A stretch of 50,865 nt of DNA from a virus: IMG/VR virus record IMGVR_UViG_3300045988_090630; one strand, written 5' to 3'. The position numbers were made by a program, and so were the translations under genes. The notes below the pieces were generated by a model. The model had not been told where the DNA came from. It saw nothing but the letters and a program-made list of their open reading frames with translations, and did not search any database. The number at the start of each line of letters is the position of its first letter. The first letter of the stretch is position 1. Shown piece by piece: positions 1 through 50,865 of the stretch.

Positions 1-55
1 GCCTCCACCAAATGTGAATCAGGCGAACCCCCCACGATCTACTTCGTGGGTGCGT
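1..55. repeat. Terminal 55-bp direct repeat identical to 50811-50865; most simply an assembly overlap of a circular or circularly permuted genome
   Basis: Base-for-base identity of 1-55 and 50811-50865. The recombinase frame runs through the repeat and closes at 88-90. Confidence 0.85.
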
Positions 56-90
56 TCTTCGTCCTGACCATGCCGCTCCCTGAGCGGTAA
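1..90 (+). CDS. int: 3' end of the large serine recombinase gene, continuing from 49284-50865 across the circular junction
   Basis: Frame of 49284 continues as ASTKCESGEPPTIYFVGAFFVLTMPLPER, then TAA at 88-90. It is followed by a terminator. Confidence 0.7.
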   Translation, partial: ASTKCESGEPPTIYFVGAFFVLTMPLPER

Positions 91-92
91 AA

Positions 93-135
93 AATAGGCA
101 CTCGGCCTTGATAGCCGGGTGCCTATTTCTTTTTG
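93..135 (+). terminator. Rho-independent terminator after the recombinase gene
   Basis: Stem AATAGGCAC (93-101) / GTGCCTATT (119-127), then TTTCTTTTT. Confidence 0.7.
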
Positions 136-173
136 CCCTGCTGACAATATAAACAACATAGTGCGGTCAATAA

Positions 174-250
174 TTGTGCAGTATACATCTTGATAACCAT
201 GCGCGCGTATGGTAATATATAGCCACAGTAAAGGAAAGGTGGACAACAAA
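174..250 (+). promoter_or_regulatory. Promoter-operator-leader cassette, copy A
   Basis: TTGATA 190-195, a 17-nt spacer, TAATAT 213-218. The spacer is the near-palindrome ACCATGCGCGCGTATGGT (196-213). The unit is repeated at 657-734 and 2786-2862. Confidence 0.7.
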
Positions 251-589
251 ATGAAAATGATTAAGGTCGAGGAGCTGCACAAGGAAGCCAACGGTAACAG
301 CTACACCCGCAGCACCTACATGGTCGGTCGTTATGAGGTTTGCATCGACGATGCCGCCTACGCAGACGGTCGCACCCGCCGCTCCATCTCCGTCACCGAG
401 CCGTATGAGAGCGGCTGCTATCTCCCGAAGATCTACTACAACGAGGACGTGTTCGGTGAGAAAGCCTCGGACTTCTCCATCCAGACCACTTCCTATGGTG
501 CGCTGAATTCCGAAGAATTTCAGAAGTTCATCGCGGATCAGAACGAGGCTCTGGAAGTCGTCGAAACCCTGAAAAAAGAGCTGCTGTAA
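251..589 (+). CDS. Hypothetical protein (112 aa, MKMIKVEEL...)
   Basis: The track ORF 209..589 begins inside the promoter. The internal ATG at 251 follows AAAGGAAAGG, and a terminator lies downstream. Confidence 0.65.
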   Translation: MKMIKVEELHKEANGNSYTRSTYMVGRYEVCIDDAAYADGRTRRSISVTEPYESGCYLPKIYYNEDVFGEKASDFSIQTTSYGALNSEEFQKFIADQNEALEVVETLKKELL

Positions 590-594
590 CAAGC

Positions 595-626
595 ACCCCG
601 CCCCGAAAAGGCGGGGTTTATTTTTT
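595..626 (+). terminator. Rho-independent terminator
   Basis: CCCCGCC (596-602) / GGCGGGG (610-616), then TTTATTTTTT. Confidence 0.8.
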
Positions 627-656
627 GACAAAAAGACCATATACACGCCAGTATCT

Positions 657-734
657 TTGTGCAGTCTAGCTCTTGTTTACCATGCGCGTGTATGGTAATA
701 TACAGACACAATAAAGGACGGAGGTAAATACAAA
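657..734 (+). promoter_or_regulatory. Promoter-operator-leader cassette, copy B
   Basis: TTGTTT 673-678, a 17-nt spacer ACCATGCGCGTGTATGG, TAATAT 696-701. The leader ACAATAAAGGACGGAGGTAAA is shared with copy C. Confidence 0.65.
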
Positions 735-950
735 ATGACCGCTAAATACTTTGCAAACTCTGCAAAATATCAGATCACGCTGAACCGTAAAGAGGCCGAG
801 GCTCTCGCCTACTATGGCAGCTCCTACGACTACCTGATCACCGCTCTGAAGCTGTGGAGCGATGAGGCCGCTGAACTGAAGATCTTCGTCGATAACAAAT
901 TCACCGTCATGGCCGACCTGAACCGGGCACTGGCCGCCAGCAGGAATTGA
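735..950 (+). CDS. Hypothetical protein (71 aa)
   Basis: Track ORF. GGAGG-containing leader directly upstream. Confidence 0.65.
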   Translation: MTAKYFANSAKYQITLNRKEAEALAYYGSSYDYLITALKLWSDEAAELKIFVDNKFTVMADLNRALAASRN

Positions 951-963
951 GGAGGGCACCGTA

Positions 964-1272
964 ATGAAGAACATTCTGGTTGATATGCTGAAGGCTCAGG
1001 GCTTCACCGCCGCACAGTCCATGGAGTTCGCTTGTGAACACACGCTGCTCTCCAAGAAGTACGAGAAGCAGGTGCAGACCTGCTGGTGCGGAGAGCGGAC
1101 CTCCACGCTGGAGGTCAAGTTGTTCGTCAATCTGGAGGCCGGGATCTGCCGGGTGTGGTTCTATTCGGACGGTCGGCGGGATGCCTACAAGGAGCGGTGG
1201 TACTCCACTCTCGGCAAGCGCACCTATAACGCCATTGCCGAGACCATCAAAAACGCAGGGTTTGAGATTTGA
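964..1272 (+). CDS. Hypothetical protein (102 aa)
   Basis: Track ORF. GAGGAGGG lies upstream of the ATG. Tightly spaced after 735..950, with a terminator after it. Confidence 0.65.
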   Translation: MKNILVDMLKAQGFTAAQSMEFACEHTLLSKKYEKQVQTCWCGERTSTLEVKLFVNLEAGICRVWFYSDGRRDAYKERWYSTLGKRTYNAIAETIKNAGFEI

Positions 1273-1284
1273 ATATCGGAAACG

Positions 1285-1313
1285 CCCCGGCTGGTGCCGG
1301 GGTATTTTGTTTT
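1285..1313 (+). terminator. Rho-independent terminator
   Basis: CCCCGGC (1285-1291), loop TGGT, GCCGGGG (1296-1302), then TATTTTGTTTT. Confidence 0.8.
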
Positions 1314-1342
1314 AGAAAATATTATTTTATTCGATAAAACGC

Positions 1343-1371
1343 TTGACAAAAATAATATTTTGGTGTATACT
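1343..1371 (+). promoter_or_regulatory. Near-consensus sigma70-type promoter
   Basis: TTGACA 1343-1348, 17-nt spacer, TATACT 1366-1371, with TG immediately upstream. Confidence 0.65.
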
Positions 1372-1423
1372 ATAATCACAGCAAGGGAAACAAACAAAAA
1401 GAACTAAACGGAGGAAAACAAAA

Positions 1424-1693
1424 ATGACGAAGTTTTATGACGGTAAGAAGATCCTGAGCATCACCATGACGGATGACCGGACGGGAATCGACTTTGAAAA
1501 CGAGTTCTTTGAGATCGGTCAGCTCCCTTACAACATGGAGCTGGATGCAAACAAGGTAGAGGATGTCGATTATCTGATCGACCAGGCCGTGACCTATGCA
1601 AACGGCACCAATACCGATTTTGAGTACCAGTACGACGAGGACGGCAACCTGCTGGACGGCTGCAGCGTGTCTTACACCGTCGAAGATATGTGA
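1424..1693 (+). CDS. Small, strongly acidic hypothetical protein (89 aa)
   Basis: Track ORF with GGAGGAAAAC RBS. By my count 21 D/E against 5 K/R. It has its own promoter and terminator. Confidence 0.7.
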   Translation: MTKFYDGKKILSITMTDDRTGIDFENEFFEIGQLPYNMELDANKVEDVDYLIDQAVTYANGTNTDFEYQYDEDGNLLDGCSVSYTVEDM

Positions 1694-1709
1694 CCGAAAC
1701 AACAAAACC

Positions 1710-1745
1710 CCCGGTGTCCACAGTGGACACCGGGAGCTTTCTTCA
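1710..1745 (+). terminator. Hairpin terminator
   Basis: CCCGGTGTCCAC / GTGGACACCGGG (1710-1734), followed by AGCTTTCTTC. The U-tract is weak. Confidence 0.55.
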
Positions 1746-1799
1746 AAGAGCAGATATAAAACGCGGAAAGCAAAAAGCAAAAGAATAGGAGAACGAAAA

Positions 1800-2234
1800 A
1801 TGAAAAAGATCATCAACGGCAAGCTGTACAACACCGAGACCGCAAAGAAACTCGGCGACTGGGAGTCCGATCAGGACTACCGTGGCCTGTACCACGAAGA
1901 AGAGTCCCTCTACCGCACGAAGTCTGGAAACTATTTTTTGTGGTGCTACGGCGGAGCCGCCAGCCGGTATAATCAGCAGACCGGGCAGAATGAGTGGTCG
2001 AGCGGTGAACTGATCCAGCCGATCAGCGAGGACCGGGCTAAGAAGTGGGCCGAGGATCGTCTGGACGGCGATTCTTACGAGCGCATTTTTGGGGAGATCT
2101 CCGAGGGCGAATCGGAAACCGCATCTGTGATTCTTCCCCCGGATGTTGTGGCAAAGCTGAAGGAGGAAATGGAGCGCAGCGGCAAAAAGCGAACGGACGC
2201 AATCGTCGAAGCCTTGCGGCAATATCTCAAATAA
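1800..2234 (+). CDS. Hypothetical protein with a C-terminal ribbon-helix-helix-like segment (144 aa)
   Basis: Internal ATG at 1800 (MKKIINGKLYNTETAK...) after AATAGGAGAA. The C-terminus SVILPPDVVAKLKEEMERSGKKRTDAIVEALRQYL looks CopG/Arc-like. Confidence 0.6.
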   Translation: MKKIINGKLYNTETAKKLGDWESDQDYRGLYHEEESLYRTKSGNYFLWCYGGAASRYNQQTGQNEWSSGELIQPISEDRAKKWAEDRLDGDSYERIFGEISEGESETASVILPPDVVAKLKEEMERSGKKRTDAIVEALRQYLK

Positions 2235-2242
2235 CGAAAAGG

Positions 2243-2272
2243 CCCCCGGCAGCGATGCCGGGGGTTCTTTTA
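2243..2272. terminator. Bidirectional terminator between convergent genes
   Basis: CCCCCGGCA (2243-2251) / TGCCGGGGG (2256-2264), with an A-run before and TTCTTTTA after. Confidence 0.75.
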
Positions 2273-2455
2273 TGTCGCCGTTACATCCAGATCGTCCGGG
2301 TGCTTTGCCAGCTTTTCTGCCAGCTCGCCGAGGGCATCCTCTGCCGTGAGTTGGTCGTTGTATCTGTACTCGGCGGTGCGCAACTCGCCGCAGTTGCCGT
2401 CTGCCCATGAATCCGGCACGTCGATAGTCCCGGTGATTGTTACCTTGATTTTCAT
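2270..2455 (-). CDS. Hypothetical protein (61 aa)
   Basis: Track ORF. Its start overlaps the stop of the upstream HTH gene (ATGA). Confidence 0.55.
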   Translation of the reverse strand: MKIKVTITGTIDVPDSWADGNCGELRTAEYRYNDQLTAEDALGELAEKLAKHPDDLDVTAT

Positions 2456-2697
2456 TCGCTGCTTTCCTTTCGTTCCACGGCCTCCGGCTCGATCAGGTCC
2501 TCGATCTGGCAGCCGAGAACCTTTGCCAGCTTGAGCAACTGGTAAACGTCACGGGGCACACGGAGGCGGCGGCACCATGACTCAATGGTCCGAAGCGGCA
2601 CCCCGCTCTGCTTGGACAGGTCGGATCTGGTCATGCCCTTTTCAATCAGCTTTTTGTCGATGGGGGTCATGTTCTCGGTCATCGTCAGTTTTCTCAT
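2452..2697 (-). CDS. XRE/Cro-CI-type helix-turn-helix regulator (81 aa)
   Basis: MTRSDLSKQSGVPLRTIESW is HTH-like. GGGAG lies 10 nt before the ATG at 2697. The track start 2721 abuts the -10 box, so the internal Met is preferred. Confidence 0.75.
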   Translation of the reverse strand: MRKLTMTENMTPIDKKLIEKGMTRSDLSKQSGVPLRTIESWCRRLRVPRDVYQLLKLAKVLGCQIEDLIEPEAVERKESSE

Positions 2698-2723
2698 GCG
2701 GTAATCGCTCCCTTTCAGCATCT

Positions 2724-2752
2724 ATTATACTGCGTGTGTATGGCTTTGTCAA
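2724..2752 (-). promoter_or_regulatory. Consensus promoter for the HTH gene
   Basis: On the minus strand: TTGACA (2752-2747), 17-nt spacer, TATAAT (2729-2724). The spacer carries an operator-like CCATACACACGC. Confidence 0.7.
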
Positions 2753-2785
2753 TTTGACGAAATAACCATACATACGCATTGTTAT

Positions 2786-2862
2786 TTGTGCAGTATACAT
2801 CTTGATAACCATGCGCGCGTATGGTAATATATAGACACAATAAAGGACGGGGGTAAAACAAA
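2786..2862 (+). promoter_or_regulatory. Promoter-operator-leader cassette, copy C
   Basis: TTGATA 2802-2807, spacer ACCATGCGCGCGTATGG, TAATAT 2825-2830. Almost identical to copy A. Confidence 0.7.
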
Positions 2863-3036
2863 ATGACCAAGTATACTAAGTTCGAGGCAATCTTCAGAAA
2901 CGAGACGCTGGTGTTCACCGACAGAGATCCGAAGTTCAGAAACCGGCTGGATGTGTACAATTACATCTGCGCAGAGCGGCTCGGCAAGAAGTACGGAAAG
3001 TTCATCCGCATCAACGAATCCACTGTTTGCTACTAA
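2863..3036 (+). CDS. Small hypothetical protein (57 aa, MTKYTKFEAIF...), absent from the ORF track
   Basis: ATG at 2863 sits in the same position relative to the cassette as in copies A and B. Hand translation is open to TAA at 3034-3036. Confidence 0.55.
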   Translation: MTKYTKFEAIFRNETLVFTDRDPKFRNRLDVYNYICAERLGKKYGKFIRINESTVCY

Positions 3037-3052
3037 GAAGGAGGTCTGAATC

Positions 3053-3229
3053 GTGAAACGCTATAAGGTGTACGTCTACAACACGGTTGATAAGTTCTGG
3101 GACTGCTACGAGGTCCTTGCCAAGGACCCGGTGGATGCCCGGAACGTGGCAGTGCAGCGGTTGATCGATGAGACCGGGCACGGTCTGGATGTCTACGAAG
3201 TGACCGACGTGTGTGAGATCAAAGGCTAA
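3053..3229 (+). CDS. Small hypothetical protein (58 aa, GTG start), absent from the ORF track
   Basis: GAAGGAGG (3037-3044) lies 8 nt before GTG 3053. Open to TAA at 3227-3229. Confidence 0.5.
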   Translation: MKRYKVYVYNTVDKFWDCYEVLAKDPVDARNVAVQRLIDETGHGLDVYEVTDVCEIKG

Positions 3230-3242
3230 GGGGGGCAGCGAA

Positions 3243-3461
3243 ATGATGACCAGTACGTTCAACAAGATCTATGCCAACGCCCAGAACATGAACATCGAGA
3301 CCAGCGAGTGGTTTAACCGGGCGGGGTTCTTCTGGTGCCAATGCACCGAGAAGCAGCTGCAGAAGATGCGGCTGCTTCTCCGGGCGCAGGGCTGCAAGAC
3401 CATCATACGGGATGACGGTGAGTGGTTCGTCCTGAAGAACGGAAATATCATTAAAGCATAA
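3243..3461 (+). CDS. Hypothetical protein (72 aa)
   Basis: Internal ATG at 3243 of track ORF 3213..3461, after AAGGGGGG. Confidence 0.6.
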   Translation: MMTSTFNKIYANAQNMNIETSEWFNRAGFFWCQCTEKQLQKMRLLLRAQGCKTIIRDDGEWFVLKNGNIIKA

Positions 3462-3473
3462 GGAGACAGTTCG

Positions 3474-3701
3474 ATGAAGAAGATCGCAAATAAATCTTTT
3501 CCTTTGTTCTACCTGAAAGAGAGTGAGCTGGAGGAAAAATACCGCACCAAAGAGGGCTACACCTATATGATCGTCAACGGATACGAGGTTCGCTGGCCTA
3601 GCTGGGAGAACCTCATGGCTGCGCTCGAAGATCACACCGCAGAGTTCTTCGTTCCGGGTGGAACGTGGGAGCCGCTGGGCGATGAAAAGCCGGATTTTTA
3701 A
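3474..3701 (+). CDS. Hypothetical protein (75 aa)
   Basis: Track ORF with AAGGAGA RBS. Confidence 0.6.
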   Translation: MKKIANKSFPLFYLKESELEEKYRTKEGYTYMIVNGYEVRWPSWENLMAALEDHTAEFFVPGGTWEPLGDEKPDF

Positions 3702-3714
3702 GGAGAGCCAGATT

Positions 3715-3945
3715 ATGAAGCTGCTGGATCTGTTGAACGTGATCGAGGACGACACCCCGATCTGGATTTACATTGATCATCCGTTTCCGTGTAAAAAGGA
3801 GGGGCTGTTTTTCGGGGCGGTGCAGTTCGCTGCGGAGAACGATTCCGAGTGGGAAGGCTACCGTGTGGTGCTGACTTTCCCGGAGTTGTATGAGCCTCTC
3901 GGCGGGGTTGTTGGTATGTCGATTGTTGTTGTGAAGGAGGAATGA
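3715..3945 (+). CDS. Hypothetical protein (76 aa)
   Basis: Internal ATG at 3715 (MKLLDLLNV...) after AAGGAGAG. Confidence 0.6.
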   Translation: MKLLDLLNVIEDDTPIWIYIDHPFPCKKEGLFFGAVQFAAENDSEWEGYRVVLTFPELYEPLGGVVGMSIVVVKEE

Positions 3946-4499
3946 GCGTGGAATGCCTGAACTTCAGGGTCGAATCCCCGGAGAACTTTGTAAAAATCGC
4001 TTGCACAGTTCTTTTTGGGAAAAGAGAGGGACTGAGCGATTACGCTACAGTTTGGCATGATGTGTTCGATGGCAGTGCCGGGGATCAGCGTTTTCGGCAG
4101 TTCATGGAAGAACTTTTCCCGGATGGCTGCACCATCGGGGAAAAGGAACTGCACCAGTTGACGGACCGTGCGATCCACTACCTAAAAACAGAAACAATTT
4201 GCCTCGACATAAAGGCGGGGCATGATATGGCACAGGCTGTCTTTTGGGTGTATTTCATCCCGGAGCATAAAGTCTACGAGTGCGATTATGGCAGCCATGA
4301 AGAAAAGGTCATCGAGATTCTTACAAATTTCTTCGGGACCGACATAATGAAATACCCGGTGAGCGTTCTGAAAAAGTTTATATTGGGGTCGTTCCGAATT
4401 AAATCTACACAAACGACTGTCGGGTCGATTGCTGCCGATGCCGAATTTATCCAGATGGCGGTATACGGAAGAAGTAAGCCGAGGGGGTCTGTATCGTGA
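3942..4499 (+). CDS. Hypothetical protein (185 aa) in a lower-GC segment
   Basis: Track ORF. The start could instead be GTG 3948. Hand counts give local GC of about 37-52%. Confidence 0.6.
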   Translation: MSVECLNFRVESPENFVKIACTVLFGKREGLSDYATVWHDVFDGSAGDQRFRQFMEELFPDGCTIGEKELHQLTDRAIHYLKTETICLDIKAGHDMAQAVFWVYFIPEHKVYECDYGSHEEKVIEILTNFFGTDIMKYPVSVLKKFILGSFRIKSTQTTVGSIAADAEFIQMAVYGRSKPRGSVS

Positions 4500-4816
4500 A
4501 GTTCTATCATGCTACCACAAAGGAGGCTGCTGAAAGCATCCAAAAGGACGGCGTTCTGAAAGCCGGGCCTTTCGGGGAGGTGTTCCTCTGCCGCTCCCCG
4601 CTGGATGCTTGCAAGTTCCTAATCATCCGGGGAGTGCTTCAGGTTTCGGTGTTCGAGGTCAATCTGAAGCGCAGCGAGGTGACTGAGAGCCACGACCATT
4701 CCGAGGGGTTCTTCCAGTGCAAGGCATACACGCACGACGGAGACATTGCCGTTTCAGATCGGGTGCCTGTTCGCACCTATGACTTTCAAAATCTTGTAAA
4801 GGGGTATAAATCATGA
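4496..4816 (+). CDS. Hypothetical protein (106 aa)
   Basis: Track ORF with a GTG start overlapping the previous stop. The N-terminus is FYHATTKEAAESIQKDG. Confidence 0.55.
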   Translation: MKFYHATTKEAAESIQKDGVLKAGPFGEVFLCRSPLDACKFLIIRGVLQVSVFEVNLKRSEVTESHDHSEGFFQCKAYTHDGDIAVSDRVPVRTYDFQNLVKGYKS

Positions 4817-5013
4817 AAATGGTGAACGCAAAGGGCGAGGCTGTCTATTTCAACCGGGCATGGAAGCACGGGAAGGAGACGTGGGTGGTTCAGGGCATCG
4901 GCGAAACGCTTGTGATCGGGCGTGACCGCCAGAAGCGCAGGAGCCGCACATTCACCCAGCTGCCGCAGGCTGAGAAATATCTTGCTCGTATGGGATTCAA
5001 AGCCGCCCCTTGA
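4813..5013 (+). CDS. Hypothetical protein (66 aa)
   Basis: Track ORF. ATGA overlap with the previous gene. Confidence 0.55.
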   Translation: MKMVNAKGEAVYFNRAWKHGKETWVVQGIGETLVIGRDRQKRRSRTFTQLPQAEKYLARMGFKAAP

Positions 5014-5037
5014 GCCTTGATTTTTCCAACGGAAAAA

Positions 5038-5085
5038 ACACCCCCGGAGAAGCGCGTAAACTCTCCGGGGGTGTAACTTTATTCT
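5038..5085 (+). terminator. Terminator of the rightward small-gene operon
   Basis: ACACCCCCGGAGA (5038-5050) / TCTCCGGGGGTGT (5062-5074), then a T-rich tail. Confidence 0.75.
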
Positions 5086-5124
5086 GAATACACAAAACGC
5101 CATACAGTGGCTTTCTGTGCGGGT

Positions 5125-5167
5125 GCAGAAAAGGGCAGGTGCTATTGTGCATCTGCCCTTTGTTTTG
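5125..5167 (-). terminator. Terminator of the leftward late/lysis operon
   Basis: AAGGGCAG (5131-5138) / CTGCCCTT (5153-5160). On the minus strand it is followed by TTTTCTGC. Confidence 0.7.
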
Positions 5168-5176
5168 CGTGTGGTT

Positions 5177-5893
5177 TTACTCGCTGCAGATCCACTCTGC
5201 ATAGCGGAGATTGAGCCACCCGGCTCCGCTCTTGAGTCTGCCGTAGCTGCCCTGCACCTCGGTGATGGTGAAGATGTTCGGGCCACGGACAACCACGGTG
5301 GCGGGATATTCACTGCCGGGGCCTTTCCGGGCGGCGACCATCGGGACGGTCACCCGAACCAGAAAGGGCGGCTTCGCCACGTTGTACTGGGTCAGGTTGT
5401 ACCGCTCGATCATGGCGCAGAGAACCTCGACGTAGTCCGGGGCGGTGGCGTACCCTCCGTCCTTGATGATCTGGGCGGCGGTGCGGTAGTCCAGCTGCCA
5501 GCGCAGCCCCTTGTACCGCAGGTCGGTGCCGTTCATCGCCCCGGCGAGGTATGCGCTGTGGTCAGCGATGGAGTCCTCGACGCTGGCATACACCCGGAAC
5601 TCGGAGGGCTGCCGGACGGTTTCTCCGCTGCTGGCCTCCGAAGATACCCACGTCATGCTTTTCCCGGTCCATGTGGAGCCGGGCCAGTTGTTGCCAGAGA
5701 GGTTCTTCTTCATCCCGAAGCAGTTGTTGGAGGCCGAGGCCAACGGAGACCGGCCCCAGAAACTTTCGATGATGAACTGGGCGAGGGTGATTGCTGCCGG
5801 GATGCCGGACACGACGTTGTCCAAGGTGGCCAGCGGTGCGACCTTTTTGATGACCGCTTCGTGGGACAAATACTTCAGTTCTTCGGCTTGCAT
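5177..5893 (-). CDS. Endolysin: N-acetylglucosaminidase (FlgJ/mannosyl-glycoprotein endo-beta-GlcNAcase type) plus a C-terminal SH3-like wall-binding domain
   Basis: AITLAQFIIESFWGRSPLASASNNCFGMKK motif. C-terminus GSYGRLKSGAGWLNLRY. Confidence 0.8.
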   Translation of the reverse strand: MQAEELKYLSHEAVIKKVAPLATLDNVVSGIPAAITLAQFIIESFWGRSPLASASNNCFGMKKNLSGNNWPGSTWTGKSMTWVSSEASSGETVRQPSEFRVYASVEDSIADHSAYLAGAMNGTDLRYKGLRWQLDYRTAAQIIKDGGYATAPDYVEVLCAMIERYNLTQYNVAKPPFLVRVTVPMVAARKGPGSEYPATVVVRGPNIFTITEVQGSYGRLKSGAGWLNLRYAEWICSE

Positions 5894-5900
5894 GGTGCCC

Positions 5901-6605
5901 TCACTTTCTGGCGGTGTACTTCAGGCTGATCCATCCGGCCCCGCTCTTCAACTTGCCCCAGACGCCCTGCTGCTGCACGATGGTGAACACCTGCCCCTTG
6001 CTCACAGTCTGGGCGACGGCGTAGTTCGTGCCCGGCCCCCTGCGGACGTTCAGGCTGCTGGCCGTGATCTGAACGATGAACGGCTCCGGGGTGGCCTCTG
6101 CACCCAGCCGCTTGTTGACCTCGCTGGCGATGTACGGGAACTTGCTTTTGAGGTAGGGACCGGGGCAGAGCGTGGACTTGAAGTAGCAGTGCATCGTGAG
6201 GTTCCCGGTCTTGTCGCCGGTGAAGTTGAGCCTCTGGATGCCGTTGCGCTTGCAGATGTCTACGCACAGGTCGATGAGCGAGGCCATCGCCTTGTCGCTC
6301 ACAGTCCAGTTCGGGCCGAGGGTGTTGTTTGCCACCTCGATGGTGACAGCCTGATTGTCATTGTCCGGGCTGCTGGAGGTCCATGCCCGGTCCTTTTCCT
6401 CGACGTACATCCCGATGCGGCCATCGGTGCCGATGCCGTAGTTGGAGCTTGCCTTTCGGCTGGTCGGGGCAAAAACTGCGCCGCACTGCTCCACGGTCAG
6501 ATTGCCAGCCATGTGGTGGATGGTGATCTTGCGGATGGGCTTCTTGCGGGGGCTTGTCCTGTTCGGGCTGATCTTGGTGTAGGAGATCAGAGAACTGTTG
6601 CTCAT
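5901..6605 (-). CDS. Endolysin: N-acetylmuramoyl-L-alanine amidase (Amidase_2/PGRP type) plus a C-terminal SH3-like domain
   Basis: ITIHHMAGN...SSNYGIGTDGRI...AVTIEVAN motifs. C-terminus GVWGKLKSGAGWISLKY. Confidence 0.85.
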   Translation of the reverse strand: MSNSSLISYTKISPNRTSPRKKPIRKITIHHMAGNLTVEQCGAVFAPTSRKASSNYGIGTDGRIGMYVEEKDRAWTSSSPDNDNQAVTIEVANNTLGPNWTVSDKAMASLIDLCVDICKRNGIQRLNFTGDKTGNLTMHCYFKSTLCPGPYLKSKFPYIASEVNKRLGAEATPEPFIVQITASSLNVRRGPGTNYAVAQTVSKGQVFTIVQQQGVWGKLKSGAGWISLKYTARK

Positions 6606-6665
6606 GGGAGCGACCTCCTTTCTCCCCGGCGGGCTTCTGCACCCACCGGGGAAGGTCTGAATGTG

Positions 6666-6992
6666 TTAGTCTTTGGTGATCTCGTCGGCGATGTTCTCGG
6701 CCACCTCGTCCATCTCCTTGATGGCGGCATCGATGAAAGCGTCCAAGAAGGGCGTGACCTCGATGTTCTTCATCTTGAGCAGCTTGATGACCAGAGCGTG
6801 CTTGTCGGTCTTGGGAATCTTGCCAGCTTCTGCGGCTTTCTCTGCGCCCTTGACCAGCTTGCGGATCAGCGAGAAGATGCGCTGCTCACGGAGCCAAGGA
6901 ATGCCGATCTTGGCAGCCATGAACATGGCAATGGTGCCGATGATCTCCATGACGCTGGGAAGAATGGCGGTTGCGATTTCGGTGATATTCAT
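6666..6992 (-). CDS. Holin-like protein (LL-H family-like)
   Basis: N-terminal hydrophobic helix (ILPSVMEIIGTIAMFMAAKI) and a charged C-terminus. Lies immediately upstream of the lysins. Confidence 0.6.
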   Translation of the reverse strand: MNITEIATAILPSVMEIIGTIAMFMAAKIGIPWLREQRIFSLIRKLVKGAEKAAEAGKIPKTDKHALVIKLLKMKNIEVTPFLDAFIDAAIKEMDEVAENIADEITKD

Positions 6993-7005
6993 AGCTTTCC
7001 TCCTG

Positions 7006-7287
7006 TTAGATGTCGTTCGTTTCGTGTGCCTTTTTGTTCAGGTGCTTCTCCAGCTTGTCGAGCGCATCCTTGCACGGGCCATTGCAGCCCTGCTCGATCA
7101 AGCCCTGCAGGGCACCTTTCAGGCCGTAGCAGAGCAGTGTCTGCTCGTCCTCGATGGACTTGATGAAGTCGCTCTGCTTGCGGTTGATCTGAAAGACCTT
7201 GTAGACGGCCACGATCACACCGATGATCACGCCGATGGACGAGATCACCGATGCGGCTCTGATTACGGTGTCGAGGTCAATGTACAT
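7006..7287 (-). CDS. Small membrane protein (93 aa), possible holin or lysis accessory
   Basis: Internal ATG at 7287 (MYIDLDTVIRAASVISSIGVIIGVIVAVY...) after GGAGGTGGAGG. Has a single TM segment. Confidence 0.55.
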   Translation of the reverse strand: MYIDLDTVIRAASVISSIGVIIGVIVAVYKVFQINRKQSDFIKSIEDEQTLLCYGLKGALQGLIEQGCNGPCKDALDKLEKHLNKKAHETNDI

Positions 7288-7486
7288 CTTCCTCCACCTC
7301 CCCTCTGGCCGGACTGGGCAGAACGGCAGAACAGGCGCACTCAATGTCGTGCAGCGATTCTTCCTCGGCTGCAACGGCACCCAACTGCTGAAGCTGTTCG
7401 TTCTGCGCCTTGGCGATGCGGAGAAGGGTCGCCACGGCATCGACTAAAAAGTCGATGAGTTCCAGCCCGCCAGAGGAGTTAGGCAT
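7277..7486 (-). CDS. Hypothetical protein (69 aa)
   Basis: Track ORF. Its start overlaps the stop of the XkdX-like gene, and its stop overlaps the next start. Confidence 0.45.
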   Translation of the reverse strand: MPNSSGGLELIDFLVDAVATLLRIAKAQNEQLQQLGAVAAEEESLHDIECACSAVLPSPARGEVEEDVH

Positions 7487-7628
7487 CCTTGTAATCCTCG
7501 CCAGTGATGGTTTTGTAGTCGTCCTCGGTGATGGTGCCCTTTTTGACGCGGGCTGCGATGCCAGCCTTGGTCAGACGACCGTGTTCATAGAGGCGGGACA
7601 GGCTCTCAACTAAAGTAGTAGCAGTCAT
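7479..7628 (-). CDS. XkdX-like small phage protein (49 aa), absent from the ORF track
   Basis: Hand translation gives MTATTLVESLSRLYEHGRLTKAGIAARVKKGTITEDDYKTITGEDYKDA. The ...ITxxDYxxITG motif is typical of XkdX. Confidence 0.65.
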   Translation of the reverse strand: MTATTLVESLSRLYEHGRLTKAGIAARVKKGTITEDDYKTITGEDYKDA

Positions 7629-7630
7629 AA

Positions 7631-7894
7631 TTACAAAACCCCCTGTTCGATCAGCTGCATGGTGTAGTCGTCAATGGCCTTGCTGGTGTCGATCTCGGTG
7701 ATCGATGCCAGCATCTGATACTCGGAGAACGTGATCTCCCGGCTCTCGCACTTGTAGTCGGTGTAGGCCGGAGTGCCGTCCTGTTCGGGATGCTCCACGG
7801 CGGTGATGTTGCGCCGCTGGATGTAGGTCTCCGGGCCGATGATCTGGAGTTCTTCAGGCTGACTGGAGCATACTTCGGGTACCCAAGGTTTCAT
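7631..7894 (-). CDS. Hypothetical acidic protein (87 aa) in an XkdW-like position
   Basis: Track ORF. The call rests on position only. It overlaps the RT 3' end by 41 nt. Confidence 0.45.
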   Translation of the reverse strand: MKPWVPEVCSSQPEELQIIGPETYIQRRNITAVEHPEQDGTPAYTDYKCESREITFSEYQMLASITEIDTSKAIDDYTMQLIEQGVL

Positions 7895-9008
7895 GGTTCT
7901 TTTTCCTCCGATCTAATTTTGAGATGATTTCTTTGAGCTTGCCGATCTTCACGTTCGGTTTGATCCTGCGCTTGAAGCACTCGTAGGTGTCGGTGCAGGA
8001 AAACCAGCCCATGTAGCTCAGCATGGCTGCGATGTTGTGGCGGCAGTAGCTACGCCCTGCCTCTTTCGCCTTGTGGAGGTGCCGGGCCGTCTGTGTGGCC
8101 TTGAGCATGATCCGCTTGCGAATGATGGTCTTGTCCCGGTAAAATACAAAGCCCATAAAATCCAGAGGTCGGCCCATTGCTTTCCGCTTGCCCTGATAGA
8201 AGAACTTGCAGACCTGCCTGTTCTTCTTCAGCTTCAAACGGAACCGCTGCCCCAGCATCTTTCGGATCTGAACGTCGGCATTGTGCAGGGCTTTCTTGGC
8301 CGCTGCATAAATTGTCACGTCGTCCATGTACCGCACGAGTTTGTCGAGGCCGAGAGTCTCGGTTATCAACTTGTCGAGCGGCTCCAGCAGGTAGTTGGCC
8401 AGCCATTGCGAAATGTAGAACCCCAGCGGGATGCCCTTTTTGAACTCCCGGAGACACAGCCAGATGACGTGGAGAAACCATTCATCCTTGATCCTGATTG
8501 CAAGCTCCCGCATCAAAACGTCCAGCCGGATGCTGTCGTAAAAATGCCGGATGTCAACTTTCAGGAAGTTCCGGGTCCCTTTCGGGTCTGAACGGAGCCA
8601 CTTCTCAATCCTCCGCTTGGCGTAATGTGCGCCGCGTTTCGGGAAGCTGCCGCAGCTGTACTTGTATGCGGTGCCGGTGATGATCGGCTCCAACACCAGC
8701 ACGATGATGTGGTGCAGCCATTGTTCGTGGATCTCCGGCTCAAAGATCTTCCGAATCTTACCGTGTTCGTAGATGATCTTCGGGGTGTGCTTATGGGGCT
8801 TGAATCCGAGTTTCGGGTTCTGGACTTCTACTCCATCGGGTTTGGTGTTCAAAATCATATCGTGCATCTTCTGAACTTCGTCGTCCAGATGGGCATCGAT
8901 ATACTTTACCTCCGCTCGGCGTGTTTTGCCTTTCCGAAGGTTCTTGTATGCCTTGCGGATTGTTTTCTCCGAAAGCATTGCTTGATACAGATACTTGTAC
9001 TCTTTCAA
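7854..9008 (-). CDS. DGR-type reverse transcriptase (384 aa)
   Basis: IPLGFYISQWLAN ([ILV]GxxxSQ signature) and VRYMDDVTIY (YxDD). Lies 223 nt downstream of the TR. Apparent TTG start. Confidence 0.9.
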   Translation of the reverse strand: MKEYKYLYQAMLSEKTIRKAYKNLRKGKTRRAEVKYIDAHLDDEVQKMHDMILNTKPDGVEVQNPKLGFKPHKHTPKIIYEHGKIRKIFEPEIHEQWLHHIIVLVLEPIITGTAYKYSCGSFPKRGAHYAKRRIEKWLRSDPKGTRNFLKVDIRHFYDSIRLDVLMRELAIRIKDEWFLHVIWLCLREFKKGIPLGFYISQWLANYLLEPLDKLITETLGLDKLVRYMDDVTIYAAAKKALHNADVQIRKMLGQRFRLKLKKNRQVCKFFYQGKRKAMGRPLDFMGFVFYRDKTIIRKRIMLKATQTARHLHKAKEAGRSYCRHNIAAMLSYMGWFSCTDTYECFKRRIKPNVKIGKLKEIISKLDRRKKNHETLGTRSMLQSA

Positions 9009-9231
9009 CTTGTACGCCTATAAGATATTCTTTCTTCTATCTCCTGCACCCGGCAGGTGCGACCGCTTTACCGGGTGCCCTGTATCGGACCTATTTCCAC
9101 TCATCTTTCCAGTTATGGCGAGTAAGCCGTATTTCAACGGTCAGCGGTGTAGGCTGCGCCCATCATGGCGCAGTGCATAAAATGCAGAGTGCGGCGGCTT
9201 TGGCGTAGGATGTAGATTGCAGATAGAATCA
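9009..9231 (-). ncRNA. Non-coding spacer between TR and RT, expected to be part of the DGR template RNA
   Basis: No credible ORF. Two hairpins: CTGCGCC / GGCGCAG (9154-9173) and GCACCCGG / CCGGGTGC (9046-9078). Confidence 0.5.
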
Positions 9232-9337
9232 GGCCGAGCCGATGTTCCAGTTCGCGTTGCCAGCGTCATTGTTCAGATTGATGCACCGAGGCCCCGTATT
9301 GGTGCCATTGTTGCAATTACCGAACCGTAGGCCCACC
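9232..9337 (-). repeat. DGR template repeat (TR), 106 bp
   Basis: Aligns ungapped with 9489-9594. All 15 mismatches are at TR adenines in the coding sense. In the VR frame the variable sites are AAY codons. Confidence 0.92.
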
Positions 9338-9403
9338 GAAGGTGACGCCGCCGCACTCCCCTTATTTATTTTTCAAAAATGAATAAGCTGTATTTGCTCC
9401 ACT

Positions 9404-9432
9404 GGGGGAGTTGCGCTTTGCAGCGCACCCCC
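9404..9432 (-). promoter_or_regulatory. GC-rich hairpin just downstream of VR and the target stop codon
   Basis: GGGGG..TGCGC / GCGCA CCCCC. A second element, CCCC-CTGC-GGGG, lies at about 9436-9448. Confidence 0.5.
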
Positions 9433-9452
9433 AGACCCCCCTGCGGGGCGGT

Positions 9453-10700
9453 TTACACCGCCACGCCTACAGGTGGTAACAGGAGAATGGCCGAGCCGAT
9501 GTACCAGTCCGCGTAGCCAGCGTCAACGTCCAGATCGAGGCACCGAGGCCCCGTACCGGTGCCATCGGAGCAAGCACCGAACCGTAGGCCCACCTTTGTG
9601 CCTTCGGCATGGTAATAGACACCGTCGCAGCCGCCGAGGACGGTACTGCCGTTGAACGGCTCGATTGCAACGGCTCCGAAACCGGGCACCGTGGTGTAGT
9701 GGGAGGGGTAGTCCCATTTGTCCTGATCGGTGGTCGGCAGGACGATGCCGGTGTTGTGGTAGGTCGCCCCGGTCACGTCGTAGGTGTAGTTCTTGCTGAC
9801 CTTGTAGTCGCCGTTCACCAGCAGGGTGTACGGATCGCGCATCCACTGCTGGTAGCTGCCCAGCACGATGGAGTGGAAGATCTTATTCAGGCTCTTCTGG
9901 TCGGTGGTGGCGTAGAACTGGCCACCGCCCACCACGGCGTTCTGCTTGACACCCATGGTCGGGGTCAGGCTCTGGTCGTAGCCGGAGCAGTTGCCGTATC
10001 CGAACACGTCCTGAATGTTGGAGTTCTTGCCGAACATGAGCAGCAGGTCTGCGATGGTCTCGACGATTGCGCCGCCGAGGAACTTGGCACGGTTGCCGAC
10101 CGCATCGATGGCGGTTTTCTGGGCGGCTGTGGTCTTGTTGTAGTCGGGCTGGAGACCGGACAGGGAGCGCATCTTGTCCTCGACGATGGAGCCGTAGAAC
10201 ATGGGCAGCCATACGCCCTCCAGTTCCTTGTTGTCCGGGTCGATGAAACCGACAGGCTCGTAACCCTCCCGCTTGGTCAGACTGAACTTCACGATGCGAT
10301 CATCGCCGACGACGGTCTCGTTCTTGTAGATCTTCTGGAGCCAGCTGAATGCGCCGCCGTCGTAGGAGGTGTTGGCCACGTCCGAAGCGGAGCCGTCGCT
10401 GTACTTTTTGGAGTAGTCGTTGTCCTGAAGGCGGTAGTCCGGGGTGCCGTCCGAACGGACCATGTAGGGCTTGTTGGCTTCCAGAATCTCAAAACCAGCC
10501 CAGTCGTTCAGGGAGATGCTGCCGTTGGTGTTGCGGCTCACCGGGGTGAAGTTCTTATTCAGACCGATGTACTCGATGCGCTGCGTCGGGCTGAGAATGT
10601 TCATGTGTTCGATGAAGCCGTAGATCGGATCGACCGCCAGAATATTGTAGATCTTGTCCAGCGTTTCCTTGTCGGCGATATAGACTTTTTCTCCTGCCAT
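9453..10700 (-). CDS. Tail fibre / receptor-binding protein, the DGR target, with a C-terminal variable region
   Basis: Sits in the tail-fibre position after the baseplate genes. The last ~50 aa (…LRFGACSDGTGTGPRCLDLDVDAGYADWYIGSA…) are encoded by the VR. Confidence 0.85.
   Translation of the reverse strand: MAGEKVYIADKETLDKIYNILAVDPIYGFIEHMNILSPTQRIEYIGLNKNFTPVSRNTNGSISLNDWAGFEILEANKPYMVRSDGTPDYRLQDNDYSKKYSDGSASDVANTSYDGGAFSWLQKIYKNETVVGDDRIVKFSLTKREGYEPVGFIDPDNKELEGVWLPMFYGSIVEDKMRSLSGLQPDYNKTTAAQKTAIDAVGNRAKFLGGAIVETIADLLLMFGKNSNIQDVFGYGNCSGYDQSLTPTMGVKQNAVVGGGQFYATTDQKSLNKIFHSIVLGSYQQWMRDPYTLLVNGDYKVSKNYTYDVTGATYHNTGIVLPTTDQDKWDYPSHYTTVPGFGAVAIEPFNGSTVLGGCDGVYYHAEGTKVGLRFGACSDGTGTGPRCLDLDVDAGYADWYIGSAILLLPPVGVAV
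9489..9594 (-). repeat. DGR variable repeat (VR), 106 bp, inside the target gene 3' end
   Basis: 91 of 106 positions identical to the TR. Differences occur only opposite TR adenines. Confidence 0.92.
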
Positions 10701-11251
10701 TATTCCGTTACCTCCTGAAAATAAATAAGGCCGTTGTCGATGCCGATGATGTACTTCTTGCCGGTGGTGTCATCATAGGCGTACTGCTTGTTCGGCATAT
10801 GGATCTTGACGTCCTTGGCGTTGCTGACCTCCAGCAAGAAGTCGATGGTGATCGTGGACGGCAGCAGGTCGTTGAAAGCGGGCATATAGTCCCACTGGTC
10901 CGTTTCTGCGATGGCGAGTGCGTAGAGAATCTCACCCTCATCCGGGTCGGTGGCGAAGATGCCGATCTCCTTGACGTAGTAGCCGTTCTTCAGGTCGCCG
11001 CTGTCCTGATGGTTCGACATGATGAACTTCACAAAGACGTTGGTGGTATTCTGAACGGTGGTCGTGATCAGGGGGAAGGTCTGCTTCTGCGACTTGAGGG
11101 CGGTGCGGGTGGTGAGATCCTCGCCGCTCGCATAGCTGCCGTCACCTGCTGCCGCTTTGGTCAGTTTGATGGTGCAGCGTCCGGCCTGTGCCTTGGCGAG
11201 AAGGGCGATGCCCTTTTTCGTCAAAACGGATTCCTTGAAAATTCCGGCCAT
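10700..11251 (-). CDS. Tail-collar / short tail-fibre N-terminal-domain protein (183 aa)
   Basis: The ATG at 11251 follows AGGAGG. MAGIFKESVLTKKGIALLAKAQAG...KLTKAAAGDG resembles P2 gpH / tail-collar N-termini. Confidence 0.6.
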   Translation of the reverse strand: MAGIFKESVLTKKGIALLAKAQAGRCTIKLTKAAAGDGSYASGEDLTTRTALKSQKQTFPLITTTVQNTTNVFVKFIMSNHQDSGDLKNGYYVKEIGIFATDPDEGEILYALAIAETDQWDYMPAFNDLLPSTITIDFLLEVSNAKDVKIHMPNKQYAYDDTTGKKYIIGIDNGLIYFQEVTE

Positions 11252-11265
11252 TGTGGTACCTCCTG

Positions 11266-12261
11266 TCAAAGAATGATGGTGTGTGAATTGGCTGCGGCGG
11301 CTGCCGGGACACTCTGCGCAGCGAGGGCTTTCAACTCGACATTGTTGAAATTGTTGAGAATGCGAACGGTGCGGCTCTCAACAAAAAACGCCGAGGTGAC
11401 GGTCTGCGCTGCTGCGTTGCCCCGCTGCCGGGATGCAGCGTGGTTCAGGATGTTTGTGCTGGGAGCCGAAAAGCCGCCAGCGGGGATAAATACTGCACCC
11501 TGCGCTGCTGTGGTGCGGGCGGGGGTGTGGTTGTAGATATGGGCTGCCGGGGCCGCTGCCATTGCTGCAGCGGAGGTCTCCACGAGATCTGCGTTCCCGG
11601 TTCTGCCCTGCGGGTGGTTGGTGATCGCTGTGGACGGTGCAGCGGCGATGGCTGCTGCCGTCAATTCCTGAAGGCTGCCGCTGGCCATGGCCTTGTGATG
11701 GTTCAGCACCGGGCGGTGCGGTTCCGAAAGAGACCCGGCTGCAGCGTACATCTGCATCTTCTCGTGTCGCTCGATCAGGATTCTGCGGATGTGGGAGCGG
11801 ACGTTCTTTACCCGCTTGACCACCCGCGTGAAAAAGGTGGCGGCATCCGGGGTCAACTGGCCGCTGGTCACAATGTCGAACGTGCCAGGCTCCCTCGGTT
11901 CCTCGGTGAAGTCCGGCCACTCGACCACATCGCCCTCTCCGAAGACTGCCTGAATCAATTCCTCGACCGCTGACACGGTTCCGGCTCTCGCTGCCCACAG
12001 GAAACTCTTTTTGATGATTTCCCGCTTGGCATCGACGCTCAGACTGTCGACGTAGTAAGGTGTGCGGAGTTCCACGGCCAGAACGTCCAGAATGCTCTCC
12101 GGCAGGTCATCAATGACGGACATGGTCCGGGTCTGGGCCAGTTCCTGCATGATGCGCCGCTTCTCCTGCAATATGGCGTAGGAGAAAGCGATCACCTCCG
12201 GGTCGTACCTATAGGCATTGTTGAGCAGGTCGGTGATCTGGCCGTTGTAGAGATCAGTCAT
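11266..12261 (-). CDS. Baseplate protein, P2 gpI-like, with a repetitive C-terminal extension
   Basis: Follows the gpJ-like gene. The N-terminal ~170 aa look gpI-like. The C-terminus has about 5 repeats of a ~30-aa unit starting [IV]xNH. Confidence 0.65.
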   Translation of the reverse strand: MTDLYNGQITDLLNNAYRYDPEVIAFSYAILQEKRRIMQELAQTRTMSVIDDLPESILDVLAVELRTPYYVDSLSVDAKREIIKKSFLWAARAGTVSAVEELIQAVFGEGDVVEWPDFTEEPREPGTFDIVTSGQLTPDAATFFTRVVKRVKNVRSHIRRILIERHEKMQMYAAAGSLSEPHRPVLNHHKAMASGSLQELTAAAIAAAPSTAITNHPQGRTGNADLVETSAAAMAAAPAAHIYNHTPARTTAAQGAVFIPAGGFSAPSTNILNHAASRQRGNAAAQTVTSAFFVESRTVRILNNFNNVELKALAAQSVPAAAAANSHTIIL

Positions 12262-13408
12262 CTTCCAGCCCTCCGTATACGATGTTGACGGTTCCGGGCT
12301 GCGCTGCCTCTGTGGTCGAGACCACCGTGAATGCCGGGGAGCGGATCACTGCCCGCTTTGCTCCGGCTGCCCGGATGCGGTGTTCCAGCTCGCTGGGGTT
12401 GATGTCCTTTCCGATGTCGCTGCGCTGCCACAAGACGTAGGCGTTCACGGCTTCGGTCACCTCGTTCTGGATGGTGGCCGCCTGTGCCATGTCGCTGCGG
12501 TTGATGTAGTAGGTCACGTCGACGTTGAAGGTCTGGACTGCCGGAGCAGAGCAGGTGACGTTGTCCGTGATGGGCCGGATCGTCTTGGAGTTCAGGGATT
12601 CCTGAAGCCCTTTCAGAAATCCGCTGCTGGGAAGAGTGCCGTCCTTCATCAGGGCGTAGATCACGACCTTGCACGGCTCCGGGGAAAACGGGACAACGTC
12701 ACCCACCTCGGTGCTGTAGGTCTTTGCCCAGTAGATGTAAGACCCCTCAGACCCGGCGGTCGATTCCGAATCCGGGGCGAGGAAGATTCGCTCGGCGAGG
12801 CTCTCGTCTGTTTCGAGGTTTGCGCCGCCGCCGCTCTCGGTCACATTGGAGACGCTCTCCACATAGGCCACCGGGTCCACGATGGTGGAGATCTGACCGG
12901 GCATATAGCCATTGCCAGTGATGCCCTCCACGGTGCAGGTGGCCCGAATGTCTACGCTCTCTTTCCCGGCCTCGACCTCGCCATATTCTGAGGTGGCGAA
13001 GTATACGCCGTCGCCGTTGGTGACGCGGGTTCCGGCTGGGATGCCGATGGCGTAGCCTCTCGGCTCCGAAAGGGTGAAGCGGATAGTCGTGGTCGCTGCT
13101 TTCGGCTGCTGCCGAATTACGCCGCGGTTGCCGCCGAGGTTGTCCAGAAATTCGCCGTAGCTGTACTTGAGCAGATCCTGCTTGCCAGCCCGGTCGGCGT
13201 ACATCTCCAGCTGGTAAAGGTCCAGAGCGACGCTGTAGATCAGGATGCGCATCGGGTCTGCAGGTGCAAGACTGCGGCTCTTCCCGGTGACCTCATTGTA
13301 CTTTTTTTCGAAGTTGGAGACCATGCGGTTCATCATCGCGTCGACCGTGTCGTTGTCGATGAACGAGACCTCCGGGAGGTCGAAAACGGATTGCAGGGTA
13401 TCAGGCAA
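12254..13408 (-). CDS. Baseplate J-like protein
   Basis: Size, position and sequence character match P2 gpJ / XkdT. Confidence 0.8.
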   Translation of the reverse strand: MPDTLQSVFDLPEVSFIDNDTVDAMMNRMVSNFEKKYNEVTGKSRSLAPADPMRILIYSVALDLYQLEMYADRAGKQDLLKYSYGEFLDNLGGNRGVIRQQPKAATTTIRFTLSEPRGYAIGIPAGTRVTNGDGVYFATSEYGEVEAGKESVDIRATCTVEGITGNGYMPGQISTIVDPVAYVESVSNVTESGGGANLETDESLAERIFLAPDSESTAGSEGSYIYWAKTYSTEVGDVVPFSPEPCKVVIYALMKDGTLPSSGFLKGLQESLNSKTIRPITDNVTCSAPAVQTFNVDVTYYINRSDMAQAATIQNEVTEAVNAYVLWQRSDIGKDINPSELEHRIRAAGAKRAVIRSPAFTVVSTTEAAQPGTVNIVYGGLEDD

Positions 13409-13712
13409 GAGAACACACCACCTTTGCTTTCAGGCTGCCGCTCATCACGGCGACTTCGTCCGTGCCCTCGAAGCTTACCTCGCAGGAGTCGACTCGCGGC
13501 TCGTACTTTTCGATTTTCTCCATGATTTCCAGTGCCACTTCGTTCATGGCTACCTGCACCGGGTGAGATACGGAATCGTAGCTGATTCCGAAATCCCGGT
13601 AAAGCGGGCAGGTGCCCGCAGGGGTCAGGATGATGTTTCTCACGCACCGGGCGATGTCCTCCAGCTCGGTGCTGTCACCATCGAAGCTGATTTGTACGTC
13701 AGAGATCTGCAT
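13401..13712 (-). CDS. Baseplate wedge protein, gpW/gp25-like
   Basis: 103 aa. IARCVRNIILTPAGTCPLYRDFG motif. Lies just upstream of the J-like gene. Confidence 0.75.
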   Translation of the reverse strand: MQISDVQISFDGDSTELEDIARCVRNIILTPAGTCPLYRDFGISYDSVSHPVQVAMNEVALEIMEKIEKYEPRVDSCEVSFEGTDEVAVMSGSLKAKVVCSLA

Positions 13713-13725
13713 CGTATCCCTCCCA

Positions 13726-14121
13726 TCAAAGATATTCTTCCATCGTCAGGGTCATCTTTGCCTTGACGATCTCGCCCCGGCTGTAGACCACCTCATAGGC
13801 GGTTGAGGCATTGGTGATCTTCCAGCGGTGCTTTCCGACCCTCCGAAAGCCGATGACCAACATCTGCACGTCGCCTGTCTCGACGCAGTTGTTGATGTAG
13901 TCCATCATCAGCCGGGGCCTGACACCAAGCTCTGCATTGAGTTGGATGTCAAAGGTGATCTGTCCGAGGCCGGGGCGGATGAACTCGGATTGATCTTTCA
14001 GCCCCATGCGGCTGTGCGTGGCCCACACTGCGGAGGTCGTGCGCTTGAGGTTTTCCGGCGTAAGAACGCGCCGGTCGGAGGTCTGGAAAATCAGGCCGAG
14101 GCCCCAGTTTCCGATTATCAC
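13726..14121 (-). CDS. Tail/baseplate protein, possibly P2 GpU-like
   Basis: 131 aa. Loose resemblance to the GpU pattern (F..T...L.R....W..H.R.G...). The position is atypical. Confidence 0.45.
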   Translation of the reverse strand: MIIGNWGLGLIFQTSDRRVLTPENLKRTTSAVWATHSRMGLKDQSEFIRPGLGQITFDIQLNAELGVRPRLMMDYINNCVETGDVQMLVIGFRRVGKHRWKITNASTAYEVVYSRGEIVKAKMTLTMEEYL

Positions 14122-14139
14122 GGCAGATACCTCCTGCTT

Positions 14140-14829
14140 TTAGGGTATTGGTGGCGTTGTCGGGCTGGTCAAGCCCTGCGGAGTGTGCTTGTGCTGCTGC
14201 AGGCTGATCGTTCCAGCCTTGACATCGTTCGTTGCAGTAACTCCATCGTGGGTGGTGATCTGCTTTTCGACAAGCAAGGTCTTTTTGAGGGTGGTCTCTT
14301 TTTTGATCGTGACCTTTTCCAAGAATTCCACATCCGGGGCGTTGATGGTGATCTTCTTGCTGGCCATGATGGTCATGGTGCCATCCTTGTTGGCCTGAAT
14401 GGTGCAGCCGCCGACCTGAATCGTCCAGCTCTCAGTGGCTGTCACCTCGGCGGTGCCATCTATGGTCTGGCTGTATGCCTTGGCCCCGGCATCGTAGGTT
14501 TCGTTTGCGGTGCCCGGCTCGTTGGAGTATTCCTTGCGGTACACTCCCTCCCGGCCATCTGCTGGCTGGTAGTCGCCGTGCCACACCGGGCCGATGATCA
14601 CGCCAGCGCAGCTGCCGTTCGAGAGATGACCCACGAGAACCTGATCGCCGATTTTTGGCATCCAGTATTCCCATGCGAGGAACGGTAACTCCGATGTGGT
14701 GCTTCCGTCCTTGTCCTCGTAGGAAATTCTTGCAGTGCCCTCCGGGTAGTTGATGCTGCTGATCTTTCCGATGCGGAGGATATTGCTGTCGGCCACTGGA
14801 TCACCACCTCCTAGTTGGGGTTTATCCAC
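14140..14829 (-). CDS. Baseplate spike / assembly protein V-like
   Basis: An OB-like N-terminus (RIGKISSINYPEGTARISYED), then a beta-helix-like repeat region. Sits between the gpD-like and gpW-like genes. Confidence 0.7.
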   Translation of the reverse strand: MDKPQLGGGDPVADSNILRIGKISSINYPEGTARISYEDKDGSTTSELPFLAWEYWMPKIGDQVLVGHLSNGSCAGVIIGPVWHGDYQPADGREGVYRKEYSNEPGTANETYDAGAKAYSQTIDGTAEVTATESWTIQVGGCTIQANKDGTMTIMASKKITINAPDVEFLEKVTIKKETTLKKTLLVEKQITTHDGVTATNDVKAGTISLQQHKHTPQGLTSPTTPPIP

Positions 14830-16109
14830 GAGCCGGGGACACTCTTGGCGGTCGTGAGGTTGAGCATACCCTGCGACGTGTTGAAGACGTAGTAGGTTCC
14901 GGGCCGCCGTACCCCGGACGGGTTTCCGGGTTTGACTTGCCCTGCTGCTGCCTCGGCTGCGGTGTAGTATCCCTTTTTCGTGGTCTTGAGTTCGTAGGTG
15001 TCGCCCTTAGTTGGAGTGCCGCTGGAGGAACTCTCGCTATTTTTGGAGGACGACGATTTTTTGCTTTTGGACCGCTCCGCGACCGTGCTGGACTGAGTTT
15101 TTACATCGGTGATGCGCTTCTCCACCTTTCGGAGTTTCAGGGCGGTCTTGTATCCGCTGTCTCCACCGAGCGTGTGAATTGCCTTGTCGACGTAATACTT
15201 GCCGCTCAACTTGCCGAGGCCAACGATCAGGACGCAAGCCGTTGCGAAAATGTACCATCTTCCCTTGAGCGTAAGGTTCAGGGTCGTGGTGCCTTTATTC
15301 GCGCTGTTCAGTGCGGCCAGAGCGATGGCGGTCGCCTCGGTCAAATTTTCTGCAGCCTCGTTGCAGGTCAGGATGCGGTCTCCATCTCCGGCCTCGACCG
15401 TGAAGGTCTTGTTTTTCTTGGAGTTGGTGTACTCGTACTTGACCCCGGTGTAAGTCCCGGCGATGGAGGTGTTCCATGACCAGTTGGGGTCGAAGTCCTC
15501 TTCTGTGAGGGTTGCAATGGTCGGCTTCTGTTCGTATGTGGCCTCGTCGAAGACCACGATCTTGCCGTTGAAGATCTTCATGGCGAAGCCGTATTTTGTG
15601 ACCAGCGAATTGTAAAAGCTGCAATCGTCTTGATCGTTCTGCTCTACCTTTTCGATGGTCATTTCCTTGGCCTCGTAGAACAGCGCAATCCCGGCCCGCT
15701 CCGCGACCTTTTGCCCGATCTCCTTGAGGTTCGTTTTCTCGTAGGTCTGGGTACGCTTGGTCGATTTGAAGCTGCTTGTGGCCGGAATCGCCACGCCGTC
15801 CAAAGACATTCTGATGGGATTGCCCTTGAAAGAGAAATCATCCACGCAAAATGCGCCACACAGGAAAGAGGTTTTGATGTTGTCCACGTCCCAGTTCTGT
15901 GTTCTGATCGTTGGCTTCAGACGGTCCCCGGTTTGGGGAAGCCATGGCCCGATCCACTTTCGGTCCCGGTCGTTCAACTCGACGCTGATCGTGTCGCTGG
16001 AACCGCTGGACACATCGGTGTAGGTAAAAGAGGCGAGGTATGGGGAAACCTGCGCCGTGGCATTTTTGCCGTTGTACAGAAGTGCGACGGATGCCTTGCG
16101 TGGCTCCAC
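14811..16109 (-). CDS. Baseplate hub protein, P2 gpD/XkdQ-like, with a Ser-rich linker and extra C-terminal domain
   Basis: Follows the tape measure and the gpX-like gene. The C-terminal 88 aa are SKSKKSSSSKNSESSSS plus GTYYVFNTSQGMLNLT...PGSWINPN. Confidence 0.7.
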   Translation of the reverse strand: MEPRKASVALLYNGKNATAQVSPYLASFTYTDVSSGSSDTISVELNDRDRKWIGPWLPQTGDRLKPTIRTQNWDVDNIKTSFLCGAFCVDDFSFKGNPIRMSLDGVAIPATSSFKSTKRTQTYEKTNLKEIGQKVAERAGIALFYEAKEMTIEKVEQNDQDDCSFYNSLVTKYGFAMKIFNGKIVVFDEATYEQKPTIATLTEEDFDPNWSWNTSIAGTYTGVKYEYTNSKKNKTFTVEAGDGDRILTCNEAAENLTEATAIALAALNSANKGTTTLNLTLKGRWYIFATACVLIVGLGKLSGKYYVDKAIHTLGGDSGYKTALKLRKVEKRITDVKTQSSTVAERSKSKKSSSSKNSESSSSGTPTKGDTYELKTTKKGYYTAAEAAAGQVKPGNPSGVRRPGTYYVFNTSQGMLNLTTAKSVPGSWINPN

Positions 16110-16112
16110 TTG

Positions 16113-16331
16113 CTACCGCCTCCATTCGGGCAGGTCGTCTGCTTCCACGAAGGATGCTTCCTCCGAAACCTCCGGCACAAAGACTTCAACCCCTGCGGGG
16201 AAGACCTCTGTGTCGAGGAGCCGGATGTTCTCCCTCGCTTCCATCAGAGCCTGTATTTTGGTTTCGTTGCCGTAGGTGGCACGAGCGATGGTGTCGAACG
16301 TGTCACCCTGAACCGTTGTGTAGATCGCCAT
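16113..16331 (-). CDS. Tail protein X-like (LysM-like)
   Basis: MAIYTTVQGDTFDTIARATYGNE resembles the N-terminus of P2 gpX / XkdP. Confidence 0.7.
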   Translation of the reverse strand: MAIYTTVQGDTFDTIARATYGNETKIQALMEARENIRLLDTEVFPAGVEVFVPEVSEEASFVEADDLPEWRR

Positions 16332-16345
16332 CGACTGCCCTCCTG

Positions 16346-19300
16346 TTAGAAGTCTGTTCGGTCATGGTTTCGCTTCCACTTGTCCATCATCTCGTTGAAT
16401 TCTTCTTGCGAGATTCTGCCCGCCTCGACCAGATCCTCTTTGGACGGGGTGCCGCCGTAGAACTGGTAGGTCGGGTTGTAGATGATGGAGGGAGCGGGGC
16501 CGGGCTGCCCACCGCCAGCCGGTGCGGGCTGAGGGCGGTTGCCCCGCAGAGCATCCAGCAGAGCCGTGATGCTGTAGCCGGTGCCGGAGATGCCCTGCAG
16601 CTTGTCTGCAAGGAAACCCAGCCCGGTGCCGATCATGTTTCCGAGGCTGCCGTCGCTGTTTCCAGCGTTGACTGCCTGCAGGGTGTCGGCCAGCATAGAG
16701 CGCATCTGCGTCCACAGTTCCGAGAGCGGGAGAACGGCTTCTTTTCCGGCCTCGCCGCCGCCCAGCAGCTTGTTGCCCATCGCACCGAAGATCTGCGCAC
16801 CGTTCAGGATGCCGCCCTCTTTGTACCACTCGATTCCGAAATGCGGAACGCTGGGCGGCGAGAGGGAAAAGTCGCCGGTGATGCTGACGTGGGGCAGCTT
16901 CAGCTTCGGCAGGGACCAAGAGAAATTAAATTTCTGCTTGATGGCCGAGATCACGGAGCCGACCGCGTTCTTGGCAGCCTCCATCTTGCCGACGATGGCG
17001 TTATAGATGCTGCCGAAGATGTTCTCCACGGTCGTGCGGGCGGCGGTCAGTGCGGTGGAGATCGCCGTGCGGATACCGGCCACCGCGCTGCTGACGGCAG
17101 TGCGGGCGGCGGTGATCTTGCCGGTGATCGCAGAGCGGGCCGCCTCAAATGCAGAACTCGCCACGCTGGAGATTGCTCCCCATGCGGTAGCTGCTGCGGA
17201 GTGCATCGCCGAAAGGATACCGTCTGCGGTTTCTTTGGCTGCTGTCAGCTTTTGGGAGATGTACTCTTTGACGGCCTCGTAAGCTGCCGAGGTCTTTTCA
17301 GTCACCGCCGTCCATGCTCCGCTCACGGCAGAGCCGATGGCAGAGAGGATGGGTCCGAAGAAGGACTGGATGGCAGCCCACTTTTCGGAGATCGCGGAGC
17401 CGATGGCGGTCAGTGCGGTGGAGATCGCCGTGCGGATTGCCTCCCATACGGCGAGGACCGTATCCCTGCAATTCTGCCAGATGAACTGGAACGGCAGGGT
17501 GATGATCTGGAATGCTGCACTCAAAACCTCGCCGATCAGCATGATGCCGACCTGAACGGCATTCTTGATGGTCTGCCACGCTGCGGAGGCTGCCGCCGTG
17601 ATGCTCTGCCAGACCCCGGACAGGAATTCGACCGCTGCGGTGAATTTCTGTCTTGCTGCAGAGAAGAACTCAGCGATGGAGGACTGGGCGTTGCTCAGGA
17701 ACGCTGCAGCAGATGCCACGGCGTTCTGTGTCGCTGCGATGACCTGAGAAAGCGCACCCTTGATGGCCGTGAATATGGCGTTCACGCCGTCGCGGAACCA
17801 CTCACACTTGGTGTAGAGCAGAACGATGATGGCGATGGCTGCTGCAATGGCGGCGATGATGATTCCGATGGGATTTGCGGTCATCGCTGCGCTCAGTGCT
17901 TTCTGTGCGCCGGTCGCCACGGCGGTGACCTTTGCCCATCCAGCTTGTGCCAGCTGGGATACCGTGACCTGCTTCGTAAAGAGAGCCACGAGGACTTCGT
18001 TCAGCTTGAGGGTGCCATTAAAGGCTGCCTGTGCGATGTTGGCATTTTTGGTACTCATCGCAAACAGCTTCAGCTGCACCTGCGCCATCTGAAATCCGTT
18101 GATGATGGACTGGATACCCTGCCCGGCTTTGAACGCCACAAGGACTGCCGCCGCTGCGATCAGCTCATCCCGGAACCGGGACACGGAGTCGAGGGAGGAC
18201 AGCATCTTGTTGGCGAAGTCTGCCGAGACCTGAATCGCGGTCAAAAGGCCATCGACCAGAGCCGTGACGAACGGCGTGGCCCTCTGGATGCCCTCGGCGA
18301 TTAGGTTGATGGTCGTGATCGCAAGGCTGCCGAGGCTGTCGAACAGGTCCTTGTGGTCCACGATGACTGCGCCGACCGCTGCGAATGCGCCGCCGACCTT
18401 TTCGAGTGCGGGGACGCAATTCTGGGCGAATGCCTCAACCTTGGGCAGGGCGTACTCTACAAAGGCGTTGCCCGCTGCGGCGATTCGGTCGGTAATCGAC
18501 GGAATTACAGCTGAGACGGCATTGATGGCATCCTTGGCGGCGGGCGCAAAAGTCTGCGCCAGCCGGATCTTCATGTCATCCATTGCGCTACCGAAGATGG
18601 AGATTGCACCTTGCAGCGTGTCGGTGACCGTAGCGGCCATCGTGCTGAGTGCGCCGTCCGCATTGTAGAGGTCATCGGTCAGGGCCTCCCACTCGCTGCG
18701 GCCATCTGCCGTGGTGGTGTTCAGGCCGGAGATTAGGTCGTTCAGGGCATCGATATGCTCTTTACCGCCAAGGGCTGCGAGTGCAGCGTTTCGCTGTTCC
18801 TCGGTCATGCCCTTGGTAGCCTCGTCTACGACCCGGATGGTTTCGGCCAATCCGATGAACTTTCCGCTGCTGTCAAAAGCGGAAATGCCGAGCTTGTCCA
18901 TCATTTTGCCGGCCTGTCCTGTACCTGTCGTGAGGTTGTTGATCACGGCATTCAGGGCGGTTCCGGCTTCGGAGCCTTTGATGCCTCGGTTGGCCAGCAC
19001 ACCGAGGGCGGCGGCAGATTCCTGAATCGGAACGTTCAGGTTTTTCATCGTGCCGCCGACCGCGATGTATGCCTCCATCAGCATCTGTGCGGTCTGGTTG
19101 GACTTGTTGTTGGCCATCGCTGCCACGTCGAGATATTCGCCGAGGTCGTCAACCTGCAGACCAAGGGCAGAGAGCGAATCCGTTACAAGGTCGGAGCAGG
19201 TAGCGAGGTCCATCTGCGTGGCCTCCGAAAGCCGGAGGATGGGTTCCAGTCCTGCGATGGACTCATTCACATCCCACCCGGCGAGGCTCATGTAACCGAG

Positions 19301-19636
19301 GGCCTCTGCACTCTCTGTGGCAGTTTTCGTGGTGGCCTTGCCCATATCCAGTGCCGCTTGCTGGAGGCGGGCGTAATCGTCAGCGGTTGCACCGCAGATG
19401 GCTGCGGTGTTCGCCATTGCCTGATCAAAGTCGGCGTATGTATTGACGGCATCGCCAACAAACTGGCCGATCTTGAGGGCACCCCATGCGGCGGCTGCTA
19501 CGGCGGCGGCTTTTGCGGCGATGGAACCAAGGGACTGCATTTTTGTTTCGGCGGTCCCCATTGCGTTGTTGAAGCTGCTGGATACTGAACCGGCGATCTT
19601 GACCGCCAGCTTATACTCTTTCCCTGCGGCTGCCAT
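16346..19636 (-). CDS. Tail tape measure protein (1096 aa)
   Basis: Size, Ala/Gly-rich helical repeats and the position after the chaperone genes. Confidence 0.9.
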
Positions 19637-19793
19637 CGGCTGTCTTTGCCACCTCCTTTGTGGTCGCTATCAGGTCAGACAGCGGCATTTTGAGAAAAAG
19701 GCCGAGGTCTGAATGAAGCGACATCGAAAGATTGATGCAGATGCTTCTCAGGTCGTCGCTGTGCCCTGCGCTCAGTCCTCGCTGTAGAAAAAA
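19611..19793 (-). other. -1 frame extension of the tail assembly chaperone (G/GT-type programmed frameshift)
   Basis: Slippery T TTT TTC at 19793-19787, near the end of 19772..20104. The -1 frame stays open to TAA at 19611-19613. Confidence 0.7.
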
Positions 19794-20104
19794 GAGGTCA
19801 CGCGGTTCTTAACCTTGAGGGCATCCTTGGGCGGCAGACCCCTGAAGAACTCGATGGGCTGCTTCGCTGCACGGGCGGCAATGAAACAGGCGTATTCGAG
19901 CGTCATCTCCGGCATAACGGAGAAACTGCCGCTGCGGGTGAGGTAGCGGTCGGCGGCGATCATGTCCTCTGCGGACAGGTCATCCATGCCGGACAGGTCC
20001 ACCTCGGTGTAGTCCTTGCCCTCGAAGCGATAGGCTTTGCTGAACTTTACGAGGGTGGAGGATTCATCCTCCTGTGCGTTGGTCAAAATCTTTTCGTCTG
20101 CCAT
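19772..20104 (-). CDS. Tail assembly chaperone
   Basis: 110 aa between the tube and tape-measure genes. A slippery heptamer lies near its 3' end. Confidence 0.75.
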   Translation of the reverse strand: MADEKILTNAQEDESSTLVKFSKAYRFEGKDYTEVDLSGMDDLSAEDMIAADRYLTRSGSFSVMPEMTLEYACFIAARAAKQPIEFFRGLPPKDALKVKNRVTSFFYSED

Positions 20105-20628
20105 TAGGTGTACTTCCTCACTTTCGCCAGCAGGTCAACGCCGTTGACCTTGAACACGCTATTGAGCTTGTCCAGCTCAAACTTCGGGCTGCCATCCAGT
20201 TCGATGTAGATGTAGGTCAGGCCGAGGGTGACGGAGCCGTTCATGGCCTTGCCCTGCTTCATGTCGCCGGGGGACAGCTTCTTTGCCCGGCCACGAAAAA
20301 CGACACGCATACCCATCTGGTCTACGTTGCCGGTGGCCCGGTCTGTGTACTGCTGCGAACCGCGCAGAACCAGTTCAACCGCTTTCGTGGTGTCGATCAT
20401 CTTGAAGACATCCTCCGAAAGCATATTGAAGGCGATTTCCTGCTCCATGTCACCGTAGCGGCCAGTGATCACGGTCTCGAACTCGCCGAGGATGCCGCAG
20501 CCCTTGATCGTTTCGGTCAGGCCCTCCAGATCAGGCAGCTTGACTTCGCCGGTGGTGCCGACCAGCCGATTGCCGGACAGGTAGGCGTTGTAGTCGTTGA
20601 GGACTTCGGGAATGCCGTTAATAGCCAT
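20104..20628 (-). CDS. Tail tube protein (P2 FII-like)
   Basis: 174 aa, directly after the sheath gene with an ATGA-type junction. Confidence 0.8.
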   Translation of the reverse strand: MAINGIPEVLNDYNAYLSGNRLVGTTGEVKLPDLEGLTETIKGCGILGEFETVITGRYGDMEQEIAFNMLSEDVFKMIDTTKAVELVLRGSQQYTDRATGNVDQMGMRVVFRGRAKKLSPGDMKQGKAMNGSVTLGLTYIYIELDGSPKFELDKLNSVFKVNGVDLLAKVRKYT

Positions 20629-22100
20629 TAGTTGCTACCTCCGTTGATGCTTGCGTACAGCATAGCCGGGTCAAACTCCAGCGTGTTGGTAATGTACTCT
20701 GCGGGCACGAACGGGGCCAGTTTCTGATGGAACGTCACCTTGCCGCTGATGATGTCGGTGGCGGTGTTTTCCTCTGCCCGGAACTCGATGTGTGCCCCAG
20801 CGCACTTGTTCTGTGCGACGTAGGAGTTGCCACGGATGTTCTCGCTGTCCACGATGTTCTCCACCAGCTGGACGCTGATGGGGCCGTCGACGTGCTGGTT
20901 GTAGGTCAGGATGAAGCTGTTGCCCCACCAACTAAAGAAGCGGCGGCAGCAGAACCAGCGATCCTTGGGGTCGGTGCTGCCCGGATAGGCTGCGGTGTTG
21001 TTGCCCCACAGCCGCCAGCCGTTCTGGTTGATGGCGGTGGTCACGCCTACGCCGTTCAGGGCGTTGGCCTGTACCTGATCCAGAACGACCTCGGTTCCGT
21101 CTGCCAGACAGGTGCCGGTGATGCTGATCGTCTTGTTGGAGGGGGACAGGTAGGGAACATTGTCGTTGGCTGCATCCAGATATGCAGTGCGGGCTGCAAC
21201 GACTGCGCTGGCCCACAGGATATAGCTGCCAACCCGGAAGCAGGGCCAGAGCGGATATGCGTGTTCGCTGCTGACACCTGCACCCTCTTTCTTGGCCTTG
21301 ACCTCGGTGTAGACCTTTGCGCCCTTCTCGGCGGTGCTGTCGATGTCGACGATGCACTCACATTTGAACACGCCATTGATCTCGACGCACTTGGCAGCGA
21401 GAACCAGGCCGACGTCCGGGTCATGCGACCAGCCGGGGGCCAACAGCAGACCGGGGGTCACGCCGAACTTGGGATAGATCTGGCGGACCAGCTCCATGCC
21501 GGTCTCTGCGCCGGTGCTGGCGTTGTAGCCGCCGACCACATCTGCCGCAGTGACCGCAGTCGGGTCGATGCTGGTAGAAGTGACGCTCAGAGACTTGGCC
21601 TCCTTACCTGCGCCGGTTGCGGTCAGGGTGATGACCAGATAGCCGTTGCTGTCAAACTCGGTGACGTAGTCGGTGTTCACTTTCAGGGCGGTGCCGCTCT
21701 CGGTGTCCTTTTTCACACTGACCGTGTCGGCGAGGATGCCGTCAACCTGAACAGTTGCCTGCATATTTTCCACCGGGACAGTCGATGCAGCGTTCTGCTT
21801 CTTGTGCTTCTTGGGGTCCAGAACGTTTACGAAGATCACCGGGGCGACTGCGTACAACTGGAAGCTGGCATAAATACTCTGACACAGGGTGTACTTCTTG
21901 AAATCGTAGCTGAAGCCCAGCTGCTTTACCGCCTCTGCGTAGCTGTATGCGATGATGGGCACGTTGGTGGCAGAGTACGGATCTTCGGCGAGGTTGATGG
22001 GGGCCGTACCGAACACGACCTGAATCGCAGAGTCGCCCTTAATGGGGGCGGTCAGGCTCGTGGCCTGTTCGAGAACGGTAATGCCATGCTGATATGCCAT
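20628..22100 (-). CDS. Contractile tail sheath protein
   Basis: 490 aa with the N-terminus MAYQHGITVLEQ... Its position fits a sheath gene. Confidence 0.85.
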   Translation of the reverse strand: MAYQHGITVLEQATSLTAPIKGDSAIQVVFGTAPINLAEDPYSATNVPIIAYSYAEAVKQLGFSYDFKKYTLCQSIYASFQLYAVAPVIFVNVLDPKKHKKQNAASTVPVENMQATVQVDGILADTVSVKKDTESGTALKVNTDYVTEFDSNGYLVITLTATGAGKEAKSLSVTSTSIDPTAVTAADVVGGYNASTGAETGMELVRQIYPKFGVTPGLLLAPGWSHDPDVGLVLAAKCVEINGVFKCECIVDIDSTAEKGAKVYTEVKAKKEGAGVSSEHAYPLWPCFRVGSYILWASAVVAARTAYLDAANDNVPYLSPSNKTISITGTCLADGTEVVLDQVQANALNGVGVTTAINQNGWRLWGNNTAAYPGSTDPKDRWFCCRRFFSWWGNSFILTYNQHVDGPISVQLVENIVDSENIRGNSYVAQNKCAGAHIEFRAEENTATDIISGKVTFHQKLAPFVPAEYITNTLEFDPAMLYASINGGSN

Positions 22101-22122
22101 AGGGATTCACTCCTTTCTGAGG

Positions 22123-22377
22123 TTAGTTGCCCTGCTTCTTGTCCAGCTTGGCTGCATAAGCCAGAGCCTTGCGGTAGAAAACGGCAGCAGGGCCTTTGCC
22201 GTTCGTGATCTCCTGCATCGCCTTGGATGCGTTCGCAATGGGAACGCACAGGCTCAGGAGTGCGGGTTCCTCCTGCGCCGCTTCGGTGATCGTCGCAGGG
22301 AGGGCGGTGCCGTCAAAGACGGTGCTTGTGGTGGCCACGCCGATGATGGTCGGGCCGAGGTAGATCGTTTTCTTCAT
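22123..22377 (-). CDS. Hypothetical structural protein (84 aa)
   Basis: Internal ATG at 22377 (MKKTIYLGP...) overlaps the upstream stop (ATGA). Confidence 0.55.
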   Translation of the reverse strand: MKKTIYLGPTIIGVATTSTVFDGTALPATITEAAQEEPALLSLCVPIANASKAMQEITNGKGPAAVFYRKALAYAAKLDKKQGN

Positions 22378-22847
22378 ACGAACTTGTTTGCCTTTCTGCG
22401 GGGAGCGTGAGCTTCCCACGTCATGCCGACCGCACCGAAGAAGTACGGCCAGCTCTGTTCATCCTGAAGTGCCCATGCAAAGCCGTCCCCATCGTCATTG
22501 AAAGCGAAGGGGCCGAGGGTGTTGGATTCCTCGTAGTGCTGCTGCATCGTCTCCATGATTGCGAGGACGCTTGCGTGGCCCTGATTGGTTAAATCGTCAT
22601 CGTAGATGCCGATGCGGAAAACAACAGCAATTTCGTGTGCGGTCATCTGATCCTTGACCCCGCCGCTGTCAAGAACAACGATAATGTAAGGAAACGGGTC
22701 CTTATCTTCCTCGCTCTTGCGTTGGGGCAAATTCTGACGGAACACATGGACAGGTTCCATCTTCCCATCTGGGGTCTTGTATCGTCTGTCCTTAAACAGT
22801 TCAGTCAGGTCTTGCTGGAGCCTGACCTGAAGATCTCTTGCGGTCAT
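22374..22847 (-). CDS. Putative neck / tail-completion protein
   Basis: Track ORF of 157 aa. Called on position only. Confidence 0.5.
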   Translation of the reverse strand: MTARDLQVRLQQDLTELFKDRRYKTPDGKMEPVHVFRQNLPQRKSEEDKDPFPYIIVVLDSGGVKDQMTAHEIAVVFRIGIYDDDLTNQGHASVLAIMETMQQHYEESNTLGPFAFNDDGDGFAWALQDEQSWPYFFGAVGMTWEAHAPRRKANKFV

Positions 22848-23446
22848 CTGGTCACCCTCTTGATCTCTTTGAGAATGTTGTCCATGAGTGTGTCATAGAT
22901 TTCCGGCTCAATAACGCCGTATACCCGGTCTTTGCTGCCGATCATCGTGGGGATGGAGTTCGACAGCAACTTCTTGATCGGGTAGCGGGTCTTGTGGTAT
23001 CGCTGGGCGACTGAAACGTGACCGTTGCGGAACTTCACCAGAAATGCCTTGTTGTTGGATTTCATCAATCCTTTCAGGCTGCTGGAAAGCAGGACCTTGG
23101 CTTTCAGAACGTCAGGCTTGTCTTGGCCGGTACGATATGTGGCGGGTGACACTTTGAAATCTTTTAGTTCCAGCTGTTCCCCGGTGACATTGATCGTGGC
23201 GGTAAGGCTGCTCTCTGTGGCGTTCTGGGTTTTCATGGCCTTGGTGAAGCGGCCCTGCTTTACCGCATAGGTTTCCTGCGCTTTTTTGGCGAGGTCCTTT
23301 TTGGCATCTCTGGCGGTGTCGTTGACGGCGTTCTTCAGAACTCTGCGGCTCTCACTTTTCATGGAGCCGAGGGCATCCTCTATGGTGTGGAGAAGATCTT
23401 CGTCGAACTCAAACCGAAGGATGCCGTCTGAAGAAGATACATTCAT
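22844..23446 (-). CDS. Minor tail protein Z-like (head-tail joining)
   Basis: The C-terminal FRNGHVSVAQRYHKTRYPIKKL... resembles the lambda gpZ pattern (G.WHV.QR....YPI). Confidence 0.55.
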   Translation of the reverse strand: MNVSSSDGILRFEFDEDLLHTIEDALGSMKSESRRVLKNAVNDTARDAKKDLAKKAQETYAVKQGRFTKAMKTQNATESSLTATINVTGEQLELKDFKVSPATYRTGQDKPDVLKAKVLLSSSLKGLMKSNNKAFLVKFRNGHVSVAQRYHKTRYPIKKLLSNSIPTMIGSKDRVYGVIEPEIYDTLMDNILKEIKRVTR

Positions 23447-23781
23447 CTGCTGCGGTTCGCCTCCAGCGTGATGGTGTAAACGCCGCCCTCATCGGTGGCA
23501 TCGACCACGGTGTACATCTTGCCGTCCAGCTTGATCAACCGTTTCTGTGCCGGGAGACCGCTGGGAAACGCAGATGCTTTGACGTAGAGCAGCACCTGCC
23601 GGGCGTGGATACCGTCCATGTTAGACTTCATCCGCTTCTCTCTCTCGATGTTCTCCATGTCGTCAATAAGGGCGGGCACGTTGTTGCCGTCGATGTTGTG
23701 CAGGTCTGCAAACTCGGCGACATTGAGAAAGGTTTCATCAACATCGCGGTCCATGACCTGCTTGAAAGTCATGCTCTGCAT
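23443..23781 (-). CDS. Putative head-tail connector protein
   Basis: Track ORF of 112 aa. Called on position only. Confidence 0.5.
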   Translation of the reverse strand: MQSMTFKQVMDRDVDETFLNVAEFADLHNIDGNNVPALIDDMENIEREKRMKSNMDGIHARQVLLYVKASAFPSGLPAQKRLIKLDGKMYTVVDATDEGGVYTITLEANRSR

Positions 23782-24059
23782 TTTCTGCGCCGCCTTTCCA
23801 CCGTTTCGGGGATTTTCCCGACGAGGTCGTTCCCGGTTAACTCGCCGCCGACAGCGATTCCGGGGAGACCGGGTTCAGCGGTCACCGGGCGGGCTGCCAC
23901 ACCGCTGGGCGGGTGGTAGTCCTCCGGCACCCACATGGCGGTTCCGGCCTCAATCCATGCAGCGGTGTCCTCCGGGCGGTCTGCCGGGAGGAAATCACCG
24001 GGCTTGTACTGGGCAAAGCCGACCTGAATGTGGGCGAGGGCGAGAAGCCGATCAGCCAT
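23769..24059 (-). CDS. Hypothetical head-module protein (96 aa)
   Basis: Track ORF, tightly packed between neighbouring genes. Confidence 0.5.
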   Translation of the reverse strand: MADRLLALAHIQVGFAQYKPGDFLPADRPEDTAAWIEAGTAMWVPEDYHPPSGVAARPVTAEPGLPGIAVGGELTGNDLVGKIPETVERRRRKCRA

Positions 24060-24381
24060 CCAGCTTGACCAGAATCTTGGTGTCCTCGGCGGTTGCGGAT
24101 GCTGCTGCGTAGCCGACTGCGGTATTGCCAGCTGCAGTGTCGGTGATGCCGTTGCCGTCGAAGTACACGGTTGCGCCCATGTCGATCTTCTTGGTGCCGG
24201 TCTTGGGAATCTCCCAGATACCGCCGACGTGCAGGGAGCCGACCTTGTTCGGCTCGATGTCGGTGCCGGTCACGCCGATGTGGTCGCCGATTTTGACGAT
24301 GGTGTTCGCGGGAATGGTGGCGGTGGTGGTGTTGGTGTAGTCCAGAGCCTCACCGCGCTGCCAGAATTCAGCTTTTGCCAT
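24052..24381 (-). CDS. DUF2190-like small head protein (possible decoration protein)
   Basis: 109 aa, directly downstream of the MCP. MAKAEFWQRGEALDY... is typical of this family. Confidence 0.6.
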   Translation of the reverse strand: MAKAEFWQRGEALDYTNTTTATIPANTIVKIGDHIGVTGTDIEPNKVGSLHVGGIWEIPKTGTKKIDMGATVYFDGNGITDTAAGNTAVGYAAASATAEDTKILVKLDG

Positions 24382-24401
24382 AACTCATGCACTCCTTTCT
24401 T

Positions 24402-25994
24402 TTAACCCAGCGGGTCTGCGATGTTGGTGCCGGGGTTCTTGATTGCGCCACGGTAATCCATGACGTTGATGCCCCAGTCGAGGTAGATATCCCAGACGAA
24501 GCCCAGCTGACCGGGGGTCTCCATGCGGCGAATGGTCGGGATTTCCTGACCGTTCAGGTAGTCAACCTCGATGAAGGCGGTGTCGGTGGTGTTTGCGGTC
24601 ATAAACCACGGCATCACATTGCCGAAGCCGCCAGCCAGCGTGTTGATGGTGGGGTCCTCGATCACGTCCAGATTGCGGTACTGGTACAGCGGGTTGACGG
24701 ACTGGGTGTTGCCCTCGGTGTTGATGGTGGGGCTGTTGAACAGGGTGTAGACGTCAAAACTCATGCCGACAGGGACAATGAATGCGCCGGGGCGGATGAT
24801 GATGGGCTGGCCGAACTCGTCCTTCTGGGTGGAGAGGGTCAGGATCATGCTCTGAACTGCCGCCTTGGTGATGCCGCTGCCGGTTTTCAGCAGATTGCGG
24901 TGTTCTGCGGAGAACAGCTTCTTGCCGTCGTAGATGGCGGGGTTGCCCATCAGGATCTGATAGCACTGGGTGTTGATGGTGCGGCGGGCCGCTGCTGCAT
25001 GGCGGGCGGGGATGCTGGTCACCAGATCGATGTCGTCGTTGATGAACGCCTGACGGGACAGGGTGAACTGCTTGCCGTAGGTGCGCAGACGGCGGGTCGG
25101 CAGCTTGGCATCGGTGGGCTTGTCGTTCTTCAGCTCACCGCCCTCCGGCACTTCGAGGAAGTCACCGATGGGGCCAGCCAGATAGTTGTTGTCGTGAACC
25201 TTGAAGTCCTTAAGGCTGCCCTTTTTGGTCCAGCGGTCAAAAGTGACCGGGGCCTTGCGGTGGCCCTCGACGTAGGACTTATTGATGGCGTTGTCCAGAA
25301 TGGCGGGGAATGCTGCGGTCGGGTTGTAGAACTGACGCTGCATCAGCATGGTGAACAGGTCGTCCGAACTCTTGCGGCGGGCATCGGCCACGCCGCTGCG
25401 CTCCAGACACTCGATGGCCATGTCGCGCAGGGTCATGTTTGCCATCTGCTGTGCGCCATCGGAGGCCTTTTCAGGATTCAGGCCACCACGGATCAGCAGA
25501 CCGTCTGCTGCATCACGGCGGAATTCGTCCTCGCCGGAGCCGGTGACCTTAATGCCAGTGCGGATGGGTGCGCCGTTCTTGCGCAGGCCATCCATGATGG
25601 CTGCACGGACCTGCTCCACGGTGCTGCCGTTCTGGATATAGTCCAACTCGGAAACGCCGAAGTCACGGCACATCGCGGTGATCTCGTTGACGCGGGTGCG
25701 CTCTGCTGCAATGGCCCGCTGGATATTATCTTCGGGGCCGGGGGCGGGGTCCGTAGAACGGTTTGCGTTCGCGGGTGCTGCGGGGGTGGGGTTCTGAGCG
25801 GGTGCCGGGTCTGCCGGGGTCTGCGGGTTTTCTGCTGCCCGGATTTCCTCGGTCAGGGTGTCGATCTCACGCTGCAGGGAGTCGAACTCGGCCTGTTCGG
25901 TGTCGGTCAGGCTGCGATTGCCAGCCTTTTTTGCGGCATCGAGCAGTTCCTGCTGCCGCTTGATCTTGGCCGCTCTGATCTGCTTCTTGTCCAT
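24402..25994 (-). CDS. Major capsid protein (HK97 fold) with an N-terminal coiled-coil/Pro-rich delta region
   Basis: Internal ATG at 25994 (MDKKQIRAAK...) after AGGAGG. 530 aa, following the prohead protease. Confidence 0.85.
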   Translation of the reverse strand: MDKKQIRAAKIKRQQELLDAAKKAGNRSLTDTEQAEFDSLQREIDTLTEEIRAAENPQTPADPAPAQNPTPAAPANANRSTDPAPGPEDNIQRAIAAERTRVNEITAMCRDFGVSELDYIQNGSTVEQVRAAIMDGLRKNGAPIRTGIKVTGSGEDEFRRDAADGLLIRGGLNPEKASDGAQQMANMTLRDMAIECLERSGVADARRKSSDDLFTMLMQRQFYNPTAAFPAILDNAINKSYVEGHRKAPVTFDRWTKKGSLKDFKVHDNNYLAGPIGDFLEVPEGGELKNDKPTDAKLPTRRLRTYGKQFTLSRQAFINDDIDLVTSIPARHAAAARRTINTQCYQILMGNPAIYDGKKLFSAEHRNLLKTGSGITKAAVQSMILTLSTQKDEFGQPIIIRPGAFIVPVGMSFDVYTLFNSPTINTEGNTQSVNPLYQYRNLDVIEDPTINTLAGGFGNVMPWFMTANTTDTAFIEVDYLNGQEIPTIRRMETPGQLGFVWDIYLDWGINVMDYRGAIKNPGTNIADPLG

Positions 25995-26007
25995 AGATGG
26001 GTACCTC

Positions 26008-26538
26008 CTATATGGAATTTTTATTGATCTGAAGCTGGCGTTCCAGAATATCCAGCGGTGTGCCGGGGCCGATTTCCTCGACCTGACGGCCAACGCCCAC
26101 CGTGCTGTCTGCCGGGATGCTCACGATGCTGACCTCGTAGGGCCACCACTTGCGGACCACCTCGGCGGGGCCGGTGAAGCGGCCATCCGCAGTTGTCTTT
26201 CCTGCCAGAACTTCTTCGATTGTGTCGATGCGGTAGCCTACCGATACGCCCTTGAGCGTACCGCTCCGCACCTTTTGGTAGATGATCTCCGACTGTTCAT
26301 CGGTGTCGAACTCGATCTCTGCGTAGCAGCGGTGGTCGTCGCCGAGCCATGCCCGGATGATCCTGCCGATGACCGAATCCCGATTGTGGTTGAAAAGCAC
26401 CACGCCGATCTCGTTCAACCGGGCGAGATCGACGGCCCCGCTTGCGTGGTCGAGGATTTCATTGCCCCACCAGCGTTCGTAGGGCTCCTCGCTGGAGAAC
26501 GACAGGGTAAACTTGCGCTCATTGCCCTCGCCGTCCAT
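26008..26538 (-). CDS. Prohead maturation protease (HK97 family-like)
   Basis: LFNHNRDSVIGRI and GVSVGYRI motifs. The start is uncertain: the track start 26679 is a TTG inside the portal gene. Confidence 0.7.
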   Translation of the reverse strand: MDGEGNERKFTLSFSSEEPYERWWGNEILDHASGAVDLARLNEIGVVLFNHNRDSVIGRIIRAWLGDDHRCYAEIEFDTDEQSEIIYQKVRSGTLKGVSVGYRIDTIEEVLAGKTTADGRFTGPAEVVRKWWPYEVSIVSIPADSTVGVGRQVEEIGPGTPLDILERQLQINKNSI

Positions 26539-26578
26539 TGCTCGGATGGCTCCGCTGAAAAGTTCCCGGTGCTGGGTA

Positions 26579-28126
26579 TTACTCCGCTTTTCCGGGGGTG
26601 CTGCTGTCTGCTCCGCTGCCCGCTGCCGGAGTCTCGGTCTGCTGGGCGGGAGCTGTCTGCTGTTGCACAGCCTGTCCAAGGATTACACCTCCTAAATCGA
26701 TACCATGTTCTTCTTTGGCGTACTGAAGGACTTCTGCGATGTCGTCCACCTGAGTTTTCCAGTCAGTGCCGTTCTCGGCGGCAATCTGTTTGAAGGTCTT
26801 TTGCCCTGTCTGAAGGGCGATCTTTGTGGCGGTCGCTTCCTTGGCCGGGTCAATCCACGGCTTCGGGTCCTTGACCCATTTGTGCTGGAAGAACTTCTGT
26901 TTGTCGCTCCAAAAGCCGGGGGCTTTGATGAGGCCCGCCAGAACCACGGAAATGACGAAGGTTTCATAGATCTCGTCCATGACCTCCAGAAGAAGTTCTT
27001 CGTCCTCGACGTAGGTCATGCCATCTTCGATGAGACCCTGCCGGGTGCTGGAGTAGTTGCTCTGCGACATATCGCGGGAGGTGGCCTCATAGCTCAGACC
27101 CTGACCCGCTCCAAAGAGCCGCTGAAAAAGTTTGATGAAGCTGGATGCATCGGTCGCCTGACCCTGCGGGTTGACGGCGTACACATCGTCGCCAGCGTTC
27201 AGTTCCCGGATCATGCCGGGGGTCAGGGTCTTGCCGTCGTAGCTGGTACGAGGCCCGGTCGCTGCATTCTGGCTGCGGCCAAGGCCTGCGGTCGGCAGCG
27301 ACTTTTTGATGAACACCGAAAGGCAAGCCTCGATGCGCTGCTTCACACTGACGGCGGTCATGAATTCGTTGGCATCTCGGATGCGTGGGATTGTCTGACT
27401 CATGTCGGACATTTCCCGCAGCTGGGAAGGCCGCCGCTTGCTGAAGTAGAAGATCACGTCCTTGGCGGGGACGTAGATCGGCTCCATCATGGTGATGCCG
27501 TCCAGTGCATACTGCCGGAACCAATAACCGACCGGGCGGTTGTACTGGTTGTACTCGATGCCGCCGACAATGCGGTTGCCTTTCTCTTTGGTGTTCAGCT
27601 GGTTGCAGTCCAGTTCGTCCACCTCGAAGATCTGCAGCTGAAACGGCACCATGCCAGCGTCTGTGTATCGCTTCACAAAGAGGATGCCGCCGTCTACTTT
27701 CTTCCGGCGCACGGCCATGCGCAGCATCTGGTTGAAACTTTGGGTGCCGGTTACGTCGCAGTTCTGCTTCTTGCACCAGAGTTTCCAGAGACGTTCAATC
27801 TCGCGGGCAGTGTCCTGATCGTCCATGTAGGACTGGAGAACATAGCCACTGCCGACCGTGTTCCGAACGAACGGACCGACCACGGAGTTCATCATGTCAG
27901 AGTTTCGTTCGAGGTCTCTTGCTCTTGCCCGGACGGTGTCCCGGCTGTATCGGTCTGTAACCTCTGCGCTCTGGTTCGATGCGTACCAGCCGGAGTTGAG
28001 CCGGCTGTAGTCTCCGGCATCGTAGTGCCGGACCTCGTTCATGTACTGCCGCCAGACCTCGCGCCGTGCGCCCCACTCCGGGCTGATCCAGCCGATGATG
28101 TTGTCAAGCCATCCCATCCCGGTCAC
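26579..28126 (-). CDS. Portal protein (lambda gpB-like)
   Basis: 515 aa between the gpW-like and protease genes. Confidence 0.8.
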   Translation of the reverse strand: MTGMGWLDNIIGWISPEWGARREVWRQYMNEVRHYDAGDYSRLNSGWYASNQSAEVTDRYSRDTVRARARDLERNSDMMNSVVGPFVRNTVGSGYVLQSYMDDQDTAREIERLWKLWCKKQNCDVTGTQSFNQMLRMAVRRKKVDGGILFVKRYTDAGMVPFQLQIFEVDELDCNQLNTKEKGNRIVGGIEYNQYNRPVGYWFRQYALDGITMMEPIYVPAKDVIFYFSKRRPSQLREMSDMSQTIPRIRDANEFMTAVSVKQRIEACLSVFIKKSLPTAGLGRSQNAATGPRTSYDGKTLTPGMIRELNAGDDVYAVNPQGQATDASSFIKLFQRLFGAGQGLSYEATSRDMSQSNYSSTRQGLIEDGMTYVEDEELLLEVMDEIYETFVISVVLAGLIKAPGFWSDKQKFFQHKWVKDPKPWIDPAKEATATKIALQTGQKTFKQIAAENGTDWKTQVDDIAEVLQYAKEEHGIDLGGVILGQAVQQQTAPAQQTETPAAGSGADSSTPGKAE

Positions 28127-28362
28127 CTCCCATCAAAAAATGCGACGTAGGTATCCGAGAAGAGGCCATTGTCCTCTTCGGCTGCGATCTGCGCCGTCAG
28201 GTCGTTCCGGGTGGCGAGCAAGAGATTCAGGTCTGCACGGGTCAGGCTGCGAGAGCCGATTTTGTAGGACTGGCCGCCGACAAGCACTGCCTGAATCGCT
28301 TTGTTGACTTCTGTGAGAAGTTCGGCGGGGGTGAAGTTCCCGCTTGCAGCGATGTCTGCCAT
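28123..28362 (-). CDS. Head-tail joining protein, gpW-like (79 aa)
   Basis: ATG at 28362 (MADIAASGNFTPAELL...) after AGGAGG. GGQSYKIGSRSLTRADL resembles gpW. Confidence 0.65.
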   Translation of the reverse strand: MADIAASGNFTPAELLTEVNKAIQAVLVGGQSYKIGSRSLTRADLNLLLATRNDLTAQIAAEEDNGLFSDTYVAFFDGR

Positions 28363-28363
28363 G

Positions 28364-28546
28364 TCATGCCTCCTGTGTCGTGGCCGCTGTTGCAGCCGGG
28401 GTTGTGATGCTCGGTGTGGCCACCATGAGGATGCCACCGCCGAGAGAAGATCGGATCTGCCTCATGCCGTCGTCCGGGGCGAACGGGTAAAGGCCGACCT
28501 CCAAACCGATAAAGCCGGAGGTCGAAAGGGTCAGTAATCCAGACAC
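28364..28546 (-). CDS. Hypothetical small protein (60 aa, GTG start)
   Basis: Fills the gap between neighbours with overlapping stop and start. Codon third positions resemble the neighbouring genes. Confidence 0.4.
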   Translation of the reverse strand: MSGLLTLSTSGFIGLEVGLYPFAPDDGMRQIRSSLGGGILMVATPSITTPAATAATTQEA

Positions 28547-28815
28547 TGTACTTCAACTCCCATCGCGCTGGTTTCGTTCGCGGTGACGGCGACCTTGTCG
28601 GTCATGTCGGAGGTGCGGGGAATCAGCCGGGTGGCGATCACCTGACTGGTATTTGCCGGGATGGTTACCTCTGCATCGAGGATGCTGCAGGTGATGTACC
28701 CGGAGGTGAAGTTCTTGACCAGAAAGCGGCTGCCAGATGCTCTGAACTGGAACTCCACCGGGGTACCGCCTGTGGTGGGCTGACGAATAACTTCCATGAA
28801 TCTCATTCCTTTCAT
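28531..28815 (-). CDS. Hypothetical protein (88-94 aa)
   Basis: C-terminal part of track ORF 28531..29109. ATG 28815 overlaps the terminase stop; ATG 28797 has a better RBS. Confidence 0.5.
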   Translation of the reverse strand: MKGMRFMEVIRQPTTGGTPVEFQFRASGSRFLVKNFTSGYITCSILDAEVTIPANTSQVIATRLIPRTSDMTDKVAVTANETSAMGVEVQCLDY

Positions 28816-30665
28816 TCCTGAAGCCAGTCCTCGTTTTGAGAGATCCAGCTTTCTTCGGGTGTCGGCTGTTCCGGCTGCGGTGCGGGTGCTGTCTCCTCCG
28901 GCACGGCCTGAAGATGCAGGGTGCGTACTCCCTGAATGTCGGCTGCGGCCAGTGCGTAGACCTCGCAGTCCAGATAGTGGTTGTCTGCGTGTGAGCTTTT
29001 CTGCACCCACCGCTGGACCACGCTGCCGTTGCTGGCCTTGACGTTTATCTTGTGTTCGGCGGTGACCATCTCGGCGTACTCCCGGTCGCACCCGGAGTAA
29101 ACGGTCCATCGGCCAGCCTCCTCCAGCTTTCGCTTCATGCGGGCGGCGATCATGTCCTTGTACTTGCCGCCGTCCACCAGCACCAGCGGGATGCCGTAGG
29201 CTTTGCTGGTGGCCTTGTTTACGGTGGACAGCTTGTAGTGGGTCATCATCGGATTGCTGGAGCCTTTGCAGGGGAGTGCCCAGTCGGAGTTGTTGGCGCA
29301 GAAGTCGTAGACGCTATCCGAATCGTTGCCAGAGTCAATCAGTGCCAGATCAACCGCCATCGGAGGGCCGCCGTCCTGCCGGGGGTATTGCAGGTTCATC
29401 ACCTGTTCGACCTCGGCAAAACTGAAAGCCTGACCGTGGGCGATGTTCTGCGAGGTGATGAAATCGCCCCACGCTCTGATCGTCCAGTAGAGGCAGTTCT
29501 CCTGCACGTCCACGCCGCCTGTGAGCAACTTGGCCCACGTCGGAACCATGTACTCCGGCAGATCGGTCTGCCGTTCGAGGACGAGGTCTGCGCTGGTTTT
29601 GAGTTTGGTGTCCTCCCACGGCTCTGCCAGCCAGCTGTTCACAAAGTTCTGCAGCTTCTCCGGGTCGTCCTTGCTGTCCAGAAATTCATTGACGACTTCC
29701 GAAAAGCGAACAAATGGCGAGTAGAGGGTGTTCATCCAGAACGCCACCTTTTTGACCAGCTGGGTCTTGGATTCCACGGCTCTCCACTGGCCCTCCCGGA
29801 GCATCTGCGGCTTGTGGCGGTCGGTAATGATGCCGCCGCACTTCTGGCAGACGTAGTAGCACTTGGCTGCCCGGTCTGCGTTGGAGAGACTTTTGTCGCC
29901 GGGGAATTTCATCTGCGCCCATTTGAGTTCGATGAATTTCCCGCAGTGTGGACATGGCACGAAGTAATGCCGGACCTCGTCCGCGCTTTCGAGGGCTTTC
30001 CAGATGGGGCCTGTCCGAAGCGTCGGGGTGGAGGTCATGAAGATCTTCCTGTTGTGGAACGTCTTTGTTCGTTCCGTTGCCAGCTTGATGGGGTTCGCTT
30101 CCTTTTTGCTGGCTCCGGGGTACTTGTCCACCTCATCCAGAAAGAGAAAGCGAATTGCCTTGCTTGCGAGGCTTGCCGGGGAGTTTGAGCCGACCAGCGA
30201 GAGGTACATTCCGTCAAACTGAAGTTCCATCACGGAGGATTCTTCCTTGTGGTACAGGCTTTTCAGTGTCGGGGATGCCAGCAGCATCGGTTCGATGCGG
30301 TTGGTGGACACGCTCTTGCCGAGTGTGTCGATGGGGTAAACGACCATTGTTGGGGAGGGGTCCTGCTGCACGATGTAACCGATGCAGTTCAAGATCACCT
30401 CAGTGCCGCCGACCTGCGATGGCTTGATAAAGTCGATTTCCTCCGTTTCATAGTTTCGGAGTTCGTCCATGATACCCACGAGGTATGGGGTCTTGTCGTT
30501 CATCCATGGACCAGACACGGATGCGGTCTTGCTCTCCAGCATTCGATACTTTGCCGCCCACTCTGAGACATTGATGTCCTCTGGCGGGCGCAGGTAGCGC
30601 AGGGCCTCTTTTTGGTAGGGGGTTACCAGAAATTTACGAATCCGGGGCTTTCGGTTTGCTGCCAT
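28812..30665 (-). CDS. terL: Terminase large subunit (GpA family)
   Basis: 617 aa. KPSQVGGTE Walker-A-like motif. Lambda gpA-like organisation. Confidence 0.88.
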   Translation of the reverse strand: MAANRKPRIRKFLVTPYQKEALRYLRPPEDINVSEWAAKYRMLESKTASVSGPWMNDKTPYLVGIMDELRNYETEEIDFIKPSQVGGTEVILNCIGYIVQQDPSPTMVVYPIDTLGKSVSTNRIEPMLLASPTLKSLYHKEESSVMELQFDGMYLSLVGSNSPASLASKAIRFLFLDEVDKYPGASKKEANPIKLATERTKTFHNRKIFMTSTPTLRTGPIWKALESADEVRHYFVPCPHCGKFIELKWAQMKFPGDKSLSNADRAAKCYYVCQKCGGIITDRHKPQMLREGQWRAVESKTQLVKKVAFWMNTLYSPFVRFSEVVNEFLDSKDDPEKLQNFVNSWLAEPWEDTKLKTSADLVLERQTDLPEYMVPTWAKLLTGGVDVQENCLYWTIRAWGDFITSQNIAHGQAFSFAEVEQVMNLQYPRQDGGPPMAVDLALIDSGNDSDSVYDFCANNSDWALPCKGSSNPMMTHYKLSTVNKATSKAYGIPLVLVDGGKYKDMIAARMKRKLEEAGRWTVYSGCDREYAEMVTAEHKINVKASNGSVVQRWVQKSSHADNHYLDCEVYALAAADIQGVRTLHLQAVPEETAPAPQPEQPTPEESWISQNEDWLQE

Positions 30666-31203
30666 TGCCCTTGTCCGGGATTTCTGTTACTGCGGCCAGA
30701 TAGAACGCTTCGAGTTGTCGATTGACCTCCCCCTGCAGGTCACGTTCTATCTTCCGGGCTTCTAGTGGTTCGACGTAGCCGCTCACCATGCTGGTCAGCC
30801 GTCCGGGGAGCGACATGGCGAATTTTTTGAAGGTCGTGAAGAATCGACTGTAGTCCTCTTTGACCTTTTCCACGTCCACAAGCTGCCCGGATGCAACGGA
30901 CAGCTTCATGTTGTGGAGTTCGCCCTGCGCTTCTTTCAGGGCGATATCGGCCTGAAGTTTTTGTTCTCTCAGGTCCATTTCTTTTTCGGAGCGGTTCTTG
31001 CCGTAGGCTTTGTCCGAAAGGTATTTGACGTACTTCTGGATCGTGGGAACCAGATCGTAACGTCTACCCTCCGGGGTCTCGGTCGTGGGAAGAACGCCCT
31101 CCTGTGTGAGTTGCTGAATACGGCGGACGGTTACTCCGAACAGTTTGGCGATGACCTCCACGCGGTACATGGAGCCGCCTGCAACTTCGCCTTTATCGTT
31201 CAA
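30634..31203 (-). CDS. terS: Terminase small subunit (Nu1-like HTH)
   Basis: YRVEVIAKLFGVTVRRIQQLTQEGVLP is HTH-like. Lies upstream of terL. The start is uncertain (TTG 31203 or ATG 31170). Confidence 0.7.
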   Translation of the reverse strand: MNDKGEVAGGSMYRVEVIAKLFGVTVRRIQQLTQEGVLPTTETPEGRRYDLVPTIQKYVKYLSDKAYGKNRSEKEMDLREQKLQADIALKEAQGELHNMKLSVASGQLVDVEKVKEDYSRFFTTFKKFAMSLPGRLTSMVSGYVEPLEARKIERDLQGEVNRQLEAFYLAAVTEIPDKGNGSKPKAPDS

Positions 31204-31209
31204 ATAGAG

Positions 31210-31220
31210 CCCCCCCCCCC
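31210..31220. repeat. Homopolymer C11 (G11 on the coding strand), 7 nt upstream of the terS start
   Basis: Counted directly: c at 31210 through 31220. Confidence 0.9.
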
Positions 31221-31260
31221 GCTGATAGCTAGTTGTAATTCGTGGTCTGTCATACGGCGG

Positions 31261-32613
31261 TTAGAGCTTCTCTGCCTTTTGCCCGGTGTAGGTTTCCCAC
31301 CGCTTTATGATTACGTCGCAGTTCTTCTCGTCCAGTTCCATGCAGAATGCCGTCCGTCCGAGCTGCTCTGCTGCCATCAGGGTGGACCCGCTCCCGGCGA
31401 AAAAGTCACCGACCATCCATCCGGGGCGGCTGGAGTTGTTCATCAACCGTCCGATCAGAGGTACAGGCTTCATGGTCGGGTGCATATCGTTTCGGGTCGG
31501 TTTCGGCTCAAAGTGAACCGTGGTCTGATCCTTGTATTCCCGGAGCATCTGGTCGATGAAGGCCAGAAGTTCCTGCTTCTTCATTGACTGGAAGTCGGGC
31601 AGGTCGTCCAGAAGAACGGTGTCCTGTGTGCGGTCATTGATGAAGTAATGACCCGCTCCCTCTTTCCAGCCGTAGAGAATCGGTTCGTGCCGCCACTGAT
31701 AGTCTTGGCGACCAAGAACAAATGCGTTTTTCTCCCATATCAGGCACTGGGCCAGTTTCAGTCCGGCATCAGAATAGGCTTGCCTGAACTGAAGCCCGGT
31801 ACTCTCGGCGTGAAAAACATAAATCGCTGCGCCTGTGCGCATGGCATCGTTCATGGCCTGAAATGCTGCCAGCAGAAAACTGTAAAAGCTGGCCGCATCC
31901 ATGTGGTCGTTCTCGATGACGCTGTTCGTGCGGCTGTCGGTCTGGTCGAGGTAGTCGTTCAGAAAACCAACTTTTGCGCCGTAGTCCACGTTGTAGGGCG
32001 GGTCAGTGATTACGAGGTCGAGTTTGTTCCCGGCCATGAGAATTTCCGCATCGTCCAGAGACGTGGCATCGCCGCACATCAGGCGGTGGCGGCCCAGCTT
32101 CCAAATGTCGCCCCGGCGTGTGACCGGGGCTTCGATTTCTCCCTTGGCTGCATCCGGGTCGAAGTCGTCATCATGGGCTTCTTCCGGCACATCCAGCTGC
32201 TGGATCAAATCTTCGAGGTCATCCTGATGGAAGCCGGTCACGGAGAAGTCGTAGCCGTTGAGGTCAAGATCGGACAGGAGGTCTTTCAAAATCTGAAGAT
32301 CCCACTTGCCGGTGATCTTGTTCAGGGCCACGTTGATCATCTTTTCCTTGGCCTTGTCCCGGATGTCCAGAACGACGACCTCGGCTTCTTCGATGCCCAT
32401 GTCCATCATCACGGTACGCCGCTGGTGTCCTTTGATGATGGTGCCATCGTAATTTATGACGATGGGGTCAGCGTAGCCCAGCCCCTGAATGCTGGCCTTT
32501 ATGTCCTGATACTCCGGGTCCTCCGGGGTCAGGGCTTTTCTTGGGTTGTAGGCGGCGGGAATGAGGTCGGCCAGTCGCCGTCTCTCCATCCGCATGGGGT
32601 TGGTCTGCTGCAT
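31261..32613 (-). CDS. ParB-like nuclease domain fused to a DNA methyltransferase (N6-A/N4-C, DPPY type)
   Basis: N-terminal ParB-like region (IIKGHQRR). LVITDPPYNV motif IV and FFAGSGST motif I. ATG 32613 follows AGGAGG. Confidence 0.85.
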   Translation of the reverse strand: MQQTNPMRMERRRLADLIPAAYNPRKALTPEDPEYQDIKASIQGLGYADPIVINYDGTIIKGHQRRTVMMDMGIEEAEVVVLDIRDKAKEKMINVALNKITGKWDLQILKDLLSDLDLNGYDFSVTGFHQDDLEDLIQQLDVPEEAHDDDFDPDAAKGEIEAPVTRRGDIWKLGRHRLMCGDATSLDDAEILMAGNKLDLVITDPPYNVDYGAKVGFLNDYLDQTDSRTNSVIENDHMDAASFYSFLLAAFQAMNDAMRTGAAIYVFHAESTGLQFRQAYSDAGLKLAQCLIWEKNAFVLGRQDYQWRHEPILYGWKEGAGHYFINDRTQDTVLLDDLPDFQSMKKQELLAFIDQMLREYKDQTTVHFEPKPTRNDMHPTMKPVPLIGRLMNNSSRPGWMVGDFFAGSGSTLMAAEQLGRTAFCMELDEKNCDVIIKRWETYTGQKAEKL

Positions 32614-32622
32614 GGTGTTCAC

Positions 32623-33219
32623 CTCCTATGTGGGGTCTGAATGGGGTTTGCGTAACGAAATGCTAAAATTTTTTTAGTTTTCAGGCGAAAAACCTTCGGG
32701 CTTTCCTCGCCCCGCATCATTCTCCGGGCGGGGTAGTACCTACGCCGTGGCCGGGGAGGGGGTAGCCCCTCTCTCTCCAACACAAAGGCGCACCGAGCGT
32801 GGTTGCGGGGTGCTCCTTTGTCCGTGAAAAGGTATAAAGGAGAGAACACAACACGATGCCTACTCGTGATGGGCTTGGGCGGGCTGGCCCTTGTCCATGC
32901 GACCATTGTATTGACTTCTGGGGTCTCTTTGGGTATCTTCTTTCGCTGCCCTGCGGTTGCCCCGCATTGACCCCGCTGCGCCCCTGCGTTGCTCTGTGCT
33001 GTGGGGGCTGTGCTGCCGGGTGTCCACGGTTCCGAATGACCTTGCTCCCACGCCACACAGGGCGTGTTTTTACCGCTGGTAAAAGCAGGGCCAGACAGGG
33101 GGTGCTTTGTTTCCGGGCGTATGGTTTTGTGCTTTTTTGAATTCCTGAACACGGCGCAAAATTTCCGGGCGACAGCCGGGGCATGGAATCCGGGGTGTGC
33201 GAGGGGTGAGCCTAAAATC
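32623..33219. other. ORF-poor, GC-rich, hairpin-dense intergenic block of ~600 bp; function unknown (structured RNA, late leader or cos/pac)
   Basis: Only R/P/H-rich shadow ORFs using rare codons. Hairpins at 32685-32710, 32710-32733, 32756-32771, 33049-33066 and 33068-33084. Confidence 0.5.
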
Positions 33220-33318
33220 CAAAATGGGAAAAGAAAAAGCCGGGGCATAGCCGGGAGCCTTGGCCGGGATTTCTCTGTGCGGGAATTCCCAGTGTGCTGC
33301 CCCGGAACTATGCCCCGG
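33220..33318 (-). terminator. Large branched hairpin terminator after the ArpU-like gene
   Basis: CCGGGGCATAG (33240-33250) / CTATGCCCCGG (33308-33318) enclose ~57 nt that include GGGAATTCCC. A U-run follows on the minus strand. Confidence 0.6.
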
Positions 33319-33328
33319 TCTTTGTTTT

Positions 33329-33814
33329 TTAGTGGCCGTCCTTTTCTGTGCGCTCGACCCTCGCCCTGAACTCGGCCAGCGTGGTGCGCACCTTTTTGTA
33401 GGTGTACAGCCATTCCAGCCCTGTGCTGTACCGCCTGAAGCACGGTGCCCTTGACAGGTGGATGGTACGCATGATCTCGTTCCATGGCTTGCAGTCGATG
33501 TGGCGCATTTCCATGATCTCCCGCTCTACGGAATCCTGCGGGAGGAATTCTAGGACATCCATAATGTCCAGAATGGCCGTCGCTTCGATCTCCGATTGCC
33601 GGGCGATTCTGTCCTCAATTTCGGCCATCTTGATGGCGAGGGATGTGTTCCGACCGTTCTTTCCGGCTGGGTCCAGCTCTGTCCGAATGTCGACCAGCCT
33701 TTCCCGCAGGATCTTCTGCCGCTCCTTTGCTCGGTAATATTGGCTCAGGTATCGCTTGAGGAAGATGCGCTCATCCTCGCTCATCTGAGACGGGTGTTTC
33801 TGCATGGGAGGCAT
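33329..33814 (-). CDS. ArpU/RinA-like late transcriptional regulator (sigma70 region-4-like)
   Basis: REIMEMRHIDCKPWNEIMRTIHLSRAPCFRRYSTGLEWL resembles a sigma region-4 HTH. Positioned before the late genes. Confidence 0.6.
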   Translation of the reverse strand: MPPMQKHPSQMSEDERIFLKRYLSQYYRAKERQKILRERLVDIRTELDPAGKNGRNTSLAIKMAEIEDRIARQSEIEATAILDIMDVLEFLPQDSVEREIMEMRHIDCKPWNEIMRTIHLSRAPCFRRYSTGLEWLYTYKKVRTTLAEFRARVERTEKDGH

Positions 33815-34085
33815 CCTCCTTTTTGGCAGTGTGCGGAATGAGGGCGTAGATTTTGCCGCCTCTGAACACCAGCTTATAGACCGCCTTGTCCTTGTTGTCC
33901 CAGTCGTAGATCTGGAATCCTCGCTCCGAAAGAACGCCGATCATCATGTTGATGGTCGTGACGAGGGCTGGAATCGGGAGGGTGCGCATCCCGGCCAGTG
34001 CGTCCTCTGCCGTGCGCTGCTTGGCCTTGGATTTAAGACTGAACGGCTTCGGCTTGAATGGGATGGAATTGCATTGTCTTTTCAT
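33771..34085 (-). CDS. Hypothetical protein (104 aa)
   Basis: Internal ATG at 34085 (MKRQCNSIPF...) after GGTGAGAAA. Confidence 0.5.
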   Translation of the reverse strand: MKRQCNSIPFKPKPFSLKSKAKQRTAEDALAGMRTLPIPALVTTINMMIGVLSERGFQIYDWDNKDKAVYKLVFRGGKIYALIPHTAKKEDASHAETPVSDERG

Positions 34086-34354
34086 TTTCTCACCTTTATT
34101 CCGAATGTCTTGTAAATCCTCTTGCGGATAATGCGGAGCCACTTCTTTCTGGTTCTCGGCTTTCCATGCCCCACGAGATGAATCTGCCGTTTTGTTGCCA
34201 CGCCGAGATGGAATCCGTATATGCAAACAAAACGGTGGTAAAAACTCGACGTTTTTCGGAAGTCCCATCTGAACATCCCATCCTGCCAAGCTCTGCCGTG
34301 GCAGCCATAAAACGTGCGCAGGTCAAGCTGCAAAATATACGGCTGTTCTTTCAT
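34082..34354 (-). CDS. Hypothetical basic protein (90 aa), paralogue of 34351..34623
   Basis: ATGA overlap with the upstream gene. Shared C-terminal motif ATxxQIxLxxHxxPRxRKKWxxII. Confidence 0.55.
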   Translation of the reverse strand: MKEQPYILQLDLRTFYGCHGRAWQDGMFRWDFRKTSSFYHRFVCIYGFHLGVATKRQIHLVGHGKPRTRKKWLRIIRKRIYKTFGIKVRK

Positions 34355-34623
34355 GCTGCCGCCTCCGTTTTCAAAAACCTGCGGATGCGGCGCAGGATGA
34401 TGTGATACCACTTCTTCCGAATCCTCGGCCTCCGATGGTACATGAGCCGGATCTGCTTCTCGGTGGCAAGGCCATAGATGGATGCCATGTTTCCGGCGTA
34501 TGCCCGGAGGATTTTCTGCGATACCTCTTTGGCCAATTCGCAGATCCTCCTGAAGAAGTCCGAGATGCGCTGGGCGGCATCCTGCGCAGCCTCCCACAAA
34601 ATATCAAAGACCTGCTGTAGCAT
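34351..34623 (-). CDS. Hypothetical basic protein (90 aa), paralogue of 34082..34354
   Basis: Internal ATG at 34623 (MLQQVFDILW...). Same C-terminal motif as its neighbour. Confidence 0.55.
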   Translation of the reverse strand: MLQQVFDILWEAAQDAAQRISDFFRRICELAKEVSQKILRAYAGNMASIYGLATEKQIRLMYHRRPRIRKKWYHIILRRIRRFLKTEAAA

Positions 34624-35041
34624 ATTCGATGGCCTCCACTGCTTCTTCCGGGAGACAGACGACTCTCGCCGTTCCTCCGGCTCTCTTGATTGCTTCGATG
34701 GTGTCGAGTTGGAGCGGGGTCGGCTTTCCGAGGAATGGTCGCTTGATTTCGAGGCCGATGTACAGGCCATCAATGATCACCAGCACATCCGGGAATCCCC
34801 GCTCACTGTAAACTCCGGCTGCAATCTTGCGGACAAAGGCTTCCGGGTAAAGCTGCCGGATGGCCGCCATGATCTTTTTCTGATACCACTGTTCAAAAGG
34901 AATCTGATCTTCGAGGATCTTTTTGACTTTTTCGGCGGTGAGCGTCAGGCCGAGTTTTTCCTGCGCCAGCCTCTGAACGTCTGCCGGGGTTCTGGCTCCG
35001 GCCTTGTACCACTCGTGCAGGAGGTTTCGGGTAATGTTCAT
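34604..35041 (-). CDS. VRR-NUC domain nuclease
   Basis: GFPDVLVIIDGLYIGLEIKRPFLGKPTPLQ motif. Internal ATG at 35041. Confidence 0.75.
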   Translation of the reverse strand: MNITRNLLHEWYKAGARTPADVQRLAQEKLGLTLTAEKVKKILEDQIPFEQWYQKKIMAAIRQLYPEAFVRKIAAGVYSERGFPDVLVIIDGLYIGLEIKRPFLGKPTPLQLDTIEAIKRAGGTARVVCLPEEAVEAIEYATAGL

Positions 35042-35286
35042 GTGTTCAAGTCCTCCAGTTTGTGTGAAAGGTAGATGATCTGTTTGAGAATTACATGGGT
35101 GCAATCCGCGACTTCGGCCATGTCATTCTGTTTTTGCTTTGTCCAGTTGGGGTAGCTTTCTGCAGCAGCCTCCCGGTAAACCTCCGAAATAAGGTTATAG
35201 GCGACCTCCAGCTTTGCATCCCGCATGAGCGCAGCCTTTTCCTTTTCTCTGGCCCTTGCCCTGCACTCGATTTCTTCGATCAACAT
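35038..35286 (-). CDS. Hypothetical protein (82 aa)
   Basis: Track ORF with overlapping junctions. Confidence 0.5.
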   Translation of the reverse strand: MLIEEIECRARAREKEKAALMRDAKLEVAYNLISEVYREAAAESYPNWTKQKQNDMAEVADCTHVILKQIIYLSHKLEDLNT

Positions 35287-36038
35287 GGTGCGGCCTCCAT
35301 GAACACAGGCTCGTCGCTATCGCTGGGCAGAGCCGGGTTGTCGGCGTACTGACCTGCGCTGTTGCTGGAATTCTCGGCACCGAGTTCCTGCCACTCGAAG
35401 TCCTTTTTGTTGCCGTCCTTGCCCTCCATGAAATTCGAGGCCATCATGTCGGCGGTGTGGAGTGCCCAGACGATGGGGTATTTCTGAATCGCTGCGGCGA
35501 GGCTCATGGTGTCGGTGTGCTGATCAGTGAAGCCCATGTGCCACCAGATGGCGTACATTTCCTCCGAGGTGAGCTTGATGTAATTCTTGATCAGCATGGC
35601 ACTCTTGGGGCCGTGACCGAGGGGCATCAAGTCGTTGACCGTGTAGAACGGCACCTTTTCCCATTTCCCGGTCTTTTCGTTCTTGACGTTCCGGGTGCTG
35701 GTGCTGTAGAAGTAGGTCTTGCAGATGTCGTGGAGCAGGGCGATGAGGATGACGCTCTCATCCTTGATCTGTGCGACCGAGGTTCCGGCTACCGTGTAGA
35801 ACCATGCTTTCGTGCCGTCCTCGTTGGTCTGTTCTTCCTGAAGCAGACCCCGGAGGGCATCCAACACATTGAGGCTGTGCTGCAGGAGGCCGCTCTCGCA
35901 GGAGAGGTGGAACTTCGTACTTGCGGGTGCTGTGTAGAAGTCGCTCTTGCGGATGTAGTCCATCAACTTGTCGATGCCGGGCCGCTTGACCTTGGCCATC
36001 TCCGATTCAAACCGGGCGATCAATTCTTCTTTGTCCAT
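35280..36038 (-). CDS. HD-domain phosphohydrolase
   Basis: FHLSCESGLLQHSLNV ... IALLHDICK (H...HD). Confidence 0.75.
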   Translation of the reverse strand: MDKEELIARFESEMAKVKRPGIDKLMDYIRKSDFYTAPASTKFHLSCESGLLQHSLNVLDALRGLLQEEQTNEDGTKAWFYTVAGTSVAQIKDESVILIALLHDICKTYFYSTSTRNVKNEKTGKWEKVPFYTVNDLMPLGHGPKSAMLIKNYIKLTSEEMYAIWWHMGFTDQHTDTMSLAAAIQKYPIVWALHTADMMASNFMEGKDGNKKDFEWQELGAENSSNSAGQYADNPALPSDSDEPVFMEAAPC

Positions 36039-36625
36039 ATCTTGTCTCCTTTGATGTGAGGGGGAAAGGCTGCGCCTTGGTACTCTCCTTTGGAGTCCAT
36101 CCAGTAGCCTCCCTCGTTGGTGAATGAATCCGAATTGTTTCCCGGCTGGCCGTTCTGCCAGAAGAATCCTGTGATGTGGTTCCTGATCCAGCGGTGGCCG
36201 TCCGGGTAAACGTGCCAGAAGTTGTATTTTTGCCAGTAGGGTTCGTATGCTTCCTCGGTGCGGTGGTAAAGCTGCCAGACGAGGTCGAGGAACTTGTCAT
36301 AGTCGAGGTCATCGATCAGGGCCTTTCGGTACTGGTCCATGAGGGCACCCGGCTGGCTTTCCTCGGCGAGGACGGCGGCGATCTGCTGCGATAGCTGCCG
36401 ATTCCCGGCGATGTCCTTTGGGTGCATCGGGAACGGCATCCTCTCCCGGAGCCGGGCGGCGAACCAGTCAGCAAGGTCGGCCATTTCTTTGGTCAGTTTC
36501 TGGTAGGCTTTGCCGTACTTCGTCTGGAGGACTTCCAGCGGCACCTGTTCACGGTTGGTCTTGAGCTTCCTGAAGGTATCGTTGAACCGGGCCATCATTT
36601 CCCGGTCGTCGTCCGAGGCGGGCAT
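36020..36625 (-). CDS. Hypothetical protein (201 aa)
   Basis: Internal ATG at 36625 (MPASDDDREMM...), 8 nt after GGAG. Confidence 0.55.
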   Translation of the reverse strand: MPASDDDREMMARFNDTFRKLKTNREQVPLEVLQTKYGKAYQKLTKEMADLADWFAARLRERMPFPMHPKDIAGNRQLSQQIAAVLAEESQPGALMDQYRKALIDDLDYDKFLDLVWQLYHRTEEAYEPYWQKYNFWHVYPDGHRWIRNHITGFFWQNGQPGNNSDSFTNEGGYWMDSKGEYQGAAFPPHIKGDKIWTKKN

Positions 36626-36630
36626 CTGCA

Positions 36631-37324
36631 TCACTCCATGTATTTTTTGGCTTTGGGGTTCCATTTGAGAGTGGTCTCCTTGCCGCAATCGCCGCAGGGA
36701 TAGCTAAAATCCGGGCTTTCGATGTTTGTCTGTCCGTAAGTGTGCCGACCGCAGCTGCAGTCATATTCAAACAGTGCGGTGTTTTCCAGCGAGAATTTTG
36801 CACCGCATTCTTTGCAGGTCCACTCGGTGCGGTAGTCCTTTGTGAAAGCGACGAACTCATCGCCGCACTTCGGGCATCTCAGTCTCATCAAGCCTTTTGC
36901 TCCTTCGGGTTTCGCTGCCTTTTTGGGAGTTTCGGTGGGCGCAAGTTTGAAGGATGCGAGATCCGGGCGGTAGCAGACGGCATCGAGTGCATCATCGTGC
37001 GAGGGGGGGGCTTTCCTCCGGCTCATCGGGTGCAACTTCGGGCGGCTCCGGCTCGGCGAGTTCTTCCAGCTCCTGCTGCTTGGCCTTTTCGGTCTGCTCC
37101 TGAATGACAGCCTGAAGTGCAGCGGCGTTCTGCTCGGCATTGCTCGGTACCCCGGTCAGGCCGCTCTGAACGGCGAACTCTGCAATGTAGGCGTTCATCT
37201 GATCGGCGATGAGGTCCTTTGCCCGGAGCAGCTGCTGGGCGTTCTGGCAGGTGATCGTTATGTCCAGCCGGTCCTCGTACCCATCGTTGATCACCAGATG
37301 TGCGCTATAACTGTAATCATGCAT
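36631..37324 (-). CDS. Zinc-ribbon protein gene in two overlapping frames that meet at a C8 tract
   Basis: Frame A (37324-36992) ends ...EESPPLAR*. Frame B carries ...APPSHDD... and MRLRCPKCGDEF...CKECG...CGDCG down to 36631. C7 or C10 would fuse the frames. Confidence 0.5.
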
Positions 37325-37328
37325 TTTC

Positions 37329-37589
37329 TCAATCCTCCCAATTTAATGCTTGACCGCACTTGCAGCAATATACGCGCTTGCGCAGGGCCGGTCTATAAAC
37401 GACTTCGTGGCAAAGCGGGCAATTTCCGAATTGTGAGTTTTCCCACAAATTCACCTTTGCCGGGATCTGCTTCTTGAACGCATCCATGCCTATCCGACAG
37501 GCTTCTTTTACGGTTTCGATGCTGTAGTTCTCCAGATGCTCCGGGTCGAGGATCTCGGCGGCCCGCTCGTAGGTCATTTCCATTTGCAT
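37329..37589 (-). CDS. Hypothetical Cys-rich protein (86 aa)
   Basis: Track ORF with CPLCH...CCKCG. Confidence 0.55.
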   Translation of the reverse strand: MQMEMTYERAAEILDPEHLENYSIETVKEACRIGMDAFKKQIPAKVNLWENSQFGNCPLCHEVVYRPALRKRVYCCKCGQALNWED

Positions 37590-37616
37590 TTCCTCCTTTT
37601 GTGGTTTCTGGTGCTT

Positions 37617-37905
37617 GTTTCACCTAATCGGCGGGAGTAGGTGAAACGGCGTTTTGCCTTGTGGCCGTGCGGCTTTCCGGGTTCCGTTTCACCTGTTTCA
37701 CCTATTTTGAAACACACACCGTATTTTTAAGAATTTTGCAACTTTGCACTAAAATCTTGCAAAATGCAAAAATGTGTAAAAGCATACTGTATTTTGATTT
37801 TAGGTGAAATAGGTGAAACAATCTATTAAAAAGCCGCTTGACTGCTTGACTTTTTCTGTTTCACCTAATGTTTCACCTAGCGTTTCACCTAATCTTAGGT
37901 GAAAC
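37617..37905. repeat. Putative origin of replication: 10 copies of the iteron GTTTCACCTA around an AT-rich core
   Basis: Forward copies at 37617, 37686, 37695, 37858, 37870 and 37882. Inverted copies at 37638, 37801, 37810 and 37896. AT-rich core at 37705-37800. Confidence 0.7.
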
Positions 37906-37910
37906 AAATT

Positions 37911-40667
37911 TTAGAAAGGAAGATCGTCCGTGTCGTCGATCACGGTGAATCCGTCCTGCATCGTGGTCTGTGTGGCAGAGGTCTGGAACGGAGCCGCTGC
38001 CGGAGCCATAGGTGGTTCCTCTTGGTCCATCTGATCTTCGAGATCGTCCATCGGGTCCTTGTTCTCTGCCAGCTTGCCGATGAAGAACTCGACAAAGCGG
38101 CAGCTACGGTCGCCGAATCTTCGCATGGTGGAGTAGGTGATTTTCCCGTTCTTCTCCCGGTACATACTGATCAGCCCTTTGTCAGCCAGATATTTCATGG
38201 TTTTCCGGGGGCTGTACCCGGCTTTCGTGAGGGCCTGATTCAGCATGGAGGGGAAAATATAGACCGTGTTGCCGCTCTCGTTCATCATGCCGAGGCAGGT
38301 GCCGATCACCTGTGTTCCGAAGTATGCCTTGTTCGACATGACCCAGTCCACGATGAACTGCGCAGCGTTTTCGTTCACGTCGGTTGAGTTGTTCTCTACC
38401 TGTTCCTCCAAAATGCTGGCAGCCATGATCTTGGCTTTTTTCCACGATTCCGGGTGGATGCCCAGTTGCTGCAGAACGTCGGCCTCGTCGGTGGGGTCGC
38501 CCTGCTGCTGCGTGTTGAAGAACCAGCTATCGATCATGGCATCGGCCAGCGCAACTGCGGAAATGCCGGAAACGTGGGAGCCGTTTTTGCCGTTGGCCAT
38601 TGCGTGGACGTAGCTCTGCATCAACTCGAAGGCATCACAAATGGTACGCTCCGGGGTGGCGATGATCCTCTTGACGAAGGCCGGGCCAGCCCAGCCGCAG
38701 TCCATCACGGACTGCTGGTGCATCAATCCGGCGTCCCGCTCGTTGTCGAACGGCCCACCGTAGAGTTCCAGTACACGGGTGGACACACCTGTTTGCGTGG
38801 TCTCGGTGCTGAGAGGTTCCTCGCCGGTGGCCAGAGCGACGGTGCGCCATTGCTGGGTGGCCTGAATGCCGCCGCTCTTTGCGCCTCTGATCTTGCCGGT
38901 GCCGGATACGATCATGTAAACGATTTTTTCCAGCCCGGCCTGATTGTTGCCAGCAAGCTGCCGCTCATCAATGCCGAGGGGGAGGTCGCAGTAAAAGGCT
39001 GCCGTCCGTTCGAGGCCGACCTGTGTGGCGTTGAAGTTGACCATCAACCGCTCCGGGTCTCCCCATGCGGAGAGGGCCGCTTTCAGGGCTGCGGTCTTGC
39101 CGCCCTTGGAACCGCCCCAGTTGTACACGAAGAAGATGCGCTGCTTCACGATCCGCAGGAGCGGGGCGGCGAAGCTGGCCGCAAGGATGAACCTGAACTT
39201 CTGGCGGCTGCGGTGCGGGGTCATGTGTTCCACCCATTTCTCAAAGGTTCCGTTCTGGCAGTAGGCCGTGGCCATTGCCTTTTGGGATGGGTCAATGTCC
39301 AGCGTGATTCCGTCAGCGTGTCCGGGCACAAACCTGTTGCCGGGTTGCCATCCGAATGTGGAGGTGCTGTCCTCTTTGGGGATGATGTCGATGTTCTCGG
39401 CCTCAAGACTTCCGAGGAAGCGGACCACCTGCTTCGAGTTCTCGCTGGTAATCGTGCAGCCGAGGTCTGCAAGTGCGGTGATGCTGCGGCTCTGGAAGAT
39501 CACCGACCGGGGGTAGATGGCACTCTGCCAGAGGCCGTCTCGCTTGAAGGCTACCTCTATTTTTTCTTCCCCGGTTTCGATGCTCTGGAGACGCTTGGTC
39601 AGGATGATCGGGGTGCGGCAGCAGAGGACCGGCTGGAACTTCTTTTCGTCGATCCGGCTGATTCCCTTGTCCGAGTAAATCCAGCCCTCCGGCTGTCGGA
39701 GGCTGATCGGTGCGCCGCTGATTGCTTCGGGGATGTCCTCTTTTTTATAGTCCACAGGTTTTGCGGTTTTCAGGGCATCCCGGATCAGCTTGGCGGCCTG
39801 TTCCCGGCCATGCTTGATGTAAAGGTCGGAAGGGTCTTTTTCGCCGAGAGCCTTGCAGCTCCACTCGTAGACCTCTCCCTCGTAGCCTCCATCCCGGAGA
39901 CCGGCGCAGATCTTGTGGATGAAGGTGTCGCCGCCGCCGTCCGGCTCGTGGTGCAGGTACAGCTTCAGGCCCTGAAGCGCAGAGGACTGTTCCGGCTTGA
40001 ACATTGAGGCCCCCGGCACACCGATGGCCGGGATGCCCATGTACCACAGGCTCTGCGTGTCGCTCTCGCCCTCAACCATGACCGCGTATCCGGCGTTTGC
40101 AAATTCAGGGATGCGCCACTCACCGTAGAGGCAGATCTTGCCGGAGCTGCCGGTGCGCCAGCGGAAGTCCTTGTGGGCGTACCGCTTGCGGTAGGTGGAT
40201 TCTTCTCCGGCTGCGTTGTAGTAGGGAATGTAGAGCCATGTGGTGCCGTTGTTGCGGTCTTTCCGGGTTTCGAGGCGGCAGGTCTTGGCCAGCCATTCTT
40301 CCGGGAGGTGCTTTGCAAAGGCATACTCGGCAAGGCTGAAATCTTCGAGGGCTGCGGCCTTTTCCTTTTTGGCAGGTTTCGGGGTTTCGGCATCAACGCC
40401 GTATTTCTCCAAAATCTGCTTGTATGCCTCTTTGGTATCTACGCCATGCAGATCTGCCCAGAATGACACGAAGTTGCCGCCCCGGTCCTCTGCGAAGCAG
40501 TGCCACTTGCCGGTCTTGAGATCGACCGAGAAGCTGTTGTTTCTGTCCTCATGGAAAGGGCACAGACCTGTCAGCTTGTCCCCGGTGAGCTTGTATTTCT
40601 GAACCACGGCGGTGTACTCGGCACGGTAATCCACCACCTTATCAAGATCTATCTCTCTTGCCGCCAT
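37911..40667 (-). CDS. Bifunctional primase-helicase (CHC2 zinc finger/Toprim N-terminus, P-loop helicase C-terminus)
   Basis: CPFHEDRNNSFSVDLKTGKWHCF (zf-CHC2) and NWGGSKGGKTAA (Walker A). 918 aa, ending in DDTDDLPF. Confidence 0.8.
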   Translation of the reverse strand: MAAREIDLDKVVDYRAEYTAVVQKYKLTGDKLTGLCPFHEDRNNSFSVDLKTGKWHCFAEDRGGNFVSFWADLHGVDTKEAYKQILEKYGVDAETPKPAKKEKAAALEDFSLAEYAFAKHLPEEWLAKTCRLETRKDRNNGTTWLYIPYYNAAGEESTYRKRYAHKDFRWRTGSSGKICLYGEWRIPEFANAGYAVMVEGESDTQSLWYMGIPAIGVPGASMFKPEQSSALQGLKLYLHHEPDGGGDTFIHKICAGLRDGGYEGEVYEWSCKALGEKDPSDLYIKHGREQAAKLIRDALKTAKPVDYKKEDIPEAISGAPISLRQPEGWIYSDKGISRIDEKKFQPVLCCRTPIILTKRLQSIETGEEKIEVAFKRDGLWQSAIYPRSVIFQSRSITALADLGCTITSENSKQVVRFLGSLEAENIDIIPKEDSTSTFGWQPGNRFVPGHADGITLDIDPSQKAMATAYCQNGTFEKWVEHMTPHRSRQKFRFILAASFAAPLLRIVKQRIFFVYNWGGSKGGKTAALKAALSAWGDPERLMVNFNATQVGLERTAAFYCDLPLGIDERQLAGNNQAGLEKIVYMIVSGTGKIRGAKSGGIQATQQWRTVALATGEEPLSTETTQTGVSTRVLELYGGPFDNERDAGLMHQQSVMDCGWAGPAFVKRIIATPERTICDAFELMQSYVHAMANGKNGSHVSGISAVALADAMIDSWFFNTQQQGDPTDEADVLQQLGIHPESWKKAKIMAASILEEQVENNSTDVNENAAQFIVDWVMSNKAYFGTQVIGTCLGMMNESGNTVYIFPSMLNQALTKAGYSPRKTMKYLADKGLISMYREKNGKITYSTMRRFGDRSCRFVEFFIGKLAENKDPMDDLEDQMDQEEPPMAPAAAPFQTSATQTTMQDGFTVIDDTDDLPF

Positions 40668-40785
40668 GCTGCCTCCACCGCCATTCTTTCTTGAATTTCA
40701 TATCTGTTCCCCTTTATGCCTTAGGGGGAGCCGCCTCGATGCGGTTCCCCCTGCTGGCATGAAATTTTATAGGGCTGCTGCCTGA

Positions 40786-41655
40786 TTAAATAAAGGGGAG
40801 ATCTTTGTCTTTGTCGGTCACATCGGTGAACTCCGTATCCGACACCTGAACGTCCAGTACGCTTTCGTCTGCCGCCATGGTGTTGCTGGAGGCCGAGGTG
40901 CTGTAGTCGTCCGTCGTGATGGCAATCTCCTTGTACTTTGCCTTGATCTCCTGCCGCATGGCCTTGGCGGTCTGAGCAACTGCCGGGGGCAGGATTCCAC
41001 GCTTGTCGATCACCACGGTGGCGTAATTGATGCCGTTGGCGTTGGCGGCCTTGGCCAGCTTGAAGCCGACGATCAGGTTGGTGTAGGGGATGCCCTTGGA
41101 GGCCATGATGCGGGTGAGGGCCTTGTTCACTTCCTTGATGCTCGTGGGCGGCACCGTAAGGAGATAGAGGTTCGGGTCGTTGCTGCGCATGAGGTAGATC
41201 CGACGCATATTCTTGCAAGCCTTGCCCCTGCCGCCATTCGGGTCACTGCCGTACTGGTTGCAGGGGCACCTGTCGCAGTCGCAAACCTCGCCGGTCCGAA
41301 TGTTCAGGCCGGACTTGCCGTCCATGCTGGAGCAGACCGGGATCTTGTCCTCCGGGTTGGTGCTGCTGCCGAAAGCGTTCGGCCAGTAGCCGTTCATGCG
41401 GTGCGTGAATACAATCACGCCCTCGATGTCCTTGAGGTAGTCCTCATCGCCGTCCTCGTCGCCTTGCACCGTGAAGGCAAGGCTGTCGCCAGAGGGAATC
41501 TTGATGGTTCGGCAGTTGATGCCGGATTCATCGTCCAGATCGTCCATCTGATCCTTGAGTTCGGCTGCCAGTTCCGGGTCGAGACCGTCGTAGGCGGTGG
41601 TCAGGGCGAAGTTCTCAACGGGGGCCAGTTCGGTGCTCTTTTTTGCGGTTGCCAT
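40786..41655 (-). CDS. Hypothetical replication-module protein with a Cys cluster and an acidic SSB-like C-terminal tip
   Basis: 289 aa. CDCDRCPCNQ...GKACKN cluster. Acidic disordered tail ending in DKDKDLPFI. Confidence 0.55.
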   Translation of the reverse strand: MATAKKSTELAPVENFALTTAYDGLDPELAAELKDQMDDLDDESGINCRTIKIPSGDSLAFTVQGDEDGDEDYLKDIEGVIVFTHRMNGYWPNAFGSSTNPEDKIPVCSSMDGKSGLNIRTGEVCDCDRCPCNQYGSDPNGGRGKACKNMRRIYLMRSNDPNLYLLTVPPTSIKEVNKALTRIMASKGIPYTNLIVGFKLAKAANANGINYATVVIDKRGILPPAVAQTAKAMRQEIKAKYKEIAITTDDYSTSASSNTMAADESVLDVQVSDTEFTDVTDKDKDLPFI

Positions 41656-41672
41656 AGTATGTGTCCTCCTAT

Positions 41673-42140
41673 TTATTCTTCATCGTCGGCTTCAACGTCG
41701 GCGGGTTTTGCTTCTTCAAAACCATCATTTTCTGCCGCTGCCTGTTCCAGCGGGGTGGGGGTGTCGTCTTTGCGCTCGGCTTCGTAGAGGTCGTTCATGG
41801 TGCGCTTCATCTCGGCTGCCATGACAATCGACAGGGAAATCAGCTCGCTGACCCGGTTGTGCAGGGAACTGACCGCCTCGACTGCCGGGTAGTTGGGATT
41901 CGCCAAGGTGCTGAGAAGGGTGTCCATGTCATTCCGAACGGACTTGACCTTTGCGCTGATCCGGGTGAAGTTGTCGGCGGCGATGCCGTATGCCTCGTGG
42001 CGGTTGCGCACGGCGGGCGGGTTGTAATCCTTGAGCATATCGTAGGTATCATCGATCACGCTGGCCACCCGGCAGTCCACGTCCTGCTGAAGATTGGTGC
42101 GCAGATCCATCTCGGTCTGCTGGTAGTTCTGGTTTGCCAT
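41673..42140 (-). CDS. Hypothetical protein (155 aa)
   Basis: Track ORF with an acidic C-terminus. Confidence 0.55.
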   Translation of the reverse strand: MANQNYQQTEMDLRTNLQQDVDCRVASVIDDTYDMLKDYNPPAVRNRHEAYGIAADNFTRISAKVKSVRNDMDTLLSTLANPNYPAVEAVSSLHNRVSELISLSIVMAAEMKRTMNDLYEAERKDDTPTPLEQAAAENDGFEEAKPADVEADDEE

Positions 42141-42583
42141 TATTTCTTTCCTCCCTTGGTGGCCCGGCTGTTCTCACGGCGGCGGGTGATGTCGTAGGTG
42201 TCGAAGATGCTGATGCACTTGGCGAGGTCCTCGCTCAGGCCGTCGTTTTCCTCGACGTATGCCTTGATGGTGGACTGGAGGGTGCGGGTGTTCACGCTCT
42301 CCACGATGATGTCGCCGAGACCCTCGCCCCGGAGGGTTTCAAAGAAATTGATGCCCTCGCTGGCCAGCTCCGCTTCGGACTTCTTGCTGTAGATGGTCTT
42401 GGGGGTCAGGGTGAACTTGAAGCCGCCGACCGAGATCGAGGGGCAGTCATCGTCGATCATCTGCTGCGAGATGTTCGCTTTGGCTTCCTCGATCAGGGCG
42501 TTGTTGGCCTTGACCTCATCGGCCAGTTCTTCCTTGCGCTCCAGAAGGCTCTGGTAATCGCGCACCATGTCTAACAGTGTCAT
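42140..42583 (-). CDS. Hypothetical protein with an N-terminal coiled coil (Gp157-like?)
   Basis: Track ORF of 147 aa. The family assignment is tentative. Confidence 0.5.
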   Translation of the reverse strand: MTLLDMVRDYQSLLERKEELADEVKANNALIEEAKANISQQMIDDDCPSISVGGFKFTLTPKTIYSKKSEAELASEGINFFETLRGEGLGDIIVESVNTRTLQSTIKAYVEENDGLSEDLAKCISIFDTYDITRRRENSRATKGGKK

Positions 42584-43155
42584 TTGTGTTCTTCCTTTCT
42601 GTTCAGGCGTTCCTTTTCGTATTCCCGCCAGAGGTTTTCGGCGGCGATCTTGCCCATAAAATGTTTATAGGCGAAATCCTTAGTTTTCAGGGGAGCGTTG
42701 TCCACCGGGCTGGGGAAGTCGATGGTGAACTTGTCCTCCGGGAAAATTACCCGGAGCCATTTAAGCTGGTAGCTTTCGCTCCGCTTGAGGCCGTGGCAGG
42801 TCCAGTAGTCCCGGTTGTTGGCGGTGGCCGCTGCTGCATCATTCCTGCCGTAGGTCGTCATCGCCATGAGCAGCTTCTGGAAACGCTTCTTGCTGCCACA
42901 GCGGAGGGCGTTGTCCGGGTAGATGTAAATGTCGAGGCGTTCCAGATCGGCACCGTCTGCGGAGCAGGTCGGTACAAGCCTTTCGATGTGGGCTGCGCAG
43001 AGGTGGAAGGGAGGAATATTAACCTCACGGTTAACTTGATCATATTCCGAGGTCGTCGTGACGCAGATCTCCCTGTCGCCGATCGGCACATGGATGGTGG
43101 TCTGGATCTCCACATGGTGAAGATCAGGAATGGTTACGGTAGGCTTTTCACTCAT
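42580..43155 (-). CDS. Hypothetical protein (191 aa)
   Basis: Internal ATG at 43155 (MSEKPTVTIP...) after AAAGGAGAG. Confidence 0.55.
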   Translation of the reverse strand: MSEKPTVTIPDLHHVEIQTTIHVPIGDREICVTTTSEYDQVNREVNIPPFHLCAAHIERLVPTCSADGADLERLDIYIYPDNALRCGSKKRFQKLLMAMTTYGRNDAAAATANNRDYWTCHGLKRSESYQLKWLRVIFPEDKFTIDFPSPVDNAPLKTKDFAYKHFMGKIAAENLWREYEKERLNRKEEHK

Positions 43156-43279
43156 TTTTGTATCTCTCCTTTTGCTCTTGCTCTGCCCGGTCGTCAGCTT
43201 CACCAGCTTTCCAGCAGAGAAGGTATCCAAAGACTTCGATGGCTACGAGGACTGCGATGGTCAGGATTGCTCCGAGCAT
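43148..43279 (-). CDS. Small membrane protein (43 aa), absent from the ORF track
   Basis: GGGAGGTG lies 8 nt before ATG 43279. Hand translation: MLGAILTIAVLVAIEVFGYLLCWKAGEADDRAEQEQKERYKNE. Confidence 0.45.
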   Translation of the reverse strand: MLGAILTIAVLVAIEVFGYLLCWKAGEADDRAEQEQKERYKNE

Positions 43280-43671
43280 TGACGACGCACCTCCCATTCT
43301 GCGCGGTCATTTGCACACTGGGTGCTGCGAAAAACCAACGGGTCGTTGTCAATGATGACGTTTCGGTCATCCCAGTATTCGTTTGCTCCGACTTTTCGAG
43401 GGTCCGTTCTGTAGGCTTTGCGCCACTCCGGGAGGTTCTCGTTGACCGCATCGAACTTCAGACCCCACTCTGCGCAAGCGGCGACGGCCTTTTCCAGCGA
43501 CCGCCCCTCCCGGCAGGTCCAGAGAATCAGCTTTGCGCCGTTGCTCTGTTCTTTCAGGGCTTGATGGATTGTGTCCCAGTTCGGATCTCCAATGTCGGGG
43601 TAGGCGTTCTGGCAGAGGATGCCATCAAAGTCGATTGCGATGGCATAGGGAATTTGCGAAGAATCAACCAT
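43261..43671 (-). CDS. HAD-like hydrolase (136 aa)
   Basis: IAIDFDGIL (DxDG motif). Internal ATG at 43671 after AAAGGA. Confidence 0.55.
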   Translation of the reverse strand: MVDSSQIPYAIAIDFDGILCQNAYPDIGDPNWDTIHQALKEQSNGAKLILWTCREGRSLEKAVAACAEWGLKFDAVNENLPEWRKAYRTDPRKVGANEYWDDRNVIIDNDPLVFRSTQCANDRAEWEVRRQCSEQS

Positions 43672-43888
43672 TGCTCTCATCCTTTCTTTTCTTTTTCGGG
43701 GTTGCCCGCTTCCGGGCGGGTGGTTTATCCTCAAGCTGCCCGCCGGGTGGCTTTCCCTCGGCGATAGCTTTGAGCAATTTTTGGTAGGCATCGTACACCG
43801 CCAGTTGCTGTGCCATACGCTGATACCGAGCCAGCTCTTCCGGGGTGCCGTCTAAAACCGGGGTGCCGTCCACGATGTAGATTTTCAA
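43664..43888 (-). CDS. Hypothetical protein (74 aa) with a basic C-terminus
   Basis: Track ORF. ATGA overlap with the helicase stop. Confidence 0.5.
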   Translation of the reverse strand: MKIYIVDGTPVLDGTPEELARYQRMAQQLAVYDAYQKLLKAIAEGKPPGGQLEDKPPARKRATPKKKRKDESNG

Positions 43889-45249
43889 AAGAACTGCCTC
43901 CAGTCATCGACCACCGTTTTAGCGAGATCCTCTTTTTTGCCGAGGGATTTGAGAATCGTGCTGTCGACAGTATTGTCGGCGACGATGTGTATGTAGGTGC
44001 AGACGTTACGCTGTCCGATGCGGTGGATGCGGGCGAGGCTCTGCGAGTAAGTGGCGTAGTTGAATGTGACGCTGTAGTAGACGCAGGTGTCGGCTGCGGT
44101 CAGGGTGATGCCGGTGCCCGCCGTGTCGATCTGGCCGACGAGAACCATCGTGGAGGGGTCTTTCTGGAACTGCTGGACGATGTCGCCCCGCTGCTCTTTC
44201 GGGATGGCTCCGTAAATGGCCACCGTTTTCATGCCGCTCTTTCCGATGATGTTCTCCGACCTTTTGATGATCTCCAAGACCTCCGGGATGAACCGGGCGA
44301 AGATCACCAATTTCTTTTTGCCCTCCAGAACGTAGTCTTGGATAATGTCCGAGAGGGCATCGAGCTTCCCGGTGCTGACCAGCTCCGGCTTGGCTGCATC
44401 GTCGGCGACGAGGAAGCCGCCAGTGAACTGCTGCAGCCGCAGGAGTTTGGTCAGAACCGTGGTGGCGGTGATCTTCCCGCCGTTGTCCAACTCGGTGAAG
44501 CTGTCCCGCCGCAGACGGTCGTAGATGGCCCGCTCTTTGGCCGAGAGAATGATGCTCCGGGTCTGGAACGTCTGCTCCGGCAAGTCCAGGGCTTCCTCTT
44601 TTGTCACCCGGTAGGCGATGGAATGCTCTTTGCGGATGAGTTCGTCGAGGTCCTTGTACTGGACGATCTGCTTGCGATTGAAGCCGCCCATCACGGCGTA
44701 GCGGTTGCGGAAGGCGTAGAAGTTGGTGCCGAAGATGGTTGGGTCGAGGAAGCGGTACTGACTGAAAATGTCCACCGCCTCGTTCTGCACCGGGGTGCCG
44801 GAGAGAATCAGCTTGTACCGGGCCTTGTCGCCCAGTTGGTGCATTGACTTGCTCTGGGCTGCATCGTGGGTCTTGATGCGCTGGCTCTCGTCCGCGATGA
44901 TCAGGTCGGCATCGTACTCCAGCAGCTTTTCAAAGATGCCATCCCGCCACGTCGATTCGTAGTTGATGACGGCCACCTTGAGGCTCTGGAAGGGAAACGC
45001 TTCGAGATCGGCGAGGGCCTTGAGACGTTGGGGTTTTGTGCCCAGCAGCGTCTTGACCGTGTACCTGAAGTCGGCATAGTCTGCAAATTCTTTCGGCCAG
45101 ACGGCGCAGACGGAGGTGGGGGCTACGATCAGAACCCGCTTGATCTTGCCGAGTTTGTACCCGGCCCCGGTGACGGCGATGGCGGTCAGGGTCTTGCCGC
45201 AGCCCATCTCAAAAAGGAAACCGAAACCTTTACCCATCGAATCCACCAC
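43885..45249 (-). CDS. SNF2-family helicase, C-terminal piece (from Walker A onward)
   Basis: Begins MVDSMGKGFGFLFEMGCGKT. Also IADESQRIK, LILSGTPVQN, TAGTGITLT and QSLARIHRIGQ. Lacks the upstream Q-motif segment. Confidence 0.85.
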   Translation of the reverse strand: MVDSMGKGFGFLFEMGCGKTLTAIAVTGAGYKLGKIKRVLIVAPTSVCAVWPKEFADYADFRYTVKTLLGTKPQRLKALADLEAFPFQSLKVAVINYESTWRDGIFEKLLEYDADLIIADESQRIKTHDAAQSKSMHQLGDKARYKLILSGTPVQNEAVDIFSQYRFLDPTIFGTNFYAFRNRYAVMGGFNRKQIVQYKDLDELIRKEHSIAYRVTKEEALDLPEQTFQTRSIILSAKERAIYDRLRRDSFTELDNGGKITATTVLTKLLRLQQFTGGFLVADDAAKPELVSTGKLDALSDIIQDYVLEGKKKLVIFARFIPEVLEIIKRSENIIGKSGMKTVAIYGAIPKEQRGDIVQQFQKDPSTMVLVGQIDTAGTGITLTAADTCVYYSVTFNYATYSQSLARIHRIGQRNVCTYIHIVADNTVDSTILKSLGKKEDLAKTVVDDWRQFF

Positions 45250-45493
45250 CCTCTATGAGTTTTCTTACGCCCCGAAGATCTGCGATGCCGTAGTTCCCAT
45301 CTATGCAATGGTGGACTACGTACAGTTCCGGGGAAAGAACCGGGAGCTGCTTTTTCGCTCTATTGTAAAAAAAGGCAGAATCAAGAAGTTCTTTTCGGGC
45401 AGTCTCCGGCTTTTTGCAAGTCGGGAGACCATCGTCGAAAATTGCCCCGCAAAGGCGGCACCTGTAGATCGGCACAAAAAAGTATTCTTTCAC
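45230..45493 (-). CDS. Hypothetical Cys-containing protein (87 aa, GTG start), inside the helicase interruption
   Basis: GTGA overlap with the previous stop. Sequence: YRCRLCG...HHCIDG. Confidence 0.5.
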   Translation of the reverse strand: MKEYFFVPIYRCRLCGAIFDDGLPTCKKPETARKELLDSAFFYNRAKKQLPVLSPELYVVHHCIDGNYGIADLRGVRKLIEGGGFDG

Positions 45494-45753
45494 TGGTTTG
45501 CCGCCGCCTTTCCTGTCCATGCACACTCGCTACACACAAACTTGGCGTTGGGGTAGATCTGCCGGACGAGTTCGGCGTTCCCAGTCTGAAGCCAGCAAGC
45601 CTGACCGCATACCGGGCAGGTCGCCGCTTTCCACTCCGGGTTGCAGGGGTTCGGGACGTTCTTGCGCAGGGGCATGGTGGCGAACACCGGGCGGGTGTCA
45701 TTGGCTGCTGCGGTCGCCGGGGCGATCTTGAGAAATGTTACCTTTCGTCTCAT
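45490..45753 (-). CDS. Hypothetical zinc-ribbon protein (87 aa), inside the helicase interruption
   Basis: ATG 45753 follows GGGAGGTG and overlaps the previous stop (ATGA). Sequence: CPVCG...CSEC. Confidence 0.5.
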   Translation of the reverse strand: MRRKVTFLKIAPATAAANDTRPVFATMPLRKNVPNPCNPEWKAATCPVCGQACWLQTGNAELVRQIYPNAKFVCSECAWTGKAAANQ

Positions 45754-46145
45754 CTGATTGCACCTCCCAGCAGCCGGGTACCGCACCAGTGGCAGTGCGA
45801 GTGGTGCGGGTTCACCCTGTGGTTGCAGTCCGGGCAGTGCCATACGCCGTCCTTTTTGACCGGCTGCGACGGCACCTCGTACTTGGCATGGAGGTTGCCC
45901 CAGTCCTGCAGGAGTTTCTTGCTCTGTGCGATGTAGCTGATTGCCTCGGCCACCGAGAAGCAGTTTTCCTCGCAGAGTTTCTTGATGATCTCGGTTGCTG
46001 CGTTGCAAGCGTCCACGTCGTCCTGCCAGATCTTCTTGTCGGGGTCCTGCTTCCCCTCGCCGGGGAGAAAGGATGCGCTGTTGTCCTTGATGCTGTCGAT
46101 ATGGCAGAGCAGCGAGGACAGGCTCATTTTGTGAATATCGCTCAT
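45750..46145 (-). CDS. Hypothetical protein with a C-terminal zinc ribbon (131 aa), inside the helicase interruption
   Basis: ATGA overlap with the N-terminal helicase piece. Sequence: WHCPDCNHRVNPHHSHCHWCG. Confidence 0.55.
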   Translation of the reverse strand: MSDIHKMSLSSLLCHIDSIKDNSASFLPGEGKQDPDKKIWQDDVDACNAATEIIKKLCEENCFSVAEAISYIAQSKKLLQDWGNLHAKYEVPSQPVKKDGVWHCPDCNHRVNPHHSHCHWCGTRLLGGAIR

Positions 46146-46507
46146 GTTGTGTTTCCTCCGTTCGGGTTAATCCACCCGAAAACTATTGCAGCCATGTTCG
46201 CCCCACGGACTTGATGCCGAAAAAGTTTCATCTTGACCGGGTAGTCCAGAAGCGGCTCCGGGCTGTCGTTCATGCGCTCCTGATCGACGGCGGCTGCCGT
46301 GTCGTGGAGGCTCTGGCGCAGGGCTTCAATGTGGGGCGGCAGATTGACGATGCTGGACAGCTTGTCCAGAAGCTCGATGTCTGCGGTGCCGGAGAGGGTC
46401 TGCGTGGTTTTCGACCACTTCATCTTGCCCCAGCTTTTGATCACCGCAAACTGGACGGTGTCGGCCTCTTTGATGAGCAGGGTGTTTTCTTTCAGGGCCA
46501 TTTTCAT
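46142..46507 (-). CDS. SNF2-family helicase, N-terminal piece (accessory domain plus Q-motif segment)
   Basis: Ends ...DYPVKMKLFRHQVRGANMAAIVFGWINPNGGNTT*. LFRHQ is the segment that normally lies ~25 aa before GxGKT. Confidence 0.65.
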   Translation of the reverse strand: MKMALKENTLLIKEADTVQFAVIKSWGKMKWSKTTQTLSGTADIELLDKLSSIVNLPPHIEALRQSLHDTAAAVDQERMNDSPEPLLDYPVKMKLFRHQVRGANMAAIVFGWINPNGGNTT

Positions 46508-46719
46508 CGATCTGCACCTCCATTCGCTCCCATGTACCGCTTGCGCCCCTTTTCACGGTGCCGGTCCTCATGGTCACGGTGATAAACGCCGAAGTTTCCG
46601 TTCATGGTTCGGTTGTAGGCGTTTTCTGCCTCCAACTCCTGCTTGTATCTCTGGTATCTTTCGCAGGTGTCGTGGCAGATCATGTGGCGAGATTCGCATT
46701 GAAAACAAGGCTTTGTCAT
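46504..46719 (-). CDS. Hypothetical Cys/His-rich protein (71 aa)
   Basis: Track ORF with CFQCESRHMICHDTC. Confidence 0.5.
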   Translation of the reverse strand: MTKPCFQCESRHMICHDTCERYQRYKQELEAENAYNRTMNGNFGVYHRDHEDRHREKGRKRYMGANGGADR

Positions 46720-46967
46720 TTCATGAATTCCTCCGGGGGTTCAAGCAGCGGATACCAACAGTAAAAATTTTCGGGGTTGTCTGCTACGGTGGAATACTGC
46801 CATTCATCGACGCATCCGAATTCTTTGTGAATGGCCAGAATACATCCGTTTCCGTTGGCATCTTCTTTGGTCGGTTTGACCTCCGATGCTTTACGCCAAA
46901 GGGATACAGCGGTAGTCGGTCGGATGACCGGGTTGCCAAGTTCATACATGAATCTAAATCCTCCCAT
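46716..46967 (-). CDS. DUF551-like phage protein
   Basis: C-terminus ...FYCWYPLLEPPEE resembles the DUF551 WxPlPePP ending. Confidence 0.5.
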   Translation of the reverse strand: MGGFRFMYELGNPVIRPTTAVSLWRKASEVKPTKEDANGNGCILAIHKEFGCVDEWQYSTVADNPENFYCWYPLLEPPEEFMK

Positions 46968-47238
46968 CTTTCCAAGCCCGGTATTTTCCGTAGCTCACGC
47001 CCAGCCGATTCGCTTCCCGGACATCGCTTTGAAGAGAATCCTCCGGGGCGTGTTTCGGCTTGGTCCGTTCTACGACCTCCAGCTTGTTGTTCTGAGCCTT
47101 TTTTCGGTCATGCTCGATCTGCCGGATGCGGAGGCAGGAATCGCAGAGTTTCTTGTTGCTGGCAACTCCGACCATCTTCTTTCCGCAGCGGGTGCAGGTC
47201 CGTGTCCATTTAAGGCTTTCGACTTTCGCCACGGTCAA
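46954..47238 (-). CDS. Hypothetical zinc-finger protein (94 aa)
   Basis: CTRCG...CDSC. Confidence 0.5.
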   Translation of the reverse strand: MTVAKVESLKWTRTCTRCGKKMVGVASNKKLCDSCLRIRQIEHDRKKAQNNKLEVVERTKPKHAPEDSLQSDVREANRLGVSYGKYRAWKDGRI

Positions 47239-47564
47239 CCCCTCCGTTCCTGCTGCGGATACTCAGGGTTTCGGGCGTGGTTCCGGGTGATCTTGCCGTA
47301 GCCTTTCGGCTTGCTCCACATCTTCCAAAGCTGGCGGCGGGCATCCTCCGAGACGATCCAGCCGGTGCAAGCTAGAAGCCCGATCAGGCCGATGGCGAGG
47401 CTAAAATAAAATGGTGCCCTTGCTGCTGCCCGGCCCCAGTCGTAACCGAAGCGCATCAAGATCTGGGTGGTGGTGTCCACTCCGAAGTTGAACGCCTTAC
47501 CAATAACGGCGAGGGCTGCTGCGACTGCTGCGGTAATGGCGGCTGTGACTTTTGCGTTTCTCAT
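47235..47564 (-). CDS. Membrane protein (109 aa, about 2 TM)
   Basis: Internal ATG at 47564 after GAAAGGAGGA. VTAAITAAVAAALAVIG and FYFSLAIGLIGLLACTGWIV. Confidence 0.55.
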   Translation of the reverse strand: MRNAKVTAAITAAVAAALAVIGKAFNFGVDTTTQILMRFGYDWGRAAARAPFYFSLAIGLIGLLACTGWIVSEDARRQLWKMWSKPKGYGKITRNHARNPEYPQQERRG

Positions 47565-47580
47565 GTATCCTCCTTTCGGT

Positions 47581-47781
47581 TCAGGCGATGCCCTTGGCGG
47601 CCCGATCCGCTTTCCAGCGTTCGTATTCGGCCCGGATCTCTGGGTTCTGAAACTCTCGCTGGATGGCATCAAAGACCAGTTGGCCGATGTTGGCCCGCTC
47701 TGCTTTGGGTATCTTCTTGGTGTCAAGTCGGGGCATCGTGCCGGTGGTCGGCACGGCCTTGAGGTTCTTTGTGCTGGCCAT
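47581..47781 (-). CDS. Hypothetical protein (66 aa)
   Basis: Internal ATG at 47781 (MASTKNLKAV...) after AAAGGAG. The rest of the 148-aa track ORF lies in the frame of a different gene. Confidence 0.5.
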   Translation of the reverse strand: MASTKNLKAVPTTGTMPRLDTKKIPKAERANIGQLVFDAIQREFQNPEIRAEYERWKADRAAKGIA

Positions 47782-47798
47782 CTGGCATGGCTCCTTTC

Positions 47799-47966
47799 TT
47801 AGGCGGTGCGGGCGATGCCCTTTTCCGCGAGTTCTGCGCCGATCAGCATAGATTCGACCATAAGGGCGAATACCGGGCGGGTCTCGCCCTTGACGCTGAT
47901 CAGAACATCTGCGAGCTTCTTTGCGTCCTTGATCTGGTCGCTGTCGTAGGTTTTCTTCTCGGTCAT
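47799..47966 (-). CDS. First early-operon gene (55 aa), absent from the ORF track
   Basis: AAAGGAGG lies 9 nt before ATG 47966. Hand translation: MTEKKTYDSDQIKDAKKLADVLISVKGETRPVFALMVESMLIGAELAEKGIARTA. Confidence 0.55.
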   Translation of the reverse strand: MTEKKTYDSDQIKDAKKLADVLISVKGETRPVFALMVESMLIGAELAEKGIARTA

Positions 47967-47998
47967 CTCTGTCAACCTCCTTTGTTGATTCTGTGATA

Positions 47999-48027
47999 AT
48001 TATATATCGCTCTGCGATGAAAGTCAA
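47999..48027 (-). promoter_or_regulatory. Early leftward promoter (PR-like)
   Basis: On the minus strand: TTGACT (48027-48022), 17-nt spacer, TATAAT (48004-47999). The spacer contains the palindrome ATCGC-TCT-GCGAT (48006-48018). Confidence 0.7.
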
Positions 48028-48047
48028 TAGAAAAGCAAAATTTTTTA

Positions 48048-48076
48048 TTGACTAGGTGATATTTTGATGTTATAAT
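48048..48076 (+). promoter_or_regulatory. Repressor promoter (PRM-like)
   Basis: TTGACT 48048-48053, 17-nt spacer, TATAAT 48071-48076. Confidence 0.7.
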
Positions 48077-48102
48077 GTAGACATGAAAGGAAGTGAACCG
48101 GG

Positions 48103-48585
48103 TTGAACACGAGAATTAAATTCCTGCGCAAAAATTCCGGCTTGACGCAGGAGAAATTCGCAGAGCGAATCGGCCTAAAGCAAAACTCCATCGCCCTGAT
48201 CGAGAGCGGGAAGAGGAACATTTCAGATCAGGCTATTCTCTCCATCTGCCGCGAGTTCGGCGTTCGGGAGGAATGGCTGCGGACTGGGAATGGCGAGATG
48301 TACGCCCCTGCGCCGACCAATGGGCTTGACCTTCTTGCCAAAGAAAAAAAGTTGACGCATGGCGAGTACATTCTCATAGAGAAGTTCGTCGGACTGAATC
48401 CAGAAACAAGAAAACGGATTCTGGATTATATTCAGGAGGTGTCCGCTGCTCTTTCTGCAGACGATATCCCTGCGGACGCTCCTGCTATTGATTGCCGGGA
48501 ATCCGCAGAAAGTCTCCATGCTGAACTGGACCGTCAGCTTGGCATTGAAAAAAAAGAAGCGGTGGACGGGTCCGAAGCCTCTTGA
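48103..48585 (+). CDS. CI-like XRE-family repressor (160 aa, apparent TTG start)
   Basis: LRKNSGLTQEKFAERIGLKQNSIALIESGKRN is HTH-like. Divergent from the early operon. No S24 peptidase motif was recognised. Confidence 0.75.
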   Translation: MNTRIKFLRKNSGLTQEKFAERIGLKQNSIALIESGKRNISDQAILSICREFGVREEWLRTGNGEMYAPAPTNGLDLLAKEKKLTHGEYILIEKFVGLNPETRKRILDYIQEVSAALSADDIPADAPAIDCRESAESLHAELDRQLGIEKKEAVDGSEAS

Positions 48586-48656
48586 TCTGGAAGCTGCGGC
48601 ACAAAAAGAAAATATGGAACGGCTGAGGGTCTCCCCTGTGAAGCCAAAAAGGAAAA

Positions 48657-48696
48657 AAGGGAGAGCCGTCCGTGTGGGCAGCTCTCCTTTTTTATA
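48657..48696 (+). terminator. Rho-independent terminator after the repressor gene
   Basis: GGAGAGC (48660-48666) / GCTCTCC (48681-48687), then TTTTTTA. Confidence 0.75.
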
Positions 48697-48717
48697 GTGT
48701 ATATCGTGAGGTGTGCT

Positions 48718-49245
48718 ATGGGGTTTAGGTACAGAAAATCTGTCAACGTCGGGCCGTTTCGCTTTACCGCCAGCAAGTCTGGAATTTCTACCAGCTTCGG
48801 CGGCAAGGGAGCGCGGATCACAAAAATGGCGAACGGAAGAACACGGACCACGTTCTCTGTTCCGGGCACGGGTATCTCTTATGTGAGCGAATCCGGGGCG
48901 AAGAAACGGCGTGCGGCTCCTGTTCAGAAGCCGCAGCGCATAGAAGGGCCGGAGCCTGTGGATCTCTCTATTTATAATCAGCCGGACAAGGTCGCGGCCC
49001 AGAAGCGTCCAAAGGACCCGAAACAGCCGCCGAAGTCTAAAGGCGCAGTGCGGAACGTCGGCATCGCTCTGGCGGTCGTTGGCCTTGCGGTCTGCATCGT
49101 GTCGCTCCCGGTTGGCTTGATCATTGTGGCCATTGGAGCGTACCGGGTGGCAAAGGCCGGGGATATTTATGACGCCGCGGTCGCTCGGTACGAGCAGCAA
49201 ATCTCGGACTATGTTGACTGGCTGGATGAAGTCAACGCAAAATAA
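48718..49245 (+). CDS. DUF4236-like protein with a C-terminal TM segment
   Basis: MGFRYRKSVNVGPFRFTASKSGISTSFGGKGARIT...PGTGISY. TM segment VGIALAVVGLAVCIVSLPVGLIIVAIG. Confidence 0.65.
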   Translation: MGFRYRKSVNVGPFRFTASKSGISTSFGGKGARITKMANGRTRTTFSVPGTGISYVSESGAKKRRAAPVQKPQRIEGPEPVDLSIYNQPDKVAAQKRPKDPKQPPKSKGAVRNVGIALAVVGLAVCIVSLPVGLIIVAIGAYRVAKAGDIYDAAVARYEQQISDYVDWLDEVNAK

Positions 49246-49283
49246 AAAAGCCGCCCTCGGTGGGCGGCGGGAGGTTGCTCTGA

Positions 49284-50865
49284 ATGTGTGCAAAAAAGAA
49301 GCCGGCCGTGCTTGAGCCGGATATGCAGGATGCCGTGATCTACACTCGGTACTCGTCTCATAATCAGCGGGACTGTTCCATCGAGCAGCAGGTGGCGGAC
49401 TGCGAGATTTTTGCCCGGCAGAATAACCTCCGGGTGGTGAAGGTCTACGCCGATCGGCATCTGTCTGGCACTACCGATAACCGCCCCCAGTTCCAGCAAA
49501 TGCTGAAGGATGCCGCTCACGGCCACTGGGCTTATGTGATCTGCTGGAAGATCGACCGCTTTGCCCGGAACCGCTACGATTCGGCCACATACAAGTTCCG
49601 GCTGAAAAAGGCCGGGGTGCGGGTCCTCTATGCAAAGGAGTCCATCCCGGACGGCCCGGAGGGGATTCTGCTGGAATCCGTGCTGGAGGGGTCTGCTGAA
49701 TATTACAGCGCAGCCCTCGCCCAGAATATTCGCCGGGGCATGAAATACAACGCCGAGCAGTGCAAGGTGAACTCCGGCTCCATCCCTTTCGGGTACTGCA
49801 AGGGGCCGGATGGCCGCTTTGCTATCCACGAGGCAAACGCCGAGGTCGTGCGGGAGATCTTCCGAAAGGCTGCGGCGGGGATGCCTTTTGTGGATATCGC
49901 CAACGATCTGAACAGCCGGGGGCTGAAAACCAGCCGGGGCGGGCGTTGGAACAAGGGCAGCTTCCGGCTGCTGATGAACGAGGCCTATATCGGGGTGTAT
50001 CATTTCTCGGACACCCGCATCGAGGGCGGGATGCCCGCTCTCATCGATCAGGGCACCTTTTGGGCGGCGAATGAGCGGCTGAAAGCAAATAGCAGCGTCC
50101 GGGGTCGTCACCAAGACGGCGGGGACTACCTGCTGACCGGGAAGCTGAAGTGCGCCCACTGCGGGTCCTACATGATCGGCTTCTCCGGCACCGGGAAGAG
50201 CGGTGAACTGCATTACTACTACGGCTGCCAAAAGCGGCGGCGGGAGCGGGCTTGCAAAAAGGCCAACGTGCCCCGCGAGTGGATCGAGCGTGTGGTCGTG
50301 AAGGCTGCTCTGGACTACGTCCTCCGGCCTGACGTGATGGAGTGGATCGCGGATGCCGTGATGGAATATCAGGAGCGGGAGGCGGCCTCGGCGCAGCTTG
50401 CCGCCCTGACCGCCGAACTGGAGGAAAACCAAAAGGCCACCGACAATGTGATGAAGGCCATCGAAGCCGGAATCATCACCTCGACCACAAAGCAGCGGCT
50501 TCTGGATCTGGAGGCCAAGGCCCAAGATCTGAAGCGGGCCATCGAACTGGAAAAGTTGAGCCACGTCCGGCTGGAGCGTGATCAGGTTCTCTTCTGGCTG
50601 GATCGCTTCCGGGGCGGCAGCTTGCAGAGCCAAGAGTTCCGGCGCAAGGTCATTGATGCCTTTGTGTCGGTGGTCTACCTGTCCGATGATCACCTGCGGA
50701 TTGCTTTCAATTATTCAGGGGGTTCTAACGCCGAGGCCGACTTCGACCTTGTCATGGACGCGGAGGCGGCGGCTGGCGAACTGTCCAAAAAGTTCGCACA
50801 AGGTCACGTTGCCTCCACCAAATGTGAATCAGGCGAACCCCCCACGATCTACTTCGTGGGTGCGT
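49284..50865 (+). CDS. int: Large serine recombinase (integrase). It is open at the window end, is not in the ORF track, and continues at 1-90.
   Basis: GGGAGG lies 9 nt before ATG 49284. AVIYTRYSSHNQ (catalytic Ser), a recombinase domain, the zinc ribbon CAHCGS...YYYGCQKRRRERAC and a coiled coil. Confidence 0.88.
   Translation, partial: MCAKKKPAVLEPDMQDAVIYTRYSSHNQRDCSIEQQVADCEIFARQNNLRVVKVYADRHLSGTTDNRPQFQQMLKDAAHGHWAYVICWKIDRFARNRYDSATYKFRLKKAGVRVLYAKESIPDGPEGILLESVLEGSAEYYSAALAQNIRRGMKYNAEQCKVNSGSIPFGYCKGPDGRFAIHEANAEVVREIFRKAAAGMPFVDIANDLNSRGLKTSRGGRWNKGSFRLLMNEAYIGVYHFSDTRIEGGMPALIDQGTFWAANERLKANSSVRGRHQDGGDYLLTGKLKCAHCGSYMIGFSGTGKSGELHYYYGCQKRRRERACKKANVPREWIERVVVKAALDYVLRPDVMEWIADAVMEYQEREAASAQLAALTAELEENQKATDNVMKAIEAGIITSTTKQRLLDLEAKAQDLKRAIELEKLSHVRLERDQVLFWLDRFRGGSLQSQEFRRKVIDAFVSVVYLSDDHLRIAFNYSGGSNAEADFDLVMDAEAAAGELSKKFAQGHVASTKCESGEPPTIYFVGA
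50811..50865. repeat. Second copy of the 55-bp terminal repeat
   Basis: Identical to 1-55. Confidence 0.85.

Follow-up and report, generated by a model that had tools for sequence, protein, structure and literature searches.

The window analyzed here, a 50,865-nucleotide stretch of viral DNA (IMG/VR virus record IMGVR_UViG_3300045988_090630), carries on its minus strand a tail fiber gene (9453..10700), a variable repeat (VR) at the 3' end of that gene (9489..9594), a template repeat (TR; 9232..9337), a structured RNA, and a reverse transcriptase (RT) gene (7854..9008). A preliminary description, made from the sequence, read this arrangement as a complete diversity-generating retroelement (DGR) that diversifies the C terminus of the tail fiber. 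That reading is supported overall, and all tested elements held. The word "complete" needs qualification: RT, TR, and VR are all present, but no Avd or other recognized accessory gene is.

The TR and VR align on the minus strand over 106 nt without gaps at 86% identity, and a repeat search identified them as the only long direct repeat within positions 7000-12000. Similarity ends abruptly on both sides. Low-stringency blastn with the TR detected no third copy in the window, and a pattern with all TR adenines changed to N occurred twice in the window, as the TR and the VR, versus 0 expected from 100 shuffles. Compared base by base, the repeats differ at 15 sites (plus-strand coordinates 9246, 9252, 9258, 9269, 9270, 9273, 9279, 9282, 9299, 9300, 9309, 9311, 9312, 9317, and 9318), which exactly reproduces the repeat boundaries, gapless alignment, and mismatch positions reported initially. 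The initial estimate that about 26 adenines and about 80 other bases were at stake can now be made exact: the TR contains 26 A and 80 non-A, of which 15/26 and 0/80, respectively, differ in the VR (hypergeometric p = 1.2e-11 for all 15 mismatches falling on A). The TR adenines occupy position 1 or 2 in ten AAY codons as well as in two ATC, ACC, ACG, and GAC, and the mismatches, which fall in nine of the AAY codons and one of the ATC codons, are confined to codon positions 1 and 2. In the frame of the target gene, the TR translates as SVGLRFGNCNNGTNTGPRCINLNNDAGNANWNIGSA and the VR as KVGLRFGACSDGTGTGPRCLDLDVDAGYADWYIGSA, as had been read before. The homology closes in a GC-rich 3' end, ATCGGCTCGGCC, at 9489..9500 in the VR and 9232-9243 in the TR (minus strand), beyond which the flanks differ (ATTCTCCTG... 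after the VR, TGATTCTATC... after the TR). Flank divergence likewise separates IMH from IMH* in the DGR of phage BPP-1 (PMC8632793), and by this analogy the GC-rich end of the VR may act as an IMH-like segment.

The VR corresponds to codons 369-404 of a 415-aa target that matches PHROG 5302 'tail protein' (E = 1e-111) and forms the C-terminal, receptor-binding portion of a split tail fiber. The gene comes after an ORF with a tail-collar N-terminal domain and carries the VR at its 3' end, in agreement with the initial placement of the target in the tail fiber slot of the tail module. Sequence searches with the target returned no Pfam family, including the FGE-sulfatase and CLec families, even at E = 10, and no PDB sequence match when a 39-sequence profile was used. 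When the AF2 model of the target (pLDDT 89.3, pTM 0.90) was compared with the PDB by Foldseek, the sole significant match was TaqVP of Thermus aquaticus (PDB 5VF4; E = 4e-9, probability 1.0), a DGR-diversified protein with a C-type-lectin fold that superimposes with a TM of 0.45-0.51 over ~380 columns. The next matches were Mtd variants, at a weak E of about 0.1, and then the FGE-like EgtB. TaqVP differs from the target in being cellular rather than a phage tail fiber, and the two share 12% sequence identity. Among BFVD structures, tail collar fiber proteins matched with a TM of up to 0.87. The model supports a C-type-lectin (CLec)-type variable-protein fold whose C-terminal region houses the variable residues; the preliminary description had proposed looking for a C-type-lectin fold.

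The RT gene, 223 nt downstream of the TR, encodes 384 aa with a pI of 10. The protein matches Pfam RVT_1 (E = 8.5e-16) and PHROG 1423 (phage RT; E = 2e-101), and it contains IPLGFYISQWLAN and YMDD, which bears out the hallmarks first used to call it a DGR RT. It is found by tblastn with BPP-1 Brt (E = 3.5e-13), and its alignment to bRT (PDB 8ub7; E = 1.3e-10) places GIPLGFYISQ over GIPIGSLTSQ and matches RYMDD to RYMDD. LGFYISQ falls on I181-Q187 of the BPP-1 enzyme, the equivalent of R74 is kept, and the motif conforms to the DGR RT signature [I/V/L]GxxxSQ (PMC7826257). By raw sequence score, the group II intron RT GsI-IIC (E = 1.6e-13) is about as near as bRT; the top PDB sequence match is a group II intron RT, and the top NCBIfam match is the group II RT/maturase model TIGR04416. 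We reject a group II intron RT/maturase, since TIGR04416 scores 98.3 bits against a cutoff of 300, Rfam finds no group II intron RNA in the window, and the protein has LGxxxSQ where group II and retroviral RTs have QGxxxSP. A retron RT is rejected as well, because model NF038233 scores 48 bits against a cutoff of 235 and no msr RNA family is found in the window. DRT models were also subthreshold. The scores and the missing RNAs speak against a grouping with retron or group II intron RTs, which the preliminary description had listed as one ground for giving up the DGR reading.

Several conserved structures accompany these genes, all on the minus strand. A long-range RNA helix of 13-15 bp brackets the TR, with its 5' arm, GGGGAGUGCGGCGGC, at 9347..9361 and its 3' arm, GCCGCCGCACUCU.., at 9184..9198. 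Its evidence is covariation: across relatives, 94.8% of cells are paired and 11/15 pairs change on both sides, while 0/500 shuffles scored as high and slid controls were 40-50% paired. The helix can be likened to the 'cPRT Stop' avd:Sp duplex of BPP-1. Directly 5' of the 3' arm is an A-run (9199..9201) kept in most relatives, whose position, matching that of Sp A56 in BPP-1 (bioRxiv 10.1101/2023.10.23.563531), makes it a candidate cis-priming adenosine. The gap that separates the TR from the RT gene holds a structured spacer RNA (9035..9151) that fits the covariance model of Rfam RF03025 'RT-4 RNA' over model positions 1-118 of 118, at 127.3 bits versus a gathering score of 73.5. RT-4 fills this slot in 15/15 tested relatives with an RT identity of at least 46%, and RT-18 fills it in two more distant relatives. 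The window gave no match to the RF03022 Phage_DGR RNA, either at the gathering threshold or at E <= 1; BPP-1, as a positive control, scored 104.7 bits. In the Epona lineage, a hairpin, CTGCGCC-ATGATG-GGCGCAG (9154..9173), separates the 3' arm from RT-4 as an insertion, while in other relatives the arm passes directly into RT-4. We found no promoter for the TR-RT transcript.

Downstream of the VR is a further hairpin (9402..9434; DNA fold z = -3.7), a candidate target-recognition hairpin or cruciform that is preceded by an invariant G6 run at 9436-9441. It consists of CTGGGGG, an inner stem TGCGCT, a GCAA loop, AGCGCA, a 3-nt bulge, and CCCCCAG. The hairpin is present in 20/20 relatives, with compensatory changes in the inner stem and 5/10 pairs changing on both sides. 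Its distance of ~54 nt from the VR end and its GCAA loop differ from the 4-34 bp and GRNA loop of published phage DGR hairpins and cruciforms (PMC3240598).

The DGR itself is already known, as the same element was published and annotated for Faecalibacterium phage FP_Epona in 2018 (PMC5883640). The FP_Epona genome (MG711462 / NC_047910) has the same gene order, a 106-nt TR that agrees base for base, and an RT that is 99% identical. Nucleotide identity to the window is 96.8-98%: the DGR region reaches 98%, and alignments covering 91-93% of the window give 96.8-96.9%. By these sequence measures the window is nearly identical to Eponavirus. In the accessible text, Cornuault et al. (2018; PMC5883640) describe a TR/VR pair and an FGE/Mtd-like target, whose FGE-superfamily similarity was detected by HHsearch-type tools, and find no Avd homologue; an RNA motif, a helix bracketing the TR, and a hairpin go unmentioned in that text. 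The target of FP_Epona is annotated as 'BPP-1-like major tropism determinant protein'. To that publication, the present analysis adds detail on the absence of Avd, the RT-4 spacer, the helix bracketing the TR, the hairpin downstream of the VR, and the assignment of the small ORF orf87.

Where the window and FP_Epona do differ, the differences follow the TR adenines. Over 3.7 kb, the VR has 13 differences in 106 nt, 13/13 at TR-adenine sites, while the TR has 0 in 106 nt and the target gene outside the VR is 1.4% different. FP_Epona consequently carries another receptor-binding variant, with scattered substitutions elsewhere. These VR differences are adenine specific, which argues against the ordinary paralogous divergence that the preliminary description had named as grounds for abandoning a DGR. 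The same holds for near-identical phages, in which the TR is the same and the VR differs solely at TR-adenine sites. Clustered at 90% identity, the target belongs to a group of 6418 distinct sequences, and the hypervariability of the target in the population is restricted to AAY and ATC codons; across 16 full-length targets, each AAY site shows 5-12 residues and the two ATC sites show 3-4, on a nearly invariant scaffold. Unbiased self-comparison of the regions upstream of RT homologues (37-99% identity) yielded 56 distinct related VR/TR pairs. In these pairs, 694/726 mismatches are at TR adenines, so that 50.5% of A differ versus 0.67% of non-A, a value that agrees with the ~52% misincorporation measured for bRT of BPP-1 (PMC7826257). 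Some relatives have departed from this pattern: three (L117, L118, and L126) have lost the RT and TR while retaining a frozen VR, and another (L100) has an adenine-depleted TR with 16 A.

From sequence comparison and structural modeling, we consider it nearly certain that an Epona-like Faecalibacterium myophage or prophage carries an active-type DGR in this region. In the mechanism we propose, one transcript would span the 5' stem arm, the TR, a short spacer, the 3' stem arm, and the RT-4 RNA. The adjacent RT would copy the TR into cDNA, reading G, C, and U faithfully and misincorporating opposite about half of the adenines. By analogy with BPP-1, synthesis may be cis-primed from an adenosine beside the bracketing duplex, with RT-4 and the hairpin serving roles like those of their BPP-1 counterparts, and the cDNA may be integrated in the same mode. 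It would then take the place of the homologous VR in the 3' end of the gene for the tail fiber tip, guided by the shared GC-rich 3' end and probably also by the conserved downstream hairpin. Because the adenines of the TR fall on the first two positions of AAY and a few other codons, ~6e14 receptor-binding variants would be possible on an invariant C-type-lectin-like scaffold, and such variants would let the phage track changes in host receptors.

BPP-1, the prototype DGR (mtd-VR, avd, TR, Sp, brt), and the window have in common an adenine-specific TR-to-VR transfer, RTs with IGxxxSQ or LGxxxSQ together with YMDD, a VR at the C terminus of a tail fiber receptor-binding protein, and a GC-rich repeat 3' end. 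Both also have a hairpin downstream of the VR, a structured TR-RT spacer RNA, and a duplex that joins sequence upstream of the TR to sequence downstream of it. However, BPP-1 has a 387-nt avd between VR and TR, whereas the gap in the window is 151 nt and holds no avd. The spacer of BPP-1 is Phage_DGR (RF03022) rather than RT-4 (RF03025), Brt and the RT of the window are just 22% identical, and sequence similarity between Mtd and the target is undetectable. The hairpin in the window is farther from the VR, following 12 more codons, and has another loop. BPP-1 is a podovirus of Bordetella, while the phage in the window is a myovirus of Firmicutes.

The missing accessory gene bears on the proposed mechanism. 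Accessory genes are typical of DGRs but not universal, with Avd in more than 70% and HRDC, MSL, or CH1 in others, and bRT without Avd is inactive in vitro, with no cDNA synthesis (PMC8632793). In the window, BPP-1 Avd found no match by tblastn or phmmer, and a Pfam scan of 50 small ORFs revealed no Avd-like or HRDC families. As no accessory gene was detected and bRT needs one, the mechanism of BPP-1 cannot apply here without modification; presumably, the RT of the window acts with its own RNA alone or with an unrecognized factor. The second of these options, in which the DGR is real and reverse transcription needs a protein unrecognizable by sequence, be it a phage gene elsewhere or a host factor acting as Avd, is one that we rate at somewhat below an even chance. 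It draws on the strict Avd requirement of bRT, on the fact that about half of the small ORFs in the window have no Pfam match, and on a suggestion by Cornuault et al. (PMC5883640) that DGRs of the Epona type may involve 'another small protein'. The negative searches argue against it, as does the architecture of ~60 relatives, where gaps of 112-165 nt (VR-TR) and 124-262 nt (TR-RT) mean that no gene can fit in either. The sole small ORF that consistently adjoins the RT, orf87 (7631-7894), follows the RT gene and is acidic (pI 4.2, versus 9.6 for Avd). In relatives without an RT, orf87 still adjoins the tail fiber gene, which assigns it to the tail module, and we reject it as a DGR accessory gene.

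A second alternative accepts the DGR but holds that the copy in this genome is a recently inactivated relic whose VR records past activity. Decay of this kind is seen in the relatives with a frozen VR or an adenine-depleted TR described above, but we regard it as improbable for the window, where the RT ORF is full length, 98-99% identical to those of relatives, and intact in YMDD and LGxxxSQ. The TR, which is the same in Epona, retains all 26 adenines; neither RT-4 nor the bracketing helix nor the hairpin is disrupted; and the VR differs from those of near-identical genomes at adenine sites only. A third alternative, that the repeat is an ordinary duplication diverged by point mutation or recombination beside an unrelated group II intron or retron RT, could appeal to the top PDB and NCBIfam matches of the RT but has a negligible chance of being right, as it is already refuted by the adenine-specific pattern, seen here at p = 1.2e-11 and again in 56 independent pairs, and is opposed by the subthreshold RT models (98 versus 300 bits and 48 versus 235), the lack of intron or msr RNA in the window, and LGxxxSQ.

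Returning to an active-type DGR, the conserved spacer RNA raises a broader hypothesis. Weinberg et al. (2017; PMC5737381) described RT motifs that adjoin RT genes and, speculatively, ascribed a role in DGRs to some of them; of these motifs, RT-10, now Phage_DGR, was alone tied to a DGR. Neither Rfam naming nor the searchable literature assigns a function to RT-4 (RF03025) or RT-18 (RF03021). We propose, as a conjecture that we hold more loosely than that of a hidden protein, that gut Clostridia (Faecalibacterium, Lachnospiraceae, and Oscillospiraceae) harbor, in their phages and prophages, a large Avd-less DGR clade with an RT-4 spacer (RT-18 in a sister clade) and a stop duplex like that of BPP-1. 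Its RT would carry out adenine-mutagenic, cis-primed synthesis with RNA alone, and the structured RNA or small extensions of the RT would replace the scaffolding provided by Avd. If this is true, Avd is no universal requirement of DGR reverse transcription, and RT-4 and RT-18 gain a function. In every relative examined, the RT-4 or RT-18 RNA is flanked by a bona fide TR on one side and a DGR RT on the other.

The only long direct repeat that a repeat search found in this region is a 106-nt pair on the minus strand (9232-9337 and 9489-9594), 86% identical and ungapped, in which the copy nearer the reverse transcriptase (RT) gene is the template repeat (TR) and the copy within a 415-aa open reading frame is the variable repeat (VR). 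Of the 106 TR bases 26 are adenines, and all 15 mismatches between the copies fall on these (p = 1.2e-11 for 15 random mismatches all landing on A), leaving the other 80 bases unchanged. The affected codons, nine AAY and one ATC, are altered at their first or second position only. The homology has sharp edges at both ends. With every adenine masked, the TR pattern has two copies in the window, the TR and the VR, against none expected by chance; neither this pattern nor low-stringency blastn revealed a third copy or a second target there. The preliminary description had recognized a complete diversity-generating retroelement (DGR), with RT, TR and VR, from sequence alone and with every coordinate right. 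Base-by-base comparison confirmed the TR/VR pair and its adenine-only mismatches, agreed exactly with the 15 plus-strand positions reported, and found the quoted TR and VR translations and RT motifs correct. Such a reading of a whole DGR is a clean positive control for sequence-only recognition.

The element is the DGR of Faecalibacterium phage FP_Epona (MG711462 / NC_047910) or of a sibling 97-98% identical to it. Because the Epona DGR was reported in 2018 and is annotated in GenBank, the finding itself is already known; the 2018 report describes a TR/VR pair and an Mtd/FGE-like target, with no Avd, the accessory protein of the prototype DGR of Bordetella phage BPP-1 (PMC5883640).

The RT (7854-9008, minus strand) matches Pfam RVT_1 and the phage RT family PHROG 1423 (E = 2e-101). 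When it is aligned with the solved BPP-1 enzyme, bRT (PDB 8ub7), its GIPLGFYISQ faces GIPIGSLTSQ, and RYMDD faces an identical RYMDD. The first of these segments carries the published DGR signature [I/V/L]GxxxSQ, found where group II and retroviral RTs have QGxxxSP, and the window RT also has the equivalent of bRT R74, a residue that promotes adenine mutagenesis (PMC7826257).

Comparison with relatives adds a record of diversification. Identity between the window and FP_Epona is 96.8-98%, and within the surrounding 3.7 kb of DGR sequence the RT differs by 0.8%, the target gene outside the VR by 1.4%, and the TR at 0 of 106 positions, while the VR differs at 13 of 106. Viral contigs, together with genomes of Faecalibacterium, Lachnospiraceae, Oscillospiraceae, and others, supplied RT homologues of 37-99% identity, and blind DNA self-comparison found a VR/TR pair upstream of every one with enough upstream sequence. 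Over 56 distinct pairs, 50.5% of template adenines were changed, compared to 0.67% of other bases, a proportion close to the ~52% adenine misincorporation measured for bRT (PMC7826257). In 16 full-length targets (from the cluster, from Epona, and from the window), every AAY site takes 5 to 12 different residues and each of the two ATC sites takes 3 or 4; changes in the scaffold are sporadic and limited to two states. The target's 90%-identity cluster (P0001) holds 6418 distinct sequences. Together with those of two other DGR targets (P0264 and P0269, with 9645 and 15513 distinct members), it is far larger than neighboring clusters, and cluster size alone flags DGR targets.

Two objections had been anticipated in the preliminary description: that the RT groups with retron or group II intron enzymes, and that related genomes carry VR differences outside template adenines. 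Against models of group II, retron, and DRT enzymes the RT scores far under the cut-offs, and no group II intron RNA or msr RNA was found in the window with Rfam. As for the VR, all 13 differences from Epona lie at TR-adenine positions, as do 694 of 726 mismatches over the 56 pairs. Both objections fail.

In the minus-strand gene order, baseplate J, a P2 gpI-like gene, and an ORF with a tail-collar N-terminal domain are followed by the target (9453-10700), the TR, the RT, an 87-aa ORF (orf87), XkdX, a holin, and two adjacent endolysin genes (5901-6605 and 5177-5893) directly downstream of the holin. One endolysin is a glucosaminidase by Pfam, and the Epona annotation calls the other an amidase with SH3 domains. 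The target matched no family in Pfam or NCBIfam, and neither a single-sequence nor a profile search of PDB yielded a match. From a shallow alignment of sequences 64-98% identical, AlphaFold2 gave a low-confidence model (pLDDT 60.7) that matched the DGR variable protein TaqVP no more than weakly (E = 0.01). Once homologues of ~30% identity were added, the model reached a pLDDT of 89.3 and a pTM of 0.90, and its only significant PDB structure matches were three TaqVP chains (E = 4e-9 to 3e-8, probability 1.0), followed by variants of Mtd, the BPP-1 target, at E ~0.1. The RT signature, the TaqVP-like fold, and the adenine-specific divergence in populations together support a DGR acting on the tail fiber C-terminus. 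Among predicted viral structures the model resembles 'tail collar fiber proteins' (TM up to 0.87).

The fiber itself is divided. The tail-collar ORF (189 aa, 10700-11269, minus strand), upstream of the target, shares one base with it in a TAATG overlap; both map to one profile, PHROG 5302, the tail-collar ORF to its N-terminal part (2-133) and the target to its C-terminal part (127-546); and the target's structural neighbors are single proteins of 500-700 aa, each named 'tail collar fiber protein'. We conclude from these observations that the tail fiber is split into two ORFs in the window.

The spacer between the TR and RT contains a stretch (9035-9151, minus strand) that matches Rfam RF03025, 'RT-4 RNA', over its full length (127 bits against a gathering score of 73.5). 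RT-4 occupied the same slot in all 15 relatives tested with an RT identity of at least 46%, and in two relatives with an RT identity of 37-43% the slot held RT-18 instead (RF03021; L059:3900-3976 and L063:3918-3995). The spacer between TR and brt in BPP-1, used as a control, matched RF03022, 'Phage_DGR', which is the RT-10 motif. Only RT-10 was tied to DGRs by Weinberg et al. in 2017, the others by speculation (PMC5737381), and we found nothing in the searchable literature that links RT-4 or RT-18 to them.

A long-range helix brackets the TR, pairing GGGGAGUGCGGCGGC (9347-9361) with GCCGCCGCACUCU (9186-9198). Across 14 aligned relatives 94.8% of cells are paired and 11 of 15 pairs have changed on both sides, values reached by 0 of 500 shuffles; slid controls were 40-50% paired. 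In position and length the helix is the counterpart of the BPP-1 avd:Sp 'cPRT Stop' duplex, a type reported as conserved, at an average of 13 bp, in 207 DGRs that all have Avd (bioRxiv 10.1101/2023.10.23.563531). Immediately 5' of the 3' arm is a conserved A-run (9199-9201) that, judging by its position, may contain the priming adenosine, placed as is A56 of the BPP-1 spacer (Sp). In the Epona lineage an extra 7-bp hairpin (9154-9173, minus strand) lies between the 3' arm and RT-4; in other relatives the arm (..UUCCUA) continues straight into RT-4 (CACCGCUG).

Downstream of the target stop codon, after an invariant G-run, lies a hairpin (9402-9434) whose outer stem, CTGGGGG/CCCCCAG, is conserved in 20 relatives and whose inner stem varies by compensatory changes. 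It resembles the hairpin/cruciform needed for target recognition in BPP-1, although published phage hairpins lie 4-34 bp from the VR with a GRNA loop and this one lies ~54 nt away with a GCAA loop (PMC3240598). This G-run (9436-9441, minus strand), the first of the two that follow the VR as GGGGG(G)-N3-GGGGG, is invariant in the 20 relatives, including those with RTs only 37-46% identical, and the consensus fold leaves it unpaired. Scans found no terminator at the hairpin and no minus-strand promoter for the TR-RT RNA.

VR and TR are separated by only 151 nt in the window and by 112-165 nt in relatives, which leaves no space for a gene. BPP-1 Avd matched nothing in the six frames or 424 ORFs of the window by tblastn and phmmer, and a Pfam scan of 50 small ORFs found no Avd-like or HRDC family; the 2018 Epona report likewise found no Avd (PMC5883640). 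Since BPP-1 Avd matched only Bordetella phages in the phage collection, our search was limited to that query rather than a broader Avd profile. An unrecognized accessory factor that assists the RT is a serious possibility, to which we give somewhat less than an even chance. One candidate, orf87 (7631-7894), shares 41 nt with the 3' end of the RT and comes next after the RT in nearly all relatives. We rejected it as an Avd substitute or DGR accessory: it is acidic (pI 4.2), a 23-sequence profile had no PDB match, and target, orf87, and xkdX are adjacent in six relatives that have no RT. A profile search for distant homologues had only close relatives among the matches listed. An Avd-independent class of DGRs that depends on RT-4 RNA is an idea we put forward tentatively, as possible but on balance doubtful.

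The RT-less, TR-less relatives (IMG/VR contigs L117, L118, L125, L126, L129, and L130) have a target 60-64% identical, followed directly by homologues of orf87 and xkdX, and L117 retains the post-VR hairpin (GGGGGGTCTGGGGG). We conclude from this adjacency that TR, spacer RNA, and RT come and go together as one cassette, whose loss leaves a frozen VR behind and which sits between the tail fiber stop codon and the next tail gene.

The best-supported explanation of the DGR here has four steps. RNA of ~9035-9361 would fold with the bracketing duplex on one side and the RT-4 domain on the other, the TR forming a loop between them; the RT would copy the TR, misincorporating at adenines; the cDNA would replace the VR, with the GC-rich 3' end common to both repeats and the hairpin downstream as guides; and up to ~6e14 protein variants could result at the fiber tip. 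Sequence features, covariation, fold, and population pattern are observed directly; priming in cis, termination at the duplex, and the hairpin's role are inferred by analogy with BPP-1. The two systems share a common logic and the RNA duplex, but the window DGR has no Avd, uses another spacer RNA family, has a target without sequence similarity to Mtd, and places its hairpin farther from the VR. That RT-4 and RT-18, two unassigned Rfam motifs, occupy the TR-RT spacer in DGRs could be of use to DGR specialists, and the covarying duplex extends to DGRs without Avd a feature surveyed in Avd-containing DGRs only; we found neither of these small additions in the literature that could be searched. 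For directed evolution based on DGRs, an RT-RNA pair naturally independent of Avd would offer a simpler chassis.

Many IMG/VR contigs of the same phage (L003-L012) stop 183-445 nt upstream of the RT start, either in the TR or between TR and VR, which fits a break in assembly at a repeat that has a hypervariable copy. In one Epona-like scaffold (L100:4364-4469; ENA ERZ28618259 scaffold_369) the TR has 16 adenines, compared to 26 in the window, and reads as an already diversified VR (GGCNDGTSTGPRCIGLGNDAGWSNWN); its own VR differs at 5 sites, two of them non-adenines. This TR looks overwritten or eroded, and a diversified template of this type accounts for how often 'GWS' variants occur among members of the target cluster.

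Follow-up and report, generated by a model that had tools for sequence, protein, structure and literature searches.

Background

The ribonucleotide reductase of Aeromonas phage Aeh1 is a described case of a phage gene in pieces, encoded as nrdA-a / mobE / nrdA-b (Crona et al. 2011, PMC3045599). The gene is cut by a single free-standing homing endonuclease gene, the new tails that arose from the insertion serve as indispensable interaction domains, and the enzyme was shown biochemically to function through assembly of two polypeptides without splicing. In the fractured genes, replication-related genes, including those for helicases, are found as two ORFs with a gene between them; split inteins accompany a free-standing endonuclease, and the N- and C-intein halves at the break bring about protein trans-splicing (Dassa et al. 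2009, PMC2677866). Phages also have exchange-boundary hot spots (PMC10448857) and mobile elements of the T4 family (PMC2988022), where accessory genes, including HNH endonucleases and methylases, occupy one site with conserved flanks and are exchanged between otherwise near-identical genomes.

The window analysed here is a stretch of 50,865 nucleotides (IMG/VR record IMGVR_UViG_3300045988_090630) from a temperate, Epona-like Faecalibacterium phage. Five chained minus-strand ORFs are present at 43885-46507, in which a SNF2-type helicase gene is found as two pieces (p1 and p5), cut inside the ATP-binding core, with the small genes p2-p4 in the cut. We regard this as a new variant of the phage "genes in pieces". 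As in Aeh1, two ORFs result from DNA inserted into a phage enzyme gene, and both halves are retained. Assembly was demonstrated for Aeh1, whereas we infer it here, and the tails at the break are no more than the original loop. The gap in the window contains no free-standing homing endonuclease gene and no recognisable mobility gene; among relatives it holds 1 to approximately 7 genes, and the split is common to over a hundred lineages, unlike Aeh1. In contrast to the fractured genes, no intein blocks, the defining feature of that group, are present. Compared with uninterrupted SNF2/Rad54-like helicases (1Z63, phrog_62), all motifs are in order when p1 and p5 are read together, but the Q motif and Walker A are on separate polypeptides and there is an extra N-terminal domain of approximately 85 aa, for which no structural relative was found. 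The gap resembles the phage hot spots in its accessory genes, its conserved flanks and its exchange between near-identical genomes; whereas those lie between genes, this one interrupts the coding sequence of an enzyme within its catalytic core. The papers searched gave no precedent for a split SNF2 or a split helicase in phages, and the helicase is not mentioned in the Epona paper.

Organisation of the locus

The ORFs and motifs on which the original prediction was built were all found in place in the ORF list and the translations (Table 1), including the zinc-ribbon cysteines of the inserted ORFs. It had described all five ORFs as chained by ATGA or GTGA overlaps. This holds for p1/p2 and p2/p3 (ATGA) and for p3/p4 (GTGA), whereas p4 and p5 overlap by 8 nt (ATGGGTAA) and not by 4 nt. 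The chain extends past the five ORFs: an upstream ORF (46504-46719) overlaps p1 as ATGA and a downstream ORF (43664-43888) overlaps p5 as TTGA. The GTG-start version of p5 that had been proposed exists as an ORF, but the ATG is the likelier start. Identity to Epona resumes exactly at this ATG, and the ATG version equals the annotated length of Epona gp15. Between the stop of p1 and the ATG of p5 lie 904 nt. The match of p4 to phrog_16725 (5.8e-15) runs from residue 5, which supports its GTG start at 45493.

Table 1. Positions of the main features of the helicase locus in the window
Feature	Position	Strand	Description
p1	46142-46507	-	121 aa; C-terminal end ...VKMKLFRHQVRGANMAAIVFGWINPNGGNTT (stop)
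p2	45750-46145	-	131 aa; CPDC...CHWC
p3	45490-45753	-	87 aa; CPVC...CSEC
p4	45230-45493	-	GTG start, 87 aa; CRLC + HHC
p5	43885-45237 (ATG) or 43885-45249 (GTG)	-	450 or 454 aa; N-terminus MGKGFGFLFEMGCGKT...
Q-motif segment LFRHQVRGANMAAIVFG	46175-46225	-	p1 residues 95-111
Walker A / motif I core GCGKT	45190-45204	-	p5 residues 12-16, numbering from ATG; direct sequence reading
Promoter-like site TTGACT-17-TATAAT	47999-48027	-	consensus scan, 11/12 matches; consensus match only

As read from the sequence, the five ORFs are coupled, have Shine-Dalgarno sequences and belong to one operon. The promoter-like site stands at the head of this early minus-strand operon and faces the divergent promoter of a CI-like repressor gene (48103-48585), which matches HTH_3/HTH_19. 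A consensus scan of the minus strand between this site and position 43885 detected no promoter-like or terminator-like site.

Both pieces are found in uninterrupted helicases

p5 extends from strand β1/Walker A through RecA-like lobe 2. It matched phrog_62 DNA helicase (1.8e-122), Pfam SNF2-rel_dom (4.3e-29, profile positions 25-283 of 290) and Pfam Helicase_C (1.2e-15), and contains GCGKT, DESQ, SGTPVQN, TAGTGITLT and QSLARIHRIGQ in this order. Motifs I, II, III, V and VI and two RecA-like lobes are thus present, as in SNF2/Rad54-like SF2 ATPases. The Q motif, expected on the same chain some 25 residues before Walker A, is instead located in p1, three genes upstream. The Walker A stretch E10-T18 is invariant (alignment A2), and at the DNA level few windows of the p5 gene are as conserved as its first 45 nt.

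In p1, a small α/β domain is followed by a long helix and by an extended linker, which leads to the Q-motif helix; the last 10 aa form a disordered tail. Its AF2 model had a pLDDT of 90.1, with the Q helix at residues 97-109 and a pLDDT below 50 for tail residues 118-121. Residues H98, Q99, R101, N104, M105 and G111 of the Q motif were invariant among 30 homologues of 60-95% identity, and the Q-motif segment is the most conserved DNA of p1 in 67 dereplicated loci. p1 had no match in Pfam, PHROGs or NCBIfam, its family profile had none among PDB sequences even at E = 10, and a Foldseek search of the confident model against PDB, including the fold of the N-terminal domain, returned nothing at E <= 0.001.

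Uninterrupted homologues of both pieces, which the original prediction had proposed to look for, were found: the proteins P0185/P0270 (572 aa), P0187 and P0140 and the loci L146, L160, L162 and L163. An example is the 572-aa helicase of a Gemmiger formicilis prophage, collinear with p1 and then p5. By blastp, residues 1-118 of p1 match residues 1-121 of P0185 (40% identity, E = 3e-29) and residues 6-454 of p5 match its residues 119-563 (60% identity); the two pieces also abut on P0187 and P0140. In a library of 1.84 billion proteins the p1 family profile matched uninterrupted SNF2 helicases with E = 5e-26, the region matched being residues 1-116 of the fused 572-aa proteins. The two ORFs are therefore collinear with uninterrupted homologues, with nothing lost or duplicated, and the insertion point is the loop between the Q-motif helix and strand β1/Walker A. 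Fused and split genes share the synteny of the replication module (repressor, small genes, helicase, DUF7307, DnaG/DUF927 primase).

The best solved match was 1Z63, the SsoRad54-like SNF2 ATPase (conceptual fusion, 133 bits). p5 alone aligned to it from chain residue 56 with 123.4 bits; adding the C-terminus of p1 lengthened the alignment by 29 residues, without gaps, and raised the score to 133.3 bits (a gain of 9.9). The natural fusion P0185 aligns likewise, and LFRHQVRGANMAAIVFG of p1 is placed on LRPYQIKGFSWMRFMNKLG of 1Z63. With the fused homologues, this alignment bears out a split between Q motif and Walker A. As for profile alignment of the LFRHQ segment, the p1 profile reaches the fused helicases, but the Pfam SNF2 model was not extended into p1 and still began at profile position 25 on two conceptual fusions, with and without tails. 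The Pfam fusion and PDB profile searches being negative, the link of p1 to the helicase rests on the fused homologues and the pairwise alignments. On this comparison, the two pieces in the window are halves of one SNF2/Rad54-like helicase.

Genes within the gap

p2 is helical in its N-terminal part and carries a zinc ribbon (CPDC-x10-CHWC) towards its C-terminus; the protein matches Pfam DUF7575 weakly (E = 2.5e-5, below the curated cut-off). Its AF2 model, based on a shallow alignment, had a pLDDT of only 65.6 and shows three helices and a small β ribbon. A word-indexed homologue search returned close relatives only. A member of the p2 family directly follows p1 in 93 of the 125 split loci, and a search of 8 kb around three fused helicases (L082, L086, L088) detected none.

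p3, with two CxxC pairs, matched phrog_23707 (2.4e-12), a family without assigned function; neither p3 nor p4 had a Pfam match (for p3, none above cut-off), and NCBIfam gave no match for p1-p4. In near relatives the p3 alleles are either 100-91% or 71-75% identical, and in L045 the p3 homologue lies downstream of the helicase instead. For p4, near-identical genomes have alleles of two kinds, at 93-99% or at no more than 32-42% identity; Epona carries a divergent p4 allele and the extra gene gp14. Genomes whose flanks are at least 93% identical carry other p3/p4 alleles or an extra gene. p2 holds a conserved place at the start of the gap, and p3 and p4 are exchangeable cargo. The three small ORFs did not cause the split as a unit.

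Elsewhere the same gap contains DNA methylases, an exonuclease, sigma-like proteins and HNH endonucleases; several further cargo ORFs had no Pfam match, and all cargo counts are based on homology searches, not on ORF counts. The original prediction saw no HNH, GIY-YIG or LAGLIDADG motif in p2, p3 and p4, and searches of Pfam, PHROGs and NCBIfam agree. Its suggestion of a homing endonuclease thus finds no such gene in the window, but gains indirect support from HNH/NUMOD4 endonuclease genes in the same gap of at least 10 relatives. Among them are matches to phrog_374 (L117, 6.4e-68), phrog_59 (L045/L093, 4.6e-21) and NUMOD4 (L021/025/027/034, 1.2e-11).

Distribution and phylogeny of the split

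Among related loci, 125 are split at the Q-motif/Walker A loop, with gaps of 290-5217 nt, and a search for variants lacking the insert yielded seven fused lineages. Hosts of the split-helicase phage group are Faecalibacterium, other Oscillospiraceae and Lachnospiraceae. The split is present in phage Epona, which has a complete annotated genome; its gp10, a 121-aa "hypothetical protein", is a homologue of p1, and Epona is the only phage in GenBank carrying p1 and p2. Where the flanking sequence is long enough, almost all loci have both p1 and p5.

In total 359 free-standing p1 homologues of approximately 120 aa were found. It had been put forward as a point against a split if relatives routinely encoded the 121-aa protein separately, with helicases beginning just before Walker A. 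This is indeed the case, but it does not refute the split; it shows that the split is ancient and fixed in a large clade, and not a recent event in this genome.

In a neighbour-joining tree of the helicase part, a basal set of four fused and three split lineages is opposed to a split crown (bipartition bootstrap 96/100). The tree is midpoint-rooted, and which basal lineages were ancestrally fused depends on this root. The interleaving of split and fused lineages in the basal set means several fission or re-fusion events. The fused lineage L146 is sister to the split lineage L141 (bootstrap 100/100), and this nesting of a fused lineage in a split clade points to re-fusion.

Discussion

We consider it probable that the locus encodes a two-polypeptide SNF2 helicase, its gene cut by inserted foreign DNA, its pieces reassembling non-covalently, and its gap serving as a cargo site. 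The foreign DNA would have entered the surface loop between the Q helix and β1 in a phage ancestral to a large clade of temperate Clostridia phages, presumably by homing-endonuclease insertion. p1 would provide the N-terminal domain and the adenine-recognising Q-motif helix, and p5 everything from strand β1/Walker A onward. The five ORFs would be co-transcribed in the early operon and translationally coupled, so that both helicase pieces are made together. p1 and p5 would then dock and rebuild the ATP-binding site with neither RNA nor protein splicing, giving a presumably active enzyme. Later the gap would have turned into a cargo site, usually with p2 first and here followed by p3 and p4; cargo could be gained, lost and swapped through recombination between the conserved helicase flanks, and its deletion could re-fuse the gene.

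That p1 is an unrelated protein with a chance likeness to the Q motif, and p5 a naturally short helicase acting alone, would agree with the failure of p1 to match any protein family, PDB chain or fold and with its being routinely a separate gene. We give this hardly any credence, as in seven fused lineages a single ORF, collinear with p1 plus p5, encodes the entire p1 domain together with Q motif and helicase, the junction is gapless against a solved SNF2 ATPase, the Q-motif residues are invariant, and within the operon p1 always precedes p5. The fused homologues are unlikely to be assembly chimeras, P0270 having been found on 369 contigs. A disrupted pseudogene, with both fragments functionless and decaying, is also very improbable. 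An insertion within the ATP-binding core normally inactivates an enzyme, and some relatives have clearly decayed: the fused gene of L086 is truncated, and L067, L072 and L074 have p1 and p2 with no helicase piece within 4.7-7 kb downstream. Against decay, however, the split is kept with intact ORFs in 125 loci spanning 52-99% identity, the same arrangement occurs in the complete Epona genome, and the catalytic motifs do not vary. The dN/dS values of p1, p2 and p5, approximately 0.25, 0.08 and 0.11, respectively, and 0.19 for the Q-motif region, indicate purifying selection.

Interrupted phage or bacterial genes are known to be rejoined into a single chain (PMC2988022; PMC2677866), whether by self-splicing introns, inteins and split inteins, bypass during translation or programmed excision of DNA, but any of these is very improbable here. 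Searched at E up to 1, both strands of 43500-47000 gave no match to Rfam, whose families include the group I and II introns. An intron would have a structured ribozyme RNA between its exons; this interruption is tightly packed with coding sequence under purifying selection, and its content and length differ between loci. Its ORFs are in other frames, with stop codons, which does not fit an in-frame intein. p1 extends beyond the homologous region by approximately 10 aa and p5 by 1-5 aa, tails too short for intein halves. An excisable, skin-like element would be bounded by direct repeats and carry a recombinase; no pair of repeats flanks positions 45237 and 46142, and the insert has no recombinase gene. 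The spacer of some 900 nt is far beyond known bypass distances. It is somewhat less improbable, but still improbable, that the split state is ancestral, with separate Q-motif and catalytic subunits first and all fused genes secondary. Split forms far outnumber fused ones, the fusion in L146 is clearly secondary, and the tree is midpoint-rooted. Yet the matched SNF2 chains in solved structures hold the Q-motif region and Walker A contiguously, four fused lineages are in the basal set opposite the crown, and no split locus has p1 and p5 adjacent without cargo, which fits insertion as the cause.

An extension of the insertion model, which we think rather unlikely, is that the Q-motif/Walker A loop is a dedicated, recurrent landing site for cassettes. 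HNH endonucleases would home to the conserved Walker-A DNA, the helicase halves would serve as recombination arms for cassette exchange between phages, and the near-universal p2 would be a new assembly or coupling factor that lets the Q-motif subunit act in trans on the catalytic one. If so, this would be a naturally two-component, possibly three-component SNF2 motor with an activity that depends on co-translation with cargo.

For the two-polypeptide helicase, annotation of Epona gp10 and hundreds of homologues should change to helicase N-terminal subunit, and gene-family and pangenome pipelines should count p1 and p5 as one gene. If the pieces reassemble, this would be the first natural SF2/SNF2 ATPase with its Q element supplied in trans among the cases found in the literature, and a ready-made system for the contribution of the Q motif and the N-terminal domain to the motor. 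The locus also shows that insertions into a catalytic core can persist stably throughout a very large, abundant group of temperate phages of the human gut, in which the cut can go on to take up methylases, nucleases and regulators as cargo and can be reversed by re-fusion.

Organisation of the helicase region

Positions 176-50821 of the window aligned in reverse orientation to FP_Epona, a temperate phage of Faecalibacterium prausnitzii (NC_047910), at 91-97.5% identity, and the window is a complete Epona-like temperate phage genome. Segments 1288-2478 and 2866-3716 were without a match in Epona, and it also lacks about 560 bp (42612-43171) that in the window separate the DUF7307 (Gam-like) gene from the one next to it; the ORF in the latter segment had no Pfam match.

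The original prediction had placed five minus-strand ORFs (p1-p5) in the region, and their positions and motifs were confirmed; in p5 the motifs DESQ, SGTPVQN, TAGTGITLT and QSLARIHRIGQ can be read. All five were said to be chained by ATGA/GTGA overlaps, which holds for three junctions (4 nt each), but p4 and p5 overlap by 8 nt (ATGGGTAA). The chaining extends to neighbouring ORFs both upstream and downstream. Counted from the ATG, p5 has the length annotated for its Epona counterpart, gp15. Epona gp10 (the p1 counterpart) to gp15 are arranged as in the window, with one additional gene between p4 and the helicase. All are annotated as hypothetical except the helicase, which is nowhere mentioned in the paper describing Epona.

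All five ORFs lie within the early operon, at the head of which a promoter-like site diverges from a CI-like repressor gene. Inside the five-ORF region, the minus strand has no site resembling a promoter or a terminator. The back-to-back promoters between the repressor gene and the early operon mark what looks like the lysis/lysogeny switch region. Directly upstream of p1, Epona gp09 is replaced (46507-46947) by two other ORFs, and this is a further variable spot in the early operon.

Features of the window in and around the split helicase gene
Feature	Position	Strand	Description
p1	46142-46507	-	121 aa; C-terminus ...LFRHQVRGANMAAIVFGWINPNGGNTT (stop)
p2	45750-46145	-	131 aa; zinc ribbon CPDC-x10-CHWC
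p3	45490-45753	-	87 aa; CPVC...CSEC
p4	45230-45493	-	87 aa; GTG start; CRLC plus HHC
p5	43885-45237 or 43885-45249	-	ATG start (450 aa) or GTG start, respectively; N-terminus MGKGFGFLFEMGCGKT
ORF in Epona-absent segment	42580-43155		about 190 aa
ORF replacing gp09	46504-46719		71 aa; Cys/His-rich
ORF replacing gp09	46716-46967		83 aa
Promoter-like site	47999-48027		head of early operon
Back-to-back promoters	47999-48076	both	near-consensus, TTGACT-17-TATAAT
Repressor gene	48103-48585		

p1 as the N-terminus of the helicase

The match of the Pfam SNF2-related domain to p5 begins only at profile position 25 of 290, and p5 therefore lacks the start of this domain. On its own, p1 matched no Pfam, PHROG or NCBIfam model. 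It has 359 homologues, and each of the best 120 is a free-standing protein about 120 aa long. Across 30 aligned homologues (60-95% identity) H98, Q99, R101, N104, M105 and G111 are invariant. A profile built from these 30 sequences retrieved 207 proteins from a set of 1.84 billion representatives, some of which are uninterrupted SNF2 helicases matched over their residues 1-116. These fused helicases include P0185 (572 aa, E = 5.9e-26), its variants P0184 and P0180, and also P0187 and P0140. A protein essentially identical to P0185 (P0270), named "DEAD/DEAH box helicase [Gemmiger formicilis]", occurs on 369 contigs. In another match (P0121, 210 aa) the p1-family N-terminal domain is duplicated in tandem before a single Q-motif segment.

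By blastp, residues 1-118 of p1 matched residues 1-121 of P0185 (40% identity, 3e-29) and residues 6-454 of p5 matched its residues 119-563 (60% identity); on P0187, p1 and p5 meet at residue 118. The search for uninterrupted homologues suggested earlier was thus successful: p1 and p5 are collinear on them and the insertion point is defined. Because the matches adjoin, the two pieces abut with nothing lost or duplicated. The replication module of the prophage that carries the fused gene is syntenic with those of Epona and the window.

Against 1Z63, the solved structure of an SsoRad54-like SNF2 ATPase, p5 alone aligned from chain residue 56 (123.4 bits). A conceptual fusion (p1 residues 1-111 plus p5 from its ATG) aligned from chain residue 27 (133.3 bits), gapless across the junction, with LFRHQVRGANMAAIVFG on LRPYQIKGFSWMRFMNKLG; the natural fusion P0185 aligned like the conceptual one. 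The AF2 model of p1, made from the p1 alignment (pLDDT 90.1), consists of a small α/β domain (residues 1-53), a long helix (58-78) followed by an extended linker, the Q-motif helix (97-109) and a tail of which the last residues (118-121) are below pLDDT 50. The homology of p1, the 1Z63 alignments and this model place the cut in the loop that joins the Q-motif helix to strand β1. In view of the fused homologues and the gapless alignment, the original prediction of a split SNF2 helicase was right in its core, and the helicase gene in pieces is real.

Distribution and history of the split

Loci were collected from IMG/VR by p1 alignment (80 loci) and from GTDB species genomes by helicase alignment (80 loci). 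The gene was split at the same loop in 125 loci, the pieces being 290-5217 nt apart (median 1338), and in none of these were the pieces adjacent without an intervening gene. Seven lineages are fused (the Gemmiger prophage L082-085, L086/087, L088, L146, L160, L162 and L163); their loops measure 0 to about 20 residues. The hosts are Faecalibacterium, other Oscillospiraceae, Lachnospiraceae and related Clostridia.

A neighbour-joining tree of the helicase part, with a midpoint root that leaves polarity within the basal set unsettled, separated a basal set (fused L163, L160, L162 and L082; split L161 and L164-167) from a crown comprising about 120 split loci (bootstrap 96/100). The fused L146 falls inside the crown as sister to the split L141 (100/100), and its loop is collinear with the tails of L141. 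In the solved SNF2 structures that were matched, the Q-motif region and Walker A share a single chain, and so the simplest reading would be a fused ancestor. Most simply, one old fission would then lie at the base of the crown, with more fissions or re-fusions among the basal lineages and at least one secondary re-fusion.

In L086 (8001-8891) and L087 (P0187) the fused gene ends at about residue 296 and is followed by radical-SAM and reverse-transcriptase genes, which looks like a decayed or rearranged prophage. Three loci (L067, L072 and L074) contain p1, p2 and a C5 methylase, with no helicase C-terminal piece within 4.7-7 kb downstream, and L074 also has an IS30-like transposase (8396-9619). 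The three loci may represent degraded prophages.

Contents and turnover of the gap

A p2-family gene, encoding a helical N-terminal part and a C-terminal CPxC...CHWCG ribbon, directly follows p1 in 93 of the 125 split loci. A search extending 8 kb from three fused helicases (L082, L086 and L088) did not find it, and the basal split lineages have no such gene in their gaps. Since many split loci lack p2, the split state does not strictly depend on it. Two p2-like zinc-ribbon ORFs share one gap in L121, L133 and L157. The gaps of L058, L059, L062, L069, L120 and L139 encode a second protein type, with the p2 N-terminal helical module (...IWxxDxEAL...) and a different, non-zinc C-terminal half, which suggests domain swapping within the p2 family.

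Other cargo comprises C5 DNA methylases (31 loci), sigma-like proteins (22), an RNase_T-type exonuclease (15), an N4/N6 methylase (2) and, in at least 10 loci, HNH-family endonucleases. PAPS-reductase-like (L112), DUF4406 (L021 group), DUF7768 (L161), Myb-like (L055) and PcfJ (L045) proteins also occur. Endonuclease matches were to phrog_374 (L117, 6.4e-68), phrog_59 (L045/L093, 4.6e-21) and NUMOD4 (L021 group, 1.2e-11).

Cargo turnover is recent. In genomes whose p1, p2 and p5 share at least 93% identity with those of the window, p3 identity is either 91-100% or 71-75% and p4 identity either 93-99% or 32-42%; some of these genomes carry an extra gene of about 110 aa that others lack. Identity with Epona picks up again exactly at the p5 start codon. 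Locally, no part of p1 is more conserved than the DNA next to the cut, and on the other side this DNA ranks among the most conserved of p5. This fits flanks that serve as endonuclease targets or recombination arms, but proves neither.

Decay, rejoining and a proposed two-subunit helicase

Neither p1 nor p5 is decaying; dN/dS is about 0.11 for p5 (64 pairs) and about 0.25 for p1 (1000 pairs, dS 0.2-1.5), with 0.19 in the Q region. The gap genes are under purifying selection, at about 0.08 (p2), 0.21 (p3) and 0.09 (p4). No rejoining mechanism is apparent at the locus. Rfam gave no match in 43500-47000, no repeats were found bracketing the insert, and p2-p4 are out of frame with the helicase pieces and contain stops. 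Intein halves were rejected, the non-homologous tails being too short, and fractured genes with split inteins (PMC2677866) were excluded as no intein halves are present at the helicase pieces.

A two-subunit helicase is the best-supported model. One early transcript with coupled translation would yield both p1 and p5; p1 would dock on lobe 1 of p5 via its native interface, and Q99 of p1 would complete the adenine pocket beside the P-loop of p5. The sequence facts themselves are shown; docking and activity of the pair we infer from conservation, co-occurrence and a loop that is open in L141 and closed in its close relative L146. The surprising part is the Q motif, which is predicted to act in trans. 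A homing endonuclease gene may plausibly have made the cut by inserting there, because endonuclease genes occupy the same site in relatives.

The closest known case is Aeh1 nrdA-a/mobE/nrdA-b, genes-in-pieces of which the halves assemble without splicing (PMC3045599). It differs from the helicase locus in that the cut holds a single endonuclease gene, insertion-derived tails are needed for assembly, and activity has been proven biochemically. In the literature searched there was no report of a natural SNF2 or other SF2 helicase with its Q motif and Walker A on separate pieces. The locus is best described as phage genes-in-pieces in which the core that binds ATP in an SNF2 helicase carries an ancient, widespread and reversible split, and the gap now serves as a cargo site.
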